DNA from: Thermodesulfobacteriota bacterium
GTDB taxonomy: Bacteria > Desulfobacterota_D > UBA1144 > Nemesobacterales > Mycalebacteriaceae
Direction: 5' to 3'
Assembly: GCA_965205855.1 (NCBI GenBank)
Contig: OZ242184.1
Span: forward strand, 352,001-416,000
Length of the DNA stretch: 64,000 bases
Part shown: one piece after another, positions 1-64,000 of the stretch
Layout of the letters: each line of letters starts with the position of its first letter
Numbering within the stretch: the first letter of the stretch is position 1
Made by a program: the position numbers and the translations under genes
Notes under the pieces: model-generated
What the model saw: only the letters and a program-made list of their open reading frames with translations
Told to the model about the DNA's origin: nothing
Database searches by the model: none

Positions 1-178
1 GATAGGGAACGGACGGAGAAAAAGACAGGGCTTCACCCATTATTTTCCAGAACAGGTTTTGCGGATGCGCGTAATACTCTCCCGCTTCAAGGGATTTTAC
101 TCCCGGCATTGAGCCCAGTATGAGAATTGTGGGGTTTTCCGGCAGAATCGGCGGGAAACTTTCCGCAACTTTTTTCAT
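1..178 (-). CDS. DNA-deoxyinosine glycosylase / uracil-DNA glycosylase superfamily protein (5' part; runs off the window start)
   Basis: Not in the ORF track. Manual translation from ATG at 178 gives MKKVAESFPPILPENPTILILGSMPGVKSLEAGEYYAHPQNLFWKIMG, with the LILGSMPG...YYAHPxNxFW motif of this family. Confidence 0.8.
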   Translation of the reverse strand, partial: MKKVAESFPPILPENPTILILGSMPGVKSLEAGEYYAHPQNLFWKIMGEALSFSPSVPY

Positions 179-406
179 CTTGTATTTGCCTTTGCCGCCG
201 CTCCTTCCTTTGAGCCGGAGAGCGCTCCGGTATTGTAGCGTTTCGCTGAAAAGCCGCAAGGTCGGAAGTTTCAAAAGCATTTCACCCGCCTTGTATCAAA
301 TGGCGTATTAAAAAGGTATTTGAAATGAAGATAATGTATGATAAATGTATAATTTAAACTAAGAGGAGAATATGGACGAAATTCCTATTCAGTTCTGTGT
401 AAAAAG

Positions 407-2869
407 GTGTCCGATAAGAAAACATCACTGATGGCGGCTTTTGCGCTTTGCTTTGTCTTGCTATCTTGTAGCCAAGGTGGAAGTTCTCCCCAGCCTGTTT
501 CTCCTCCTCCCGTTGTTTCTCCTCCTGTTTCTCCCCCTCCCGGTCAATCCACCACCGTTGTTCCCCAGCCTCCTCCCACTGTTCCCGGTCCGACTAATCC
601 GGACCCAGAACCTCAACTGCCTTCACTGGTGGAATCTCCGCCTCAAGGGTTAACAGACGGGGAAATTGATGATTTTTATCACGACACATATCTGGGACTC
701 TCCGGGTCGGCAGTAGAACTTCGTATTGTTAACCTGCCCGGAGCATATCGAAACATTTACAAAGCGCGCGGCGAGAGTGAGGCGGCACGTCCGGGCAAAG
801 GGGTTACAATAGGTTTTGTTGACAGCGGTCTTGATACGGAACATCCGTCGTTCAGGGAGGATGATGGCAAGGCTGTGGAAGTTGAGTATTTTGGCACATC
901 GAAGGATGCGGATATAGGCAACCTAGTCTCCTCCCACGGAACGGCTGTCGCCAGTATTGCCGCCGGAGCGAGGAGTTGGTGTCTCAACGACGTGACTAAC
1001 TGTACGCTAAACAATGAAGGAGGGCTTTCCCTCGAAGGTATTGCTCCGGGAGCCAATATCTTTATGTTTGCGTTTAATGTTGATAGTCCAAATTGGGTTC
1101 ACAATGCCGGGCGTGCTATTGCGGCGGCTTTTGAAAGAAATGTTGATATATTGAATTTAAGTTTCAGCGAGGCGGAAGGCATTGTTACCGATGCACGCTT
1201 TACAGGGAATACGGATCAGTTTTTAGGGCTGGTGGGCCGGCAAACAGACAGAGAGGAAAAAACAATTTTTGTATGGTCCGCCGGAAATCTCAATGGAAGT
1301 GTATGCACTTCCCCTGCGATTTCGAGCAGTTGCGTAGACGGGCGTATTCGTGCAACGTCGCCTAATGTTCTAGCCGGGTTGCCTTATCACGTGCCCGAAC
1401 TGAAACCTTTCTGGGTTGCCGTTGTTTCCACAGACCTGAATCCGGGAGAGATTTCCAGTTTTTCCAACAGGTGTGGAGTTGCCAAAGAATGGTGCATAGC
1501 GGCTCCGGGAGAAAGGATAGGAGTTGCCGTCACTTCCATGGAAGGAGAGAGAAGGATCAGCTCAATCGGACTCAGGAACGGCACATCTTTCTCCGCCCCC
1601 ATAGTCTCCGGCGGACTTGCCTTGATGAAACAGGTTTTCCGGGGTCAGATAAGCAATGTTGAATTGGTTCAAAGAATGTTTGCCACTGCCAACAAAGACG
1701 GAATATACTTTGACACAGAAATATACGGGCAGGGGCTTTTAGACCTCGAAAAAGCAACCAATCCAGTAGGGACGGCGGGTTTTGCGTCCGTCGGAACGCA
1801 GTTTCTGGACGCCGAGGGGACATTGTTTTCCCCTCTTTATGCCGCGCAAATGGAAACGTCACAAGCGTTTGGAGACGGGCTTGAAAAATTTCTTGCGCAA
1901 CAGGAAGTCGCGGCTTTTGACAGTCTCGGAGCCCCGTTCTGGTATCCGCTTGAGAAGTTTTTCAGCAGAGAGGAAGTCCCGTTTCTTCAAAGGCAACTAA
2001 GCGATTTTATTGATTTTACGGCATCAGGTAAATCAAGAGCCGGCCCCCCACTCCCGCGGGGTTCAAGGGTGTCCGCGCCGCTTTTCCGGGGCAAAGTCGC
2101 AAAGGGTCTGGAAGAGGAGCAAATGCCTGAGATTTACATTTCAACGACGCGGAGCGGGATTGAAGACCCGAACCGTCTTGGTAAATCGGGACATCTGTCT
2201 TTTATTGACAACCCTCTGTTTGCAGGGGTGGATTCCGGCAACTTTGACGTTTTCGCTTTCACTTCCGGGGAAAGGGTGGAAAGGCACGGTCGCGGAGTGG
2301 TCGCTTCATTCCGTCTGCCAAACCTGCCTCTGGGTTTTCGCTCCGGCTACATCTCGGAGTCAAGGTCTGCGCTTGGGGCAACTGCGGAAGGCTTGTTTGG
2401 CGGATTTTCTGCGCAAACCGTTTTCGCAAGCATCGGCTGGGAATACGGATTTGGCGGCTGGCGGCTTGTCGCTGAAGCGGAGGCGGGAGCCGTTTATCCC
2501 GAAGCGGAAACGGGATTTGTCGGTGGCTTGTCGCAGCTTTCGACAAGTTCATTCTCCGCCGGGTTGATACGTGAATTTCCCGACGGCTTGACCATGAAGT
2601 TTTCAGTTTCTTCGCCGCTCAGGGTTGAAAGTGGACACATGGAGTTTGTAATTCCCGTTGGAAGAACGCTGAAAGGGGAGATACTGAGAGACAAGGCAAC
2701 CGCGAACCTTGAACCGTCCGGAAGGCAGGTGGACATCGGGGCGCAAGTGGTGGTGCAAACCTTGCTTGGAAGGGTGAGTTTGGGTGGAGTGGTAAGCCAT
2801 GAACCCGGACACGATAAGGACGCGGAAGTTTCCCTATCTTTTCTGGCCGGTTACAGCGCGAATTTTTAA
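407..2869 (+). CDS. S8 (subtilisin-like) serine peptidase; probable lipoprotein with Pro-rich linker and C-terminal beta-rich, autotransporter-like domain
   Basis: Triad motifs FVDSG, SHGTAVA and NGTSFSAP; oxyanion WSAGN; lipobox-like LLSC; terminal Phe. Start is uncertain (GTG 407 or ATG 431). Confidence 0.88.
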   Translation: MSDKKTSLMAAFALCFVLLSCSQGGSSPQPVSPPPVVSPPVSPPPGQSTTVVPQPPPTVPGPTNPDPEPQLPSLVESPPQGLTDGEIDDFYHDTYLGLSGSAVELRIVNLPGAYRNIYKARGESEAARPGKGVTIGFVDSGLDTEHPSFREDDGKAVEVEYFGTSKDADIGNLVSSHGTAVASIAAGARSWCLNDVTNCTLNNEGGLSLEGIAPGANIFMFAFNVDSPNWVHNAGRAIAAAFERNVDILNLSFSEAEGIVTDARFTGNTDQFLGLVGRQTDREEKTIFVWSAGNLNGSVCTSPAISSSCVDGRIRATSPNVLAGLPYHVPELKPFWVAVVSTDLNPGEISSFSNRCGVAKEWCIAAPGERIGVAVTSMEGERRISSIGLRNGTSFSAPIVSGGLALMKQVFRGQISNVELVQRMFATANKDGIYFDTEIYGQGLLDLEKATNPVGTAGFASVGTQFLDAEGTLFSPLYAAQMETSQAFGDGLEKFLAQQEVAAFDSLGAPFWYPLEKFFSREEVPFLQRQLSDFIDFTASGKSRAGPPLPRGSRVSAPLFRGKVAKGLEEEQMPEIYISTTRSGIEDPNRLGKSGHLSFIDNPLFAGVDSGNFDVFAFTSGERVERHGRGVVASFRLPNLPLGFRSGYISESRSALGATAEGLFGGFSAQTVFASIGWEYGFGGWRLVAEAEAGAVYPEAETGFVGGLSQLSTSSFSAGLIREFPDGLTMKFSVSSPLRVESGHMEFVIPVGRTLKGEILRDKATANLEPSGRQVDIGAQVVVQTLLGRVSLGGVVSHEPGHDKDAEVSLSFLAGYSANF
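488..615 (+). repeat. Low-complexity proline-rich linker (PVSPPP/PVVSPP-type imperfect repeats)
   Basis: Repeated cctcct/gtttct units encode PQPVSPPPVVSPPVSPPPGQSTTVVPQPPPTVPGPTNPDPEP. Confidence 0.7.
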
Positions 2870-2909
2870 GCCATCCGCACAACTCCGTGCAAAGCAGAGT
2901 GTGGAAACG

Positions 2910-4112
2910 CTACCGTCGTTGCGCTTTGAGCCGTAGCGCGTTGAGTTTAATAAACCCGCCAGCGTCCGCCTGATTGTAGAGGTCATCTTTCTCAAAAGTC
3001 GCAAGTGCGGGATTGTAAAGGGATTTTCCCGCTTTTCTTCCTACAACCGAAACCACGCCTTTGTAAAGTTTCATCCGAGCCGTGCCGGTTACATTTTTCT
3101 GAGATTCTTCAACAGTTTTCATAAGCGTTTCCATCTCCGGCGAATACCAGAAACCGTAGTAGATTATCTCGGAGATTTTGGTCATGAGGAAATCCTTGAG
3201 CCTCATGACCTCACGGTCAACCGTTATGGATTCCACCGCCCTGTGCGCCGGATGAAGAACCGTTCCCGCGGGAGTCTCGTAAACGCCGCGCGATTTCATC
3301 CCGACAAAACGGTTTTCAACAATATCGGCGCGGCCGATTCCGTGCCCGCCCGCGATTTTGTTCAACCGGAGTATCAGATTCGCAGGCGACAGTTTTTTGC
3401 CGTTCACGCTCACGGGCGCGCCTTTTACGAAACCTATCTCAACGTATTCGGGTTTGTCCGGTGCCTTTTCGGGCGAAACCGTCATCTCAAACATCGCCTC
3501 GTCCGGTTCGTTCCACGGGTCTTCAAGAACGCCGCCTTCATAACTTGTGTGAAACAGATTTCTGTCGCAACTGTAAGGTTTTTTCGGTGTTACGGGGATT
3601 TTAATTCCGTGTTTGCGGGCAAAACCCAACAGGTCTGTGCGGGACTTCAAATCCCATTCGCGCCACGGGGAAATGATTTGCAACTTCGGAGTGAATGCAT
3701 GATAAACAAGTTCAAAGCGCACTTGATCGTTTCCCTTTCCGGTCGCCCCGTGCGAGAGGGCGAACGCTTTTTCTTTCAGGGCAACCTCCGCCTGAGCGCG
3801 GGCAATCAGCGGACGGGCGAGAGAAGTTCCGAGTAGATACGAGCCCTCGTAAATCGCTCCCGCCTTTATTGCCGGAAAAACAAAGTCGCGCGCAAATTCC
3901 TCTTTGAGGTTTGCGACGCAGACCTTTTGAGCTCCCGTTTCGAGCGCTTTTTTGCGCGCCGCCGCTATGTCTTCATCCTGACCTACATCCGCGATAAACG
4001 CTATCACTTCGGCGTCGTATTCGGCCGTAAGCCATTTGAGTATGATGGAGGTATCAAGCCCGCCGGAATAAGCAAGAACAATTTTTTTCCGTGATTTTTT
4101 CGATTTTTTCAT
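2910..4112 (-). CDS. argG: Argininosuccinate synthase
   Basis: VLAYSGGLDTS, HGATGKGNDQVRFE and GMKSRGVYETP motifs. Confidence 0.98.
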   Translation of the reverse strand: MKKSKKSRKKIVLAYSGGLDTSIILKWLTAEYDAEVIAFIADVGQDEDIAAARKKALETGAQKVCVANLKEEFARDFVFPAIKAGAIYEGSYLLGTSLARPLIARAQAEVALKEKAFALSHGATGKGNDQVRFELVYHAFTPKLQIISPWREWDLKSRTDLLGFARKHGIKIPVTPKKPYSCDRNLFHTSYEGGVLEDPWNEPDEAMFEMTVSPEKAPDKPEYVEIGFVKGAPVSVNGKKLSPANLILRLNKIAGGHGIGRADIVENRFVGMKSRGVYETPAGTVLHPAHRAVESITVDREVMRLKDFLMTKISEIIYYGFWYSPEMETLMKTVEESQKNVTGTARMKLYKGVVSVVGRKAGKSLYNPALATFEKDDLYNQADAGGFIKLNALRLKAQRR

Positions 4113-4118
4113 TGGCTC

Positions 4119-4535
4119 TCAGGAGGTTCCGGTTTGTCCCCGGAGGTCGAGAAGATAGAACTTTGCGCCGCTGTTTTCGTAGAATTTTTCAAGTGACATT
4201 CCCACATACTCTATCCTCTGCAACTCATTGCCTTCATAACGGGCTTTTTTAACCTCATCCGATATTGTCGCTTTAACCTCAATCTGTTTGTCCGGAACCT
4301 GCTGGCAGATAAAGCCCAGTGTAAGCGCCGTTTCCTTGAAATCCGCGGACACTATAAAACCGACCGAAAAAGTCGCGTTGGCAAGCTCAATGACGATAAT
4401 GATAACGGGAGGGGTTGAGCCAGAAGGGTTTTCCGCCACGAACTTATAGCCGTAAACCTGAATATCGTTCACAGAACCCATTATTGAATTAAGGTTCCAA
4501 TAGTCTTCGTTTTCAATCATACAAATTGTGAGCAT
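4119..4535 (-). CDS. Hypothetical protein (up to 138 aa; start may be the later Met of MIENEDYW)
   Basis: Fills the gap between the RluA-family gene and argG on the same strand; globular-looking composition; no motif recognised. Confidence 0.65.
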   Translation of the reverse strand: MLTICMIENEDYWNLNSIMGSVNDIQVYGYKFVAENPSGSTPPVIIIVIELANATFSVGFIVSADFKETALTLGFICQQVPDKQIEVKATISDEVKKARYEGNELQRIEYVGMSLEKFYENSGAKFYLLDLRGQTGTS

Positions 4536-4614
4536 TATAATTTTCTCCCGCGGCTTTGCCGCCCCATCACAGGGTGTTTACACTACCAGAAAGCAGTCTC
4601 TTTTTGAAGCTGCA

Positions 4615-5559
4615 CTATTTCCGCAGGAAAGCGACCGCGGTTGCCATGTCTTCGGGAAGCGGAGCCGAAAAAACCGCATCTTCTCCCGAACCGGGGTGAA
4701 TGAAAGTTATGCGCGCCGCGTGCAGCGCCTGCCTTTTCAGAATTTTTGCCAGTCCGCCGGAGGAGAGCGCGATTTTCGCGGTTTTTCCGGAGTAAATCGC
4801 GTCTGCGGCCACGGGATGACCGGCTTCGGAGAAATGCACCCTTATCTGATGTGTTCTGCCGGTTTTCGGAGTTATCTTCACAAAAGTCCAGTCTGGAAAT
4901 TTCTCAACGGTTTCCCACTCCGTTACGGAGTCGCGCGTTTTTACCGCGTTTTTACCGGACATCTTTTTCCTGTTCGCGGGGCTTCTTCCTATTGCCGTGG
5001 AGAAAACGCCCGAGTTTTTCCTTGTCGCCCCGTGGACAAGTGCGAGATATTCCTTCCGCACCGAGCGCGCGGAGAATTGAGACGCGAGAGAAGCGTGGCA
5101 AATATCATTTTTTGCCGCGACTATAACGCCCGATGTGTCTTTGTCCAAACGGTGAACAATTCCCGGTCTGATGTCTCCCCCAATGGATGAGAGGCGGGCG
5201 CATCTGTGCGCGAGCGCATTTGCGAGAGTACCGTTTTTTCTCCCGGCTCCGGGATGAACCACCATACCCGCGGGTTTGTTCACAACTATCAGGTCTTCGT
5301 CCTCAAAGACAACCTCAAGCGGGATGTTTTCGGGCTCGGCGGAATGTTCCGATTCAAAGAAACTGAACTCAATCTTTTCGCCTCCCTCCAGTATAGTAGA
5401 CGGCTTGAACTGTTTTCCGTCCATAAGGATGTTGCCCGATTTGATAAGAGCGGCTATGCGTGAGCGGCTTTGCGGGGAGATGTCGGAAAGGACGGAGTCC
5501 GCTCTCCTTCCGGTGCATTCGCGCGGCACGGTCAGGGTTCTTGTTTCACTCTCCGGCAC
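4615..5559 (-). CDS. rluD: RluA-family 23S rRNA pseudouridine synthase (RluD-like, with S4 domain)
   Basis: NKPAGMVVHP, HRLDKDTSG, TGRTHQIRVH and RQALHA motifs. Confidence 0.9.
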   Translation of the reverse strand: MPESETRTLTVPRECTGRRADSVLSDISPQSRSRIAALIKSGNILMDGKQFKPSTILEGGEKIEFSFFESEHSAEPENIPLEVVFEDEDLIVVNKPAGMVVHPGAGRKNGTLANALAHRCARLSSIGGDIRPGIVHRLDKDTSGVIVAAKNDICHASLASQFSARSVRKEYLALVHGATRKNSGVFSTAIGRSPANRKKMSGKNAVKTRDSVTEWETVEKFPDWTFVKITPKTGRTHQIRVHFSEAGHPVAADAIYSGKTAKIALSSGGLAKILKRQALHAARITFIHPGSGEDAVFSAPLPEDMATAVAFLRK

Positions 5560-6364
5560 TTGGTTTTCCTTTTCTTACGGTGATCTTTGTTCCCTCGCCT
5601 CCGAAACGCTCAAACGCACTTCCCCGATTGACCGCTATTTCAATAAATCCCGAACTTCCCCTGACCGCGACCGCTTTTCCGGGTTTGTGTTCCGAATAAC
5701 CGCCCGATATGCCGTCTATTGTGAAGCCGGAAATCTCGATTTGAGCCGGATTTTCCATCCCGTCCGATTCAATGTTTGAGATGAGGTTTCCAAATGAGTC
5801 CACATACGCGACAATTCCTTCCGCTGATTTTCCGCTTAAATACACGGGCTTTTGAATGTTAATTAAAAAGGGGTTCTCAAGAACCGGCCCCAGCATCCGG
5901 GGATTTAATCCGAGCGAAATATGAGCGGCCGCCGGAGCAAAGATGTCTCTTCCGTCAAAAGTGGAACCGACGGGTTTGAGCGTGTATTTGGGGTTTTTTA
6001 TCTCATAAGCCACAAAACGCGGAAAATCCTTGAAAACATGAGTGAATATACCGTTGTCGGGACCCACAAAAAAACTTCCGCCCGCACTTACGGCAAGAGG
6101 TTTTCTGTCGGTTCCGACTCCGGGGTCAACAACGGCGAGATGGACAGAATGTTCCGGAAAAAACCCGTATGAGTTTTTTATCACAAACGCCGCGCGAGCA
6201 GTGTTGAAAGGTCTCAAATTGTGTGTCAGGTCAACCAGATTGATGTCGGGGTTAATTGAAAAAATCACGCCCTTCATTACTCCCGGAAAATGGTCGTTAA
6301 GGCCGAAATCGGAGCACATTGTTATTATTCCGGACATTGATTGAAAGGAGCGCGGATTTTGCAC
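5546..6364 (-). CDS. SAM-dependent chlorinase/fluorinase/SAM-hydrolase (DUF62) family protein
   Basis: SDFG, VVDPGVGTDR, GPDNG, TFxGRDIFAP, VDSFGNL and EIAVNRGSA motifs. Confidence 0.92.
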   Translation of the reverse strand: MQNPRSFQSMSGIITMCSDFGLNDHFPGVMKGVIFSINPDINLVDLTHNLRPFNTARAAFVIKNSYGFFPEHSVHLAVVDPGVGTDRKPLAVSAGGSFFVGPDNGIFTHVFKDFPRFVAYEIKNPKYTLKPVGSTFDGRDIFAPAAAHISLGLNPRMLGPVLENPFLINIQKPVYLSGKSAEGIVAYVDSFGNLISNIESDGMENPAQIEISGFTIDGISGGYSEHKPGKAVAVRGSSGFIEIAVNRGSAFERFGGEGTKITVRKGKPSAGE

Positions 6365-6367
6365 CGT

Positions 6368-6988
6368 TTATGAACATGGGGGAGATTCTCTGCTTGCGGA
6401 AAAAGACCCTGCCGTTCCCCTGTTGGTTTCGTAGTCTATTGTCTCACACCTTATCACTCCGTCTTCGTAAACGGCAAAGTCTTTTTTGCCTGAAACTCCA
6501 ACACTTATGGGAGATGCCTGCCAGCCGAAACCCGTAACATACAGGCCGCCCGAGCTCTCGGAGCCGCCGCTGTCAAAATCCGCCCTGATACAGTATCCGG
6601 ATTTGGGTTTTTCGCATTGTGCAAGGGTTGATGAGCCGGAATCCGCACCTTCAAACGATTCGTCCACAAGCGCATCAAAGGATTCGCAGGACTCTCCCGA
6701 ACTTTTGGGACAACGTAGCGAGGGACCGGTTGAAAGGTTCCCTATTTTGTCAACATAGTTCTGAATGCCGTCTCCGTTGGTGTCCTGAATTGCAAACTGC
6801 AATTCCGCGGAACCCAGTACCTGAAGCATTTTTTTCGCGCTAATCTCATTTGCCGAGCCTCTTGCGCTCAGAAAATTTGGAACCGCCAAACCAGCAAGAA
6901 CGCCTATGATGATTAGAACAACAAGGAGCTCGACAAGGGTAAACCCCGAATGGAGGTTTGCTTTATTATTTTCAAATATCTTTTTCAC
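6368..6988 (-). CDS. Prepilin-type N-terminal cleavage/methylation protein (type IV pilin or pseudopilin)
   Basis: GFTLVELLVVLIIIGVLAGLAVP class III signal peptide; six Cys in the globular part. Confidence 0.9.
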   Translation of the reverse strand: MKKIFENNKANLHSGFTLVELLVVLIIIGVLAGLAVPNFLSARGSANEISAKKMLQVLGSAELQFAIQDTNGDGIQNYVDKIGNLSTGPSLRCPKSSGESCESFDALVDESFEGADSGSSTLAQCEKPKSGYCIRADFDSGGSESSGGLYVTGFGWQASPISVGVSGKKDFAVYEDGVIRCETIDYETNRGTAGSFSASRESPPCS

Positions 6989-7034
6989 TCCAGCTCACAG
7001 AGATACTACAACATAATAAAATGCGCGGCAATTT

Positions 7035-7823
7035 TCAGGACGCGTCTCCCGAAACAATTTTTACAAGAGAACCGTCGGCGGTTTCAATGTGAAGAAATCC
7101 GTTTTCGTCCACTTTTCTCGCTATTCCCTCAATTTCCGTTCCGTTGTTGTCTATTTTCATGCTCCGGTTCAGGTTTCCCCACTCCACCGCCCACCGGGCA
7201 ACCGTCCATTTCGGGCCCTTTGAGTTGAAATCGCCCTGCTGCCTGAAAAGATTTGCGATAAGCACGGAGGAAATATCCGCCCTGTCAACTCTGTGTCCGA
7301 GGACATCGGACACGGAAGTTACGCTCCCGGAAAAATCTTCCATGAGTTTTTGAATTTCACTTCGGGATATGTTGATGTTAACCCCGATTCCTATAACCAC
7401 GAAATCGCAGAATTCTCTGCCGGGCTCGGATTCGGAGAGAACACCTGCGATTTTTTTCCCGTCTACCAGTATGTCGTTTGGCCATTTGATTTCCGGTTTG
7501 ACGCCAAAAGTTTTGAAAGTTTCGCAAAGCGCAAGCGATGCCATTAAAGTTGAAGCCGGGCAAAGGGAAACCGGCACCCGCGGACGGAAAAGAATTGACA
7601 TAAAAAGATTACCGCCGCGCGGAGAGATCCAGCGCCTTCCCAGTCTTCCGCGTCCGTGGGTCTGGATGTCCGCCATGACGATTGTCCCGTCGCGTGCACC
7701 GTTTCGTCCCATATCGTACAAAGCCGTGTTTGTGGAAACCGTTTCATCAAAGAAATGAACGTCTCCCTTGTAGGACGACACAGCCGAATCGATTTTTAAT
7801 TTTTCGCTTTTTGAAAATCCCAT
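7035..7823 (-). CDS. birA: Biotin--[acetyl-CoA-carboxylase] ligase (no HTH domain)
   Basis: STN, QTHGRGRLGRRW and IKWPNDILVDGKKIAGVL motifs. Confidence 0.95.
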   Translation of the reverse strand: MGFSKSEKLKIDSAVSSYKGDVHFFDETVSTNTALYDMGRNGARDGTIVMADIQTHGRGRLGRRWISPRGGNLFMSILFRPRVPVSLCPASTLMASLALCETFKTFGVKPEIKWPNDILVDGKKIAGVLSESEPGREFCDFVVIGIGVNINISRSEIQKLMEDFSGSVTSVSDVLGHRVDRADISSVLIANLFRQQGDFNSKGPKWTVARWAVEWGNLNRSMKIDNNGTEIEGIARKVDENGFLHIETADGSLVKIVSGDAS

Positions 7824-7890
7824 TTCAAATTTCCGTTACGACGGGAAGTATGCTTTAAAAAGCGTGCCGAACGCAAGCGGATTAAGCAGA

Positions 7891-7918
7891 TTGACAAAGC
7901 ACCGCTTTACTCTATAAT
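7891..7918 (+). promoter_or_regulatory. Consensus sigma70 promoter upstream of the tRNA
   Basis: TTGACA (7891-7896), 16-nt spacer, TATAAT (7913-7918), about 28 nt before the tRNA. Confidence 0.85.
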
Positions 7919-7946
7919 ACGGTGCTGACTACCGGAGGCTCGGCTC

Positions 7947-8020
7947 GGGCCCATAGCTCAGTTGGTCAGAGCAGCGGACTCATAATCCGTTGGTCCCAGG
8001 TTCGAGTCCTGGTGGGCCCA
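7947..8020 (+). tRNA. tRNA with CAT anticodon, most likely tRNA-Ile2 (lysidine-modified); CCA not encoded
   Basis: Acceptor GGGCCCA/TGGGCCC with discriminator A; D arm TAGCTCAGTTGGTCAGAGC; anticodon arm GCGGA-CTCATAA-TCCGT; T loop GGTTCGAGTCC. Lacks initiator features. Ile2 versus elongator Met is inferred. Confidence 0.93.
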
Positions 8021-8040
8021 AACTTGATGGAAATAACCTG

Positions 8041-8772
8041 ATGCAGGAAACTGAAAGCGTAGAAAACAGCGTCCAAAAGCAAATAGACACTCTCAAAGAA
8101 CTTCAGTCGGTTGATATAGAACTTAGGGAAATAGAAAGGGGTTTACAGAAATATCCCGGAGAAGTTTCTGTTTTCAAAGATGAAATTCAGACCGTTAAGG
8201 AGTCTCTTACGGAAAGGAAACTCCGGATAGAGGAATCCGACAAGTCAAAATCTCTTCTGGAGAGAAAACTGTCCGAAAAGAAAGACTACGTTGAGAAAAC
8301 CGAAGAGCGTCTTCTCAGGATAAAAACCCACAAAGAATACGAAGCTTTGCAAAAAGAACTGACCGATGCGAAAAGGGACTGCATTGAGATTGAAGACAAC
8401 ATTCTGAAAGTGATGGAAGGGTTTGAGAAATTGAATTCGGAGTCCGAGGAACTGGCCAATTCTCTAAAGGAAAAAGAAGAAAAATACGGGCCAAAAATCA
8501 GCGAGTTTGAGAATATTATCAAAGAGCTTGAGATCAAACATGCCCCGCGCCGCAAGGAAAAAGACTCAATCGCCGGGCTACTCAACCCCGAAGTGCTCCC
8601 TCTCTACACGAAAATATCAGCAAGAACTCCTATTTTCCTTTCCCTAGCGCGCGCGGAGATGTGCACAAACTGCAATATGAATATCCCACCCCAGATGTTC
8701 AACGAAGTTCTGACCAAAACCAAGATAATCCAGTGTCCGAGTTGTAACAGAATTCTGTATTGTGAAGACTGA
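8041..8772 (+). CDS. Coiled-coil protein with C-terminal C4 zinc ribbon (DUF164/CT398-like)
   Basis: LKELQSVD start, long coiled coil, CTNCNMNIPPQ...QCPSCNRILY. ATG 8041 is preferred because the longer ORF overlaps the tRNA. Confidence 0.9.
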   Translation: MQETESVENSVQKQIDTLKELQSVDIELREIERGLQKYPGEVSVFKDEIQTVKESLTERKLRIEESDKSKSLLERKLSEKKDYVEKTEERLLRIKTHKEYEALQKELTDAKRDCIEIEDNILKVMEGFEKLNSESEELANSLKEKEEKYGPKISEFENIIKELEIKHAPRRKEKDSIAGLLNPEVLPLYTKISARTPIFLSLARAEMCTNCNMNIPPQMFNEVLTKTKIIQCPSCNRILYCED

Positions 8773-9181
8773 AAACGAGAGTTTTGCCGTTGCCCACATA
8801 GACGGAGCTTCGAAGGGCAATCCAGGAAAGTCCTCCATAGGTGTTGTAATCACAAGCGCTGAGGGCAGGACAATTACAAGAATCAAGAAATTTATCGGAA
8901 CTGCGACAAACAACCAGGCAGAATACAGAGCGTTCATAACCGCATTGCAAGCCGCAGCCAAATTTGGCTTGACCCGTCTGCATGTCAATACCGATTCGCT
9001 TCTGCTTGCGAATCAAATAAACGGCAAGTGGAAGGTCAGGCATCCCGAAATCCTCTCGCTTTTCAAAGAGGCGAAAGAAGCCAAGAAACTCCTTGAAGAG
9101 GTTTCTGTTTCCCATATTGGCAGAGAGCAAAACACCATCGCCGACGGTCTTGCAAACGAAGCCATAATGAACTACGCTTGA
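8762..9181 (+). CDS. rnhA: Ribonuclease HI family protein
   Basis: HIDGASKGNPG, TNNQAEY, DSLL and REQNTIADGLAN motifs. Confidence 0.92.
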   Translation: MKTENESFAVAHIDGASKGNPGKSSIGVVITSAEGRTITRIKKFIGTATNNQAEYRAFITALQAAAKFGLTRLHVNTDSLLLANQINGKWKVRHPEILSLFKEAKEAKKLLEEVSVSHIGREQNTIADGLANEAIMNYA

Positions 9182-9186
9182 ATTTT

Positions 9187-9550
9187 GCGAGTCGGTCGGG
9201 CAGTCGCCCGGGTTTTATAAACCCGGGAGGAAAGTCCGGGCTTCTCAGGACAAAGCGCCGGCTAACAGCCGGGTGCCGCGAGGCAACGGAAAGTGCCGCA
9301 GAAAACAGACCGCCGGTCCTTATTGGACGGGTAAGGGTGAAAAGGTGGTGTAAGAGACCACCGCGGAAAACGGTAACGATTTCCGGCATGGTAAACCCCG
9401 CTTGAAGCAAGACAAATATGGAAACACTGCGCGTTTTGCGCGGGAGGTTGTCCGTCTCCATGTTTCCGGGTTGTTGCTACAGGCGACCGGTAACGGGCGT
9501 CGCAGATGAATGGCTGCCCTTGACAGAACCCGGCTTACAGACCGACTCGC
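9187..9550 (+). ncRNA. rnpB: RNase P RNA (type A)
   Basis: Terminal P1 helix GCGAGTCGGTC/GACCGACTCGC; GAGGAAAGTCCGGGC; GGAAAGTGCCGCAGAAAA; GGTAAACCCC; ACAGAACCCGGCTTA. Confidence 0.97.
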
Positions 9551-10380
9551 TATTTAAGAACATCAACAGTGATTTTTTTATCAATAAGCCCTTTTTTAAA
9601 CGCTTTTTCGTAAAGCAATCCGATTGCCGCTTCGCCGTTCTTTCCAATATCGCGCGTGTATTCGTTTACATACATCAAAACAAAGCGCTCGGCTTTCTCG
9701 CGGCTTATACCCCGTGAAAAACTCATCGCGTATTCAAGCGCCTTGTCCTTGTTTGAAAGCGCGTATTCTATGCTTTCGCGGTGCAGCCTGAGCGCTTCCG
9801 AAGCGATTTCTGCGGGCGTGTTCCTTTTTATCACATTCAGTCCGAGCGGAAGCGGAAGGGATGTGTCTTTTTTCCACAAAACCCCGAGGTCAAAAACCAG
9901 ATTCAAGCCTTCGTTTTCGTAGGTAACCTGTCCCTCATGTATGAGAAGTGCGCAGTCGGTTTTGCCGGATTTTACCGCGTCTGTTACCAGATCAAACGGC
10001 ATTTCAACCGGCGTGAATCCTTCCGCGTAGAGGCGCAGGAGAAGATACGCGGTGGTCAGTTCTCCTGGTACCGCAACCGTTTTTCCCTCCACGGAATCAA
10101 AATTGGAGAGAGAAACCACCACCGGGCCGTAGCCAATTCCCATGCTTGCCCCGCATGACATCACGCGGTAACGGTCTTTGACGGTGGGATAGTTGCGTGC
10201 CGATATGGCGGTCATTTCAAGCTCGCCCCGAAGTGCTCTTTCGTTTAAAGACTGTATATCTTCAACCACATGAACGATTTCCAGAAGCGGTGAGGAAACT
10301 GCCCCGCATGACATCGCGTAAAACATAAAAGCGTCATCGGCGTCCGGGCTGTGTCCGAGTTTCATGGAAATTTTTTTCAT
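9550..10380 (-). CDS. mqnD: 1,4-dihydroxy-6-naphthoate synthase (futalosine pathway)
   Basis: GHSPDADDAFMFYA, GASMGIGYGP, LLIHEGQ and LPLPLG motifs; adjacent to mqnA. Confidence 0.9.
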   Translation of the reverse strand: MKKISMKLGHSPDADDAFMFYAMSCGAVSSPLLEIVHVVEDIQSLNERALRGELEMTAISARNYPTVKDRYRVMSCGASMGIGYGPVVVSLSNFDSVEGKTVAVPGELTTAYLLLRLYAEGFTPVEMPFDLVTDAVKSGKTDCALLIHEGQVTYENEGLNLVFDLGVLWKKDTSLPLPLGLNVIKRNTPAEIASEALRLHRESIEYALSNKDKALEYAMSFSRGISREKAERFVLMYVNEYTRDIGKNGEAAIGLLYEKAFKKGLIDKKITVDVLK

Positions 10381-10417
10381 AATTGTGTTTCCGTCTCCTC
10401 GCGGGTTTACCCTGTGA

Positions 10418-11251
10418 TTAGGGGTAGAAGTTAACCTTGATTTCGCCCGCGGTTTGTCGTTTCGGGTTTTGTTCGCGTTCTCCGAGTTTAGAGATGAGCA
10501 GTCCGAACTTCAACAGACCCTCAATTTCCTCCGGGCCCAGATTGTATCTTATTTTGTTTTCAAGGTAGTCGCGGCAGATTTTTTCGCTGAGTTTCGGAGA
10601 CGGGCGCTGTGTTTGTGCTATCTCCGGAAGCATTTTCATTCCTCTGTTTTTTGAAGAAATAAGCGCTTGCACGGCGCGGGCGGGGTTGAAGCCAGGGCGT
10701 GCCGCGAAGACTGCGTAAACAAAGGGCAGTCCTGTAATTTCAGTCCAAATCTCGCCTAGGTCAAAACATAAGGGAAACCCTTCGGGCGGAGACGTAGAAA
10801 GCTCAAGCCCGGCGTTCCCTATGACGAGACCCGCGTCAACTTCCGTAAAAAACCGACCGCCGTATTCGCGTTTTTTATAAGCGGGCTTTACGCCGTTGAA
10901 TAACTCAAGTATTACCCTGAGCATCATCGCCGAACTGCTGGAGCCGGAGTCCACGGCGACAGTTTTGATTTCCTCAAGCGGTTTTGTGGAAAAAACGACC
11001 ACACTGCTCACTTTTCCGAAAGACGATATGCAGACATCTCTAAAAACCCTGAAACCGGGGTGGCTGAAGATGTCTGCCGCAGGCAGAAGAGATATGTCAA
11101 CTTCGCCGTTCAGCATGATTTCGCAAAGACCCGAAGGGGGATGCTCGGACACCTCAAATCCTTGCGTTATGATTTCCGACCCAAGGTCGTGAACAAGCGG
11201 TTTTGTGTTCAGAAAAGGCGGAACACCAATTTTAATTTTATCTGCTGGCAA
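10418..11251 (-). CDS. mqnA: Chorismate dehydratase (futalosine pathway)
   Basis: FLNTKPL, GKVSSV and DLGEIWTEITGLPFVYAVF motifs. Confidence 0.88.
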   Translation of the reverse strand: MPADKIKIGVPPFLNTKPLVHDLGSEIITQGFEVSEHPPSGLCEIMLNGEVDISLLPAADIFSHPGFRVFRDVCISSFGKVSSVVVFSTKPLEEIKTVAVDSGSSSSAMMLRVILELFNGVKPAYKKREYGGRFFTEVDAGLVIGNAGLELSTSPPEGFPLCFDLGEIWTEITGLPFVYAVFAARPGFNPARAVQALISSKNRGMKMLPEIAQTQRPSPKLSEKICRDYLENKIRYNLGPEEIEGLLKFGLLISKLGEREQNPKRQTAGEIKVNFYP

Positions 11252-11268
11252 ATCCGGTCTCTCACTCG

Positions 11269-12348
11269 CTAAGCGCGCGCATCATGGCTGCCATCAGAGC
11301 TTCGCCATTCCGAAGGGATAAATATCTTTTTGAAAACCGAAACCGCATATGAATCTGTCATTCCCGCAATAAAATCGCAAACCGCTCTCTCATGAGTGTC
11401 TTCGGGATGCAGGGGTTTGATTCCCCATTTCTCTTCAGCCTCGCGGGCGTTTTCACAGAAATGTATGTAAAGAGATTTGACAATCTGCCCGCCTTTTTCC
11501 GCTTCCGTTTTGACCTTTTCCATCAAATAAACCCTGTTGAACATATATTCCCTGATTCCAACCATGGCCTCTTCAAATTCGGGGCTGATTGATATTTTTT
11601 TGTATTTTTCAAGCATACTCTGTGAGACAATGTCTCTTACGGTTCTGTCCAGCCTTTTTGAACAGTCTTTGCCGAGAACCCTGACGCATTCCTTCGGTAG
11701 GTCATCTTCCGATATGATTCCCGACCTTACCGCATCGTCTATATCGTGATTCGCGTAGGCAAGCATGTCCGACACTCTTACCACTTGACCCTCAAGGGTT
11801 TCGGGCGCGTTTTTCCCGCCATCTATGGGACCGCGTCCCTTTGAGTGTTTCGCTATTCCATCCAGCACTTCATGGGTCAGATTCAACCCCTTTCCCCGGT
11901 TTTCAAGGGAAACTGCAACCCGCACACTGTGCTTCACGTGTGAAAAACCTTCTGGAAAAACATCGTTCAACGCTCTTTCCCCCGTGTGCCCGAAAGGCGT
12001 ATGCCCTATGTCGTGTCCCATCGCTATGGCTTCGGTCAGGTCTTCATTCAGGGAAAGTGCCCTCGCTATCGTGCGCGCGATTTGGGAAACCTCAAGTACG
12101 TGAGTCAGGCGGGTTCTGTAATGGTCATTAGTTGGAGAGAGAAACACTTGCGTTTTATGCTTCATTCGCCGGAAGGTTTTGGAATGGATAATGCGGTCTC
12201 TGTCGCGCTGGAAGGGTGTTCTCATAAAGCACTCATCTTCGGGTCTGGCTCTTCCTTTTGATTCTGAACTCAGAGTCGCAAAAGGGGAGAGCAAGATGCT
12301 CTCTTTTTCCTGAAACTTTTCCCGGATGGATTTTCCTTTCTTATTCAT
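11269..12348 (-). CDS. dgt: Deoxyguanosinetriphosphate triphosphohydrolase (HD domain)
   Basis: [36 protein letters not shown] and DFIAGMTD motifs. Confidence 0.94.
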
Positions 12349-13106
12349 ATCCTTACGGAAACCCCCCTTGAGGCGAGATAATGCTTTGTTTCCATTATGC
12401 GGCAGTCTCCGTAGTGAAAAATTGAGGCGGCAAGCAGGGCGTCCGCTCCTCCGGCGGTGGCTCCCTCAAAGAAATGTTCCTGCAACCCAACCCCTCCGGA
12501 TGCGATAACGGGGATTTTTACCCTTTCGCAAACCGCTTTTACAAGAGGTATGTCATAGCCCGCACGCGTACCGTCCCTATCCATACTTGTAAGCAAAATT
12601 TCCCCGCAGCCCGCCTTCTCCATCTTTTCCGCCCATTTTACTGCGTCAATATCCGTGGGCTTTCTTCCGCCGTGCGTATGGACTTCCCATAAACCATCTT
12701 TGCCCGTGGAGCGTGCGTCAACTGCGACCACAATGCACTGACTTCCAAATTTCTTCGCGCCGTCGCGCACAATGGCCGGGTCCGCGACCGCAGCGGTGTT
12801 TATCACAACTTTGTCTGCTCCGGCGAGAAGTATGGCGCGGACATCCTCAAGCGTTGATATTCCCCCTCCTACCGAGAGTGGAACAAACACATTCTCGGCG
12901 GTTTTTTCAACCACATCGATGATTGTTTTTCTGCCCTCATGCGATGCGGTTATGTCAAGAAAAGCTATCTCGTCCGCCCCTTCTTCCGAATAGCGCGCCG
13001 CACATTCAGCCGGGTCTCCGGCGTCTTTCAACTCCACAAATTTGACGCCCTTTACAACTCTGCCATCCTTGACATCAAGACACGGAATAATGCGCTTTGA
13101 GAGCAA
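12345..13106 (-). CDS. hisF: Imidazole glycerol phosphate synthase cyclase subunit
   Basis: [16 protein letters not shown] and [10 protein letters not shown] motifs. Confidence 0.98.
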
Positions 13107-13108
13107 TG

Positions 13109-13831
13109 TCAGGAAAACCTCCGAATGGCGCGCTCAAGTTTGATTCCGCCCGAATAGATAGCTCTTCCCACTATCACGCCCCGAAGCCCGGCGCTCTCAA
13201 AAGGTAGGATTTTCTCTATGTCTTCCTCGCACGAAACTCCCCCGGAAGTTAAGACCGGAATCTTACATATGCCGAGAAAATCCTCCAGACGCGACAAATC
13301 AACCCCGCTCATTGTTCCGTCCCTATCAATATCGGTTCTGATTATGAGACTGATTCCCGAGTCCTCAAGCATTGAGATTGCCTGTACCACAGAAACCCCT
13401 GAATTCTCCGTCCACCCTTTGACCGCAACCGAGTTTCCCCGAGTATCAAGCCCGACCGCTATTCTACCAGGAAAATCCTCGCACGCCCTTTTTAAAAAGC
13501 CGTTTTCTTCAAGCGCCGCGGTGCCGATTATCACCGTTCGCACTCCGCTCGAAAGGTATATCCTCACAGCTTCAATATCTCTGATTCCTCCCCCCACCTG
13601 CACCGGGCATGACACGGACTCCGCGATGGAAGTTATCAAATCGGTATTTTCTGGCTCTCCGTTAAACGCGCCGTCCAAATCAACAAGGTGTATGAGTTCC
13701 GCCCCGCATCTTTCCCATTCCCGCGCTACTGCGACCGGGTCGTCCGAGAAAACGGTTTCGGTTCCTTTCTCTCCTCTTACAAGCCGGACGCATTTCCCTT
13801 CCCTGATATCTATGGCGGGTATTACTATCAT
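13109..13831 (-). CDS. hisA: ProFAR isomerase
   Basis: [30 protein letters not shown] and TDIDRDG motifs. Confidence 0.97.
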
Positions 13832-13915
13832 TGCAACCGTCTAATATACATACAACCGCCTGCGCGCGATTTATGGGATTTTTAACCTCTCTCGACAGCG
13901 TATATAATCTAACCG

Positions 13916-14332
13916 ATGAATTACTGGCTCGTTAAGTCCGAACCGTTCAAATATTCATGGAAAGATTTTGTTCGCGACGGTCGCACATACTGGGACGGAG
14001 TCCGCAACTATCAGGCACGCAACAACCTTTCGGCGATGAAAAACGGCGATTTGGCTCTTTTCTACCACAGCAATGAGGGGCGTGAAGTTGTCGGAGTGGC
14101 AAAGGTGGTCAAGGAGAGCTACCGAGACCCCACAACCGATGATGAGCGATGGGTTGCCGTTGATTTTGAGCCAGACTCGGTTTTTGAGCACCCGGTCGGG
14201 CTTGGTGATATTAAAACCGACCCGGTTTTGAAAGAAATGAGCATTGTAAAACAGAGTCGGCTTTCGGTGATGCCGGTTTCAAAAAAACATTTTCATGTTG
14301 TTCTTAGAAAAGGGAAAAACAGACCTCTGTGA
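13916..14332 (+). CDS. EVE domain-containing protein
   Basis: MNYWLVKSEP, WDGVRNYQARN, FYHS and SRLSV motifs. Confidence 0.95.
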   Translation: MNYWLVKSEPFKYSWKDFVRDGRTYWDGVRNYQARNNLSAMKNGDLALFYHSNEGREVVGVAKVVKESYRDPTTDDERWVAVDFEPDSVFEHPVGLGDIKTDPVLKEMSIVKQSRLSVMPVSKKHFHVVLRKGKNRPL

Positions 14333-15309
14333 TGGCCCTTTCAACCAATCCCGAAGAGCTTGTAAGCGAGATGTTACGCGGCAACAGAGGAGCGCTTGCG
14401 CGTCTTATAAGTCTCGCCGAAGGGGGAAAGATAAACACGGTTGAGGTTCTCGCCCGCGCGGGAGCCGAAGAAGGAGTCCCCGCGGTTATCGGAATAACCG
14501 GGCCTCCCGGAGCCGGTAAAAGCACACTTATGGATAAACTTGTGGGGAATTTCCGCACTTCGGGGCGCAAAGTCGGAGTCATAGCCGTGGACCCCTCAAG
14601 CCCTTTCACGGGCGGGGCGTTGCTTGGAGACCGCGTGCGCATGGGGAACCACTCCGGAGACGAGGGGGTTTTTATCAGAAGCCTCGGTTCGCGCGGTTCC
14701 CTCGGAGGGCTTTCCCGCGCGACTTCGGATATCATCAAACTTATGGGAGCTTTCGGGGCGGACTATATGCTGGTTGAAACGGTGGGCGTCGGTCAGAGCG
14801 AACTTGATATTGTGGGAGTGGCGGACACGGTGGTTGTCGTTCTGGTTCCCGAATCCGGAGACTCAATACAGACCATGAAAGCGGGAATAATGGAAATCGG
14901 CGATGTGTTTGTTGTGAACAAATCGGACAGAAAAAACGCCGAAGCGCTGGCGGCGGAAATACGCGGCACGATTTCTATAAGAGCCGCGAGGGGAGCCGGT
15001 TGGCACGCACCGGTTCTTTTGACACAGGCCGTTGGGGGACAAGGTGTCGGCGAACTTGCCTTGGAGATTGAAAATCACGGGAAGTTTCTTGAGCAAAGCG
15101 GACTCCTGAGAGAAAAAAGGCGAAAAAGAATTAAAAAAGACCTTATGGAGGAAGTGAGCGGAATTCTCGCCTCCTTTGCGTTGGAGGTCGTGGCGGACGA
15201 CAGAGACGGAGCGGAAATCGTGGTGGAGGTTCTCGACGGCAGTATTTCGGTGCATGACGGAGCGAAAAAGATAGCCGCGATTGTCGCAAACAGAGGCGCA
15301 AAGGCATGA
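14329..15309 (+). CDS. meaB: Methylmalonyl-CoA mutase-associated GTPase (MeaB/ArgK)
   Basis: GITGPPGAGKST, AVDPSSPFTGGALLGDRVRM, ETVGVGQSE and NKSD motifs. Confidence 0.95.
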   Translation: MMALSTNPEELVSEMLRGNRGALARLISLAEGGKINTVEVLARAGAEEGVPAVIGITGPPGAGKSTLMDKLVGNFRTSGRKVGVIAVDPSSPFTGGALLGDRVRMGNHSGDEGVFIRSLGSRGSLGGLSRATSDIIKLMGAFGADYMLVETVGVGQSELDIVGVADTVVVVLVPESGDSIQTMKAGIMEIGDVFVVNKSDRKNAEALAAEIRGTISIRAARGAGWHAPVLLTQAVGGQGVGELALEIENHGKFLEQSGLLREKRRKRIKKDLMEEVSGILASFALEVVADDRDGAEIVVEVLDGSISVHDGAKKIAAIVANRGAKA

Positions 15310-16733
15310 AAAAGCAGATACTGATAAGCCGCACGCTCGGAGAGATACGCATAGCGGTAATAGAAGACGGTGTTCTTGCCGAGTTTCAAGTGGGACGGGA
15401 CACGAGTTCGCGCATATCGGGGAATATTTACAAGGCGAAGGTTCTGAATGTCATTCACGGAATAAGGGCGGTTTTTGTTGACATAGGAATGGGAAAAGCG
15501 GGCATTGTCTCATGGAAGGACATAATACGCACCGAGAATACGGTCGCGTCCGCAAGTCCGGTTACCGAAGGCGAAGACATCATAGTGCAAGCAGTCAAGG
15601 AGCCGGTTGCCAACAAAGGGCCGAGAATGAAGGCGCGCGCTACGCTTGTCGGCAAGTATGTGATTCTTTCAACGGGCTCCGATAAAACCCGCATCTCAAG
15701 AAAAATCGGCAGCGGAGCTGGCAGACAACGGTTCGGCAAGGCGCTTGAGGAGTTGCGTCCACGCGACATGGGTCTGATAGCGCGCACCGCGGCGGTTGAA
15801 ACGGATATTCATCTCATTGAAAAAGAGGTGAAAAAACTACAAGGACTCTGGGCAAACATAACGCAGCTTTCCCGCATAATGCCGTCTCCATCGCTTCTTT
15901 ACGAGGAGCCGCCGACATACCTCGGCATGATACGGGACTTTGCCTCGCCGGAGGATGAGATAATCGTAGACGACTGGGATGTTCTGCTTGAGATAAACCG
16001 ATATGTTGAAGAGAACTTTCCCGGCGAGTGCATATCCATCGGATATCACTATCCGGATTCCCCGCTTTTCAAGGATTTTGGAGTGGAGGAAGAGACGGAA
16101 GGCATATACAGAAGAAACATCAACCTGAAATCTGGCGGCGACATGATTATAGAGGAGGCGGAAGGTCTTACGGTAATAGATGTGAACACGGGGTCTGCGA
16201 CGGACGGAGGCGGAAAAACTTTGTTCAGAACAAACACCGAAGCCGCCGCGGAAGCTGCCCGTCAGATAAGGCTGAGAAATCTGGTCGGAATCATAGTCAT
16301 AGACTTCATAGATATGCAACCAAATGATATGAAGAAAATTTGCAAAACCTTTGAGGACGAAATGAGAAAAGACAGGACAAGCCATACAATTTCCGAAATT
16401 TCGGAGTTCTGCGTTCTTCATCTCACGCGCAAGAGGTCAAGGGAAAGTGTTGCAAAAACCCTTTCCTCAGATTGCGAAACCTGCCGTGGAACGGGTCTTG
16501 TGAAGTCAAGGGAAACGATTAGTTACGAAGTCATAAGAGAAATAAAACAGCACTGCGTTGTCGCACAGGGCGGCGGAATCAGGGTTCGTGCCCATAAGGA
16601 CATATTTGACACCATTGAGAGTATTGAGCCGGGGTTGTTTCAGGAATTTGAGCAAAAAGGTGTTAAAATCCTACACGAGGAGACCGATGTCGCCTCGGAC
16701 GAATTTACGGTAAAAGGAGAATGGAAAACTTGA
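15306..16733 (+). CDS. rng: Ribonuclease E/G family (RNase G-sized)
   Basis: GNIYKAKV S1 domain, IDVNTG, RQIRLRNLVGIIVIDFIDM and CETCRGTG. Confidence 0.9.
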   Translation: MKKQILISRTLGEIRIAVIEDGVLAEFQVGRDTSSRISGNIYKAKVLNVIHGIRAVFVDIGMGKAGIVSWKDIIRTENTVASASPVTEGEDIIVQAVKEPVANKGPRMKARATLVGKYVILSTGSDKTRISRKIGSGAGRQRFGKALEELRPRDMGLIARTAAVETDIHLIEKEVKKLQGLWANITQLSRIMPSPSLLYEEPPTYLGMIRDFASPEDEIIVDDWDVLLEINRYVEENFPGECISIGYHYPDSPLFKDFGVEEETEGIYRRNINLKSGGDMIIEEAEGLTVIDVNTGSATDGGGKTLFRTNTEAAAEAARQIRLRNLVGIIVIDFIDMQPNDMKKICKTFEDEMRKDRTSHTISEISEFCVLHLTRKRSRESVAKTLSSDCETCRGTGLVKSRETISYEVIREIKQHCVVAQGGGIRVRAHKDIFDTIESIEPGLFQEFEQKGVKILHEETDVASDEFTVKGEWKT

Positions 16734-17146
16734 CTCAGAAAAGATTGGAAAAGGGAATGCTTCTTGAGAAGAATTTTGAAACTGATGTTTCAATGGCGGC
16801 GGATAGGTTTCATGAAAAATCTCCGAAAGTTTTGTCAACGGCGTCCCTCATAGGGATTATGCAAACTTCATGTGCGGAGATGATGGCTCCGTTTTTGAAT
16901 GATGATGAGATGGTTGTCAGTATAAAAATTGAAATGAGCCATTTTGGAGCCGTTCCGGTCGGAACGACCGTGAAATTAAAAACCGGGATTGCTGAAATTG
17001 TCGAGCGTCAGGTGATTTTCAACATTGAAGTTTCGGATGGACGGCAGACAATCGCGTCCGGAAAGAACAACATGTTTGTAATTGACAGAGCGAGATTTGA
17101 AAGCGGGATAGAAAGATACAAAGCCAAAATGGGAAAAGTTCAATGA
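16721..17146 (+). CDS. Hotdog-fold thioesterase (FlK-like)
   Basis: VLSTASLIGIM and MSHFGAVPVG motifs; 141 aa. Confidence 0.75.
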   Translation: MENLTQKRLEKGMLLEKNFETDVSMAADRFHEKSPKVLSTASLIGIMQTSCAEMMAPFLNDDEMVVSIKIEMSHFGAVPVGTTVKLKTGIAEIVERQVIFNIEVSDGRQTIASGKNNMFVIDRARFESGIERYKAKMGKVQ

Positions 17147-17568
17147 AGGCGAATGAAAACGGAAGTCTTTACCACATAGCAATCGCAGTAAAAGATCTTG
17201 CGCAATCTGAAAAACTTTATGAAACGGTTATGGGTCTGAAGGTAACTCATAGGGAAGAGGTTGCCTCGCAGGGAGTCAAGGCATCAATGCTTCAGCCTAG
17301 CAGCGGAGAGGGAACGGCGATTGAGCTGCTTGAGCCTACGGACAAGGATTCGCCGGTATGGAAGTTTCTTGAAAAGAGAGGAGAGGGGATACACCACATC
17401 TGTTTTTTTGTTGATGACATAGAGAAATCCCTCAAGGAATTAAAAGAGCGCGGAGTTCGGTTGATAGATGAGACGCCTAGAGAGGGCGCTTACAATTCAA
17501 AGGTGGCTTTTATTCATCCCAAAGCCGTAAACGGTGTTTTAATAGAACTCGCCGAAATGCCGGCGTAG
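17143..17568 (+). CDS. mce: Methylmalonyl-CoA epimerase
   Basis: HIAIAVKDL, IELLEP, EGIHHICF and AFIHPK..GVLIEL motifs. Confidence 0.94.
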   Translation: MKANENGSLYHIAIAVKDLAQSEKLYETVMGLKVTHREEVASQGVKASMLQPSSGEGTAIELLEPTDKDSPVWKFLEKRGEGIHHICFFVDDIEKSLKELKERGVRLIDETPREGAYNSKVAFIHPKAVNGVLIELAEMPA

Positions 17569-17573
17569 CGGGT

Positions 17574-17783
17574 TTAACCTTTCGGGGAGCGGAATTCGGA
17601 GTTGTCTGTTTTGTTACTTTCGTCTTCGCCGTTCGGGGGAGTTTCTTCCCCGTCAATCGACCTGCGAAAACTTCTTATTCCTTTTCCAAGCGAAGAGCCG
17701 ATTGCTCCAAGCCTGCTCGGTCCGAAAACCAGCAGAACAATTACAAGAACAATTATAAGTTCGGTTATTCCTACTGAACCCAT
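17574..17783 (-). CDS. tatA: Twin-arginine translocase TatA/TatE subunit
   Basis: ELIIVLVIVLLVFGPSRL..IGSSLGKGIRSFRR. Confidence 0.93.
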   Translation of the reverse strand: MGSVGITELIIVLVIVLLVFGPSRLGAIGSSLGKGIRSFRRSIDGEETPPNGEDESNKTDNSEFRSPKG

Positions 17784-17850
17784 AGGCTTATGTTACTGAA
17801 TGAAAACGGGGATTGCAATTGACGTATGTTTTCTCCGCACTGCGGAATTA

Positions 17851-18786
17851 TTAGGATTGCTCTTCAAGAAATTTTTCCGCGTCAATGGCGGCGGCGCAAC
17901 CGCTTCCTGCGGCGGTGATTGCTTGTCTGTAACGTCTGTCTTGAACATCTCCCGCAGCAAAAACACCCGCAATGTTCATCTCGCTTGTGTCGGGTTTTGT
18001 GATGAGATAACCGTTCTCATCCATATCCAGCAGATCTTTGAAAATTGAAGTGTTAGGAATATGCCCTATCGCAAGAAACATTCCCTCGCACGGTTTTTCG
18101 GAGGTTTCTCCGGTTTTGAGGTTTTTCAGAATAACGCTTTCGACCCCTTTCTCTTCGGAGCCGCACACTTCTTCAATTCCGGAGTCCCAGATAAAATCTA
18201 TCTTTGGATTCTCAAACGCGCGTTCCTGCATTATCTTTGACGCGCGCAGTGTGTCGCGTCTGTGAATGACGCTAACCTTTGACGCGAATCTTGTGAGGAA
18301 ATGCGCTTCCTCAAGAGCGCTGTCTCCTCCACCGATAACGACTATCTCCTTGTCCTTGAAAAAGAACCCGTCGCAAGTCGCGCAGGTGGACACGCCTCTG
18401 CCGAGAAGTTTTTTCTCCGATTCAAGTCCGAGCGTTCTCGCGGACGCTCCGGAGCAGACTATGAGGGTTTCGGCGGTTATTTCTTCGCCGGATGTGGTTG
18501 TGATTTTGAAAGGGCGAGACGAAAGGTCAGCGGATGATATCTCGTCATTGACGCACTGTGCGCCGAAACGCTGTGCCTGTTTTCTCATTGAGTCTATAAG
18601 TTCCGGGCCCTGGACTCCTTCGGGAAAACCGGGGAAGTTCTCAACCTCGGTTGTGAGCGTCAACTGCCCTCCGGCCTCAAAACCTTCAAAAACAAGCGGT
18701 TCAAGGTTTGCCCGTGCCGTGTAGAGTGCGGCGGTCAGCCCTGCAGGGCCCGAACCCATTATTACAACTTTGAGATGCTTGTCCAT
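17851..18786 (-). CDS. trxB: Thioredoxin-disulfide reductase
   Basis: GSGPAGLTAA, CATCDG, GGGDSALEE and RQAITAAGSG motifs. Confidence 0.97.
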   Translation of the reverse strand: MDKHLKVVIMGSGPAGLTAALYTARANLEPLVFEGFEAGGQLTLTTEVENFPGFPEGVQGPELIDSMRKQAQRFGAQCVNDEISSADLSSRPFKITTTSGEEITAETLIVCSGASARTLGLESEKKLLGRGVSTCATCDGFFFKDKEIVVIGGGDSALEEAHFLTRFASKVSVIHRRDTLRASKIMQERAFENPKIDFIWDSGIEEVCGSEEKGVESVILKNLKTGETSEKPCEGMFLAIGHIPNTSIFKDLLDMDENGYLITKPDTSEMNIAGVFAAGDVQDRRYRQAITAAGSGCAAAIDAEKFLEEQS

Positions 18787-18824
18787 AAAACCGGGACTCT
18801 GAAAAACCCGTATATTATATTGCC

Positions 18825-19832
18825 ATGCATGAAAATAACAAAATGCGCCAAAATAAAGCGGAAGATGAAACTGTTTCCGCTCAATACTCTCGCGCGGAAA
18901 AAGACTCCGCCGTTGTTGATATTTCCGGACGAGGCAAGCTTGTTCTCGGCGGAAAAGACCATTTGAAATTTCTTCAGGGTATGCTCACAAACGATGTTCT
19001 GAAACCGCGCGACGGAGAGGGTGCTTACTCCTTTATGCTCAACCAGAAAGGCAGGGTTCTCACAGACATGAGGCTGTTCAGAAAGGAGCGGGAGACGCTT
19101 GTTGACATTGAGGCGCAAGCTGCGGAAAAAACCGCACTGCGCCTGGAAACTTTTAAACTATCCTACAAGGTTGATATCGCAAGGGACGAAAACCGCGCGC
19201 TTTTTCATCTTTTCGGACAGCGCGCGGAAGAAGCCATTGTACGGTTTCTTGATTGCGCCGTGAAGATAAAACAGTTTGACCATTTTGACTCCACAGTCGC
19301 GGGCGCGCGGGTATGGATGGCGCGGGTTGATAGAAGCGGCAAAACCGGATTTGACATTGAAGCCGAGCCCGGCAACTCCGGAAAAATACTTGAATTGTTA
19401 AAAGAAACCGGCGTTTTTCCGGCAAGCCCCGAAGTTCTTGAAATTATGAGAGTGGAAGCCGGAATCCCGCGATACGGAAAAGATATGGACGAATCCGTGA
19501 TAGCGCCGGAAACTGGTCTTTTGCAGGCTGTGTCTTTTGAAAAGGGATGCTATGTGGGTCAGGAAATTGTCGCCAGAGCCCACTGGCGGGGCAGGGTGAA
19601 CAGGCAGCTTTCGGGGTTTTTATTCAGAGGGCAAACTGTGCCGCGCGAAGAAACCGGAATTGTTTCTCTGGGTGGAGACGCCATTGGACGTATAACATCT
19701 TCGGTTTATTCGCCGCGTTTTGGCGTGGCCGCGATGGGATATATAAGGCGCGAATTCAAGAGCGTCGGAACGGAAATTAAAACCGAAACGGGACTCGAGG
19801 GGAAGGTCGCGGATTTTTCTCCGGACGGGTGA
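18825..19832 (+). CDS. ygfZ: YgfZ/GcvT-family folate-binding protein
   Basis: FLQGMLTND and the KGCYVGQEIVAR signature. Confidence 0.88.
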   Translation: MHENNKMRQNKAEDETVSAQYSRAEKDSAVVDISGRGKLVLGGKDHLKFLQGMLTNDVLKPRDGEGAYSFMLNQKGRVLTDMRLFRKERETLVDIEAQAAEKTALRLETFKLSYKVDIARDENRALFHLFGQRAEEAIVRFLDCAVKIKQFDHFDSTVAGARVWMARVDRSGKTGFDIEAEPGNSGKILELLKETGVFPASPEVLEIMRVEAGIPRYGKDMDESVIAPETGLLQAVSFEKGCYVGQEIVARAHWRGRVNRQLSGFLFRGQTVPREETGIVSLGGDAIGRITSSVYSPRFGVAAMGYIRREFKSVGTEIKTETGLEGKVADFSPDG

Positions 19833-19878
19833 AGATTCCTGTGGAAAAAGAGCTGTCTGACCGCTCCACAATCTCTGA

Positions 19879-22464
<2,586 letters not shown>

Positions 22465-22467
22465 GTT

Positions 22468-25023
22468 ATGCAGGACTATTCGCGATTTCTCAGCCGTTGT
22501 TCAAGTTGGGAGCAGTTTTCGGATTACACAGGCTCCCTGAAAACCGCGAAAGAGAAGGGCGACCTTTTTGAAAAACTGGTTTGGACATATCTGACAGTCC
22601 ATCCCGAATACAGGACAAAGCTTTCCAATGTTTGGTTGCTCCGCGATGTTCCGCAGGCGGTTACCCGCAAGCTCAATCTTCCGTCTGCCGACGAGGGTAT
22701 AGACCTGATTGCGCAAGCTCGCGGCGGCGGGTTCTGGGCGATACAGGCAAAATACAGGTCTGACAAAGACAAAGCGCTGAACACCCGCGACCTTGCGAAG
22801 TTTTTGCACCTTTCTTTTACCCATTGTAACGGCATAACCCACGGCGTTATTGCGCACACGACTTCAAAGCCCGTACGGAAAAAAAATTTGCTTGGTAATG
22901 TGGTTGAAATCGGTCTTTCGCGCTGGCAGGAACTCTCGCCCGAAGGGTGGGACGCAATCCGCGCGAAGGTGGCGAACAAGGTTCACAATCTCGTGCCGCG
23001 CAAACCGAGGAGACATCAGAAGGCGGCAATCGCCAACATACGCAAGCATTACGCGGAAGAAAAAAAGCCGAGGGGCAGGATGATTATGCCTTGCGCGTCC
23101 GGAAAAAGTCTCACGGCGTTCTGGGCAGCGCAAGCCCTTAAAGCGAAGACGGTTGTTCTTGCCGTGCCGAGTCTTTTGCTCGTAAAGCAAAGCGTCAAAG
23201 ACTGGACTCGCGAGTATCTCGCCCATAATGAGACACCGGACTGGCTTTGTGTTTGCAGCGATGAGACTGTTGGCAAGATAGAGGACAGTTTTGTTTCAAA
23301 CATATACGAAACGGGGCTTCCGACCACAACGGACGCAAAAGAGATAGCAGACTTTCTGAGAAAACGCTCATCTGTGCCGAGGGTGATTTTTACAACCTAC
23401 CAAAGCAGTCCCCGGCTTGCGGAGGCGGCGCGCAAGTCCGGGCGCGAGATAGACCTCTGCATACTGGACGAAGCGCACAAGACAGTCGGGGAAAAAGATT
23501 CCGCTTTTGCGACCTTGCTTGACAACAGGAAACTGAAAATCAAAAGGCGGCTTTTTATGACTGCCACAGAAAGGGTTCTTCACGGAAAAAACGATGAAGT
23601 TCTGTCAATGGATGACGAGCGGACTTACGGCGGGTGTTTTTATCAACTCACATTCAGGCAAGCGATTGAGGACGGCATTATATGCGATTATAAGATTCTG
23701 ACTCTTACGATTTTGGACGCGCAGGTACGCGAGATTGTTGAGAGAAACAGACTTGTGAAAGACAGATTGCTTGCTCAGCAGACCCGTGAGTCCGCGCCGC
23801 TTGCCGCGGGAATTGCGCTCGGCAAGGTGTTCAACGAACACTGCATTAAACACGCGGTTTCATTTCACAAAAGCATAAAATCCGCTACCGATTTCAAATC
23901 CCAGCAGGAAGACCTTTCAAAGTCTCGCGTTATCAAAACAAAGATTGAGAACTTTCATATTTCAAGCAATCTGTCCGCCGGAGAGCGAACGGTTGTGATG
24001 CGCGATTTTGAGCAATCCCAAAGGTCTCTTATAACAAACGCCAGATGTTTGACCGAAGGGGTTGATGTTCCCGCGATTGATTGTGTTCTTTTTGCAGATC
24101 CCAAGCACAGCGTTATTGACATTGTTCAAGCGGCGGGAAGGGCGATGCGTCCGAAAGAGGGAAAAGAGAGGGGCTACATACTCCTGCCGATTGTTGTGCC
24201 GGACGGGATGAGTGTTGAGGAATTTGCGGAAACAACCCCGTTCAAAAAGGTTGCAAGTCAGATTACCGCGCTGTCCACTCAGGACGAGAGAGTCAAGGAA
24301 GAGTTCAGGGCGATTACCGAAGGGAAAAGGCCAAGCGCGCAAGGGCGGCTTTTTTCAATCAGCGGCGATGTTCCCGCCGGAATGAATATCAGTCTCAAAC
24401 AGTTTTCCGATGCGATTGAAAGCAAAATTTGGGAAAAGGTTGCCAAAGTTAATTGGAGGGTTTTTAAAGAAGCGCGGGATTATGCGCAGTCGTTGAGACT
24501 AAAAAGTGCAACGGAATGGCGCGAACACACAAAGTCATCCGATTTTCCGTCAGATATTCCTGTTGATCCCAACCGAACATACAAAGACAAAGGATGGGTT
24601 AATTGGGGAGATTGGCTTGGGACTGGAAATATAGCTAATTTTCTCAAAGAGTACCGTTCTTTTAAAGAAGCGCGGGATTATGCGCAGTCGTTGCAACTAA
24701 GAAGTAGAACGGAATGGCGCGAACACACAAAGTCATCCGATTTTCCGTCAGGTATTCCTGTTGATCCCTACCGAACATACAAAGACAAAGGATGGGTTAA
24801 TTGGGGAGATTGGCTTGGGACTGGAAATATAGCTAATTTTCTCAAAGAGTACCGTTCTTTTAAAGAAGCGCGGGATTATGCGCAGTCGTTGAGACTAAAA
24901 AGTGCAACGGAATGGCGCGAACACACAAAGTCATCCGATTCTCCGTCAGATATTCCTGTTGCTCCCGACCAAATATACAAAGACAAAGGATGGGTTAATT
25001 GGGGAGATTGGCTTGGAAAATAA
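22468..25023 (+). CDS. Mrr-like restriction endonuclease + SF2 (DEAH) helicase + C-terminal tandem 66-aa repeats; Type ISP-like but without methyltransferase
   Basis: Nuclease motifs KGDLFE...DEGIDLIA...AIQAKY. Helicase motifs PRRHQ, MPCASGKS, ILDEAH, MTAT, CLTEGVDVP and VQAAGRAMR. C-terminal repeats end in GWVNWGDWLG. Confidence 0.88.
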   Translation: MQDYSRFLSRCSSWEQFSDYTGSLKTAKEKGDLFEKLVWTYLTVHPEYRTKLSNVWLLRDVPQAVTRKLNLPSADEGIDLIAQARGGGFWAIQAKYRSDKDKALNTRDLAKFLHLSFTHCNGITHGVIAHTTSKPVRKKNLLGNVVEIGLSRWQELSPEGWDAIRAKVANKVHNLVPRKPRRHQKAAIANIRKHYAEEKKPRGRMIMPCASGKSLTAFWAAQALKAKTVVLAVPSLLLVKQSVKDWTREYLAHNETPDWLCVCSDETVGKIEDSFVSNIYETGLPTTTDAKEIADFLRKRSSVPRVIFTTYQSSPRLAEAARKSGREIDLCILDEAHKTVGEKDSAFATLLDNRKLKIKRRLFMTATERVLHGKNDEVLSMDDERTYGGCFYQLTFRQAIEDGIICDYKILTLTILDAQVREIVERNRLVKDRLLAQQTRESAPLAAGIALGKVFNEHCIKHAVSFHKSIKSATDFKSQQEDLSKSRVIKTKIENFHISSNLSAGERTVVMRDFEQSQRSLITNARCLTEGVDVPAIDCVLFADPKHSVIDIVQAAGRAMRPKEGKERGYILLPIVVPDGMSVEEFAETTPFKKVASQITALSTQDERVKEEFRAITEGKRPSAQGRLFSISGDVPAGMNISLKQFSDAIESKIWEKVAKVNWRVFKEARDYAQSLRLKSATEWREHTKSSDFPSDIPVDPNRTYKDKGWVNWGDWLGTGNIANFLKEYRSFKEARDYAQSLQLRSRTEWREHTKSSDFPSGIPVDPYRTYKDKGWVNWGDWLGTGNIANFLKEYRSFKEARDYAQSLRLKSATEWREHTKSSDSPSDIPVAPDQIYKDKGWVNWGDWLGK
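24463..25020 (+). repeat. Intragenic tandem repeat, 198-bp unit x ~2.8 (starts at 24463, 24661, 24859)
   Basis: TTTAAAGAAGCGCGGGATTATGCGCAGTCG recurs at exact 198-nt spacing; unit 1 and unit 2 differ at 7 nt. Confidence 0.97.
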
Positions 25024-25051
25024 GCCGCTTTCAATTTCCGATTGGGGGCTA

Positions 25052-26779
25052 TCAGATTTTAAATTGGACGCTAATCAATAATCCCACAACCCTTTCCGCC
25101 GCTTTCTCAATCTCAACATTCTCCGTCTTATCCGTCAGGCGGTTCTTAACCTCAACCACTCCGTTTTTGAGTCCTCTCGGTCCCGCGATAATCTGAAACG
25201 GAATTCCAATCAGCTCGCAGTCTTTGAATTTTACGCCCGCGCTTTCGTCCCTGTCGTCAATCAGGGCGTCTATGCCCGCTTCAATGAGTTTTTTATAGAT
25301 GCCTTCTGCGACCGAAACTGTTTGCTCATTGCCCATGCTTGTTGGAATAACGGCGACTTCAAAAGGCGCTATGGCGGGCGGAATAACCATTGATTTGCCG
25401 TCGTTGTTCTGCTCTATTGCGGCGGCGGCGGTTCTGCCTATTCCTATTCCGTAACATCCCATTACAAACGGCTTCTCGCTTCCGTCCGAATCGGTGAAAG
25501 CAGCCTCCATCGCCTCGCTGTATTTTGTTCCGAGCATAAAAACATGGCCAACCTCTATGCCCCTTATTGAAGACAGTTTTCCGCCTTCGCACGACGGGCA
25601 GCCGTCCCCGTCCGCTGCGACACGGATGTCAAGAAATGCGTCCGGGGTGAAATCCCTTCCTTCGCTCACATTTGTTATGTGCGCGTCTTTTCTGTTAGCG
25701 CCCGCAACGGCATTTGTCATTGCGCGAATTGAAATGTCCGCAACTATTTTGACTTTCTCCTTCATTCCCACGGGCCCGCTGAAACCCACCGCGCCGCCGC
25801 AGACGCGCATAATCTCTTCCGCATTCGCAAGTTCGGCGGTTTCTGTGCCGAGCGCCTTTTTCAGTTTTGTCAGACTGAGTTCCCCGTCTCCGCGCACAAG
25901 AGCGGCAACCGTCCCGTCGTTTGTTGAAATAATCATCGTCTTTATCAAATCGGACGGACTTACTCCGAGAAATTTTGCGACATCCCCGACCGTTTTCATC
26001 CCCGGAGTTTCAACCTCACTGATTTCGCCGGGGTTTGCTCCAGTTTTTTCCGTCTCCGCTTCCGCTACCCCCGCAAGTTCGAGGTTTGCCGCATAGCCGC
26101 ACTTTTTACATGTCATCACAACATCCTCGCCCGTGGGAGCGAGAACCATGAACTCGTGCGACTCGCTTCCGCCGATGTTTCCCGTGTCCGCAAGCACGAC
26201 ACGAAACTCAAGGCCACAACGTTTGAAAATTCTGTTGTATGCGTCAAACATTTTTCCGTATGAGATTTTTGCGTTCTCAACAGAGGAGTCAAAGCTGTAT
26301 GCGTCCTTCATTATAAATTCGCGCGCGCGCATTATGCCGAAACGGGGGCGGATTTCATCCCTGAATTTTGTCTGTATCTGATAGAAATTCACGGGAAGGT
26401 CTTTGTAGGAACGTAAATCTCTCGCGGCTAGGTCGGTGATTATCTCCTCATGCGTGGGGCCTATGCAGAAATCCCTGTCCGCTCTGTCGTGCAAACGCAG
26501 GAGTTCCTTGCCGTAATGGTCCCACCTGCCGCTTTTTTTCCAGAGCTCGGCGGGAAGAACGGTCGGAAGAAGCGCCTCAATCGCGCCCGAAGTGTTCATC
26601 TCTTCACGGACTATTTTTTCTATTTTTCTCAAAAATCGCAGACCGAGCGGCAGATAGTCGTATATTCCCGCCGCGACTTTTCTTATCATCCCGGCGCGCG
26701 CCATAAGTTTGTGGCTTGCGACTTCAGCGTCCGCGGGGTCGTTCTTGAGAGTCGGTATGAAATATGAGGAAAATCTCAA
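25052..26779 (-). CDS. proS: Proline--tRNA ligase (with editing domain)
   Basis: GPTHEE, FRDEIRPRFGIMRAREF, IEVGHVF and MGCYGIG motifs. Start is probably TTG 26779 (MRFSSYF); the ORF extends to ATG 26827. Confidence 0.97.
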   Translation of the reverse strand: MRFSSYFIPTLKNDPADAEVASHKLMARAGMIRKVAAGIYDYLPLGLRFLRKIEKIVREEMNTSGAIEALLPTVLPAELWKKSGRWDHYGKELLRLHDRADRDFCIGPTHEEIITDLAARDLRSYKDLPVNFYQIQTKFRDEIRPRFGIMRAREFIMKDAYSFDSSVENAKISYGKMFDAYNRIFKRCGLEFRVVLADTGNIGGSESHEFMVLAPTGEDVVMTCKKCGYAANLELAGVAEAETEKTGANPGEISEVETPGMKTVGDVAKFLGVSPSDLIKTMIISTNDGTVAALVRGDGELSLTKLKKALGTETAELANAEEIMRVCGGAVGFSGPVGMKEKVKIVADISIRAMTNAVAGANRKDAHITNVSEGRDFTPDAFLDIRVAADGDGCPSCEGGKLSSIRGIEVGHVFMLGTKYSEAMEAAFTDSDGSEKPFVMGCYGIGIGRTAAAAIEQNNDGKSMVIPPAIAPFEVAVIPTSMGNEQTVSVAEGIYKKLIEAGIDALIDDRDESAGVKFKDCELIGIPFQIIAGPRGLKNGVVEVKNRLTDKTENVEIEKAAERVVGLLISVQFKI

Positions 26780-26810
26780 TTTGTTATGTCCCGCCGGAGA
26801 AGAGATGGCA

Positions 26811-27869
26811 TTACAATGCGTATTCACGAATCTCTTTTATGAGTTCGTCAACAATCCGGGATTCCTTGAAAGAGCGCACAAGTTTGCCGTTTTTGTAAAG
26901 TATTCCCTTGCCCCTTCCGCCAGCGATTCCGATGTCCGCATCGCTTGCCTCGCCGGGTCCGTTAACAGCACAACCGAGAATCGCCACTTTTACGGGTTTG
27001 GACAGGCGCATTGTCTTTGTGCGTTTTTCAACATCTTCCACAAGTTTTATCAAATCTATCTCAAGCCGTCCGCAACCCGGACACGAGATGATTTCAACGC
27101 CGCTTTTTCTCATTCCTATTGATTTCAGTATGTCTATGCCGACCGCCACTTCGCTTACCGGATCGCCCGTGAGAGAGACGCGGATTGTGTCACCGATTCC
27201 CTTTGACAGCAGAGCGCCAATTCCGACCGAGGATTTTATCGTTCCCATTGCCGGGGTTCCCGCTTCAGTAACGCCGAGATGGAGAGGGTATTCGGTCATT
27301 TCAGCGATAATTTCATACGCCTCTATCATCCTTAGCACATCGGTTGATTTCACCGATATTTTAATGTCGTGAAAGTCAAGGTCTTCAAGGATTTCAACAT
27401 GCCTCATCGCGCTTTCGGCAAGCGCGGTGCCTGTTGGCGAGCCGTGTTTGCGCAGGATGTCCTTTTCAAGAGAGCCGGAATTCACTCCTATTCTTATCGG
27501 GATTTTTCTCTCCTTGCACGCCGCTACAACTTTCATTATCTTAGTTGTTGAGCCAATGTTTCCGGGGTTTATTCTCATTGCGTCAACGCCTTGTCCGATG
27601 GCGGCAAGGGCGAGTTTGTGGTCAAAATGGATGTCCGAAACAAGCGGTATGTTTGTCTGGCGTTTTATTTCGCCGAGAGCGTTTGCAGCATCTATGTCCG
27701 GAACCGCAAGGCGGACAATGTCGCAACCGGCCTCTTCAAGCCGTTTGATTTCCTCAACGGTTGAGGAAACATCGCGCGTGTCGGTTTTTGTCATGGACTG
27801 AACCGAAACCGGCGAGCCGCCGCCGACCTCTACAGCGCCTATTTTGATTTTTCTGGAAACTCTCCGCAA
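26811..27869 (-). CDS. ispG: (E)-4-hydroxy-3-methylbut-2-enyl-diphosphate synthase
   Basis: VQSMT, RINPGN, RIGVNSGSL, CPGCGR and GCAVNGPGE motifs. Confidence 0.98.
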   Translation of the reverse strand: MRRVSRKIKIGAVEVGGGSPVSVQSMTKTDTRDVSSTVEEIKRLEEAGCDIVRLAVPDIDAANALGEIKRQTNIPLVSDIHFDHKLALAAIGQGVDAMRINPGNIGSTTKIMKVVAACKERKIPIRIGVNSGSLEKDILRKHGSPTGTALAESAMRHVEILEDLDFHDIKISVKSTDVLRMIEAYEIIAEMTEYPLHLGVTEAGTPAMGTIKSSVGIGALLSKGIGDTIRVSLTGDPVSEVAVGIDILKSIGMRKSGVEIISCPGCGRLEIDLIKLVEDVEKRTKTMRLSKPVKVAILGCAVNGPGEASDADIGIAGGRGKGILYKNGKLVRSFKESRIVDELIKEIREYAL

Positions 27870-27927
27870 ACTGCGGACAAAAATAGTTTATGGGGCATGG
27901 AGTGTCAAGCGGAAAACTCCCCGTCCG

Positions 27928-28587
27928 TCAGGCGTAGAGGTCATCTCTTGCGTATTGCGGCGCAAAGGAAAACGCGGTCTCGGTTTTCCCTTCCTTCATT
28001 AAACGCAACCCCAGTTTCGCGCATACAGACGCCTTTGAGGGCTGAACTTGGAACTTCGGGCACGGAAGGGGGGTTATTGCGCCGGAAAAGAGAGCGCCTT
28101 CCTGCAAAACGGCGATGAGCGGGGTTTGCGTGATTTTATCCAGCCGTTTTTGCAACTCATGCGGTTTTGTAGTCATATCTTCGGACAGCCTTGTCGTTTC
28201 TCCTCTCTGTTTTTTAAAAAGAGCCCAGAAAAACATCCCGCTTCTTGCGTCTATGGCGCAGCACACCACGCAGTCTGGCGGGCAGTCCGCGCTTGCGGCA
28301 AGGATTTCAAGGGACGGAACGGGAGCGATTGGAATGTTGAGCGCGAACGCGAATGATTTTGCCACCGCCGCGCCCACCTTGAGAGGGGTGAAGAAACCCG
28401 GGCCGGACGAGACGGCTATCAGGCTTATTTCACTCTTTTCAGAGGCGGTTTCTTTTAGAAGCTTATCCACACAGAGGGGAAGCTCTTCGGCGTTTTTTGT
28501 TACGGAGCGTTCGGCGAGTGTTTTCTCTTCGTCCGCAATGGCGACGCTTCCCCGGTGGGTTGAAGACTCAATGGCAAGAACCTTCAT
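27928..28587 (-). CDS. tsaB: tRNA threonylcarbamoyladenosine biosynthesis protein
   Basis: MKVLAIESS, GPGFFT and IDAR motifs; C-terminal P.Y.R. Confidence 0.88.
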   Translation of the reverse strand: MKVLAIESSTHRGSVAIADEEKTLAERSVTKNAEELPLCVDKLLKETASEKSEISLIAVSSGPGFFTPLKVGAAVAKSFAFALNIPIAPVPSLEILAASADCPPDCVVCCAIDARSGMFFWALFKKQRGETTRLSEDMTTKPHELQKRLDKITQTPLIAVLQEGALFSGAITPLPCPKFQVQPSKASVCAKLGLRLMKEGKTETAFSFAPQYARDDLYA

Positions 28588-28589
28588 TA

Positions 28590-29615
28590 TCAGGAATCTT
28601 TGACTCCGGCCTGCGTGAGAATTGCCTTTCGTATCTCGCGCGCGAGCGGAAGGTTTTCGGCGAGAAACTCAACCGTTTTCTGCCTTCCCTGTCCGAGTTT
28701 CTTGTCTCCGTAGGAAAAATACGCGCCCTTTTGCTGGATTATTTTGTATTGTGTTCCGATGTCGATAATCTCGCCAAATTTGGAAATTCCTTTTCCGTAG
28801 ACTATCTCCACCTCGGCAGCCCTGAACGGCGGTGCGACCTTGTTTTTCACCACGCGCACCCTTGCCTTGATTCCGGTTATTTTGTCGTCCTTATCTTTCA
28901 TTGAGGAGATTCTTCTCACATCCATTCTTACTGAGGAGTAAAAACGCAAAGCCGTTCCTCCGGTTGTCGTTTCGGGATTCATATAGGAGGGAACCCCGAT
29001 TTTTTGCCTTGTCTGGTTTATAAATATGACCGTGGTTCCGGATTTGGAGACGCTTCCGGTAAGTTTTCTGAGAGCCTGAGACATCAGCCTTGCCTGAAGT
29101 CCGACATGAGAATCGCCCATTTCGCCGTCTATTTCCGCTTTCGGAACAAGTGCGGCGACCGAGTCAATAACCACAAGATCAACCGTGCCGCTTTTTACCA
29201 GAGTGTCCACTATTTCAAGCGCCTGTTCGCCGCTGTCGGGTTGCGAAACAAGCATCTCCCTGAGGTTCACTCCGAGAGCCCTTGTGTAACGCGGGTCAAG
29301 CGCATGCTCCGCATCCACAAACGCGGCGATGCCTCCCTTTTTCTGGCACTCGGCGATGGCGCTTATGGCAATGGTTGTTTTTCCCGAAGACTCCGCGCCG
29401 TAAATCTCAATAACCCTTCCTCTCGGCAAACCCCCGACTCCGAGAGCGATGTTTATCCCTATGGAGCCAGTGGATATAACCTGAATGTCGGACACTTTCC
29501 CGTCTGCGCCGAGGGTCATAATTGCTCCCTCTCCGAACTGTTTTTGTATGAGAGAGATAACCTTGTCCACTGAACTTTTTGTTTCACCGGGTTGGGCTTG
29601 TTCTTTTGTCGCCAT
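28590..29615 (-). CDS. recA: Recombinase A
   Basis: [21 protein letters not shown] and [10 protein letters not shown] motifs. Confidence 0.99.
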
Positions 29616-29626
29616 TTTATTACTCC

Positions 29627-30154
29627 TTAAGGTTTCCGGGAAAGGACGCCGAGCGCCGATCTCCTTATCATATCAAGAGCCCTGGATACCGACTGATTTC
29701 TTATACCGGAACGTTTTCCTTTGAGCTCGCACTTGACACAAACCGCATTGTCCTCGGCTTTGCGGCTGCTCACGGCAATGTAAACAGTTCCGACCGGCTT
29801 TTCAAACGACCCTCCGCCGGGTCCCGCTATTCCCGTTATGCTGACCCCGATGTCTGCGTCGAAGCGCTTTTTTGCGGCGTTTGCCATTGCTATTGCGACC
29901 TCTTTGCTCACTGCGCCGTTTTTTTCAATCACCGACGCCGGCACGCCAAGGATTGCGGTTTTTGATTCATTTGAGTAAGTAACCGCGCCGCCGTGGAAAT
30001 AATCCGAACTTCCGGCAACCCCGGTAAGCGCAGAGGCGAGCATTCCTCCCGTGCAGGATTCCGCCGCCGCGACCGTGAGGTTTTTTTCTCGTAAAGCTGC
30101 GGCAACTGTTTCGGCAAGACACGCTCCTTCGCTACTTTTCAACTTATCAGCCAA
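29627..30154 (-). CDS. cinA: CinA C-terminal family / NMN amidohydrolase (PncC-like)
   Basis: [14 protein letters not shown] and TGIAGPGGG motifs; lies upstream of recA. Confidence 0.9.
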
Positions 30155-30617
30155 ATCCCGCGATCTCCAAAGCCCTCACCGCGGCTATGCACAGCCCGGC
30201 AAGTAAACCAGCATATACATCGTCCAGCACGATGCCCCAGCCCCCGGAAAGATTTTCAATCCGGCGGGAAGGGGGGATTTTCATTATGTCGAAAAGCCTG
30301 AAGAGAACAAATCCCGCAATAACTTCACGTGCCTGCCCCGAAGAAAAAAGCATTGCGGTGAAAAACCCCGCCGCCTCGTCCATGACTATTTTTTGCGGGT
30401 CTTTTTCTCCGAAAGCCCGCGCCGCTCCGTTGCAGATAAAAACGGACGCGCCCGTGAAAATTACGCAGAAAAGCGCAAACTCGAAAGACCCGAAACTGGC
30501 GAGGAAAAAGACGTAAAACAGTGCCGCTCCCGCCGTGCCGAAGGTTCCCGGAGCAAAAGGGACATATCCAAGCCCGAAAAGCGAGGATAAGATTTTTTTC
30601 GCCCGTCCCCTGTTCAG
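30147..30617 (-). CDS. pgpA: Phosphatidylglycerophosphatase A (156 aa; apparent CTG start)
   Basis: The frame of the 78-aa ORF stays open upstream through [14 protein letters not shown] and [10 protein letters not shown], then FRLFDIMK and GIVLDD. The upstream in-frame stop is at 30633-30635. Confidence 0.9.
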
Positions 30618-31141
30618 TTTGCGTCTCCCGACTCAATTTCCAGAAGTATCTTTTTCATCTCAACTCCGCCCCCTCCGCTGTATCCGCCCAGCCCTTTGTT
30701 TCCGACAACCCTGTGGCACGGAATAAGTATCGGAAAAACATTTGCCGCAAGCGCCTGAGCAACCGCTCTGCGGTGGTTTTTACCGCCGACTTTCGCGGCT
30801 ACGGCGGAATAAGTCGCCGTCTTTCCGTAAGGGATTTTTGATATCTCCTTCCAGACATTCATGCGGAACTCGGACGCTTCCGGAAAGACAAGGGAGGTGC
30901 CCGCGTGTCTGCCGTTTCCCTCAACCGCGGACAAAACACTTGAAAGCCCGGAATTAAGGTGTCCCAGAACTTCGGGCGGAATTTTCCGCGTGTTTGAGTC
31001 CGCGAGGGGTTTCTTTCCAAGCCCGACCGATATGTGGCATAATCCTTCTTTGCTCGCGTGCACGGTTATAAAAAACCCCTGTTTGACTTCAACTGTTTTG
31101 GAGAAAATCGACCGCCGTGTCATTTGAGAAAACCGCTCCAT
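30614..31141 (-). CDS. ogt: Methylated-DNA--protein-cysteine methyltransferase
   Basis: IPYGKTATY, RAVAQA and IPCHRVV motifs. Confidence 0.93.
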   Translation of the reverse strand: MERFSQMTRRSIFSKTVEVKQGFFITVHASKEGLCHISVGLGKKPLADSNTRKIPPEVLGHLNSGLSSVLSAVEGNGRHAGTSLVFPEASEFRMNVWKEISKIPYGKTATYSAVAAKVGGKNHRRAVAQALAANVFPILIPCHRVVGNKGLGGYSGGGGVEMKKILLEIESGDAN

Positions 31142-31249
31142 AAGACTATAATTGCATAATACTCATTGCAAGACTCGTCCCGATTTTTCTGAATTGAAAA
31201 GTTTTTGTTACATTCACAATCTACGCCGGAGCTCCGGGGAAAAAGACAA

Positions 31250-32038
31250 ATGGCAAAGATAGTAGCGGTTGTGAACCAAAAAGGCGGAGTGGGAAAAACA
31301 ACAACCGCCGTGAACCTTTCCGCAAGCCTCGCATTGCTCGGAAAAAAAACCCTTCTTGTGGATTTTGACCCCCAGGGCAACTCTTCAAGCGGCGTGGGCG
31401 TTGATAAAAACGGCGAGGTGGCAACGGTTTACGATGTTCTTGTCGGCAGGATGCCACTTGTCGGTTCGATTCTTGATGTCTATCCGGATTTTTTCGATGG
31501 CAGGTTTGACATTCTACCTTCGAATTCGAACCTGACCGGTGCGGAGGTTGAGTTTCTCGGCCTTGAGGAAAGGGAAACCATACTGAAAAAATCGCTCATG
31601 CGTATTGCGCACCGGTATGCGTATATCATCATAGACTGCCCTCCTTCCCTTAACATTCTTTCGATAAACGCACTTGCCGCGGCGGACTCGGTGATAATTC
31701 CCATACAGTGCGAGTACTATGCACTTGAGGGGCTTGTAAACATAAAAAAAACCGTGTCTTTGATACAAAAGCGCATTAACCCGTCTTTGTGTGTCGAGGG
31801 GTATCTTTTGACCATGTTTGACACAAGAAACAATATCTGCCACTCTGTCGTCCGTGAGACAAGAAACCATTTCGGGGATGACACTTTCAGCACTTTGATA
31901 TCCAGAACAGTCCGTCTCGCGGAGTGCCCGAGCCATGGCAAACCGCTGGTGATATATGACAAAAATTCTCAGGGAGCACGGGATTATATATCTCTTGCGG
32001 AGGAAATAATCAACAAAAACGGAGGTGTCAAAAAGTGA
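31250..32038 (+). CDS. parA: Chromosome partitioning ATPase (Soj)
   Basis: NQKGGVGKTTT, DFDPQGN, IDCPPSL and QCEYYALEG motifs. Confidence 0.95.
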   Translation: MAKIVAVVNQKGGVGKTTTAVNLSASLALLGKKTLLVDFDPQGNSSSGVGVDKNGEVATVYDVLVGRMPLVGSILDVYPDFFDGRFDILPSNSNLTGAEVEFLGLEERETILKKSLMRIAHRYAYIIIDCPPSLNILSINALAAADSVIIPIQCEYYALEGLVNIKKTVSLIQKRINPSLCVEGYLLTMFDTRNNICHSVVRETRNHFGDDTFSTLISRTVRLAECPSHGKPLVIYDKNSQGARDYISLAEEIINKNGGVKK

Positions 32039-32916
32039 AAAAAAACGCTCTTGGTAAAGGGTTGGAATCCCTTATCGGGGATGAAATCGATGTTCCCCGC
32101 GGACATCTTTCCCTGCCGGTCGGCAGGCTGATTCCCGGCGCGGGGCAGCCGAGGAAAAACTTCAACGAAAAGTCGATAGAGGAACTTGCGGACTCAATCA
32201 GGGAGAAGGGGCTTATTCAGCCGCTGATTGTGAGAAAGCACGGGGAGAAATACGAGATAATCGCCGGAGAGAGGAGATGGAGAGCGGCGCAGCGCGCCGG
32301 GCTTCGTGAGGTTCCCGTGATTGTCCGCGAAATGGCGGACGGCGACGCGTTTGAAATCGCCCTTATTGAGAACATACAGCGCAAGGATTTGAATCCCGTT
32401 GAGGAAGCGCTTGCTTATGAAAAACTTATATCCGAGTTTGATCTGACACACGAGGAGGTTTCCAAGCGTGTTGGTAAAAGCCGGGTGGCAATTACAAACC
32501 AGTTGCGTCTTTTGAGGCTTCCGGACGCCGCGCGCGTCGCATTGATAAACGGGGATCTGTCAACCGGGCACGCGAGAGCGATACTCGGTTTAAAACCCGG
32601 CGCGGATGGGGCGCGTGTTGCTCTGAAAGTGGTGCGCGGGGATATGTCCGTCAGGCAGACGGAAAGTCTTGTCAAAAGAATCAACTCTTCGCAATCTTCC
32701 GACCAAAAAGTTTCACAGACGGACGACATATCCATCAAACGCGCCGAGTGGACAATGCGCGATAGGCTGGGGACAAAAGTCATGATAGAGGGGGGCTTGA
32801 AGAAAGGCAGGATAGTCATCAAGTATTCTTCGGCGGAGGAGCTTGAAAGGCTATCTTTTGAGATAGGCAGCGGTTTGCACACGGCGGGTGGTTCCGCAAA
32901 GAAGGTTTTTGAATGA
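32035..32916 (+). CDS. parB: Chromosome partitioning protein (Spo0J)
   Basis: ALGKGL, QPRKNF, IAGERRWRAA and ENIQRKDLNP motifs. Confidence 0.96.
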   Translation: MKKNALGKGLESLIGDEIDVPRGHLSLPVGRLIPGAGQPRKNFNEKSIEELADSIREKGLIQPLIVRKHGEKYEIIAGERRWRAAQRAGLREVPVIVREMADGDAFEIALIENIQRKDLNPVEEALAYEKLISEFDLTHEEVSKRVGKSRVAITNQLRLLRLPDAARVALINGDLSTGHARAILGLKPGADGARVALKVVRGDMSVRQTESLVKRINSSQSSDQKVSQTDDISIKRAEWTMRDRLGTKVMIEGGLKKGRIVIKYSSAEELERLSFEIGSGLHTAGGSAKKVFE

Positions 32917-33188
32917 AAACCTTTGAAGTGAAAATTGAAATTCGTCCTGCAAAGGGCGTGCTTGATCCTCAGGGCAAGGCGATTCTTTCCGCACTTGGAA
33001 ATTTGGGGTTCGGAGGGGTTTTGTCTGTCACATCGGGAAAACTCATAGAGTTGACGGTGGAGTCTCAGGACAAAAGCGCCGCGGAGAAAAATGTCCGCGC
33101 GATGTGCTCCGCAATTCTTGCAAATCCGGTCATAGAGGTTTTTTCAATAGATGTGAAACCGGCGGAGGCGAAAACCGGCGGTGGTTGA
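32913..33188 (+). CDS. purS: Phosphoribosylformylglycinamidine synthase subunit PurS
   Basis: VLDPQGKAI and LANPVIE motifs. Confidence 0.95.
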   Translation: MKTFEVKIEIRPAKGVLDPQGKAILSALGNLGFGGVLSVTSGKLIELTVESQDKSAAEKNVRAMCSAILANPVIEVFSIDVKPAEAKTGGG

Positions 33189-33876
33189 GTTCGGAGTGGT
33201 TGTTTTTCCGGGTTCAAACTGTGATGCGGACTGCGAAAAAGCCGTTAAAAGGCTTGGTTACGGTGGCGTCCGCATCTGGCATGAGGAAACCTCCCTTCGC
33301 GGAATTGACTGCATTATAATTCCGGGAGGTTTTTCATACGGCGATTACTTGAGAACCGGCGTTATGGCTTCCGTTTCACCCGTGATGGAAAGCGTAAAAA
33401 AATTCGCGCGCGAAGGAAAACCCGTAATCGGAATATGCAACGGGTTTCAAATCCTTGTCGAAAGCGGACTTTTACCGGGAGCGTTTACAAGAAACGCGTC
33501 CCTGAAGTTCGTCTGCAAATGGACATACGTGCGCGTTGAAAATACCGACACGCCTTTTACGGCGGCTTTTAAGCTCGGTGATGTTCTGCAAACTCCCGTT
33601 GCGAACGGTGAGGGGGCTTTCTTCTGCTCCGAAGACGAACTCGGAGAGATTGAGCGTAAGAAACAAGTTGTTTTCAGGTATTGCTCGGAAAGCGGCGAAG
33701 CGGCTCCCGGAGCCAATCCCAACGGCTCGGTTTCGGACATTGCCGGAGTTTGCGGAGGCGGCGGAAATATAATCGGAATGATGCCCCATCCCGAAAGATG
33801 TTGCAATGAGATTTTAGGTGGAACAGACGGGGCCGGGATTTTTGAGTCGGTTGCGGAGTTTGTCTCACGCGGGTGA
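33181..33876 (+). CDS. purQ: Phosphoribosylformylglycinamidine synthase subunit PurQ
   Basis: FPGSNCD, PGGFSYGDYLR, GICNGFQIL and MMPHPER motifs. Confidence 0.97.
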   Translation: MVEFGVVVFPGSNCDADCEKAVKRLGYGGVRIWHEETSLRGIDCIIIPGGFSYGDYLRTGVMASVSPVMESVKKFAREGKPVIGICNGFQILVESGLLPGAFTRNASLKFVCKWTYVRVENTDTPFTAAFKLGDVLQTPVANGEGAFFCSEDELGEIERKKQVVFRYCSESGEAAPGANPNGSVSDIAGVCGGGGNIIGMMPHPERCCNEILGGTDGAGIFESVAEFVSRG

Positions 33877-34176
33877 GGTGTTTTTGCAGAAGATTATTTT
33901 GTTCCGGGAATTTCTATTTTTAAGTATGCGTTCAATAATACTGGATTTTATAAGTGGCAGACCCTAGTACGCAAGAGCAAACTGTCTGTAGTTTCCTCTA
34001 TCTTCTCCATGATTTTTTATGATAACTCTAGGTTGCGCTATGTAAGTAACTTACTCCCTATGTGATATCTCCTTCTTTATATTGTTTTCCACAGTTTAGT
34101 TAGACAGTATAGAATGCTACTTGAGCCCTCACAATGGGTTCCCCGGTTTCTGAAAACTTGTACAAACTCTTATGAG

Positions 34177-34206
34177 TTGACACCGCCGAATAGCGAATCG
34201 TACCTT
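34177..34206 (+). promoter_or_regulatory. Possible promoter of the tusA-cysM-mec operon
   Basis: TTGACA (34177-34182), 18-nt spacer, TACCTT (34201-34206). Confidence 0.4.
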
Positions 34207-34279
34207 ATCCCGTCCGCTCCGGCCGTCTTTTACGATTGCTTCTTTTGTGTTATCTTCCAAAAAGCGGAGACTGTTTGAG

Positions 34280-34513
34280 ATGCCTGAAAAAGCCGACCAG
34301 TTTATAGACATTACCGATGAGGTGTGTCCGATGACTTCAATAAAAACAAAACTGAAATTGAAAAAGATGGAACCGGGCGGGGTGCTTGAGGTGCTTGTCA
34401 GAGAAGGGGAGCCGGTTGAAAACCTTCCCCGGACACTTGAGCGCGAGGGACACAGAATTCTTGAGGTAAGGAAAGAAGACAATTTCTATACAGTCAGGAT
34501 AAAGCGCGGCTGA
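34280..34513 (+). CDS. TusA-family sulfur carrier protein
   Basis: IDITDEVCPMT motif and LKKMEPGGVLEVL; ATG 34280 follows GGAG. Confidence 0.88.
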   Translation: MPEKADQFIDITDEVCPMTSIKTKLKLKKMEPGGVLEVLVREGEPVENLPRTLEREGHRILEVRKEDNFYTVRIKRG

Positions 34514-35454
34514 TGCGTGAATCCGCGGGTATGGAGAGATCTCTCGACAAATTTGTCCTGCGGTCAATAGTTGATTTTATTGGCAACACGCCGCTTATCA
34601 ATCTCGGCAAAGTTGCGAAGGACATTCCGGACGGCGTTGAGATTTACGCAAAAGCCGAATGGTTCAATCCCGGAGGCTCGGTTAAAGACCGCGCCGCTTT
34701 CAAGATGGTTTCCCATGCCGTCAAGTCGGGCGATTTGAAGAAGGGGCGAACAATAATGGATTCGTCATCTGGAAACACCGCCATAGCATACGCCATGATA
34801 GGCTCCACTCTGGAATTTCCGGTAACGATTGTCGCGCCGGAGAATATCAATCTGGAGCGGAAAAAAACCATTGAAGCATTCGGGGCGGAAATAGTTTATT
34901 CAGACCCTATAGAAGGCTCTGACGGGGCGATAATACTCGCGCAGAAAATCAAACGAGAGTCTCCCGAAAAATATTTTATGCCCGACCAATACAACAACCC
35001 GCTCAATCCGCTTGCCCATTATGAGACCACCGCCCCGGAGATATGGGAGCAGACAAACGGGCGTGTTACTCACTTTATAACCGGCGTGGGAACAAGCGGG
35101 ACCATTATGGGGGTTTCGCGTAGACTCAGAGAACTCAATCCCGAAGTTAAGACCTTTGCGGTAGAGCCGGTCGAGGTTCTTCACGGACTTGAGGGTCTCA
35201 AACATATGAAGACTTCAATAGTGCCGGGAATATATGACCCAACAGGATTTGACGGCACTTTGTTTGTTTCCACTGAAGACGCTTATGGAATGATGGAATT
35301 GGTTATGCGAACCGAGGGGTTGTTCATAGGACACTCTGGCGGCGCGGCGATTTACGCGGCGGTGCAAACCGCGAGCTCTCTTGAAACGGGCGTTATCGTA
35401 ACCGTGCTTCCAGACAGTGGATTCAGGTACTTAAGCGAGAGGCTGTGGTGGTAG
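34513..35454 (+). CDS. cysM: PLP-dependent cysteine synthase family protein (CysM-like)
   Basis: IGNTPL, KAEWFNPGGSVKDR, SSGNT and GVGTSGT motifs. Confidence 0.88.
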   Translation: MRESAGMERSLDKFVLRSIVDFIGNTPLINLGKVAKDIPDGVEIYAKAEWFNPGGSVKDRAAFKMVSHAVKSGDLKKGRTIMDSSSGNTAIAYAMIGSTLEFPVTIVAPENINLERKKTIEAFGAEIVYSDPIEGSDGAIILAQKIKRESPEKYFMPDQYNNPLNPLAHYETTAPEIWEQTNGRVTHFITGVGTSGTIMGVSRRLRELNPEVKTFAVEPVEVLHGLEGLKHMKTSIVPGIYDPTGFDGTLFVSTEDAYGMMELVMRTEGLFIGHSGGAAIYAAVQTASSLETGVIVTVLPDSGFRYLSERLWW

Positions 35455-35858
35455 AAATTTCAAAAGAGGCCTTTGAAAATATGAAGCTGTATGCCGAACG
35501 CGGCTATCCGGACGAAGTATGCGGCGTGATGACGGGCACGGACGGGATGATAAGAGAATCTGTGCCATGCCGTAATCTCAATACCGAACGGGCGTATGAC
35601 AGATACGAGCTTGACCCGCTGTCTTTTAATGAAGCCGATACCGCCGCGCGGAAAAAAAACCTTGCCATAGTCGGCATATATCACTCCCATCCCGACCATC
35701 CGGCGCGTCCTTCGGAAACGGACAGAGTAAAAGCGTGGCCCGGCTGGGGATATCTGATAATGTCAATTGAAAAAGGAGCGTTTAAGACCGCAACGCTCTG
35801 GTATTTGAATGAAAAAACCGGACAATTTAAAAAGAGCGATTTCTCGGTCGGCGATTAG
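35445..35858 (+). CDS. M67/JAB (JAMM) metallopeptidase, Mec-like
   Basis: YPDEVCG and YHSHPDHPARPSETD JAMM motif. Confidence 0.9.
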   Translation: MVVEISKEAFENMKLYAERGYPDEVCGVMTGTDGMIRESVPCRNLNTERAYDRYELDPLSFNEADTAARKKNLAIVGIYHSHPDHPARPSETDRVKAWPGWGYLIMSIEKGAFKTATLWYLNEKTGQFKKSDFSVGD

Positions 35859-35975
35859 GGAGATTTTGCCTGTCCGGCGGGATTTTCACCTTTCTTTCCG
35901 TTGTTGGCTTTTGTTAGAATAAGATGGGGTTTTTGCCCTTATTAATCAAAAAAACAGAGGTGAGGTAAAGTTACA

Positions 35976-37007
35976 GTGAGAAGGTTTTTTACATTTTTCG
36001 TGCTGATAATAGCCGCGGGGGCGGCTTGTTTTTTGTTTTTTCAACCCGTTTCAGTAACGGAAAAAACAGTCACGGCACCCGTGGCGAAGACCGAGCCGGA
36101 GACTTTTATTTTTACATACACAATCAACGGCGGGGATTCTTTGAGCCTGATAGCGCGGAGGTTTGGTATAAGCGCTGAAACAATCCTCAACGCCAACATC
36201 ATAAAAGACAGTGTCATATACAAAGATGACACTCTGGGCATACCGCTTGAGCTTTCCAGGCTTGTATCTTTGCACACCGTTGCCAAAGGTGAAAACCTTT
36301 CGTCAATAGCGAGAGATTACGGAACAACCGTGAAAAACATAATGAAACTCAACCGTATGAACAAAGACACGATTTTGGAGTCCGACAAAATTCTTGTTCA
36401 TGCAAGCGCCGAGCCTAACTCAAGATTTGTTGTGTTCACGGTCGGACACGGCGACACTGTGGCGGAAATCCTGCGCGCTTTCGGTATCAGAAAGGAGGAG
36501 ATTGAAAGACTCAACGCCTCCAATCCGGACTGGCATGAACCGGGTTCTTTTATTGCCGTGGATACCTTTGACTATTCCTACGCGGAACAAACGCGCGAAA
36601 GAATCCTGCAAACCGCCGAAGCGTATCTGGGCTCTCCCTACAAATACGGCGGAAATTCAACGGAAACCGGAATAGACTGCTCTGCTTATGTCAAAAAGGT
36701 TTTTTCCTTTTTTGGTGTTAATCTTCCCAGAACGGTCAGGACGATGCACAAGTATGCCGAAGGACGGTGGGTGCGTAAAGACCGTCTTGAAAAAGGAGAT
36801 TTGGTTTTCTTTGAGACCGACAGACCTTTTCCGTCTCACATAGGGATATACATGGAGAAGGGCAATTTTATACACGCTTCATCCGTGCGCGGAAGGGTGG
36901 TTGTATCAAATCTTGGCGAGCCTTACTATACAAAAACCTATATCGGGGCAAAAAGAATCTATCTGCGAGACTCCTTCGCTTCGGCGGATACGCAAAAGGC
37001 TCAATAA
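35976..37007 (+). CDS. LysM-repeat NlpC/P60 peptidoglycan endopeptidase
   Basis: N-terminal anchor, 2-3 LysM domains, YLGSPYKYGG, IDCSAY, GDLVFF, HIGIY and FIHAS. Confidence 0.93.
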   Translation: MRRFFTFFVLIIAAGAACFLFFQPVSVTEKTVTAPVAKTEPETFIFTYTINGGDSLSLIARRFGISAETILNANIIKDSVIYKDDTLGIPLELSRLVSLHTVAKGENLSSIARDYGTTVKNIMKLNRMNKDTILESDKILVHASAEPNSRFVVFTVGHGDTVAEILRAFGIRKEEIERLNASNPDWHEPGSFIAVDTFDYSYAEQTRERILQTAEAYLGSPYKYGGNSTETGIDCSAYVKKVFSFFGVNLPRTVRTMHKYAEGRWVRKDRLEKGDLVFFETDRPFPSHIGIYMEKGNFIHASSVRGRVVVSNLGEPYYTKTYIGAKRIYLRDSFASADTQKAQ

Positions 37008-37012
37008 AAAAA

Positions 37013-37924
37013 ATGGACAAAAAGGAAATAGAAAACGCGACGAGAAGTTTCCGCAGGCATCTGGAATACGAGAGGAACCTGTCTGCCAATACGGTGCGCG
37101 CCTATATGACCGACATCGGGCAGTTTTCGGATTTTCTCCTCAAAAACGGACTCAGCCTGAACACAACCGGCGTCAGGGACATAAACCGGTACATTGGAAC
37201 CCGGTTTTCCGTCAATTCAAAAACTTCAACGGCAAGAAAGCTGGCGGCGTTGAGGACTTTTTTCAGATTCCTCAATGTTGAGAAGATAACGGCAAACAAT
37301 CCGGCGAAAATTGCCTCTGTTCCGAGGATGTCGAAACACCTTCCCTCTTTTCTTTCCGTGGATGAGATTGACGCGCTTTTGAGAATCATAGGTTCAAAAG
37401 ACAACCGGTTCTTTATCAGAGACAGCGCGATGTTTGAGCTTGCTTATTCTTGCGGATTAAGAGTCAGCGAGCTTGTCTCGGTAACTCTTGATGACATTGA
37501 CTTTGAACAATCCGAAGTCAGGGTTTTCGGCAAAGGTGCCAAACAGAGAGTGATTCCCCTCGGCTCAAAAGCCGCCGCCGCAATTATGGAATATATGTCG
37601 GTAAGGCTAGAGTTTAAGCCCAAAACCGACCGTGTGTTTATCGGTTCAAAAGGAACCGGCATAACTTCAAGGAGTGTTGCGAGAATCCTTAAACACCACG
37701 CCTTGAAAGCTGGAATAAACAAGAATGTCAGCCCTCATACTCTCAGACATAGTTTTGCGACTCACCTTCTCGCCTCCGGAAGCGTCAAGGAGGGTAAAAA
37801 AGACAGACTCAGGGCCATACAGTTGATGCTTGGACACTCAAGTCTCTCTTCCACACAAAAATACACACATATATCTGTTGAACAGTTGATGAGCATATAT
37901 GACACTACTCATCCGAGGGCTTAA
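37013..37924 (+). CDS. xerC: Tyrosine recombinase XerC
   Basis: YSCGLRVSEL, GKGAKQR, HTLRHSFATHLL and LGHSSLSSTQKY motifs; xerC-hslV-hslU gene order. Confidence 0.88.
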   Translation: MDKKEIENATRSFRRHLEYERNLSANTVRAYMTDIGQFSDFLLKNGLSLNTTGVRDINRYIGTRFSVNSKTSTARKLAALRTFFRFLNVEKITANNPAKIASVPRMSKHLPSFLSVDEIDALLRIIGSKDNRFFIRDSAMFELAYSCGLRVSELVSVTLDDIDFEQSEVRVFGKGAKQRVIPLGSKAAAAIMEYMSVRLEFKPKTDRVFIGSKGTGITSRSVARILKHHALKAGINKNVSPHTLRHSFATHLLASGSVKEGKKDRLRAIQLMLGHSSLSSTQKYTHISVEQLMSIYDTTHPRA

Positions 37925-38473
37925 ATGGCCGGACGTATGACAGAAACATTTCACGGAACGACAATTCTCTGCGTTAGCAAAGACGGACTGACCGCCATGG
38001 GTGGCGATGGGCAGGTTACTCTGGGGGATGTGTCGGTAAAACATACCGCGAAAAAGATAAGGAAGATTCATTCTGGCAAGGTCTGCGTGGGGTTTGCCGG
38101 TTCAACCGCGGACGCGATAACGCTTTTTGACAGGTTTGAGACAAAACTTGAGGAATTCGGCGGCAATCTCAAGCGCGCCGCTGTGGAGATGGGCAAGGAC
38201 TGGAGAACCGACAGAATTCTGCGCAGACTGGAGGCTCTTCTTGCCGTTGCCGACAGGGAAAATATGTTTATAATATCGGGCGCCGGGGATATTCTTGAGC
38301 CCGATGACGCCATAATAGCCATAGGGTCGGGAGGCGCGTATGCTAAAGCCGCGGCCCGGGCTCTTGTGGATTTTTCGCAGTTGAAGGCTGATGAGGTTGT
38401 TCGTAGTTCACTTTTGATAACCGCGGGAATTTGCATATATACAAACGATCAAATACGCATTGAGACTCTCTGA
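37925..38473 (+). CDS. hslV: ATP-dependent protease peptidase subunit
   Basis: [21 protein letters not shown] and IGSGG motifs. Confidence 0.97.
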
Positions 38474-38475
38474 TA

Positions 38476-39843
38476 ATGACCGAGAAATCATTTTTTACCC
38501 CGCGCGAGATAGTTTCCGAACTTGACAAATACATAGTCGGGCAGGCAAAAGCCAAAAGGTCGGTTTCCATAGCCCTGAGAAACAGGTGGCGCCGCCAGAT
38601 GGTGAGCCCGGAAATGAGGGACGAGATAGTTCCCAAAAATATCCTTATGATAGGGCCCACGGGCGTGGGTAAAACGGAGATAGCCCGCAGGCTTGCCAAC
38701 CTTTCGCAGTCTCCCTTTATCAAGGTCGAGGCGTCAAAGTTCACCGAAGTCGGCTATATGGGAAGGGATGTTGAATCTATGGTGAGAGACCTTACGGAAA
38801 TAGCGATAAACATGGTCTCCGCCGAGGAAACAAAAGCGGTTATGTCAAAAGCCGAGAATCTTGCCGAGGAGAGGATGCTTGACCTTCTTCTGCCCGCGCC
38901 TTCCGGAGATTCCGAAAATGGCGGTCAAACAGGCCCGGAAACGGACTCTGCCCTCAGAGAGTCTGAAAAAAAGACCAAAGAAAAACTGAGAATTCTTCTG
39001 CGCAAGGGAAAACTGGATGATAAGACGGTCGAGTTTGAAGTCTCCGCGCCGGCAATGCCGTTTCAGATTCTCGGAACCCAGGGTGTTGACGATACAGACA
39101 TGAACATACCGGAAATGTTGAGCAGCCTTCTGCCCAAACAGACAAAAATGAGAAAGGTGGAAGTGCCAGCTGCAATGCAGATACTTATCAGGGAGGAATC
39201 CCAGAAACTTGTGGATATGGACAAGGTTGTCAAGCTTGCCATTGAGAGCGTTGAAAACACGGGAATTATATTTATTGACGAGATAGACAAAATCGCCGGC
39301 GGAAGATCAAATTCCGGCCCCGATGTTTCAAGAGAGGGCGTTCAGAGGGATTTACTGCCCATCATAGAGGGTTCAACTATTCATACCAAGCACGGAATGG
39401 TAAAGACCGACCATATTATGTTTATAGGGGCAGGGGCGTTTCATGTTTCCAAACCGTCGGACCTTATACCGGAGATTCAGGGGCGTTTTCCCATACGCGT
39501 TGAGCTTGACGCGCTTGGAAAACAAGAGATGATTAAGATACTTACCGAGACGAAAAACGCCCTTACCAAACAGTATGTCGCGTTGCTCAAGACCGAGGAT
39601 GTGACGCTTGTCTTCAAAAAAGACGCGATTGAGGAAATCGCCGCAACGGCAATGGAAGTGAACGAATCAACGGAAAACATCGGGGCGAGGCGTCTGCACA
39701 CCATACTTGAGACCATTTTGGATGACATATCCTTTGATGCTCCAGACATGTCCAAACGCAAAGTGGATATAGATTCGGAGTATGTCAGGGAGAAAATATC
39801 CTGCATTGTGGCAAACAAGGACTTGAGCAAGTACATACTTTAG
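38476..39843 (+). CDS. hslU: ATP-dependent protease ATPase subunit
   Basis: [22 protein letters not shown] and ENIGARRL motifs. Confidence 0.98.
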
Positions 39844-39903
39844 GAAAGTCCGCGCGGGATCCGTGTTATATTTTACCCTTGTTACAACCCTGAGAAAATC
39901 CTT

Positions 39904-40773
39904 ATGAACAAAGCAAAAACCCTTGCCGAAGCGCTTCCTTATATAAAACAGTTTTACGGCAAAAACGTTATCGTCAAGTACGGCGGTAGCATTGTCGGCA
40001 AAGACCTCGCCGGTTTTGCAAGAGACATAGTGCTTATGAAGTTTGTCGGAATCAAACCGATTGTGGTTCACGGCGGCGGAAGGCAGATACAGAAGGAGCT
40101 GGACACAAAAGGAATCGGGTCTGAATTTCTCTTCGGACTCAGGGTTACCGACAAGCGGACGATGAAAGTAGTTGAGAGGGTTCTTGCCGGGAGAATTAAC
40201 AGGCACATAGTTTCGGAGATAAACAAAAACGGAGCAAAGGCAGTTGGCATGAGCGGTGTTGACGGAAAAACAATAACCGTGAAAAAGGCCGATATTAAAA
40301 AGATAGCGAGGCAAAACGGCGCATCCGTTGACACCGATGCAGACCTCGGCATGGTCGGAGATATAACAAGGATAAACACCGCGTTGATACGGCGTTGTGA
40401 AAAATCGGGATGTATACCCGTTATCGCTCCGATAGGAACGGACGGGAAGGGTAGTTCATATAATGTCAACGCCGACCACGCCGCCGGGAAAGTGGCTTCG
40501 GCTCTGAAAGCGGAAAAACTTATAATGCTCACCGATGTGACCGGAATCAAAGGCAAAAATGGCCGCCTTATTCATTCTCTCACTTTCAGGCAGGCGGCGA
40601 AACTTATAAAGGAAGGGGTGATTTCAAAAGGAATGCATCCGAAAACGACATGCTGCGTGGAAGCCATTTCCGAGGGCGTGCGCAAGGCGCACATAATAGA
40701 CGGGCGCACCGACCACGCTCTTATACTTGAGATATTTACCAACGCCGGAATTGGAACCGAGATAAAAAAATGA
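39904..40773 (+). CDS. argB: Acetylglutamate kinase
   Basis: EALPYI, VKYGG, VHGGG, GLRVTD and NVNAD motifs. Confidence 0.96.
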   Translation: MNKAKTLAEALPYIKQFYGKNVIVKYGGSIVGKDLAGFARDIVLMKFVGIKPIVVHGGGRQIQKELDTKGIGSEFLFGLRVTDKRTMKVVERVLAGRINRHIVSEINKNGAKAVGMSGVDGKTITVKKADIKKIARQNGASVDTDADLGMVGDITRINTALIRRCEKSGCIPVIAPIGTDGKGSSYNVNADHAAGKVASALKAEKLIMLTDVTGIKGKNGRLIHSLTFRQAAKLIKEGVISKGMHPKTTCCVEAISEGVRKAHIIDGRTDHALILEIFTNAGIGTEIKK

Positions 40774-41969
40774 GCAATAAAGCAATATCGGCAACCGATA
40801 CAAACTCAATGGACACATACAGGCGTTTTCAAATTGTCGTCCGTAAAGGCGAAGGAGCATGGCTGTGGGATACCGGCGGGAAAAAATATCTGGACTTCAC
40901 TTCGGGAATAGCGGTAACAACTCTTGGGCATTCCCATCCAGCCGTTCTGAGTGCGGCAAAAAAACAGATGGACAATCTTGTCCATACTTCAAATCTTTTC
41001 TATACCGAGCCTCAGGCACGTCTTGTCTCGCTTCTTACCGGATGCTCCTTTGCGGACAAGGTGTTTTTGTGTAACAGTGGAACCGAGGCATCCGAGGGGG
41101 CGATAAAACTTTCAAGAAAATGGGCCACGGAAAACGGGCGTGAACCGGTGGTAATTTGCGCTTCGGGATCTTTTCACGGCAGGACTCTCGGGGCGCTCGG
41201 AGCGACAAGCGGGGAGACTTACCGCAAAGGTTTTGAGCCTCTTCCGCAAGGGTTTGTTTTTGTTCCCTACGGTGATGCTCAACAAATTGAGGAGGCGATG
41301 AAAAAACACCGTGCCTGCGCGTTTATGGTTGAACCCATACAGGGGGAAAACGGCGTGATTATTCCGCCGGACGGATATCTGTCGGACGTGCGCGGAATCT
41401 GCTCTGATGAGGGGGCTTTGCTTGTGCTTGACGAAATTCAGACGGCAATGGGCAGAACGGGGAAGATGTTCTGTTACGAGCATTACGGAGTCGAGCCGGA
41501 TATTGCCGTAATCGCGAAAGGTCTCGGAGGGGGAATACCGTGCGGAGCCATTATTGCCGCAAAAGAGGTCGCACGGCACTTTACGGCCGGCTCCCACGGA
41601 AGCACTTTTGGCGGCGGCCCTTTCGCGTCCGCCTGCGCGGCGGCGGTGATAGAGGAAGTTCTCCGTTCTTCCCTCGCGGAGAACGCGCGCAAACGTGGAG
41701 AACAGCTTTTAAGCGGCCTGCGCGGCGCGGATGTTGAGTCCGGCACGGTGAAAGAGGCTAGGGGCAAAGGGCTGATGGTCGGGCTTGAGTTCACATTGCC
41801 TGAGGTGGCAAAGAAGGTTGTCAATCTTTGTGCGGAAAAAGGTTTACTGACGATTCTGACCGCGGGGAGCGTTATGAGAATGCTGCCGCCGCTGATTGTC
41901 AGCGAAGAACAGGTACAGTTTGCGCTTTTAACAATAGAGAAATCCGTAAGAGAGGTTTTAAGTCAATGA
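40770..41969 (+). CDS. argD: Acetylornithine aminotransferase
   Basis: NSGTEA, SFHGRT, EPIQGE, DEIQT, AKGLGGG and HGSTFGG motifs; lies between argB and argF. Confidence 0.93.
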   Translation: MSNKAISATDTNSMDTYRRFQIVVRKGEGAWLWDTGGKKYLDFTSGIAVTTLGHSHPAVLSAAKKQMDNLVHTSNLFYTEPQARLVSLLTGCSFADKVFLCNSGTEASEGAIKLSRKWATENGREPVVICASGSFHGRTLGALGATSGETYRKGFEPLPQGFVFVPYGDAQQIEEAMKKHRACAFMVEPIQGENGVIIPPDGYLSDVRGICSDEGALLVLDEIQTAMGRTGKMFCYEHYGVEPDIAVIAKGLGGGIPCGAIIAAKEVARHFTAGSHGSTFGGGPFASACAAAVIEEVLRSSLAENARKRGEQLLSGLRGADVESGTVKEARGKGLMVGLEFTLPEVAKKVVNLCAEKGLLTILTAGSVMRMLPPLIVSEEQVQFALLTIEKSVREVLSQ

Positions 41970-42898
41970 GCAAAAATTTTCTGAGCGTTTTTGATCTTTC
42001 CGCGGGCGATATAACGAGTATAATCGCGCGCTCTTTTGAACACAGGGAAATGCGCGAGCTGAAAGCTGTGGGAAAATCTCTTGAAGGAAAAACGGTGGGG
42101 ATTGTTTTTGAGAAGCCATCCACCCGAACAAGGGTTTCATTTGAAGCGGCGGCGTCTCTTCTCGGAGCGCATCCAGTCTTTATAGATTCCGGAAGCACTC
42201 AGATAAACCGTGGCGAAACCCTTGAAGACACAGCAAGGGTTCTTTCCTCCTACCTTGATATTATCGTTATGAGAACTCATGAACATGAGAGGATAGAGAG
42301 GTTCGCGGCTAGTTCCTCGGTCCCCGTTATCAACGCGCTTACCGACCTTGAGCATCCCACTCAGGCGCTTGCGGATATCTTCACGATAGTGACTCACGAC
42401 ATTGATATGGAGAGTTTCAAACTCGCCTACATAGGAGATGGCAACAATGTGGCGAATTCCCTGATTGGAATTTCGTCCATACTCGGTTTTGACATAAGCA
42501 TCGCGGCCCCGAAAGGGCACGAGCCAGACGAAGGAGTTCTCAAAAAAAGTGGAAAAAGCAACGGCAGGGCGGCTCATATAAACATTACCGACGATCCTCG
42601 CAAAGCAGTTGAAGACGCCGATGTTATCTACACCGATGTGTGGGTCAGCATGGGGCAGGAAGAAAACGGGGAGGATACCCGAAAGGGTTTTGAACCTTAT
42701 CAGGTGAATTCGGAACTGTTGTCCCATGCTCCCGAAGATGCGGTTGTAATGCACTGCCTTCCCGCCCACAGGGGGGAGGAGATTACGGCGGAAATTATGG
42801 ACGACGGGAAAAGATTTATCGCTTTTGAACAGGCGGAGAACAAACTCCATACGGCAAAAGCTGTGCTTGAGTTCTTTCTCGGATGGAAAGGGGATTAG
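41966..42898 (+). CDS. argF: Ornithine carbamoyltransferase
   Basis: KPSTRTR, HPTQ, DVWVSMG and HCLP motifs; ATGA overlap with argD. Confidence 0.97.
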   Translation: MSKNFLSVFDLSAGDITSIIARSFEHREMRELKAVGKSLEGKTVGIVFEKPSTRTRVSFEAAASLLGAHPVFIDSGSTQINRGETLEDTARVLSSYLDIIVMRTHEHERIERFAASSSVPVINALTDLEHPTQALADIFTIVTHDIDMESFKLAYIGDGNNVANSLIGISSILGFDISIAAPKGHEPDEGVLKKSGKSNGRAAHINITDDPRKAVEDADVIYTDVWVSMGQEENGEDTRKGFEPYQVNSELLSHAPEDAVVMHCLPAHRGEEITAEIMDDGKRFIAFEQAENKLHTAKAVLEFFLGWKGD

Positions 42899-42955
42899 GG
42901 GCTAATCTGTCAGGATCCTTATCGGGATTGAAACATTTCGGAATAGGAAAAGTCC

Positions 42956-43516
42956 CTAAACTTTTGAAATCTTCGGTGGTGTAATACCTTTCTGTTTCTG
43001 ATACTTCCCTTTTTTGTCCGCGTAGGATTTTTCGCAAACCTCATCGCCGTCAAAAAAAAGAACCTGCGCTATTCCCTCTCCTGCGTATATCTTTGCGGGA
43101 AGAGGCGTGGTGTTTGAGATTTCAAGAGTTACAAAACCCTCCCACTCCGGCTCAAACGGGGTTACATTGACTATTATTCCGCATCTTGCGTATGTTGATT
43201 TGCCCACGCAGACGGTCAGCACACTGCGCGGGATTCTGAAATACTCAACGGTTCTTGCCAAAGCAAAGGAGTTAGGAGGAATTACACAATCGCCTTTGAT
43301 TGAAACAAACGATTTTTTATCAAACTTTTTAGGGTCAACAAGGGTGCTGTGAATATTTGTGAACACCTGAAACTCATCGCTTACCCTTATGTCGTAGCCG
43401 TAAGATGAAAGCCCGTATGATATTTTGCCCTTGCTTACCTGTGACTGCACAAACGGCTCTATCATTTTTTCCTTGCGAGCCATCTTTTTTATCCATCTGT
43501 CGGATTTTATTCCCAA
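42956..43516 (-). CDS. dcd: dCTP deaminase
   Basis: [19 protein letters not shown] and TLEISN motifs. Confidence 0.96.
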
Positions 43517-43542
43517 TTTTGCCTCCTTAAATCGGTCTGTTT

Positions 43543-44592
43543 TTATGAAAACTGACGGAGAAACCTTATGTCATTTTCAAAGAAAAGCCGTATGTCGTCA
43601 ATTCCGAACTTCAACATTGCCATTCTTTCAATTCCCATGCCGAAAGCAAATCCCGAGTATTCATCGGGGTCATATCCGACATTGTTGAACACCGCCGGGT
43701 CAACCATCCCGCAACCCAACACCTCAACCCAGCCGCTCTGTTTACAAACCCTGCATCCCTTTCCAGCGCATATAGCACACTCTATATCCACCTCCGCGCT
43801 CGGTTCGGTGAAAGGGAAAAAACTCGGCCTGAACCTGATGTTGGTCTCGGCTTCAAAATACATATTGATAAAGTGAATTATAACGGATTTGAGATTCGCA
43901 AAACTTATGTCTCTGTCAACCATCAGACCTTCAACTTGATGAAACATCGGGGAATGGGAAACATCACTGTCGCATCTGTAAACTTTGCCGGGGACAATTA
44001 CCCTAAGCGGCGGCCTCTGTTTTTCCATCGTGCGAATCTGAACCGGAGAAGTGTGTGTGCGCAAAACCATCTTGTCGGATATGTAGAAAGTGTCCTGCAT
44101 ATCTCGCGCGGGATGGTTTTCGGGGATGTTGAGTGCCTCAAAATTGTAGTAGTCAAGCTCCACTTCGGGCCCGTCCATAACTGAAAAACCCATCCTTTCA
44201 AATATCCGTGAAATTGACTTCATAACCAGAGTAACGGGATGAAGCGAACCCGCTGTATTTCTTCGCCCCGGAAGCGTAATGTCTATCTTGTCCCCTGAAA
44301 GTGATTTTTCTGCGCTGGCGCTTTTCAGCTCCAGAGTTTTATCGCGGACAAAATCCTCAATATCTTTTTTTGATTTGTTTAGAACCGCTCCCGCGCCGCG
44401 CTTCCGTTCGGGAGAAAGGTCTTTGAGTGACTTCAGCATTGATGTCAGCGAGCCTTTCTTACCGATGTAGCGCGATTTTATTTTGTGTACTGAAGCCTCG
44501 TCCTCCGCGGCGGCTATTTCTGTCCGCGCGTTTTCTGTTTCGCGTTTTACGCGAGCTTCCGTCTCATCGGTTGTTTCGTCTGTTCCGCTCAT
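43543..44592 (-). CDS. pheS: Phenylalanine--tRNA ligase alpha subunit
   Basis: [25 protein letters not shown] and FAFGMGIER motifs. Confidence 0.98.
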
Positions 44593-45497
44593 TTCACCGC
44601 GCCTTCTTTTCTCATTTTGACCACAAAATAAGTTGCGACAAAGATTGACGAATAAGTTCCCGCTATTACTCCGACCATCAGGGTGAACGCGAAACCATGT
44701 ATGACCGAGCCGCCGAGAAAGAAGAGAGGAACAAGAACACTAAATACTGTGACGGTTGTAAGAATCGTCCGCGAGAGTGTACGGGTGATTCCAAGGTCAA
44801 TGGCGCGGGTGAAATCACCGGCGGTTTCTTCGTCCTCGAGGGTTTCCCTTATCCGGTCGAATATGACTATGGTGTCGTTCACCGAGTAGCCGACCACCAT
44901 AAGTAGCGCGGCGACTATGGAGAGGGTAATTTCTTTGTCGGCAAAAGCTAGAAAACCCATTGTTACAAGAAAATCGTGAAGAAGCGCCACTACCGCTCCT
45001 GTCGCGTATCCGATTTCAAACCTGAATAACAGATACAGAAGAACGACCGCGCAGCCTAGCAAAAGGGCTATTATCGCCTTTTGCACAAACTCCCGTCCGA
45101 CATTGGGACCCACATAGTCAATCCGCAATATCTGAATTTTTTGAAAACGCCGGGTTTTTTCGCCGGCGGAAATCAAACCGTTTTTAAAAACGTTGACTTC
45201 CTCCGATGAGATTTTGCCCGCGGGAAATTTGACAAGAAACTCGCTGTCCGCCTTTATTCCAAACCTCTGAACGGATGCCGGTTTGTAGTCGTAGGAAAGA
45301 AAAAGGTCTCTCACTTCCTCTTCGGTTATAACGGAACCGGAAATAGGAGCTTTGATGTGAACTTCCGTTCCGCCCGTGAATTCAACTCCGGGTTTCGGGC
45401 CGCCGTCAATAACGATTGCCGAAAGACACGCGGTGAGCAAAACCGCAGAAAAAACCGACGCCTTGCCGAAAAGTGATGTGAAATTGAAAACTTTCAT
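44589..45497 (-). CDS. secF: Protein translocase subunit SecF
   Basis: GVEFTGG, VGPNVG and GYSVNDTIVIFDRIRE motifs. Confidence 0.96.
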   Translation of the reverse strand: MKVFNFTSLFGKASVFSAVLLTACLSAIVIDGGPKPGVEFTGGTEVHIKAPISGSVITEEEVRDLFLSYDYKPASVQRFGIKADSEFLVKFPAGKISSEEVNVFKNGLISAGEKTRRFQKIQILRIDYVGPNVGREFVQKAIIALLLGCAVVLLYLLFRFEIGYATGAVVALLHDFLVTMGFLAFADKEITLSIVAALLMVVGYSVNDTIVIFDRIRETLEDEETAGDFTRAIDLGITRTLSRTILTTVTVFSVLVPLFFLGGSVIHGFAFTLMVGVIAGTYSSIFVATYFVVKMRKEGAVK

Positions 45498-45520
45498 TGA
45501 TTAAAAAGCCCTTCTTGCGC

Positions 45521-47116
45521 TCAAACTTCCGCCTTTTTCCCGCTCCTCCATATTGCCACCGAAATGAGCCGTGCCACTATCAGATTGCTAAATACGGTGC
45601 AGACTATTCCCGCGCACAAGGTGGCGGCAAAACCTTTTATCTGACCGTCCCCGAACCAGAACAGCACAATCCCCGCAAGCAGGGTTGTAACATTGGCGTC
45701 CAGAATTGTCCTGACCGATCTTTTGTATCCTGTTTCAATGGCGTGGAAATGAGATTTTCCCGCTCGCATCTCTTCCCTGATTCTCTCAAAAATTATTATG
45801 TTTCCGTCAACGGCGATGCCGAGAGTAAGAATCATTCCCGCGATTCCCGGAAGCGTAAGCGTTACTCCGAGGGAAGCGAGAAGCCCCATTATCAGAAGCA
45901 TATTCAGCCCGAGCGCGGCGTTGGCAACCATTCCTTGGGCACCGTAGTAGAGCGCCATAAACAAAATTACCAGCGCGCCGCCCACAAGCATTGAAAGTTT
46001 CCCTTTCTGTATGGAATCTCTGCCGAGCGAGGGTCCTATGAGTCTTTCCTGTTCCACCACGACCGGAACCGGCAGGGAACCGGAACGCAAAACAAGAGCG
46101 AGATCCTGCGCTTCTGCTTGAGTGAATGAACCGGTTATTTGTCCCTCAAAACTGATGCGGCTTTGAACTACCGGCGCCGATTTTACAACACCGTCAAGAA
46201 CTATCGCAAGCCGGTTGCCTATGTTGGCGGCGGTAAGTTTCCCGAACTTTCCCGCTCCCTTGCTGGAAAAACTGAACGAGACCGAGGGGTCGCCGTAATT
46301 GTCAAACGCAAGACGCGCGTCTGATATGTGTTCGCCCGTAACTGCGGCTTTTGATTCCGTTATAAAGAAATTTTCATTTTCGTCCCCGTGCGCATGGTGA
46401 ACGGAAAGACCTTTTTCTGCAAGATCCTCTCCGGGCTCAATCCCCGCGTTCACAATCGCCTGCTCGCGTGAAAATCCCTGCCCGTGAACTATTTTGAACT
46501 CCAGCACGGCGGTTTTCTTTATTATGTCAACAATTCTGTCCCTGTCTTTGTCCGATGCACCGGGAACCTGTATCACAATTCTGTTGTCGCCCAGTTTTGT
46601 TATTGACGGTTCCACAAGACCGAAATCAAGAACGCGGTTTTCTATTACCTGTCTTACTTGCTCAATGGAGTTGTTTCTTATTCGGGACAAATGGTAGGAG
46701 TCGGGGAAAACCCTGAGAAGAAGTTTTTTTTCGTCCGGTTCCAGGGTGAAATCTCCAAATTTTTTCTCAATCGTTCTCTGCGCTTTTTCAAAAGACGGAG
46801 CGTCGGCAAACTCCATTGTGAGAACAAAGTTCTCAACTTTCGCTTTTCGGATTGCCTCGCCGTTTTCAAACTCTTCGCTCACGGATTGAAGCGTATTTTC
46901 AAGGCGTCTGTTGACCCCCTGGTCGGTCTCGACTCCAAGTTGGATGAAAACTCCCCCTCTTAGGTCAAGACCGAGCCGTATCCCGCGTGCGGGAAAAACC
47001 TTTGACCACCATCCGGGCAGGTTTTCTCCGTAGATATTGGGGGCCAGAAAAATCCCCGAAAGGACGACCAGAACCGCTATGACAGTCAGCCAGAGCCTTG
47101 AAACTCCGCCACCCAT
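45521..47116 (-). CDS. secD: Protein translocase subunit SecD
   Basis: LGLDLRGG, LAIVLD, IGPSLG and AVDGNIIIFERIREE motifs. Confidence 0.97.
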   Translation of the reverse strand: MGGGVSRLWLTVIAVLVVLSGIFLAPNIYGENLPGWWSKVFPARGIRLGLDLRGGVFIQLGVETDQGVNRRLENTLQSVSEEFENGEAIRKAKVENFVLTMEFADAPSFEKAQRTIEKKFGDFTLEPDEKKLLLRVFPDSYHLSRIRNNSIEQVRQVIENRVLDFGLVEPSITKLGDNRIVIQVPGASDKDRDRIVDIIKKTAVLEFKIVHGQGFSREQAIVNAGIEPGEDLAEKGLSVHHAHGDENENFFITESKAAVTGEHISDARLAFDNYGDPSVSFSFSSKGAGKFGKLTAANIGNRLAIVLDGVVKSAPVVQSRISFEGQITGSFTQAEAQDLALVLRSGSLPVPVVVEQERLIGPSLGRDSIQKGKLSMLVGGALVILFMALYYGAQGMVANAALGLNMLLIMGLLASLGVTLTLPGIAGMILTLGIAVDGNIIIFERIREEMRAGKSHFHAIETGYKRSVRTILDANVTTLLAGIVLFWFGDGQIKGFAATLCAGIVCTVFSNLIVARLISVAIWRSGKKAEV

Positions 47117-47118
47117 GT

Positions 47119-47496
47119 TTAAGCGTCAGCCTTTTCCTGTATTTTTGAAGCGACCGCGGATAGGGTAGCTTTCACGATTACGCCCTTGGCTATTTCAAGG
47201 GAAATTTTGTCTCCGCCTTCCGGGTTAATCTCGATTATTGTGGCGTATATGCCACCGTTCGTAAGAACGTTATCGCCGCGTTTGAGCTGCTTGAGCATGT
47301 TTTCGCGTTCCCGCGACCGTTTTCTCTGAGGGCGTATTATCAGAAAATAGAAAAGGGCGAAAAGAAGAACAAAAGGCAGGAAACCCGTCAGGTTGAAACT
47401 TCCTCCCGCTCCCTCCGCGGCAAAGCTCTCCGTAAAAGGCGTAAAAACGAGCAACATGGCGGAAACCGCAAAAACCTTATTTTTCAAACTTTTCAA
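47119..47496 (-). CDS. yajC: Preprotein translocase subunit YajC
   Basis: FYFLIIRPQRKR and GDNVLTNGGI motifs; upstream of secD; TTG start after GGAGG. Confidence 0.94.
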   Translation of the reverse strand: MKSLKNKVFAVSAMLLVFTPFTESFAAEGAGGSFNLTGFLPFVLLFALFYFLIIRPQRKRSRERENMLKQLKRGDNVLTNGGIYATIIEINPEGGDKISLEIAKGVIVKATLSAVASKIQEKADA

Positions 47497-47556
47497 AACA
47501 GATAACCTCCAGAATAAAAAACTTTACAATTGGCAAAAGCACAATGGCGGTGAGAC

Positions 47557-47585
47557 TTTATAACCATTTTGGCGTTTTTTGTAAA
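47557..47585 (-). promoter_or_regulatory. Possible promoter of yajC-secDF-pheS-dcd
   Basis: Minus-strand TTTACA, 17-nt spacer, TATAAA. Confidence 0.5.
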
Positions 47586-47606
47586 CACCTTTCGGGTTCG
47601 GTCGTG

Positions 47607-48395
47607 TCAACTCCGCAACCCCAGAACTTCCTTCATTCCGTATACGCCCGCGGGTTTTCCGTATATCCACCTTGCCGCCCTGACTGCTCCCGCGGCGAAT
47701 ATTTCCCTGCCGTGCGCGCGGTGCGACAATTCCACCCTTTCCCCGTTGCCGAGGAAAAAAACCGTGTGGTCTCCGGGCGTGTCTCCCCCGCGGACGGACT
47801 GGATTCCTATTTCATTTTTTCTGCGCGCTTTGCCGGTTTTTTTCCTACCGTATGAGGTGACTTCCCCAAGGTTTTCATTCCTGGCCTCCGCCGCCGCTTC
47901 GGCAAGCGCGAGCGCGGTTCCGCTCGGAGCATCCGTTTTGGCGGAATGGTGAATTTCCATGATCTCTATTTCAAAATCCTCTCCGAGTTTTTGCGAAGCG
48001 ACCGAGACCATTTGTTCCAGCAGATTGACCCCGATGCTCATATTCGGCGCTATCACGCAAGGAAACCTCTCTGCGGCGCGCTCCAGTTCCTCTTTTTGTG
48101 CGGGAGCAAATCCCGTTGTTCCAATTACTATGGCTTTCCCCGCGCCGGAGCAGTAACGCGCGTTTGCAAGCGTTGCTTCGGGAGAAGTGAAATCAACAAT
48201 CACATCCGCCGTTCGGGACGCTTCTTCAACGCTGCCTGAGACCGTAACGCCCGCGATTTCCCGTCCGACGCAGTCGTGCCCGTCTCTTTCGTACAAGCCG
48301 GCGATTTCAAGGCCGGGAGATTTGGCTATTTCCGCTATTATCGCGCCACCCATGCGTCCAGCGGCGCCCGCTACTGATATGTGAACAACTTCCAT
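47607..48395 (-). CDS. dapB: 4-hydroxy-tetrahydrodipicolinate reductase
   Basis: GAAGRMG, IGTTG, PNMSIGVN and EIHHSAKTDAPSGTA motifs. Confidence 0.97.
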   Translation of the reverse strand: MEVVHISVAGAAGRMGGAIIAEIAKSPGLEIAGLYERDGHDCVGREIAGVTVSGSVEEASRTADVIVDFTSPEATLANARYCSGAGKAIVIGTTGFAPAQKEELERAAERFPCVIAPNMSIGVNLLEQMVSVASQKLGEDFEIEIMEIHHSAKTDAPSGTALALAEAAAEARNENLGEVTSYGRKKTGKARRKNEIGIQSVRGGDTPGDHTVFFLGNGERVELSHRAHGREIFAAGAVRAARWIYGKPAGVYGMKEVLGLRS

Positions 48396-48492
48396 CTTTT
48401 ACACAATGAAAAAGTAAAGTAGAGTTACCGAACTGCCGGTAGGTTAAACGCCCGCCGCATAATTTCAAGGAAGATACGGAAAACAGCAAACC

Positions 48493-49368
48493 ATGAAAAG
48501 TATGACGGGCTTTGGAAGAAGCGAAAAGGGAATCGGAGACGGCAGGCTGATTGTGGAGGCGCGAGGTGAAAACCACAGGTTCTTTGACGCGCGCATCTAT
48601 TTTCCGGAGGGTCTGGCTTTTATTGAATCCGATATTCTCAAACGGTTAAAAAAGGTTGTGTTGCGCGGAAAAATTAAGGTCTCCGTCTCATACGAGACGG
48701 CGGGAGTACCGACTCCGGAAATAGATTATCGCGCCGCCCGTGCCGCGCATGAATCCCTGAAAAAACTCAAAAAAAATCTCGGTGTCGAGGGGAACGTAAC
48801 CCTTGATCAGGTGCTTTCTTTCGGAGATTTCATAAGAGTTTCCTCCAAGGAGCAGAGCCTCGGCGGGAAAAACACGTCTCAAATCAGCGGTGTAGTCGCA
48901 AGCGCGATTGAAAGATTGGACGAAAGCAGAAGCCGCGAGGGAAAACGTCTTTTGAAGGATCTGGCTCTTCGGGTTTCAAAATGCAAAAGAGTTTTGCGGA
49001 AGATAAAAACCGAACGCGGGAAACACGAAGTGGAAACAAAGCGCAGACTGGAGGAAAAGACAAGGTCTCTGATTAAGGACAAAAACATCGACGAAGCGAG
49101 GCTGTATAGCGAGATGGCGGCGATATCCGAAAGAGGGGACATTACCGAGGAGTTGGTAAGGATGAATTCCCACCTTTTGCGGTTTTCCGAATTCCTGTCC
49201 AAATCAAATGTTTCAGTGGGAAGAGAACTGGATTTTCTCACTCAGGAAATGAATCGTGAAGCGGGAACAATATCGGCGAAATCAAAGTCTCCGGACATTT
49301 CCCGTCTGACCATGGATTTGAGGTCCGAGATAGAAAAAATACGCGAGCAGTCTCAAAACGTTGAGTAG
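48493..49368 (+). CDS. yicC: YicC/YloC family endoribonuclease
   Basis: MKSMTGFG, DITEE, GRELDFLTQEMNRE and IREQSQNVE motifs. Confidence 0.93.
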   Translation: MKSMTGFGRSEKGIGDGRLIVEARGENHRFFDARIYFPEGLAFIESDILKRLKKVVLRGKIKVSVSYETAGVPTPEIDYRAARAAHESLKKLKKNLGVEGNVTLDQVLSFGDFIRVSSKEQSLGGKNTSQISGVVASAIERLDESRSREGKRLLKDLALRVSKCKRVLRKIKTERGKHEVETKRRLEEKTRSLIKDKNIDEARLYSEMAAISERGDITEELVRMNSHLLRFSEFLSKSNVSVGRELDFLTQEMNREAGTISAKSKSPDISRLTMDLRSEIEKIREQSQNVE

Positions 49369-49454
49369 GGTTTTGAAACGAAAGCCGGTTGTGTTAGCAT
49401 TTGCGGGTCTTTTAAAATAAACGGCGATTGCCGGATTTTACGGAGAGGGATTGT

Positions 49455-50330
49455 ATGAGCGTTCTTGTTGACAAAAACACCAAAGTTATAGTGCAGGGAA
49501 TAACCGGAAGCACGGGGCTTTTCCATGCAACCCAGTGTAGGGAATATGGAACCGCCGTGGTCGGTGGAGTAACTCCCGGTAAAGGCGGAACGAGTGTGGA
49601 GGGATTTCCGGTTTTTAATTCGGTTTCACAGGCGGTCAAAGAGACACGGGCGAATACTTCGCTTATTTTTGTTCCTGCTCCTTTCGCCCTGGACTCAATA
49701 CTTGAAGCGGCTGAAGCGGGTTTGGAGTTGATAATCTGCATAACCGAGGGGATTCCAACCAGCGACATAATGACAGCCAAAAATTTTCTTGAAGGCACCG
49801 GCTCGCGCCTTGTCGGTCCCAATTGTCCGGGAGTTATAACTCCCGGCGAAGCGAAAGTGGGGATAATGCCGGGATACATACACAAGCCAGGAAGAATAGG
49901 GGTTATATCGCGCAGCGGAACACTTACCTACGAAGCGGTCTGGCAGCTTTCCAATCTTGGGATAGGGCAGTCCACCTGTCTTGGGATCGGCGGAGATCCG
50001 ATAATAGGCACCACCTTCTCGGACGCCCTGAAGCTGTTTCAGGGTGACCCCGATACGGACGCAATAGTGCTTATAGGGGAGATAGGCGGAAGCGATGAGG
50101 AAGAGGCGGCGGATTTTATAAAGCGCAATGTTAAAAAACCCGTGGCCGCGTTTGTTGCCGGAGCAACGGCGCCACCGGGAAAAAGAATGGGACATGCCGG
50201 AGCGATTATTTCTTCAAGTTCCGGGGGAGCTGAAGACAAATTCCGGGCTCTTGAACTCGCGGGCGCGGCGATTTGCAGAAGCCCCGCGGAAATGGGCGAA
50301 ACCCTGAAGCAAAAAATGGGAAGCCGTTAG
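49455..50330 (+). CDS. sucD: Succinate--CoA ligase subunit alpha
   Basis: [20 protein letters not shown] and RMGHAGA motifs. Confidence 0.97.
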
Positions 50331-50384
50331 CGTCCGCCTACTGCTGTCCGCAACTTTCCGTCACGGAAAAGGTGCGAGGACTTT

Positions 50385-52106
50385 TTGCAGAAAGAAACAA
50401 GCATACCGTCTCTGCTTAAGAGGCATAAACCGCAACTTATCGCCGGGCTTATAACCCTTTCCGCGGTTGACCTTATTCAAATGGCAATACCGCTTGTTAT
50501 CAAACGCGCGACAGATGCGTTTGTGGATCCCGGTCCGGATACCGCCGGGCTTATACGCACCTGCGCTTTTTACATTCTGGGAATGGGCATTGTGATTTCG
50601 CTTTTTCGTCTGGGATGGCGTTATTTCATAATGGGAACCGCGCGCAAGATAGAGCAAAGTCTCAGAAACGAGTTTTTTGCCCACTTGCAAAGACTTCCCG
50701 CCGAACGGATTTTTTCCCGTAAGGTTGGAGATCTAATGGCTCACACCGTCAACGACATAGAAACCCTGAAATTTGCCTGTGGCCTGGGTGTTCTGGTCGC
50801 TTACGACGGTTTGTTTCTTCTTGTTTTTATAATGGGGGCGATGTTTTACATATCGGCTCCGGTCGCGGCCGTGCTGTGCGTGCCGTTTTTGCTCATGATG
50901 GTCTTTATTGTCAAAGGCGGAAGGGAAATAGAAAAACGCTTCAGAAAAACCCAGGAGTTTTTCTCGTCGCTTACCGAAAGTGCAAGAAGGCCCTTTCACG
51001 GAATCAAAGCGGTCAAATCCCTGCGTATGGAGGACGAGGAATTTGAAAACTTCAGCAACTCAAGTGCGGAATATGTGCAAAGCAACATCCGGCTTGCAAA
51101 AATATGGTCTGTTTATCAGCCCGCCATATCTCTGTGCGTGGGAATATCGGTTTCCGCATTTCTTTTGTTCGGCGGATACCGGACGATAACCGGTTCACTA
51201 ACGCTCGGGGATTTTACCGCACTGCTTGTGTATCTGTCCATGCTTGCGTGGCCGATTATGGCAATGGGGTGGGCTCAGGACATACTACGCAGAGGAAACT
51301 CTTCAATAAAGAGGCTTAACTCCATCTTGAGACTGGATACCGAACCGCAAGCCGGCAATGAAGAAGCGTTTCCGCATATAAGGGGAGGGCTTGATGTTTG
51401 TGGTGTAAGCCGCTCATTCGGTGCGAAGAAGGCCCTTGGCGGATGCTCCTTCAGAATTGAAGCCGGGGAAACCTCGTACATAACAGGCAGAACGGGTTCG
51501 GGTAAGACCGCCCTTGCCGGGATAATCAGCGGAGACATTGATCCGGATGAGGGCGCGGTGCGTATCGGCGGCGTGGACACTCGCTCGGTAAGTCGCGCCT
51601 TGCTTAAAAGAGAGGTCATTTGTGTTGACCGCAAAGCGTTTATTTTCAGCGGGACGGTAAGAGAAAACATAAACTTCATGAAACCCCTGCCAGATTCCCG
51701 GACCATGCGGGCGGCGGAAATATGCGGCATCAAAAAGGAGGTTGAAGGGTTTTCCGGAGGGCTTGACGCGACTTTGGGAGAGAGGGGAATGAACCTTTCG
51801 GAAGGACAGAAACAGAGAATATCAATTGCCCGCGCGATCATATTCAACCCGGCAATTCTGGTGCTTGATGACGCGCTTTCGTCCGTTGATCTTTCAACTG
51901 AGGCTGCTGTCGTGAAAAATCTTCGGGATTGGGCAAAGGGCACGGGAACGGCGCTGATAATTATTTCAAGCCGTACAAACTCCTCTCATCTCTCGGATTT
52001 CATTATGGTTCTGGAAGACGGAAAAATAGCCGAAAAAGGAACGCACCCCGAACTTATTTCACGCGACGGCATATATGCCGCAATGTACGGGATACAGGTG
52101 AAATGA
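50385..52106 (+). CDS. ABC exporter half-transporter (TMD+NBD) with degenerate catalytic motifs
   Basis: Multi-pass TMD; GRTGSGKT; LSEGQKQR; LDDALS; ISSR in place of the His switch. Confidence 0.92.
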   Translation: MQKETSIPSLLKRHKPQLIAGLITLSAVDLIQMAIPLVIKRATDAFVDPGPDTAGLIRTCAFYILGMGIVISLFRLGWRYFIMGTARKIEQSLRNEFFAHLQRLPAERIFSRKVGDLMAHTVNDIETLKFACGLGVLVAYDGLFLLVFIMGAMFYISAPVAAVLCVPFLLMMVFIVKGGREIEKRFRKTQEFFSSLTESARRPFHGIKAVKSLRMEDEEFENFSNSSAEYVQSNIRLAKIWSVYQPAISLCVGISVSAFLLFGGYRTITGSLTLGDFTALLVYLSMLAWPIMAMGWAQDILRRGNSSIKRLNSILRLDTEPQAGNEEAFPHIRGGLDVCGVSRSFGAKKALGGCSFRIEAGETSYITGRTGSGKTALAGIISGDIDPDEGAVRIGGVDTRSVSRALLKREVICVDRKAFIFSGTVRENINFMKPLPDSRTMRAAEICGIKKEVEGFSGGLDATLGERGMNLSEGQKQRISIARAIIFNPAILVLDDALSSVDLSTEAAVVKNLRDWAKGTGTALIIISSRTNSSHLSDFIMVLEDGKIAEKGTHPELISRDGIYAAMYGIQVK

Positions 52107-54010
52107 GTCCGAAAAGGGGAGAGAAAAACATCTTTGGTGCAATGCGGGACAGAAAGATGTTGTCCTGGTTGTTCGGTTTTATTAGACGGCGCAGCAGTTT
52201 TCTCGCAGCGTCTTTGGTTTTAATGACCCTCACCGCCAGTCTTGAAATTTCACTGCCTTACATAGCAAGGAGCGCCGTGGACAACTATATCTCGCTTTCG
52301 TGGACTAGGACGCCCGGCGGCGGGGTTGTAAATCTTTCATCACCCGAAGATATGAGAAAATACGCTCCAAGCACCGGTTTGTCCGAAAGGTATCTTGCCG
52401 TTGACACAAGCGAACCGGGTTTGAGTTCATCGGATATTGTGGCGCGCAATCCCGAACTGTTCATACGCAAAAACGGCTCTGCGTATATAAGCGCTGCGGA
52501 TTTGCGGGCTTTGCCAGATGAAGAGATAAAAGCGCTCAGATCCCGCGATACGGCCGGGGTGGCGCGCTTGGCCGTTCTCGCGGCGCTATGTGTTTTCGGC
52601 ATCTTTGCCATGTCTTCTCTTTCCAACTATGTGTTGAAGATTTCCGGCGAGCGGATAATACACGACATAAGAGTGAGCACTTTCAAGCACATACTGTTTC
52701 TGCCGCAGAAATTTTTTGAGGAAAATCCCACGGGCAGAATAACAACGAGGGTTACAAACGACCTGAACTCCATAAATGATATGTATTCATCGGTGATTGT
52801 TCAGACCTTTAAAGACCTTTTTGTGCTCATAGGTGTCTCCGTTGTTATATTCCGTCTTGATTTTACGCTCGCGTTGATAGTGATTTGCGTAGTCGCCGTC
52901 GCAGGTTTTGTCGCCCATCTTTTTCGCGCGCGGCTTAGGTTTTCACACCGCAGAATAAGGCGTTCAATAGCGCGTCTCAACTCTTTTGTTCAGGAAAGTA
53001 TAAAGGGAATCAGGATTATCAGAGACTACGGGAGAGAGCGGCAGAACCTGCGCAGGTTTGAGGAGACAAACAGGGAGAATTTTCTTGCGAATATGGAACA
53101 ACTCTGGGTTTATGTGATTTTCCGGCCTTTTATGGAATACGCTGCCATTGCCTCAATAGGGCTGATAATCTGGTACGGCGGCACGGGGGTCATAGACGGC
53201 AGGCTGACGGCCGGAACATTTATAGCTTTTCTTTACTACACAAGAATGATGTTCAGACCCGTGCTTGAGGTGTCGGAGAAATACAACATTCTCCAGTCCG
53301 CAATAGCCGCGACTGAAAATCTTTATGACATAAATGAGATTGAGCCTGAAAATCCGGGCGGGGTAGTGCCGTCAAAATCGACGGGAGATCTTGAGTTTCA
53401 CAATGTCTGGTTTTCATACGGCGATGGCCGCTGGGTGCTCAAAGATATCTCTTTCAAGGTGTCTGAGAACGAGTGGGTGGCGATAGTGGGGCTCACAGGG
53501 TCGGGGAAATCCACAATTTTCAACCTGATGTTCCGTCTTTACAAACCCCAGAGAGGAAAAATAACATTTGGCGGCGAAGATATCTCGCGTATGCGGCTCA
53601 AGTGGCTTAGGGCGCGGATTGCTCCGGTATTTCAGGAAAGAAAAGACTACGAAAAGGAAGACAGCAATGAAACGGTTTTTCTGTCTTCGGGCGAAGAACA
53701 AATTAAAGACATTGAGGAAGTTATGTCTGCAGACCCCGCGATAGTTATTATGGACGAGGCGACATCCAACATGGATGCGAAAACCGAGGCGGAAGCTCTG
53801 GGCAAGGTAAGGGAATACTCGCGACGCAGGGGATGCGGCCTTGTAACCATAGCGCACAGACTTTCAAGCATAAGGGAGGCGGACAGGATTGTTGTCGTTC
53901 ACAAGGGCGAAATCGTCGAGACCGGAACGCATGAAGAGCTTGACCGTATGCGCGGAACCTACCACTCTCTCAACAAATTTGCCGCCGCCGTGCCACCGGT
54001 GGCGGATTAA
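52103..54010 (+). CDS. ABC exporter half-transporter (TMD+NBD) with extracytoplasmic insertion and shortened NBD
   Basis: GLTGSGKST, MDEATS and IAHRLS motifs; ATGA overlap with the partner at 52103-52106. Confidence 0.9.
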   Translation: MSPKRGEKNIFGAMRDRKMLSWLFGFIRRRSSFLAASLVLMTLTASLEISLPYIARSAVDNYISLSWTRTPGGGVVNLSSPEDMRKYAPSTGLSERYLAVDTSEPGLSSSDIVARNPELFIRKNGSAYISAADLRALPDEEIKALRSRDTAGVARLAVLAALCVFGIFAMSSLSNYVLKISGERIIHDIRVSTFKHILFLPQKFFEENPTGRITTRVTNDLNSINDMYSSVIVQTFKDLFVLIGVSVVIFRLDFTLALIVICVVAVAGFVAHLFRARLRFSHRRIRRSIARLNSFVQESIKGIRIIRDYGRERQNLRRFEETNRENFLANMEQLWVYVIFRPFMEYAAIASIGLIIWYGGTGVIDGRLTAGTFIAFLYYTRMMFRPVLEVSEKYNILQSAIAATENLYDINEIEPENPGGVVPSKSTGDLEFHNVWFSYGDGRWVLKDISFKVSENEWVAIVGLTGSGKSTIFNLMFRLYKPQRGKITFGGEDISRMRLKWLRARIAPVFQERKDYEKEDSNETVFLSSGEEQIKDIEEVMSADPAIVIMDEATSNMDAKTEAEALGKVREYSRRRGCGLVTIAHRLSSIREADRIVVVHKGEIVETGTHEELDRMRGTYHSLNKFAAAVPPVAD

Positions 54011-54777
54011 AAGACTTCAAACAGTTTCAGCGCGGCGATGGCTATCGCAAACGCTATGAAGTAACGCGCGGCGGCGACTCCTTTTTTTACCGAAATCTTT
54101 GCCGCCCACCACCCGCCGACCATTGTTCCCGCGGCGAGGTTGAGTCCTTTCAAAACATCAACATCACCTGAAATAAAAAAGACCCCAAGCACGGGGATTG
54201 TGTAAATCATCACGATAAATATTTTATGGAAGTTCACCGAAGCGATATTTCCCCCAATCGTGTGAAACAGAAGAGCCATGATTGCAAGCCCGATTCCCAC
54301 CTGTATAAAACCGCCGTAGAAACTTATGACGACAAGACCCGGATACAACACCCACTTGTGCCGGGCTGTCACTCTCTCTGCGGAGAATTTTGGAAGCGGC
54401 AGGAACATTGACACCGCAACGGCTATAATAACCACCGCGACTATTTTTTTGAAAAGGATGTTGTCAACCGCAGTTGCGGTAAAGGCCCCGGCTATCGCGC
54501 CGGGCAGCATCAAAAGCGAATACTTTAGAGAAACTGCCACGTTCCCGGTGTGCTCGCGTGAAAAAGAAGCGCAAGCCGAGACGTTTTGAAGAAGTATGGA
54601 AAGACGGTTTGTCCCGTTCGCCTCGGTACCGTCCAGACCGAGGAATATAAGAACCGGCAAGGTAAGCGACGAGCCGCCTCCCGCCATCACATTTAACATT
54701 CCGGCGGCAAGACCCACCAAAAACAGCAAAGCCGGGGAAAAAACCAAACTGGCAAAGTCCGCCGCCGGGTCAGGCAT
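54007..54777 (-). CDS. Sulfite exporter TauE/SafE family membrane protein
   Basis: AGMLNVMAGGGSSLTLP, ANGTN and FYGGFIQVG motifs; highly hydrophobic. Confidence 0.9.
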   Translation of the reverse strand: MPDPAADFASLVFSPALLFLVGLAAGMLNVMAGGGSSLTLPVLIFLGLDGTEANGTNRLSILLQNVSACASFSREHTGNVAVSLKYSLLMLPGAIAGAFTATAVDNILFKKIVAVVIIAVAVSMFLPLPKFSAERVTARHKWVLYPGLVVISFYGGFIQVGIGLAIMALLFHTIGGNIASVNFHKIFIVMIYTIPVLGVFFISGDVDVLKGLNLAAGTMVGGWWAAKISVKKGVAAARYFIAFAIAIAALKLFEVF

Positions 54778-55505
54778 TATTCGGCCCTGAGATGCTCCAT
54801 GCCTTCGGATGTTGAAACCAGAATGTCGGTTGTGGTTGTGAGAAACAACCCGTGTTCAACAATTCCGGCTCTCCACACAAGCGATTCGGCTATGATTTGA
54901 GGGTCGTAAATGGGGCCGAAATCACAGTCCAGCACGTTGTTGTTCTGGTCTGTTTTGAAGACTCTGCCCTCTTTGTTCCTTCTGATATCAATTGAAACGG
55001 CTCCGAGTGAGAATATAAACCTCCGAGCGGGGGTGACGGAAAAGGGAACCACCTCAACGGGAACCCTGCAACGGGTTCCCAGTTTCTCAGACACCTTACC
55101 GCCGTCAATAACTATTATGTTTCTTGAGCTCTCTTGTGCTACGATTTTCTCCCGCAACATTGCTCCCCCGCCGCCTTTTATGACCTTGAGGTCGCGGTTA
55201 ACCTCGTCCGCGCCGTCTATTGTTATATCTATCGCCGAGCTTTGGGAGAATTTGCCGATTTTCAGACCGAGAGATTTTGCGAGATTTGCCGTTTTTATGG
55301 AGCTTGGTATGCAGACGATATTTTCAATCAGTTCGGAGTTGACCCTTGAGGCGAGCTCTTCAATTGCGAAGCCAGCGGCCCTTCCCGTGCCGAGACCGAC
55401 CACCATGCCGGATGAAACAAAATCAACCGCCATTGAAGCGGCCTTGCGGACAATATCCGACAATTCCGCCCGTTCCTGATGTTTCTGCTCTTTGTGAATT
55501 GCCAT
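54777..55505 (-). CDS. rpiA: Ribose-5-phosphate isomerase A
   Basis: GLGTG, IDGADE, KGGGGA and VEHGLF motifs. Confidence 0.96.
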   Translation of the reverse strand: MAIHKEQKHQERAELSDIVRKAASMAVDFVSSGMVVGLGTGRAAGFAIEELASRVNSELIENIVCIPSSIKTANLAKSLGLKIGKFSQSSAIDITIDGADEVNRDLKVIKGGGGAMLREKIVAQESSRNIIVIDGGKVSEKLGTRCRVPVEVVPFSVTPARRFIFSLGAVSIDIRRNKEGRVFKTDQNNNVLDCDFGPIYDPQIIAESLVWRAGIVEHGLFLTTTTDILVSTSEGMEHLRAE

Positions 55506-55562
55506 TGGAACGAAACTAACCTTACTATACTTAAGGTGTTAATCTGTCTCAAATAAACTCTG

Positions 55563-57293
55563 TCAAGCGGTTTTGGTAATTCCAAGTAGCTCTGAAACAC
55601 TCAAGATTCCATCGCAAGCGTCCGAAAGAAACCTTATCTGGACGACTTTTCTTCCCTTGCTCTCAAGGGCTTTCATATCTCCGAGCGCCTGGGCGTCTTT
55701 GAGAATTTCAAACGACAAACGACCATTCCCTTGCGGCTGTGATGGAATCTCCATATCTCTGCCGGACTTGCCTAACAATTGTATGAACAGTCCTCCATCT
55801 GAGCCCCCTTTGTGCAACTGTCCAGAGGAGTGAAGATGAGCGGGACTGAAATCGGCTGTCGTGGTAATTCCCAAAGTTTCCGAAAGCCCGTAGCGGAACA
55901 ATTCAACCGCATTGCGCAATTTCCGGTCTGAGCCGTCAAGGAAAGCTTGGATGCAAAAGTATCCTTTTTCCTTTCTTTCCATGGCACATTTCTCCAGATA
56001 CGGGAGCAACCGTCCGGAACCAGTCACCGGATCGGACATTCTGAACTCAATATTCCCATGCTTGAAGTCGGGAACCGAAAACGACAGCTTTTTTTTCTTC
56101 TCATAAATTTTTATAAGATTTTGAGTCTGGGATTTTGTATTTTCAACATCGGGCTGGTCAAACGGGTTGATGTTCCACAAAGCTCCCAGAATGGCGACCG
56201 CCATTTCCAATCTGAAAAATTCTCCGCCAATCCCATATTCGTTTTCCAAAGTGATTATGACAATGGGGATTCCCGTCTCCGCCGCATTGCGCGCGCGGTC
56301 AATCATTACGGTGTCATTTTTAAGGCATATAAACACCGCGCCCGAAACCTTCCGTGAGGCGGGGAGGTCATGTGCAACCGGAAGAACCCGCCTTCCTTCC
56401 TTTCCGAGACTTTCGCCGATCATCTGCTCGGCAAATCTTTCAAAACCCGCTATCGCCTCCGAACAGATTATATGGAACGCGCCGTTTCCCTTTTTGCAAA
56501 AAATATCAATTGCTATCGCGAGCCGCAAAGCGGTGTTGCAGTCCGCGCCGGAGGTTTTTGTTCCCCGAGACCTTTGAGCCATGTCCCGTGCGCTTCGGAG
56601 TATTTTCCCCGTGTCCGCGCCAATGACAGCCGCCGGGACCATACCGAAAACCGAAAGCGGAGAAAAACGACCGCCGACCGTTTTGTCTCCTGCAAACACA
56701 GCGGCAAACCCTTTGCTTTTCGCGCTTTCAAACATGGGAGTTCCGGGATCGGTTATCACCGCAAATTTCCCCGCCGCTTTTGCCGCTCCAAGACTTTGCG
56801 AGCATCGTTCAAAAAAGAAATCAGCCACCGACACGGTTTCAATTGTCCGCCCCGATTTTGACGAAACGATAAAAAATGTTTCATTGAAGTCAATGCCGGA
56901 AACAACCGCCGCGATTGTGTCCCCTACGGTTGTGTCGACAACCGTTACGCATACTTCATCTGCGGGAGCGAAAGTTTTTGCAAAAACCTTTGAGGCAAGC
57001 ACCGAACCGCCCATGCCCGTAAGAACAAAACGTCGAATCCCCGCCCGGCGGCAACTTCGGGCGAACCGCTCAATTTCCTCAACCGACCGCGTCGTGTTTT
57101 CGGGAAGAGAAAGCCATCCGAGCCGGTTGCGAATGGCATCCACTTCGCCTTTCCAAACTGAGCAGTCACGTTTCCATATCGCCTTTACTATGTCGCCGAG
57201 AGCGGGATTTTGCAGGGATTTTTCAACTTTTTCCGTGTCCGCGCCGAGAATCTCAAAATAGTCGTCCGCAACTCCTGCGATTTTATCTTTCAT
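55563..57293 (-). CDS. pgi: Glucose-6-phosphate isomerase-like protein (resembles the PGI part of Tal-Pgi fusions)
   Basis: RLGWL, GMGGS, SSKSG.T.ET, GGRFS, ESLGK, NPFDQPDVE and HSSGQLHKGG motifs. Confidence 0.82.
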   Translation of the reverse strand: MKDKIAGVADDYFEILGADTEKVEKSLQNPALGDIVKAIWKRDCSVWKGEVDAIRNRLGWLSLPENTTRSVEEIERFARSCRRAGIRRFVLTGMGGSVLASKVFAKTFAPADEVCVTVVDTTVGDTIAAVVSGIDFNETFFIVSSKSGRTIETVSVADFFFERCSQSLGAAKAAGKFAVITDPGTPMFESAKSKGFAAVFAGDKTVGGRFSPLSVFGMVPAAVIGADTGKILRSARDMAQRSRGTKTSGADCNTALRLAIAIDIFCKKGNGAFHIICSEAIAGFERFAEQMIGESLGKEGRRVLPVAHDLPASRKVSGAVFICLKNDTVMIDRARNAAETGIPIVIITLENEYGIGGEFFRLEMAVAILGALWNINPFDQPDVENTKSQTQNLIKIYEKKKKLSFSVPDFKHGNIEFRMSDPVTGSGRLLPYLEKCAMERKEKGYFCIQAFLDGSDRKLRNAVELFRYGLSETLGITTTADFSPAHLHSSGQLHKGGSDGGLFIQLLGKSGRDMEIPSQPQGNGRLSFEILKDAQALGDMKALESKGRKVVQIRFLSDACDGILSVSELLGITKTA

Positions 57294-59284
57294 TATTTCC
57301 CGACGAGTTTTTTTGCAATGGAGAAAATGTTTTTTCCATCAAATCCGAATTCCTTCATTGCATCCGCGCTCGGAGCGGACACTCCGAATCTGTCAACTCC
57401 CAGAGAAAGCGATTCCTCTCCGCCGCCCGTGTATCTTTCCCACCCGAGAGTTGAAGCTGCTTCAACGGACAGACGTTTTTTTACATTTGGTGGGAGCACA
57501 AAGTCTTTGTATTCAACCGGTTGACGGTCAAATATTTCCCAGCTTGGCATGCTGACAACTCTTGAAATTATTCCCTTCTCGGCGAGCATTTTATGAGCTT
57601 CAATGCACGGATAAACCTCCGAGCCGGTGGCAATGATTATGATTTCCGGCTCCCCTCCGCCATCCGCCGCCACATATGCGCCGAGCCGAGCTCCTTTGCC
57701 CGTGTCATGTGTTTCAAGAGTGGTAACGTTCTGCCGTGTCAAAACAACCGCGGCGGGTCTGCGCGCTTCAATTATTTCATGCCATAGGGCGGACAACTCG
57801 TTTCCGTCCGCGGGTCTTACAACATCAATTCCCGGAGTTGCCCTGAGAGTTGCGAGATGCTCAATGGGCTGATGTGTGGGGCCGTCTTCACCGACTCCGA
57901 TGCTGTCGTGAGAGAAGATATACACTACCGGTTGCCGCATGAGAGCCGAAAGCCGCAACGCGGGTTTCATGTAGTCCGAGAAGACAAAATAGCAGGAAGC
58001 GTAAGGCCGGAGACCGCACAGGGCGAGTCCGTTGCAAAACGCCGCCATTGAATGCTCCCGAACGCCGAAATGGAAATTCCTTCCGCCCCGGTCTCTGGCG
58101 CTAAAATATCCCGCGGATTTTATGTTTGTTTTTGTTGAGTCCGAAACATCCGCCGCGCCGCCGATAAACCATGGGATTTTTCTGCTTATATCTTCCATTA
58201 TTTTGCCGTTGGATACTCTTGTTGCGATATTGCTTCCCGGTTCAAAAGCGGGCAGCCCGTCCGCCCAGCCCTCGGGCAGTGAGCCTTCACTGATAGCCCG
58301 GAACTCCGAAGCCAAATCCGGATATTTCTCCGAGTATTTTTCCAGCTTTGCCTCCCATTCCTCTTCAAGTTTTTTCCCTTTTTCAATTACCGAAAGCCGG
58401 TAGCGTAAAACCTCCTCCGGTGTGTGAAATTCTTCTGTTGTTCCAAGCCCGTAGGATTTTTTTGCCAAATTCGCCTCTTCCTTTCCAAGAGGGGCACCGT
58501 GGGCTTCTGGGGTGTTTTCCTTGCCGGGGCTTCCAAAGCCAATTCTGCTTTTTACCCTAACAAGCGCCGGGGCGCGGCTTTTTATCGCCTGCGTGTACGC
58601 GCTTTCCAGAGCTGAGAGTTCGTTTGCGTCCTCCACATGAAAAATATCCCATCCGTATGAAGCAAATCTTTCCGGCACATTTTCGGAGAATGAAATGTCG
58701 GTTCCCCCATCAATTGTTATACGGTTGTCGTCGTATATCCATACAAGGTTGCAAAGGTTGAGATGCGCGGCAAGCGAAGCTGCCTCCGAAGTAACACCTT
58801 CCATCATATCTCCGTCACTCAGTATGGAAAAGACGTTGAATCCCGCCAAATCAAAACCGGGTTTGTCAAAGCGGTTTGAAAGCCATTTCCCGGCGGATGC
58901 CATTCCCACCGAGGTGGCGGCGCCCTGTCCGAGTGGCCCGGTGGTTGTTTCAATTCCGCCCGTGAGTCCGTATTCCGGATGTCCGGCGCATTTACCGCCG
59001 AGCCGCCTGAAGTTTTTTATGTCTTCAATTGAGATTTCGTAGCCCGATATGTGAAGAATTGAGTACAAAAGCATTGAGGCGTGGCCAGCAGAGAGCACAA
59101 AACGGTCGCGCGCGTGCCAAGAGGGATTTGCCGGGTTGTGTCTGATAAATTCATCCCAAAGTTTAAACGCGACCGGCGCGAGAGCCATTGGCGTGCCGGG
59201 ATGGCCGGACTGCGCTTTTTCAACGGCGTCTATTGAAAGACTCCTTATACAATTGACAATGTTTATTGATAAATCTGTTTCCAT
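57293..59284 (-). CDS. tkt: Transketolase
   Basis: SGHPG, RDRFVLSAGH, GPLGQG, SDGDMMEG and GEDGPTHQP motifs. Confidence 0.97.
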   Translation of the reverse strand: METDLSINIVNCIRSLSIDAVEKAQSGHPGTPMALAPVAFKLWDEFIRHNPANPSWHARDRFVLSAGHASMLLYSILHISGYEISIEDIKNFRRLGGKCAGHPEYGLTGGIETTTGPLGQGAATSVGMASAGKWLSNRFDKPGFDLAGFNVFSILSDGDMMEGVTSEAASLAAHLNLCNLVWIYDDNRITIDGGTDISFSENVPERFASYGWDIFHVEDANELSALESAYTQAIKSRAPALVRVKSRIGFGSPGKENTPEAHGAPLGKEEANLAKKSYGLGTTEEFHTPEEVLRYRLSVIEKGKKLEEEWEAKLEKYSEKYPDLASEFRAISEGSLPEGWADGLPAFEPGSNIATRVSNGKIMEDISRKIPWFIGGAADVSDSTKTNIKSAGYFSARDRGGRNFHFGVREHSMAAFCNGLALCGLRPYASCYFVFSDYMKPALRLSALMRQPVVYIFSHDSIGVGEDGPTHQPIEHLATLRATPGIDVVRPADGNELSALWHEIIEARRPAAVVLTRQNVTTLETHDTGKGARLGAYVAADGGGEPEIIIIATGSEVYPCIEAHKMLAEKGIISRVVSMPSWEIFDRQPVEYKDFVLPPNVKKRLSVEAASTLGWERYTGGGEESLSLGVDRFGVSAPSADAMKEFGFDGKNIFSIAKKLVGK

Positions 59285-59424
59285 TTCTATCCTCGAACAG
59301 ACTTGGAAGCATATATCAAATCGTGTATTTTGCACTACCGGATGACACCGAGTAATTTTTCTCTGCTTTCTTTTTGTTGCGTTACGGTTAAATTTGGTTT
59401 CCAGATTGGAAAACGGAGGTTTTT

Positions 59425-60867
59425 ATGGGTGAAATTTTAAATTCCGCTGATAAAGAGTATGTTTTCGAGTGGCCGGCTTTTCCTAAGGAACAGGCTGAGA
59501 GTGAGCTCAACATATCGGAAGTTGCTATGAGAGAAGGGGCGGATGGATTTCCCGAATCCGATTCCACTTTCCTGTCAATAACGGAAAATGAGATAGTGGG
59601 ACGGATAAGGCGGTTTTATATTGCCACCCTTGACAGGGTTTCACAGGAGTTTCTGCGGTTTGGCGAAGAGACGGCAAATATAAAGATTTTTCTGGAACGG
59701 TTTGATATAGGTCAGATGCCCTTTGATTTGAAGGCAAAGGTTGAGAGCGAGCTTACAGAGGCAAGAGTGATAATGAACCCGCTTGTCCGGAACGCGAAAG
59801 TTGCCTTGAATGATCTGGAGATTTTCAAGACGGATAACGGACTGACAAGGGAGCCTATCTATTCCCTGAACTGGAGGAAGATTTGGGGTCCTTTGCTTTT
59901 GGCGTTTCTGTTCTTTTTCGAGGTCATTCTGAACGGAGCCCTTGTTACCACGGTGGTTGATGGGTTTATCGCCGGAATAGCAGTCTCCGTAACGGTTGCA
60001 ACGCTTAATGTTATTCTTTCTTTTGTTATTGGAAGGATACTTGTCCCCGAGTTGAAGGTAAGCAGAAGCAGTTTCAGAAAGTTTGGCGCGGCTTTGGGAC
60101 TTATCATCCACTCCCTTCTGATTCTTTATGTGAACTTTGTTTTCGGAGTGTTCAGAGGTATTTCCCTGTCGTCGACAAACATTAGATCGTGGGAAGATAT
60201 CGGAGCGGTTGAGGTTATGAGCGCCATTAAACCCTGGGAAAGCATTGCCATGGTCAATGATGTTCCGTCCCTTTTTGTAATTGGTGTCGGAATCGTCTTT
60301 GCACTTATCGCATTGCTTGACGGATATCATTACGATGACAGTTATCCCGGCTATGGAGATGTTCACAGAAATTATGTGGGAGCCACGGAGTCGCTCGAAC
60401 AAACCAAAAAAGATTTCAGCAACAGAATACTGCGCATTACCAAAGATTCGCTTTCACATATGGAAAATGAGCTTTCGGGGTTTGAGAAAAAAATGACCCG
60501 CTGGGAAACCATGATGAACGTAGCTCAGCAACAGTTTGCAATATATGTGAGGTGGGTAAATCAGATAGAGCAGGATGCCAACAAACTTCTCCATGATTAC
60601 AGGTCGGCTAATTTGAAAGGCAGGCACTCAAGCTACACAACGCAAAAAGCTCCCGGATATTTTGAATCAGATTGGAGTTTTTCCGATGATGAGAAAAACC
60701 CTGACAAAAGTTTCTCCCATCTGTCCTTTCTTGTGAATACGGACAAATCCACCTTTGAGAATAAAAGCGCTTTGATACGGCAGGATATTAATTCCACTCG
60801 TGATGAATGCGTTCTTATACTTCGCAAGTTTTTGCAGGAGGTTGATGGAGAGGTTGGCGACAAATAA
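59425..60867 (+). CDS. Uncharacterised ~4-TM membrane protein with N- and C-terminal helical/coiled-coil regions
   Basis: 480-aa ORF after a GGAGG RBS; four hydrophobic stretches; DGYHYDDSYPGYG after the last TM. Confidence 0.8.
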   Translation: MGEILNSADKEYVFEWPAFPKEQAESELNISEVAMREGADGFPESDSTFLSITENEIVGRIRRFYIATLDRVSQEFLRFGEETANIKIFLERFDIGQMPFDLKAKVESELTEARVIMNPLVRNAKVALNDLEIFKTDNGLTREPIYSLNWRKIWGPLLLAFLFFFEVILNGALVTTVVDGFIAGIAVSVTVATLNVILSFVIGRILVPELKVSRSSFRKFGAALGLIIHSLLILYVNFVFGVFRGISLSSTNIRSWEDIGAVEVMSAIKPWESIAMVNDVPSLFVIGVGIVFALIALLDGYHYDDSYPGYGDVHRNYVGATESLEQTKKDFSNRILRITKDSLSHMENELSGFEKKMTRWETMMNVAQQQFAIYVRWVNQIEQDANKLLHDYRSANLKGRHSSYTTQKAPGYFESDWSFSDDEKNPDKSFSHLSFLVNTDKSTFENKSALIRQDINSTRDECVLILRKFLQEVDGEVGDK

Positions 60868-60891
60868 CTTTTTCATAGAAGGTGTTATACA

Positions 60892-61827
60892 GTGAAAAAA
60901 ATTTTTCTATTTATCTCAGTTTTTTTGTGTTTTTCTGTTTTCTCAATCAGTTCCAGTGTGGCGGAGGGTGCCCCCGTTCTGGAAAAGACTGAGAGAGATC
61001 CAAGAACTTTTTGTCCCTACGACAAGGATATCTCAAGTGAGCATCTGCTACTGTTTATTGATGTTACGGATGGGATTTCCGAACAGCAGATAAATCTTAT
61101 AAAAAATGACATTATCACCGATGACCTTCTCGGTGGCGTGAATCTTTACGGGAAAGTTTCTCTTGTTGTTATGGATGGGAACAAGCCTGTTACGAGCCTC
61201 AAGCCGCAACTTTCCATCTGCCGTCCGAAAAGCGGCAATCTGAAGTCCCCGGATAAAAGGGACCACATAGACTTTCTCACTGAAAACCGTCAGAAGATTG
61301 AACTGGAATATCAGCTTGGATATTTACGCAGGTTCAAGGACAGGTCGATTGAGATAGTCAAAGAGAAAGCGGAAGGGCACAACACCGAGGAAAATACTCC
61401 GATTATGGAAGCCATTCACGAAATATCGCGCTCTTCTGCGGTTGATTTCGGCAAAGAATACGGAGAAAAGAGACTTATCGTTGTTTCAAACATGTATCAC
61501 CATTCAAAGAATCTTCCTCTGAACAAGCTGTGTCTGAAGAAGATTTACAGGACAAACTTCTCGCTATTGAACTACTTCACCATATGGAAGTGCCCGTCTT
61601 TCAAAGACGTGAAAAACAAGCGGGTGAACAAGTTCTATCTGGAAAGAAAGATAAAACCTCAGTTCAAAGGAAATGTGGATGTCAAACTCTGGATGTTGTA
61701 CAAGCAAGAATCTTCATCAAGCATCAGGGACGATTCTCTTTTGACATTCTGGGAAGATTACTTTGATTATGTCGGCGACAGTGTAAACTTTCTTGACCCG
61801 GAGTTTGAATCCGACCCGTCCAGCTAA
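60892..61827 (+). CDS. Uncharacterised exported protein, possible divergent vWA-like fold
   Basis: Signal peptide; LLLFIDVTD, TPIMEAI and RLIVVSNM resemble vWA/MIDAS elements. The fold is inferred. Confidence 0.7.
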   Translation: MKKIFLFISVFLCFSVFSISSSVAEGAPVLEKTERDPRTFCPYDKDISSEHLLLFIDVTDGISEQQINLIKNDIITDDLLGGVNLYGKVSLVVMDGNKPVTSLKPQLSICRPKSGNLKSPDKRDHIDFLTENRQKIELEYQLGYLRRFKDRSIEIVKEKAEGHNTEENTPIMEAIHEISRSSAVDFGKEYGEKRLIVVSNMYHHSKNLPLNKLCLKKIYRTNFSLLNYFTIWKCPSFKDVKNKRVNKFYLERKIKPQFKGNVDVKLWMLYKQESSSSIRDDSLLTFWEDYFDYVGDSVNFLDPEFESDPSS

Positions 61828-61833
61828 CTTCCG

Positions 61834-62577
61834 ATGGGTGGAATTTCAGTTGTCAGTTTGCCAGAACACAAAAAGGCCGCGCTTGTTACCGGAGGCGCTA
61901 AACGTATCGGCAGAGGTGTTTGTCTGCACCTTGCCGATATGGGATATGACATAGCTCTTCACTACTTTGGTTCCCGCGCCGATGCGGAGAAAACCGCCGG
62001 GCTAATTAGGCAAAAAGGTCTTTGTTGCGAGTTGTTCCGCGCGGATCTTTCAAAACCGCATAACGCTGAAAAACTTCTGGAAAGAGCGCACGTGAAATTC
62101 GGCAGTTTTTCCGTTCTTGTCAATAATGCGTCGGTGTTTGAGAAAGCCTCATTCATGGAAGTTACCGAACGGATGTTTGAAGATGATATGGCGGTCAACT
62201 TCAAGGCGCATTTTTTTACCTCTCAGACTTTCGCACGGCTCAACCGCAAGGGGCTTATTGTGAACATAATTGATTCGCGCGTATCAAAGAACCACACCTT
62301 GCATTTCACATATAATCTCAGCAAAAAATGCCTGTATCATTTCACTTTTGCTGCGGCAAAAGCGCTCGCGCCTTCAATCAGAGTTAACGCCATATGCCCG
62401 GGGCCGATTATGAAAGCAGAGGCTGATGACAAGGCGTCTTTCAGAAAAACAGCGCTGGAGACTCCATTGAAAAAAACCGGAGATGTAAAACACATAAACC
62501 TTGCCCTTGAGTATCTTGTAAACAATCCGTTTGTAACCGGTGAAGCGCTTTTTGTTGACGGAGGGCAGCACCTTTGA
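61834..62577 (+). CDS. SDR oxidoreductase, pteridine reductase/FolM-like
   Basis: TGGAKRIG, LVNNAS, YNLSK and RVNAICPG motifs; adjacent to a FolB/FolX-family gene. Confidence 0.88.
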   Translation: MGGISVVSLPEHKKAALVTGGAKRIGRGVCLHLADMGYDIALHYFGSRADAEKTAGLIRQKGLCCELFRADLSKPHNAEKLLERAHVKFGSFSVLVNNASVFEKASFMEVTERMFEDDMAVNFKAHFFTSQTFARLNRKGLIVNIIDSRVSKNHTLHFTYNLSKKCLYHFTFAAAKALAPSIRVNAICPGPIMKAEADDKASFRKTALETPLKKTGDVKHINLALEYLVNNPFVTGEALFVDGGQHL

Positions 62578-62930
62578 TGTTAATTAATATAGAAAACCTG
62601 AGACTCAGAACAATTATCGGGATATTTGAATGGGAGAAGAAAAACCTCCAAGATATAGTGATAAACGTGGAGATGGAGGTTGATTGCCGGGAGCCGGTCT
62701 TACGGGATGATATTTCAAGCACGGTGGATTACAAAAATCTGACCAAACAAATCATAGGTTTGATTGAAGGCGGGAAGTTCGGACTTCTGGAAACAGTCGC
62801 GGGCAGAGTTGCGGAGATTGCCCTTTCCGATGAAAAAGTTCGCAAAGTCGCGGTCAGGGTCGAAAAGCCCGGAGCGCTCAGATTTGCCGACTCGGTTTCG
62901 GTAACATATACGGATGAAAGACGGCAGTAA
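62577..62930 (+). CDS. Dihydroneopterin aldolase/epimerase (FolB/FolX family)
   Basis: IENLRLRTIIG..EWE, TVDY, LLE and KPGALRFADSVSV motifs. Confidence 0.9.
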   Translation: MLINIENLRLRTIIGIFEWEKKNLQDIVINVEMEVDCREPVLRDDISSTVDYKNLTKQIIGLIEGGKFGLLETVAGRVAEIALSDEKVRKVAVRVEKPGALRFADSVSVTYTDERRQ

Positions 62931-62955
62931 CGACCGACACCGGAGACTTGGGCTT

Positions 62956-64000
62956 GTGAAAAACTCAAAAAACTTCAAGGCAAAGGGTGTGAAGTGGAAT
63001 TTGTCCGACCTCTATTCCGGTCCGGACGACAGGAAAATCAGAAAGAATGTTGAGGAGTGCCTTAAACGCGCCTCGTCTTTTGAAAAAAAATACAGAAACA
63101 CTGTTTCAACGGGGAAATTGTCCGCCGTGCGTTTCTTTGAGATGCTGAAAACCCTTGAGGCAATCAGTGAATCGGCGGCGAAAATCTACTCCTACGCCCA
63201 CCTGTTGCATGCGGCAAACACGAGCGACCCCAAGACGGGAGCGTTGCTCCAATACGCCCGGGAACAGTATACGGAAATAAACGCCCACCTTCTTTTTTTC
63301 GACATTGAGTTTGTGAGAATGTCCGCGAAAAAAACGGAGAAACTTTTTAGAAACAGAAAACTCGCCCCGTATCGTCACTTCCTCGATATAAAACTTTCCC
63401 ACAAGCCCCATACTCTCGGTGAAAAAGAAGAGAAATTGATGATGGAAAAATCCGTTACGGGGTCGGGAGCATTCAAAAGATTTTTTGACGAATTCGTCGC
63501 GGATATGAGTTTTGAAGTAACAATTCCCGGGAAAACCCGCAAAATCAGCGAGACTGAGACTTTGTCTCTGCTCTACAGTTCCGACAGACAAACGCGAAAA
63601 GCGGCGGCACGGGGCCTTACTGGAGGACTCAAAGAAAACTCGAAAACTCTCACTTTTATTTTCAACACGCTTGTTGCCGACCATTGGCTAAATGACAGAA
63701 TCAGGATGTTCAAAACCCCCATGTCTTCGAGAAACCTTGCCAATGAGGTTGACGGAAAAGTCATTGACCGTTTGCTTGAGGCGTGCGAAGCCAACTACGG
63801 ACTTGTCAAACGCTACTACAAATTCAAAAAGAAGCTGCTCGGTTTGAGAGATTTTGCCGATTACGACAGATATGCTCCCGTCCATCCGCTCCGCAAGAAA
63901 ATCAGTTTCGACGAAGCGCGCGAGGTAGTTCTTGAATCTCTGGAAAGCTTTTCCGGTCAGATGGCGGACACCGCGCGGCTTTTCTTTGACAACAATTGGA
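62956..64000 (+). CDS. M3 family oligoendopeptidase (PepF-like); 3' end beyond the window
   Basis: Not in the ORF track because there is no stop. Translation gives KWNLSDLY...KPHTLGEKEE...RYYKFKKKLLGL...YDRYAP. Start is GTG 62956 or ATG 62914. Confidence 0.85.
   Translation, partial: MKNSKNFKAKGVKWNLSDLYSGPDDRKIRKNVEECLKRASSFEKKYRNTVSTGKLSAVRFFEMLKTLEAISESAAKIYSYAHLLHAANTSDPKTGALLQYAREQYTEINAHLLFFDIEFVRMSAKKTEKLFRNRKLAPYRHFLDIKLSHKPHTLGEKEEKLMMEKSVTGSGAFKRFFDEFVADMSFEVTIPGKTRKISETETLSLLYSSDRQTRKAAARGLTGGLKENSKTLTFIFNTLVADHWLNDRIRMFKTPMSSRNLANEVDGKVIDRLLEACEANYGLVKRYYKFKKKLLGLRDFADYDRYAPVHPLRKKISFDEAREVVLESLESFSGQMADTARLFFDNNW

Follow-up and report, generated by a model that had tools for sequence, protein, structure and literature searches.

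How does a nuclease-helicase choose its DNA when a tandem repeat array stands in the place of the methyltransferase and specificity domains, and what does such an enzyme do for the cell? The question is raised by one gene in a 64,000-nucleotide stretch of a Thermodesulfobacteriota genome (the whole stretch is called the window below). Its reading frame (22468..25023, forward strand) starts with ATG, runs for 851 aa without an internal stop and encodes a nuclease, an SF2 motor, a linker and a three-unit array; the gene is a single copy in the 1.40-Mb genome. A preliminary description of the locus saw in it a Type ISP-like nuclease and motor whose methylase/specificity half has been swapped for repeats, and Pfam, PADLOC, the homology to LlaBIII and a tree of the motor all bear this out. 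The biochemical identity of the product as a nuclease-motor of the Type ISP lineage is well supported by these comparisons. As to its role, we give an even chance to the following reading: the product is one polypeptide of Type ISP descent, an ATP-driven dsDNA translocase-endonuclease that is aimed by its array, works independently of a methylase and probably restricts foreign DNA.

The N-terminal Mrr-like nuclease and the full SF2 helicase motif set that had been read from the letters were both recovered by Pfam, with every quoted motif in place. Mrr_cat_2 matches residues 44-134 (22597..22869, forward strand; E 2.3e-15), the core of an Mrr-family PD-(D/E)xK nuclease. The catalytic residues are E35 just upstream of this core, D75-x-G-x-D79 and Q93-x-K95, which lie in the motifs LFEKL (33-37), DEGIDLIA (75-82) and IQAKY (92-96). 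The motor has an N-terminal RecA-like lobe at residues 179-367 (23002..23568, forward strand; ResIII, E 2.9e-14) with Walker A CASGKS (209-214), DEAH (334-337) and TATE (365-368; TAT at 365-367), and a C-terminal RecA-like lobe at residues 465-562 (23860..24153, forward strand; Helicase_C, E 3e-12) with TEGVDVP (529-535) and motif VI QAAGRAMR (554-561). Among 40 aligned family members, E35, D79, Q93, K95, G212, K213, D334-H337, Q554, G557, R558 and R561 are invariant (40 of 40), and D75 is conserved in at least 90%. The LlaGI study reports that D74A, D78A and K94A each abolish cleavage (PMC2790908), and LlaGI D74, D78 and K94 are the counterparts of the nuclease residues found here. By this alignment, the residues known to be necessary for cleavage and ATP hydrolysis are all kept across the family. 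Behind the motor comes a basic linker (residues 613-665; 24304..24462, forward strand; pI 10.2 by composition) with one long predicted helix, which spans positions 4-22 of the AlphaFold2 tail model, i.e. residues 643-661; the linker occupies the place of the coupler domain in Type ISP enzymes.

The rest of the protein is the repeat array. Tandem Repeats Finder reports 24462-25016 with a period of 198 nt, 2.8 copies, 94% matches and a score of 1026, so the repeat is real and far above chance, and the claim of about three copies of a 66-aa Trp-rich repeat is upheld (three units of 66-aa period, with 12 Trp in total). By tandem-repeat and unit analysis, unit 1 covers residues 666-731 (24463..24660, forward strand) and consists of a 53-aa helical core and a 13-aa linker, unit 2 covers residues 732-797 (24661..24858, forward strand), and unit 3 covers residues 798-851 (24859..25020, forward strand) with the core only, the protein terminus being WLGK. 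The three units share 95% DNA identity, which indicates an array that was active recently. Short-read contigs break off at 24491 and restart at 24987; none spans the array, and alternative lengths do not show in them.

Pfam PF14882 (INT_rpt) is the "integrase repeat unit", formerly called PHINT_rpt. The resemblance to this family had been suggested before, and it stands at the family level, while the query itself stays under the gathering cut-off (17.5 bits against 26.5; E 0.005; a weak match at residues 824-850), a score drawn from only three units; in a genome-wide INT_rpt search the query reached 15.3 bits. Seven of the eight homologues scanned score 39-52 bits, over the cut-off. Moreover, an HMM of the unit made from the window finds 6-12 units in all 119 of 119 homologues, the query units align column for column with homologue units, and the atlas clusters nearest to the query tail (cosine 0.94) are those named INT_rpt. 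On these alignments the repeat belongs, at family level, with Pfam INT_rpt.

Models of a single unit (pLDDT 87.6) and of all three units (pLDDT 89) were used for structural searches. No Foldseek PDB match at E<=0.001 was obtained for the three-unit model (best E 1.3; best VIA-align Z 3.5), nor any Foldseek match at E<=0.001 for the single unit (best VIA-align Z 3.1, RepB), and the best E of the unit profile against PDB sequences was 0.95. Just a few DNA-binding helical domains matched the single unit, at Z 2.0-2.4, which is noise level. Since none of the Foldseek, VIA-align and profile searches gave a usable match, no fold is assigned, and as the unit is without a solved relative, its putative DNA binding is drawn from context. 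Proteins that carry the repeat as a fusion include other SF2 helicases, a lone Mrr nuclease (P0255), a TniQ protein (P0212), an Integrase_2 protein (P0166), an SNF2 ATPase (P0225) and helicase-methyltransferase proteins. The net charge of a unit is +2.3 on average, and 75% of 996 units are positive. From the fusion partners, the charge and a parallel family with HA arrays (see below), the array looks like a DNA module, and we infer from its co-occurrence with DNA enzymes and its net positive charge that it supplies target recognition. More than 6,000 protein clusters contain INT_rpt. The repeat is also carried by giant viruses, on SF2 helicases, and by jumbo phages, so the repeat module is not specific to defence.

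In order to place the enzyme, we compared it with known systems. Its best solved relatives are LlaBIII, a Type ISP enzyme to which residues 24-612 are homologous (E 8.4e-66), and LlaGI (E 2.5e-49); the catalytic residues E35, D75, D79, Q93 and K95 align to LlaBIII. The PADLOC model REase_MTase_IIG matches at E 6e-101, limited to model positions 11-645 of 1646. Like a Type ISP enzyme, the query is one polypeptide in which an Mrr-family nuclease (E, D-x-G-x-D, Q-x-K) is followed by an SF2 dsDNA-translocase motor. Type ISP enzymes translocate from an asymmetric site in an ATP-dependent manner and cleave upon head-to-head collision, and this translocate-then-cut chemistry is probably common to both. 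However, the INT_rpt array stands where the coupler/methyltransferase/specificity half would be. The coupler PF22240, which is found on 20 of 20 true Type ISP proteins compared, has no match in the query at E<=0.1; Pfam gives no match in the query for the gamma-class N6-adenine methyltransferase (PF02384, PF07669); and the Type ISP target-recognition domain PF18135 has no match either, the C-terminus being the repeat array. Coupler, N6-adenine methylase and specificity domains are all annotated on the true Type ISP proteins compared. As the query contains no such half, it does not have cognate methylation at its disposal for self-protection.

The motor, too, belongs to a separate lineage. A tree of the motor module was built from 54 hand-chosen rows (25 INT_rpt-, 9 HA- and 20 Type ISP-type), in which each architecture is confined to one side of a branch (SH-aLRT 100, 95 and 100), and the INT_rpt family is separated from true Type ISP by a long branch (0.72; SH-aLRT 100). 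The HA-type rows belong to Mrr-SF2 helicases with the same overall plan, e.g. P0286 from Mycolicibacterium and P0294 from Nocardia, which are uncharacterised. Their tail consists of 12-16 tandem helical HA (PF03457) units of about 65 aa in the same position, and they are 31-37% identical to the query across the motor. They differ in that their source names, where given, are actinobacterial, and Pfam finds no HA domain PF03457 in the query tail. The HA domain is said to bind DNA in the title of a 2013 study by Mills et al. INT_rpt was also tried as a relative of HA; as the hhalign probability is 1.2%, we claim no kinship between the two.

Type IV ATP-dependent enzymes such as SauUSI, and END nucleases, are alike in another respect: one gene, with no methylase, unites a nuclease and a helicase-like motor with a sensing module that stands apart at the C-terminus. 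A modular nuclease-plus-sensor model of this kind is described in PMC12191111. The differences are that the query nuclease is Mrr-type and not PLD-type, and that its putative sensor is an array of a domain without a known ligand. The modified-base readers EVE/PUA, SRA, DUF3427 and iEndoIII have no Pfam match in the query, which is still compatible with a modification-dependent mode of action. In Type IV systems a nuclease occurs without a cognate methylase, and only modified DNA is cleaved. As for the former, no methylase is found in the protein, in the window, or adjacent to the gene at 79 of 80 loci. No model of PADLOC-DB v2.0.0 spans the whole architecture; there are partial matches to restriction-modification, PbeA and other helicase models, which leave the array uncovered.

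The architecture is no unusual one-off: the query is a small member of a very large family that is already in databases under the name "DEAD/DEAH box helicase". We found 2,080 relatives at E<=1e-3 among 8,000 proteins scored, and of 461 stretches of species genomes picked up by pattern matching, 313 code for a relative. The architecture is found across many phyla, with 1-14 units per relative, and relatives turn up in marine genomes that are streamlined and bear the labels Dadabacteria, SAR11, SAR86 and SAR116. Judged from these sequences, the family is old and under selection. Our literature search found no paper on the nuclease-motor-INT_rpt family (supplementary lists might name it), and the papers found record no function for INT_rpt: the repeat appears solely in a table in PMC8078820, it is used solely as an integrase marker in PMC11502894, and in the Gamma-Mobile-Trio preprint GmtZ is given only as a Phage_Integr_2 integrase, with the repeat unmentioned.

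Under the preferred reading, the array would touch the DNA, load the enzyme on it and aim it. The motor would then travel along duplex DNA, and the Mrr nuclease would nick or cut upon a stall in translocation or a collision of two enzymes, as in LlaGI and LlaBIII. As there is no cognate methylase, self DNA would be spared by other means. Most likely the array would recognise something that marks DNA as foreign, such as a modification or an uncommon sequence, and the enzyme would serve as a methylase-independent (Type IV-like) restriction factor. The role in defence is what we infer; the family may restrict foreign DNA.

A further proposal, rather doubtful in our judgement, is that the INT_rpt array is a modular, fast-evolving DNA reader, i.e. 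a retargetable aiming device that frees a translocating nuclease from the need for a methylase. In each 53-aa unit, the exposed face of helix 2 (unit positions 16, 17, 20 and 21) and the 34-38 loop would meet either a short piece of sequence or a modified base. Recombination within the array would shuffle the number of copies and the residues in contact, as happens in zinc-finger or TALE arrays, and integrases, TniQ proteins and viral helicases would reuse the same device. Within arrays, pN/pS at 12 variable positions versus the other positions is 1.96 versus 0.19 in one locus (L037) and 0.93 versus 0.29 in all arrays, and the window array has 11 nonsynonymous and 0 synonymous changes at the 12 variable positions and 11 and 3 at the others; this contrast is a hint, as the sites were picked for their amino-acid variability and no significance test was applied. 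A TALE-like code was rejected, with variability spread across about 12 surface positions and not over one or two.

The strongest alternative is a chromosome-maintenance or repair enzyme, and no immune gene, that would act on the cell's own DNA (stalled forks, breaks or transcription conflicts), with the array as a general tether to DNA or protein. We regard it as unlikely. Directly upstream lies gyrB (19945..22464, forward strand; Pfam), whose TAG stop (22462-22464) is separated from the ATG by three bases. The consensus scan shows no promoter-like site between the two genes, and the best such site is at 19933-19961 (11 of 12 matches). Given the three-base gap, the two genes are probably read as one transcript, and the nuclease-motor gene is probably expressed constitutively, which we count against the defence reading. 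The junction of the two genes is crossed without differences by contigs of three studies. At the other end, a terminator-like hairpin (25009..25027, forward strand; consensus scan only) lies across the stop codon, and the convergent proS ends beyond it at 25052. The genes recA, cinA, ogt and parAB are also near. In other genomes the neighbours are mostly housekeeping: Pfam named 35 of the 102 neighbours scanned, and these are mostly metabolic or housekeeping genes. The repair reading is also favoured by the presence of the family in the streamlined marine genomes labelled SAR11, SAR86 and SAR116, by the similar tails on giant-virus SF2 helicases and by a weak similarity to RadD in NCBIfam (E 1.7e-13, far under its cut-off).

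An enrichment near defence genes could not be shown either, which is a further point for a repair enzyme. In favour of defence, a PADLOC-matching neighbour lies within two ORFs at 18 of 80 loci (models include CBASS 4TM effector, UzuA, SoFic, TIR and REase_II); against it, such a neighbour is absent at E<=1e-10 at the other 62. The difference between neighbours and controls (19 of 229 vs 3 of 63; Fisher p = 0.43) falls short of significance, with a control that is small and from one genome, i.e. the 63 ORFs of this window. In this count L082 was dropped, being a piece of the target gene, and the first 149 neighbours, scanned at E<=1e-5, were recounted at 1e-10.

Four observations speak against a repair enzyme. 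The closest characterised relatives are restriction enzymes and not repair helicases, and array copy number and surface positions change fast. The distribution is patchy: four of the genus's other five genomes have an orthologue, while matches in the order's other 35 genomes are limited to 5, which are 32-38% identical in the nuclease-motor part only, being Type ISP-length frames or shorter pieces, and none reaches the repeat array. Lastly, the genus has the gene at three distinct housekeeping sites, and one of them, the gyrB-proS gap, is variable, with cargo that differs between genomes.

In the second alternative, the gene would supply the restriction part of a restriction-modification system whose halves lie apart, and a methyltransferase encoded elsewhere in the genome would guard the sites read by the array. 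For this, many DNA methylase matches exist in the 1.40-Mb genome: 3 N6_Mtase, 4 Eco57I (at loci shared with N6_Mtase) and 8 N6_N4_Mtase, with 3, 3 and 6 over the family cut-off, respectively. Nevertheless, we consider it quite improbable. All matches to these three Pfam families are outside the window, the nearest (340285-340932 in genome coordinates) being about 33.5 kb off, and PADLOC methyltransferase models give no match at E<=1e-10 among the 63 window ORFs, so that the reported lack of a DNA methyltransferase nearby holds. A DNA methylase is found within two genes at just 1 of 80 loci (L087, C5-type, position +2), none is among the 102 neighbours scanned, and the genus's three sites are without one. 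No gene family recurs alongside: there is no conserved partner across the 80 loci, the largest neighbour cluster covering 4 of them, and the description as a stand-alone gene is confirmed. On this count the gene is a solitary accessory gene. No INT_rpt-bearing methylase was seen, save helicase proteins with Methyltransf_8, which is not a known DNA methylase family.

A gene that sits alone at three places in a genus would also suit a mobile or selfish element. The array would then read one particular site, which has been proposed for integrases and TniQ proteins with this repeat, and the gene would promote its own spread or maintenance, not protection of the host. The co-occurrence of the repeat with Integrase_2 and TniQ proteins points the same way, and so does a PIN-domain ORF after the gene in one genome. 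We hold this to be very improbable, however, since the 102 neighbours scanned include 1 integrase and no transposase, a nuclease-motor gene of 2.5-5 kb is unlike known homing genes, and the purifying selection across phyla on ATPase and nuclease fits a cellular function. The family was also absent from plasmids, which we count against the defence reading: PLSDB gave 566 matching records, none with a coverage of the query of 80% or more, and the records listed hold genes for Type ISP enzymes or other helicases.

That the gene is a decayed Type ISP gene on its way to a pseudogene after loss of the methylase half, as its 851 aa and three units, among the shortest of the family (three or fewer units in just 4 of 74 complete orthologues), might suggest, has next to no chance, being refuted as far as sequence data can by residue invariance and the motor tree: the frame is intact with all catalytic residues present, the INT_rpt family split from Type ISP on the long branch given above, thousands of members retain the same architecture, and the 95% DNA identity of the units points to a recently active array.

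From the above, the architecture is widespread and without a prior study that we could find, while the nuclease-motor kind itself is known from Type ISP. Should the enzyme serve repair instead, the result would amount to routine annotation of a helicase not characterised before. If, as in the reading we prefer, restriction of foreign DNA is its role, the family would be a large, overlooked class of single-gene immunity, with a Type ISP motor but no methylase, and INT_rpt would gain its first function. The parallel family with HA arrays points to a general rule, by which the nuclease-motors of this lineage may swap their aiming module.

The target gene is an intact ORF of 851 residues at 22468-25023 (+) of the window, in which Pfam places an Mrr_cat_2 nuclease (residues 44-134), ResIII (residues 179-367) and Helicase_C (residues 465-562). 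What the preliminary description had observed here, namely the ORF, its motifs and its repeat, was borne out in each detail, and all the nuclease and helicase motifs it cited were found at the expected positions. Among solved structures the top match is the Type ISP enzyme LlaBIII (E 8.4e-66; query 24-612 on chain 27-651), and LlaGI, another Type ISP enzyme, matches at E 2.5e-49. The PADLOC Type IIG/ISP model also matches the target protein (E 6e-101), with only its first 645 of 1646 positions covered. According to the mutagenesis in an excerpt of PMC2790908, LlaGI cleavage needs D74, D78 and K94, while E38 and Q92 contribute; the counterparts in the target are D75, D79, K95, E35 and Q93, respectively. 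No variation is seen, across an alignment of 40 family members, in E35, D79, Q93, K95, the Walker A G-K, DEAH or motif VI. The Type ISP homology ends at residue 612, and no coupler, methyltransferase or specificity domain was detected by Pfam in the target protein. Nuclease and motor are thus common to both, whereas in the target an INT_rpt array replaces the methylase/specificity half of Type ISP.

Tandem Repeats Finder placed the repeat at 24462-25016, with a period of 198 nt, 2.8 copies and 94% matches. At the protein level there are three units (residues 666-731, 732-797 and 798-851); the core of each is 53 residues long, and a linker of 13 residues follows the first and the second. The likeness to the Pfam "integrase repeat unit" (INT_rpt), suggested previously, is right at the family level, because INT_rpt scores 39-52 bits in 7 of 8 homologues scanned and each of the 119 listed homologues has 6-12 units according to a unit model from the three window copies; the target alone, at 17.5 bits, falls below the cut-off of 26.5. 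AlphaFold2 predicts a compact unit built from four helices, of which two are 8-10 residues long and two are short (pLDDT 87.6 for the single-unit model), and in the tail model (pLDDT 89.1, pTM 0.51) the placement of units relative to each other is uncertain. Structure and profile comparisons detected no solved fold or sequence relative of the unit, and no function of the repeat is described in the literature searched.

The units of one protein resemble each other more than they resemble those of orthologues; inside an array, pairwise DNA identity averages 95% in the window and 87.5% in the orthologue L037. This suggests that units turn over through recombination inside the array. Positions F1, A4, W19, P29, P33, Y40, G44, W45 and D50-G53 form a near-constant scaffold, while positions 16, 17, 20, 21, 30, 34-38, 42-43 and 46 differ in 60-87% of within-protein unit pairs; by helical periodicity, positions 16, 17, 20 and 21 would lie on one face of helix 2. 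The within-array pN/pS at variable versus other positions, given as raw ratios without a significance test for positions preselected for amino-acid variability, is 1.96 versus 0.19 in L037 (the youngest long array) and 0.93 versus 0.29 in all arrays. In the window array, 11 nonsynonymous and 0 synonymous changes fall at variable positions, and 11 and 3 elsewhere. These figures are no more than a hint that the unit surface may be diversifying. The likeness of units inside each protein, together with the fixed set of variable surface positions, concerns the window array (24463-25020) and the arrays of loci L037-L040.

A search with the tail only returned 6,046 cluster representatives at E<=1e-3, and 46 of the best 150, selected for at least 100 non-repeat residues, were scanned. 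The majority of these are helicases or N-terminally cut pieces of the target's family. Other proteins join the repeat to different partners: a lone Mrr nuclease with four units (P0255), a TniQ protein (P0212), an Integrase_2 protein (P0166), an SNF2 ATPase (P0225), and three proteins (P0205, P0210 and P0258) with repeats at the N-terminus, a helicase and a Methyltransf_8 domain. The net charge of the unit is +2.3 on average and positive in 75% of 996 units. Since all fusion partners act on DNA, it is economical to infer that the array would bind DNA.

The established base is a conserved Type ISP-kind nuclease and motor, a variable INT_rpt array and no partner gene. In the proposed mechanism, the array would bind DNA and load the enzyme, the motor would move along duplex DNA, and the Mrr nuclease would cut once the enzyme is blocked or meets a second one, like LlaGI and LlaBIII, for which excerpts of PMC3553950 and PMC4666363 provide the precedent. 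Self and foreign DNA would be told apart through the array, whose most plausible target is a modification or some rare feature of the invading DNA, and such array-based discrimination would match the modular sensor-plus-nuclease layout described for modification-dependent enzymes (excerpt of PMC12191111). We give an even chance to this array-loaded translocating Mrr nuclease that discriminates self from foreign through its array.

The target ATG lies three bases past the gyrB stop codon, with no promoter-like site in the gyrB-target interval; a hairpin overlaps the target stop codon, and the gene is convergent with proS. All 21 ORFs scanned in 11269-35454 are housekeeping genes. The genome, a single contig of 1.40 Mb, carries one copy of the target, and orthologues of 67-73% identity occur in four of five further genomes from the genus. 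Two of them lie in the gyrB-proS gap, and two elsewhere (a fumarase/thioredoxin gene interval and a HAD hydrolase/TPR-metH pair interval). This gap (window 22465-25051; loci L121, L122, L123, L039 and L040) is a variable islet in the genus: it holds the target gene alone in the window genome, the target gene then a peroxidase in G003, the target gene then a PIN-domain ORF in G004, the membrane proteins DUF898, M48 peptidase and DUF5684 in G002, a glycosyltransferase, an STT3-like protein and DUF805 in G005, and an unknown ORF of 150 residues in G001. Because of the different sites in the genus and the variable gap, the target gene can be assigned to the flexible genome. Between its housekeeping surroundings and this flexible occurrence, a helicase-nuclease for chromosome maintenance is a rather unlikely reading.

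Several other genes are of note. The proS match G005:C7:2721-4481 has one in-frame TGA. At 11269-12348 (-) of the window, an HD + HD_assoc protein matches the PADLOC dGTPase model (E 2.6e-75) and could be a housekeeping dGTP triphosphohydrolase or a nucleotide-depleting defence enzyme. A stand-alone EVE-domain protein of 138 residues (13916-14332 (+), E 1.2e-46) is directly upstream of meaB; domains of the EVE/PUA kind are often readers of modified bases. The C-terminal part of a 693-residue ORF at 51929-54010 (+) matches the PADLOC mad3 model (E 1.3e-20), and an 820-residue ORF at 407-2869 (+) matches a subtilase model (E 4.6e-12). Outside the window, an Eco57I-type domain lies in a frame of 1211 residues near 1,385 kb, one of many DNA methylase matches in the genome; others are a frame of 700 residues near 1,315 kb and five intact N6_N4_Mtase genes that exceed the family cut-off.

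The 613 ORFs within five positions of the target at 80 loci contain no recurrent family, the biggest (Fic proteins of Verrucomicrobiota) spanning four loci. Within two positions (229 ORFs, i.e. 230 minus one target-gene piece), 19 neighbours in 18 of the 80 loci match PADLOC at E<=1e-10, including a CBASS 4TM effector, UzuA, four SoFic, a TIR protein, a type II restriction enzyme and a DpdE/ZorD-like helicase. Enrichment is not significant against a small control from the ORFs of this window (19/229 versus 3/63, p = 0.43). Pfam, run on 102 of the 230, named 35, mostly metabolic or housekeeping, with one integrase. From the lack of a recurrent family and the few PADLOC matches, the target is a stand-alone unit which defence genes sometimes, but usually do not, adjoin. 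The earlier statement that no methyltransferase lies nearby holds, with none in the window and many DNA methylases elsewhere in the genome; across phyla, only one of the 19 PADLOC-matching neighbours and none of the 102 Pfam-scanned ones is a DNA methylase. On this distribution, a split restriction-modification system whose methylase lies far from the gene is very doubtful.

With a single integrase among the Pfam-scanned neighbours, a mobile-element function is highly unlikely. Proteins with similar tails are encoded by several giant viruses (Klosneuvirus, Bodo saltans virus, Catovirus and others), where the tails are on SF2 helicases, and in five jumbo-phage records (H13-H17), which are Xanthomonas and Stenotrophomonas jumbo phages (309-385 kb) and one uncultured-phage record of 485 kb.

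The family is large: of 8,000 proteins scored in a word-indexed search, 2,080 reach E<=1e-3. The best 119 all have the target's architecture, those named being "DEAD/DEAH box helicase" or "superfamily II helicase", and the closest named matches among those listed are labelled Candidatus Dadabacteria. In one-genome-per-species contigs, relatives are encoded in 313 of 461 pattern-matched stretches, and the labels on the best 80 span many phyla, among them Thermodesulfobacteriota, Planctomycetota, Verrucomicrobiota, Bacteroidota, SAR86, Pelagibacteraceae and SAR116. The 74 complete orthologous ORFs among those 80 have 1 to 14 units, commonest 5-7, and four have no more than three, so the array in the window is short without being unique. 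An Akkermansiaceae-labelled orthologue (L082) is in two frames, 2109-3005 (298-residue nuclease piece) and 3129-5624 (831-residue remainder), either by frameshift or by assembly error. In the rest of the order, 5 of 35 genomes have matches at 32-38% identity in the nuclease-motor part only, all Type ISP-length frames or shorter pieces.

Longer relatives comprise 15 proteins that carry 11-14 INT_rpt units but lack a methylase, 11 in which 12-16 HA domains follow the Mrr-SF2 module, and 20 true Type ISP enzymes, which have the coupler, the methylase and the specificity domain. The HA-array proteins (P0286-P0296) are uncharacterised, with an Mrr nuclease and SF2 motor like the target's; for example, P0286 contains 14 HA units (PF03457, 789 bits) at residues 651-1627, and all members with source names are named from Actinobacteria. 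In a motor-module tree of 54 hand-chosen rows (25 INT_rpt-type, 9 HA-type and 20 Type ISP-type), each architecture is confined to one side of a branch (SH-aLRT 100, 95 and 100), and the HA-array proteins form their own split. The spread of the family and these splits indicate that the INT_rpt family is an old, separate lineage rather than a degenerate Type ISP gene; a decaying remnant, for an intact ORF with invariant catalytic residues, is scarcely credible. This motor has been joined on two occasions to arrays of small helical repeats. Each domain is known, and databases already list the family under generic names. As a methylase-less branch of the Type ISP lineage, with the HA-array branch as its parallel, it seems not to have been described in the literature searched. 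There is a slim chance that the array would be a modular, retargetable DNA reader.

Follow-up and report, generated by a model that had tools for sequence, protein, structure and literature searches.

Can a short tandem array at the end of a DNA-processing protein act as a modular specificity code? This question is raised by a gene in a 64,000-nucleotide stretch of a Thermodesulfobacteriota genome (contig OZ242184.1; hereafter, the window), where a sequence-only reading had picked out three nearly identical units at positions 24463-25020 that differ almost exclusively by non-synonymous changes in two patches. It was proposed that the scaffold of these units is homogenised by recombination while contact residues diversify, as in TALE or zinc-finger arrays, and that gain, loss or shuffling of units could retarget the enzyme.

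The gene and its three repeat units

The open reading frame in question (ORF; 22468..25023, + strand; 851 aa plus stop) starts 3 nt past the stop codon of gyrB and encodes an Mrr-type nuclease and an SF2 motor, which are followed at the C-terminus by three repeat units that we assign below to the INT_rpt family. The Mrr_cat_2 nuclease domain (aa 44-134; 22597..22869, + strand; Pfam PF13156, E 2.3e-15) aligns to the LlaBIII structure 4xqk, and its GIDL...AIQAK stretch aligns with identical letters in that enzyme. It is followed by the N-lobe of the motor (ResIII/DEAD; aa 179-367; 23002..23568, + strand), with GKS at aa 212 and DEAH at aa 334, and by the C-lobe (Helicase_C; aa 465-562; 23860..24153, + strand), with QAAGRA at aa 554. 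Downstream lies the convergent proS gene, and neither an adjacent partner gene nor a methyltransferase gene was found beside the ORF. The gene is patchily distributed across the phylum, being present in five of 120 genomes, all belonging to a single genus.

Tandem Repeats Finder (TRF) reports one array in the tail (24462-25016; period 198, 2.8 copies, 94% matches, score 1026), in agreement with the three units first proposed. These start at positions 24463, 24661 and 24859, all on the + strand and in frame with the ORF. Unit 1 (24463..24660) comprises 66 aa, namely a 53-aa core and a 13-aa linker; unit 2 (24661..24858) is likewise 66 aa long, and the terminal unit 3 (24859..25020) has 54 aa. 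A codon comparison reproduced every difference that had been listed. From unit 1 to unit 2 the changes are R/Q at codon 12 (2 nt), K/R at 14, A/R at 16 (2 nt), D/G at 31 and N/Y at 37, and the 13-codon linkers of these two units are identical. From unit 1 to unit 3 they are F/S at codon 28, D/A at 35, N/D at 37, R/Q at 38 and T/I at 39, together with the sole synonymous change, GGG/GGA, at codon 53, the terminal boundary of the core; the claim that the core lacks any other synonymous change was thus correct. Patch 1 spans codons 12-20, i.e. a turn and the first turns of helix 2 (24496..24522 in unit 1, 24694-24720 in unit 2 and 24892-24918 in unit 3, all + strand), and patch 2 spans codons 34-39, among which P36 is conserved (24562..24579, 24760-24777 and 24958-24975, respectively, + strand).

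How much do these few differences tell us? Given 10-12 changes, 21-28% of which should be synonymous if they were random, the absence of synonymous changes by chance has P = 0.018-0.077, which is suggestive only. The clustering of the differences is a stronger signal: five of the seven differences of unit 2 lie inside 14 nt (P about 0.001) and four of the six of unit 3 inside 13 nt (P about 0.017), both windows having been picked post hoc. Note also that the changes among the three units are not independent events, because patch 2 of unit 3 is an old allele that also occurs in another species (see below).

Near-identical tandem units of 198 nt are difficult for short-read assemblers, and relatives of this array carry 6-9 units, both of which would favour errors of assembly or sequencing as the source of the differences, or the collapse of a longer array. 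Against these ideas, Logan contigs from four runs in two studies contain a single letter version across the repeat stretch, with no alternative letters. In run X1, moreover, depth is 506 and 479 in the flanks and 490 in a 73-nt record that belongs to unit 2 alone, records fitting two units reach about 950 and a 34-nt record fitting all three reaches 1400; although contig depth is a rough measure, and X1 and X2 possibly represent the source sample of the assembly, such 1x, 2x and 3x depths fit the pattern expected of exactly three units. We therefore regard an artefact as having a negligible probability.

INT_rpt repeats in a Type ISP-like context

Against Pfam PF14882 ('Integrase repeat unit', INT_rpt, formerly PHINT_rpt) the tail reaches 25.3-25.5 bits (E 1.5e-5 to 1.8e-5), which is 1 bit below the curated gathering score of 26.5. 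PF14882 is matched at E <= 1e-3 by 69 of 106 homologous three-unit stretches (best 9.2e-14), and it appears in the precomputed annotation of most phmmer matches. Since most of these homologous stretches and matches carry PF14882, the homology of the three units to INT_rpt mini-domains is, as judged from sequence similarity, clear by transitivity. In addition, as expected of tandem INT_rpt units, which measure about 55-66 aa, W19, P29, I32-P33, P36, Y40, G44-W45 and D50..L52-G53 are present in all three units and correspond to columns that are at least 90% conserved among 150 units. SF2 helicases and nuclease-helicases with an INT_rpt tail display the same signature as the window protein (F..AR......L.LK...EW...........P.DIP..P...Y...GW...GDWLG), and the nearest Atlas clusters bear the INT_rpt name. 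Exonuc_X-T_C/ExoI_C, over about 25 profile positions, and GIDA_C_1st were matched as well, in stretches too short to interpret.

The tail is matched by 6,062 clusters at 50% identity, and INT_rpt repeats occur in bacteria, phages and giant viruses; giant-virus helicases in BFVD have the same fold as the window repeat (TM-score normalised to query 0.63-0.73). A nuclease plus helicase module is present in 102 of the 266 repeat proteins collected and in 78 of the 120 listed, and the order Mrr_cat_2, ResIII, Helicase_C and repeats is common to most of the top INT_rpt matches. The window gene itself is an unremarkable example of this common architecture. Fusion partners elsewhere include Integrase_2, SNF2 and Methyltransf_8 proteins: when eight proteins with other contexts were scanned, seven carried an integrase, an SNF2/ResIII helicase, or a helicase with a methyltransferase, and one had no named partner. 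Fewer than 80 aa lie outside the array in 82 of 129 proteins devoid of the nuclease-helicase module, many of which may be fragments. The window array is short, with three units as opposed to 4-17 in the 266 collected proteins. In the literature searched we found neither a functional study nor a solved structure of INT_rpt; PF14882 figures there just in a table row, as a family of no known structure, and the repeat goes unmentioned in passages of the GMT-island preprint.

The N-terminal part of the protein points to Type ISP restriction enzymes. The PADLOC profile REase_MTase_IIG is matched with E 6e-101 (aa 19-611, corresponding to profile positions 11-645 of 1646), LlaBIII (4xqk; residues 27-651 of 1578) with E 8.4e-66, and LlaGI (5ffj) with E 2.5e-49. 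Over about 590 residues the Mrr nuclease and SF2 translocase of LlaBIII and LlaGI are thus homologous to the window protein, which has an Mrr-family nuclease and SF2 motifs I, II and VI (GKS, DEAH and QAAGRA). It differs in having no coupler-methyltransferase-target recognition domain (TRD) module: no methyltransferase family was matched past residue 611 (Pfam, NCBIfam, PADLOC), a C-terminal TRD is absent, the LlaBIII alignment stopping at LlaBIII residue 651 of 1578, and INT_rpt units begin from about residue 666. As judged from its domain content, the protein cannot be a self-contained restriction-modification enzyme, because it contains no methyltransferase/TRD module and has no adjacent methyltransferase gene. 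The published domain order of Type ISP enzymes runs from the Mrr nuclease through the SF2 ATPase, the coupler and the methyltransferase to the DNA-recognition domain (PMC4666363); given this order and the N-terminal homology, the repeats occupy the recognition end.

Variable sites, selection and predicted fold

Homogenised scaffolds with two variable patches, as proposed for the window, recur in the same-genus orthologues and family-wide. Entropy, computed over 704 units of 153 reading frames, is highest at sites 16, 17, 20, 34, 35, 37, 38 and 39, where residues are mostly polar. Patch 1 as delimited above includes the first three of these sites. The earlier reading had set the boundaries of the patches at 12-16 and 35-39; the family set comprises about eight sites per unit, which does not amount to a 2-residue code, and codons 14, 28 and 31 turn out to be conserved in the genus. 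Five of the nine positions changed in the window are family-wide hypervariable sites (8 such sites among 53; hypergeometric P = 0.002); the three changes at genus-conserved sites count against the explanation that we favour below. At the eight sites, two units of one array mismatch about as often as two units of different arrays (ratio 0.85-0.98); the remaining variable sites have ratios of 0.45-0.8. Each of the eight sites has an effective alphabet of 6-14 residues, and the 2,648 unique units yield 2,616 distinct eight-site words.

Selection was assessed from non-synonymous (pN) and synonymous (pS) differences per site, with a split-half yardstick for young pairs, so that the synonymous sites used to select a pair were kept apart from those used to calibrate it. 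Patch pN/pS is 0.9-1.25 family-wide, about the synonymous rate, and scaffold pN/pS is about 0.2-0.4. In the youngest pairs the patch ratio rises to 1.6-1.7 (12-16 pairs, mostly of this genus; P about 0.008) and in young pairs of this genus to 2.6-2.7 (8 pairs, 4 arrays; P 0.0002-0.002); outside this genus it is 1.0-1.26, the value expected of unconstrained surface sites. A local yardstick gave 1.84 for young pairs. Three young pairs have no patch differences at all (L006 units 1-8, L069 units 3-7 and L017 units 2-3). Of the two checks that the sequence-only reading had suggested for larger alignments, the concentration of entropy in the patches is borne out, and an excess of non-synonymous change is seen in the youngest pairs, mostly of this genus, and not across the family.

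Copy number varies as anticipated: the same-genus orthologues carry 6, 8, 9 and 9 units, as compared with three in the window. Patch 2 of unit 3 matches that of units 1 and 8 of one orthologue (G001) at 17 of 18 nt, although identity outside patch 2 is 73% between these units and patch 2 averages 54% identity across genomes. One patch allele has thus been kept across species while scaffolds were homogenised within each genome. The patch words of the 8-9-unit orthologues are, by eye, not collinear. Only the three units match in the genome, and no further copies were found that could act as gene-conversion donors. A diversity-generating retroelement was considered and rejected, since the 12 changes are not restricted to adenine (the letter in unit 1 is A for about half of them) and the genome has no other repeat copy to act as a template.

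AlphaFold2 (AF2) predicts a single unit with high confidence (pLDDT 93.9; helices 2-10, 16-23, 36-39 and 48-52). The three-unit model has a pLDDT of 93.5 and a pTM of 0.56, confidence being lowest in the linkers, which suggests that the predicted array is more like beads on a string than like a rigid superhelix. In direct coupling analysis (DCA; 1,225 pairs), sites 16-48, 16-20 and 37-48 rank 3, 4 and 19, with weaker couplings for 20-37 (rank 42) and 16-37 (rank 50). This covariation suggests that the variable sites form one surface; the placement of the patches is judged from secondary structure, residue type and covariation. A fixed core with one variable surface in turn suggests a binding face. 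Family cores have a mean charge of +2.4 and are positive in 74% of units, with conserved basic positions at 5, 9, 14, 24, 28 and 41. The core of unit 1 in the window has a net charge of 0, which is counted against the explanation that we favour.

Candidate roles of the array

The explanation that we favour, and hold to be somewhat more probable than not, makes the INT_rpt tail a C-terminal arm that targets or tethers a Type ISP-like nuclease-motor lacking both a methyltransferase and a classical recognition domain. Each unit would form four short helices round a core of aromatic residues and prolines, its variable surface being made up of the first turns of helix 2 (16, 17, 20) and the 34-39 segment on an otherwise conserved scaffold. 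Intragenic recombination, that is, unequal crossing-over and gene conversion between the 198-nt units, would alter the number of units and homogenise scaffolds within a genome, with the patches remaining different between units nevertheless. The array would hold the enzyme on its DNA substrate, the SF2 motor would pull the DNA and the Mrr nuclease would cut it. The patches would then be the contact surface, and the ligand is most likely DNA, as we infer from the enzymes fused to the repeat; all the enzymology of the window protein we likewise infer.

The patches might instead be nothing other than those surface loops that are under least constraint in a repeat with a structural or spacer role, and the array a generic, non-specific tether or flexible arm whose variation carries no specificity. 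This we find unlikely, if still the most serious competitor: in its favour are the family-wide patch pN/pS near 1, the almost unique words drawn from a broad alphabet and the equal mismatch within and between arrays, the last being just what fast neutral sites would give. Such loops would not readily explain, on the other hand, why a patch allele has been kept codon for codon across species when the scaffold has diverged, why the ratio exceeds 2 in young pairs of the genus, why sites 16, 20 and 37 are coupled mutually and to site 48, or why differences are clustered among the three units of the window. We also weighed a ligand that is a protein or some other molecule than a nucleic acid; examples would be a partner enzyme, a protein of a phage, or the motor of the enzyme itself, with an autoinhibitory effect. 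In that case the array would serve as a sensor, like the variable repeat domains of other defence proteins. Hypervariable repeat surfaces with raised non-synonymous change are typical of protein-recognition repeats, the window units are not basic and the gene is patchy in the phylum; yet a polyanion agrees better with the basic positions and mean charge of the family, the repeat is fused to DNA enzymes and no partner gene lies beside the ORF. We consider such a ligand very improbable.

There remains a TALE-like or zinc-finger-like code, in which the patch of each unit would read a short run of bases, the order of units would spell the target and shuffling would retarget the nuclease-motor. TALE repeats are about 34 aa long (33-35), consist of two helices stacked into a superhelix, vary at two adjacent residues with a small alphabet and bind one DNA base each. 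Like TALE, zinc-finger, ankyrin and LRR arrays, the window array consists of tandem modules that vary at a few surface sites, with a homogenised scaffold and recombination-driven change in copy number. It is modular and in frame, it is placed where Type ISP enzymes have their recognition domain, its variation falls where helix 2 begins, behind a helix-turn, and nearly all observed fusion partners of the repeat are DNA enzymes. The resemblance to TALEs nevertheless stops there: the period is 66 aa, the unit is predicted to be a four-helix globular domain with a linker, about eight sites vary and give near-unique words in place of a small residue alphabet, and Foldseek found no match of the unit fold to TALE, zinc-finger, helix-turn-helix (HTH) or any solved DNA-binding domain. 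The low pTM of the three-unit model, the presence of only three units and the non-collinear words of the longer orthologues speak against it as well. A TALE-like code is thus not upheld, and we consider any code of this type improbable.

What, then, does the targeting or tethering arm that we favour mean for the family? INT_rpt repeats were already catalogued as widespread and as fused to nucleases, helicases, methyltransferases and integrases. To this we add which sites vary, with evidence that they form one surface; the concerted evolution of scaffolds while patch alleles persist across species; and the location of the array where Type ISP enzymes have their DNA-recognition module. A bolder extension, which we put forward as improbable, is that INT_rpt arrays serve in nature as modular readers of DNA, in which units would read short DNA elements via the surface formed by 16, 17, 20 and 34-39, the array would replace the TRD in Type ISP-like nuclease-motors without methyltransferase, and unit gain or loss and patch exchange would retarget cutting. 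Should such modular recognition prove true, a very common and unstudied repeat family would be a programmable binder.

The array in its protein

The open reading frame at positions 22468-25023 (851 aa) carries at its 3′ end, in frame, a single tandem array (24462-25016; found by TRF with a period of 198, 2.8 copies and matches of 94%), whose three units start at 24463, 24661 and 24859, each comprising a core of 53 residues and a linker of 13, with unit 3 forming the end of the protein. Codon-by-codon comparison of the units reproduced exactly the differences listed in the earlier, sequence-only reading: 10 codon comparisons contain 12 nucleotide changes, site 37 has three residues (N, Y, D), and all changes are non-synonymous with the sole exception of GGG/GGA at codon 53. 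Taken alone, the absence of synonymous changes is weak evidence (P 0.018-0.077). Stronger evidence comes from clustering, as 5/7 differences of unit 2 lie inside 14 nt (P about 0.001) and 4/6 of unit 3 inside 13 nt (P about 0.017), both stretches having been picked post hoc.

An assembly artefact is very unlikely to be the source of these differences. Contigs from four public runs of two studies, compared with positions 23800-25600, showed no alternative letters over this interval. In run X1, which together with run X2 may represent the source sample, contig depths, a rough measure, were 506 and 479 for the flanks, 490 for a 73-nt record unique to unit 2, about 950 for records fitting two units and 1400 for a 34-nt record fitting all three, matching the 1x/2x/3x prediction for exactly three units.

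Upstream of the repeats, Pfam identifies Mrr_cat_2 (aa 44-134), ResIII/DEAD (aa 179-367) and Helicase_C (aa 465-562), and the motor motifs GKS, DEAH and QAAGRA are all found. PADLOC's model for Type IIG restriction-methyltransferases aligns to aa 19-611 (E 6e-101), with only profile positions 11-645 of 1646 covered. Two Type ISP enzymes in the PDB match the same protein region: LlaBIII (4xqk; E 8.4e-66, residues 27-651 of 1578), to which the nuclease stretch GIDL...AIQAK is identical in the aligned letters, and LlaGI (5ffj; E 2.5e-49). Type ISP enzymes are described as single chains comprising, in order, an Mrr nuclease, an SF2 ATPase, a coupler, a methyltransferase and a domain for DNA recognition (PMC4666363), whereas the window protein corresponds to the nuclease-motor half only, and its repeats occupy the position of the methyltransferase and recognition domain. 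No methyltransferase gene adjoins the reading frame, which is flanked upstream by gyrB, on the same strand and with its stop 3 nt before the start (22464-22468), and downstream by the convergent proS. A weak terminator-like hairpin (25009-25027) lies over the stop codon, in the 28-nt gap that separates the helicase gene from the convergent proS; it may be a chance occurrence, since the scan gave fewer such sites than shuffles did. In three genomes of the same taxonomic order (G014, G026 and G022; loci L009-L011), where INT_rpt was not found, reading frames of 1483-1647 aa share 32-34% identity with the nuclease-motor half; they are probably full Type ISP/IIG enzymes with a methyltransferase.

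Family membership and distribution

Against Pfam PF14882 (INT_rpt, 'Integrase repeat unit') the tail reaches 25.3-25.5 bits, 1 bit below the curated cutoff. Despite this score, sequence comparison makes its homology to INT_rpt clear: of 106 homologous stretches of three units, 69 hit PF14882 at E <= 1e-3, the nearest Atlas clusters are named INT_rpt, and most of the 3,168 proteins matched in a word-indexed search are annotated with PF14882 and the same helicase architecture. An exhaustive search matched the tail to 6,062 clusters at 50% identity. Among 266 collected proteins, the nuclease-helicase module was present in 102, a helicase only in 35 and neither in 129; of eight scanned from the last class, seven carried an integrase, a helicase of the SNF2 or ResIII type, or a helicase together with a methyltransferase. 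INT_rpt units also occur on large viral contigs (L047-L060; 146-501 kb), at two separate loci on one 379-kb contig and at the same coordinate on two contigs from one sample.

Our literature search brought up no functional study of INT_rpt/PF14882, only a table row in PMC8078820 that counts it with the families of no known structure; passages of the GMT-island preprint make no mention of the repeat. The linker and helices 1-2 at 24835-24945 (aa 789-825), together with the equivalent in units 1 and 2, match Pfam GIDA_C_1st at 27.5-28.2 bits, above its curated cutoff of 24.7, and some homologues match roughly 25 positions of Exonuc_X-T_C/ExoI_C; either a short motif in common or an artefact of composition could account for these matches.

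The window's own genome (1.4 Mb, single contig) has no copy of this repeat outside this gene, and a phylum survey recovered it in 5/120 genomes, all of one genus. Copy number varies among relatives, as the sequence-only reading had envisaged: orthologues in 4/5 other genus members (67-73% identity; frames of 1039, 1189, 1248 and 1263 aa) carry 6, 8, 9 and 9 units vs 3 in the window. As in the window, gyrB directly precedes the orthologue in G003 and G004, while the gene lies elsewhere in G001 and G005; in G002, gyrB is present and the orthologue was not found.

Variable patches on a homogenised scaffold

Both variable patches seen in the window (patch 1, codons 12-20; patch 2, codons 34-39) recur family-wide. 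In 704 units from 153 reading frames (145 non-duplicate arrays, 101 loci), core entropy is highest at sites 16, 17, 20, 34, 35, 37, 38 and 39, and 5/9 changed window positions belong to this set (P = 0.002). At these eight sites the ratio of within-array to between-array differences is 0.85-0.98, whereas the other variable sites (6, 21, 22, 27, 28 and 30) are clearly more alike inside an array (0.45-0.76), which indicates that the scaffold undergoes concerted evolution and the patches do not. Window changes at positions 14, 28 and 31 may be slightly deleterious, as these are conserved in the genus.

Selection was assessed by a split-half design, in which half of the scaffold codons served to choose the unit pairs and the other half to measure the synonymous rate. 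Patch pN/pS was 1.6-1.7 in the youngest pairs of all arrays (12-16 independent pairs, P about 0.008), 2.6-2.7 in those of the window's genus (8 pairs, 4 arrays, P 0.0002-0.002) and 1.04-1.10, not significant, in the youngest non-genus pairs; it was 1.2 in the next age bin and 0.9-1.0 in old, saturated pairs, with scaffold values of about 0.2-0.4. A non-synonymous rate above neutral in the patches is thus seen only in young pairs, mostly of the window's genus; family-wide, they evolve at about the neutral rate.

The roughly 10 changed codons are real, but they are not independent. Over codons 34-39, unit 3 agrees with the G001 orthologue's units 1 and 8 at 17/18 nt, with 73% identity over the remainder of those units and a between-genome mean of 54% for patch 2; the six-residue word occurs 3 times in 2,648 unique units, in the window's genus only. 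The four differences from unit 1 were therefore inherited as a block rather than arising as four new mutations, and the surrounding scaffold has become homogenised within the window's genome, which supports the homogenisation by recombination proposed in the sequence-only reading. Three young unit pairs have identical patches, indicating whole-unit duplication or conversion. In the G001 orthologue (L006), the non-adjacent units 1 and 8 differ by only one synonymous and one non-synonymous change, pointing to recent duplication or conversion of a whole unit, patches included. In the G005 orthologue (L005), codons 21-32 are nucleotide-identical in all eight of units 1-8, and patch-1 and patch-2 words are paired differently from unit to unit, which suggests short-tract exchange.

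Predicted surface and the question of a code

AF2 models of a single unit (150 aligned units; pLDDT 93.9, pTM 0.77) and of the three-unit tail (106 aligned stretches; pLDDT 93.5, pTM 0.56, confidence lowest in the linkers) were obtained. The single unit has predicted helices at 2-10, 16-23, 36-39 and 48-52. Sites 16, 17 and 20 would make up helix 2's first turns, facing away from the conserved W19 and Y/H22, and sites 34-39 would enter the short third helix. Covariation in 2,083 gap-free units, used to assess proximity, ranks the pairs 16-48, 16-20, 37-48, 20-37 and 16-37 at 3, 4, 19, 42 and 50 among 1,225, suggesting that both patches converge around site 48. A polyanion ligand fits the conserved basic sites (5, 9, 14, 24, 28 and 41) and the core charge, which averages +2.4; window unit 1 is neutral. 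No solved structure resembles the predicted fold, the only structural matches being giant-virus helicases with the same repeat.

DNA binding by the array is what we infer from its position in the protein and its fusion partners. What it shares with TALE arrays is general: both are modular, have a homogenised scaffold and surface sites that vary, and change in copy number. It differs from them in period, in fold, in how many sites vary and, most of all, in alphabet: the 2,648 unique units contain 2,616 distinct eight-site words. The TALE-like code proposed from the sequence is thus unsupported, whereas the underlying observation holds and generalises. The window array is real and soundly assembled, an ordinary example of an architecture that is very common yet unstudied; that its scaffold recombines and carries a variable surface for binding is plausible.
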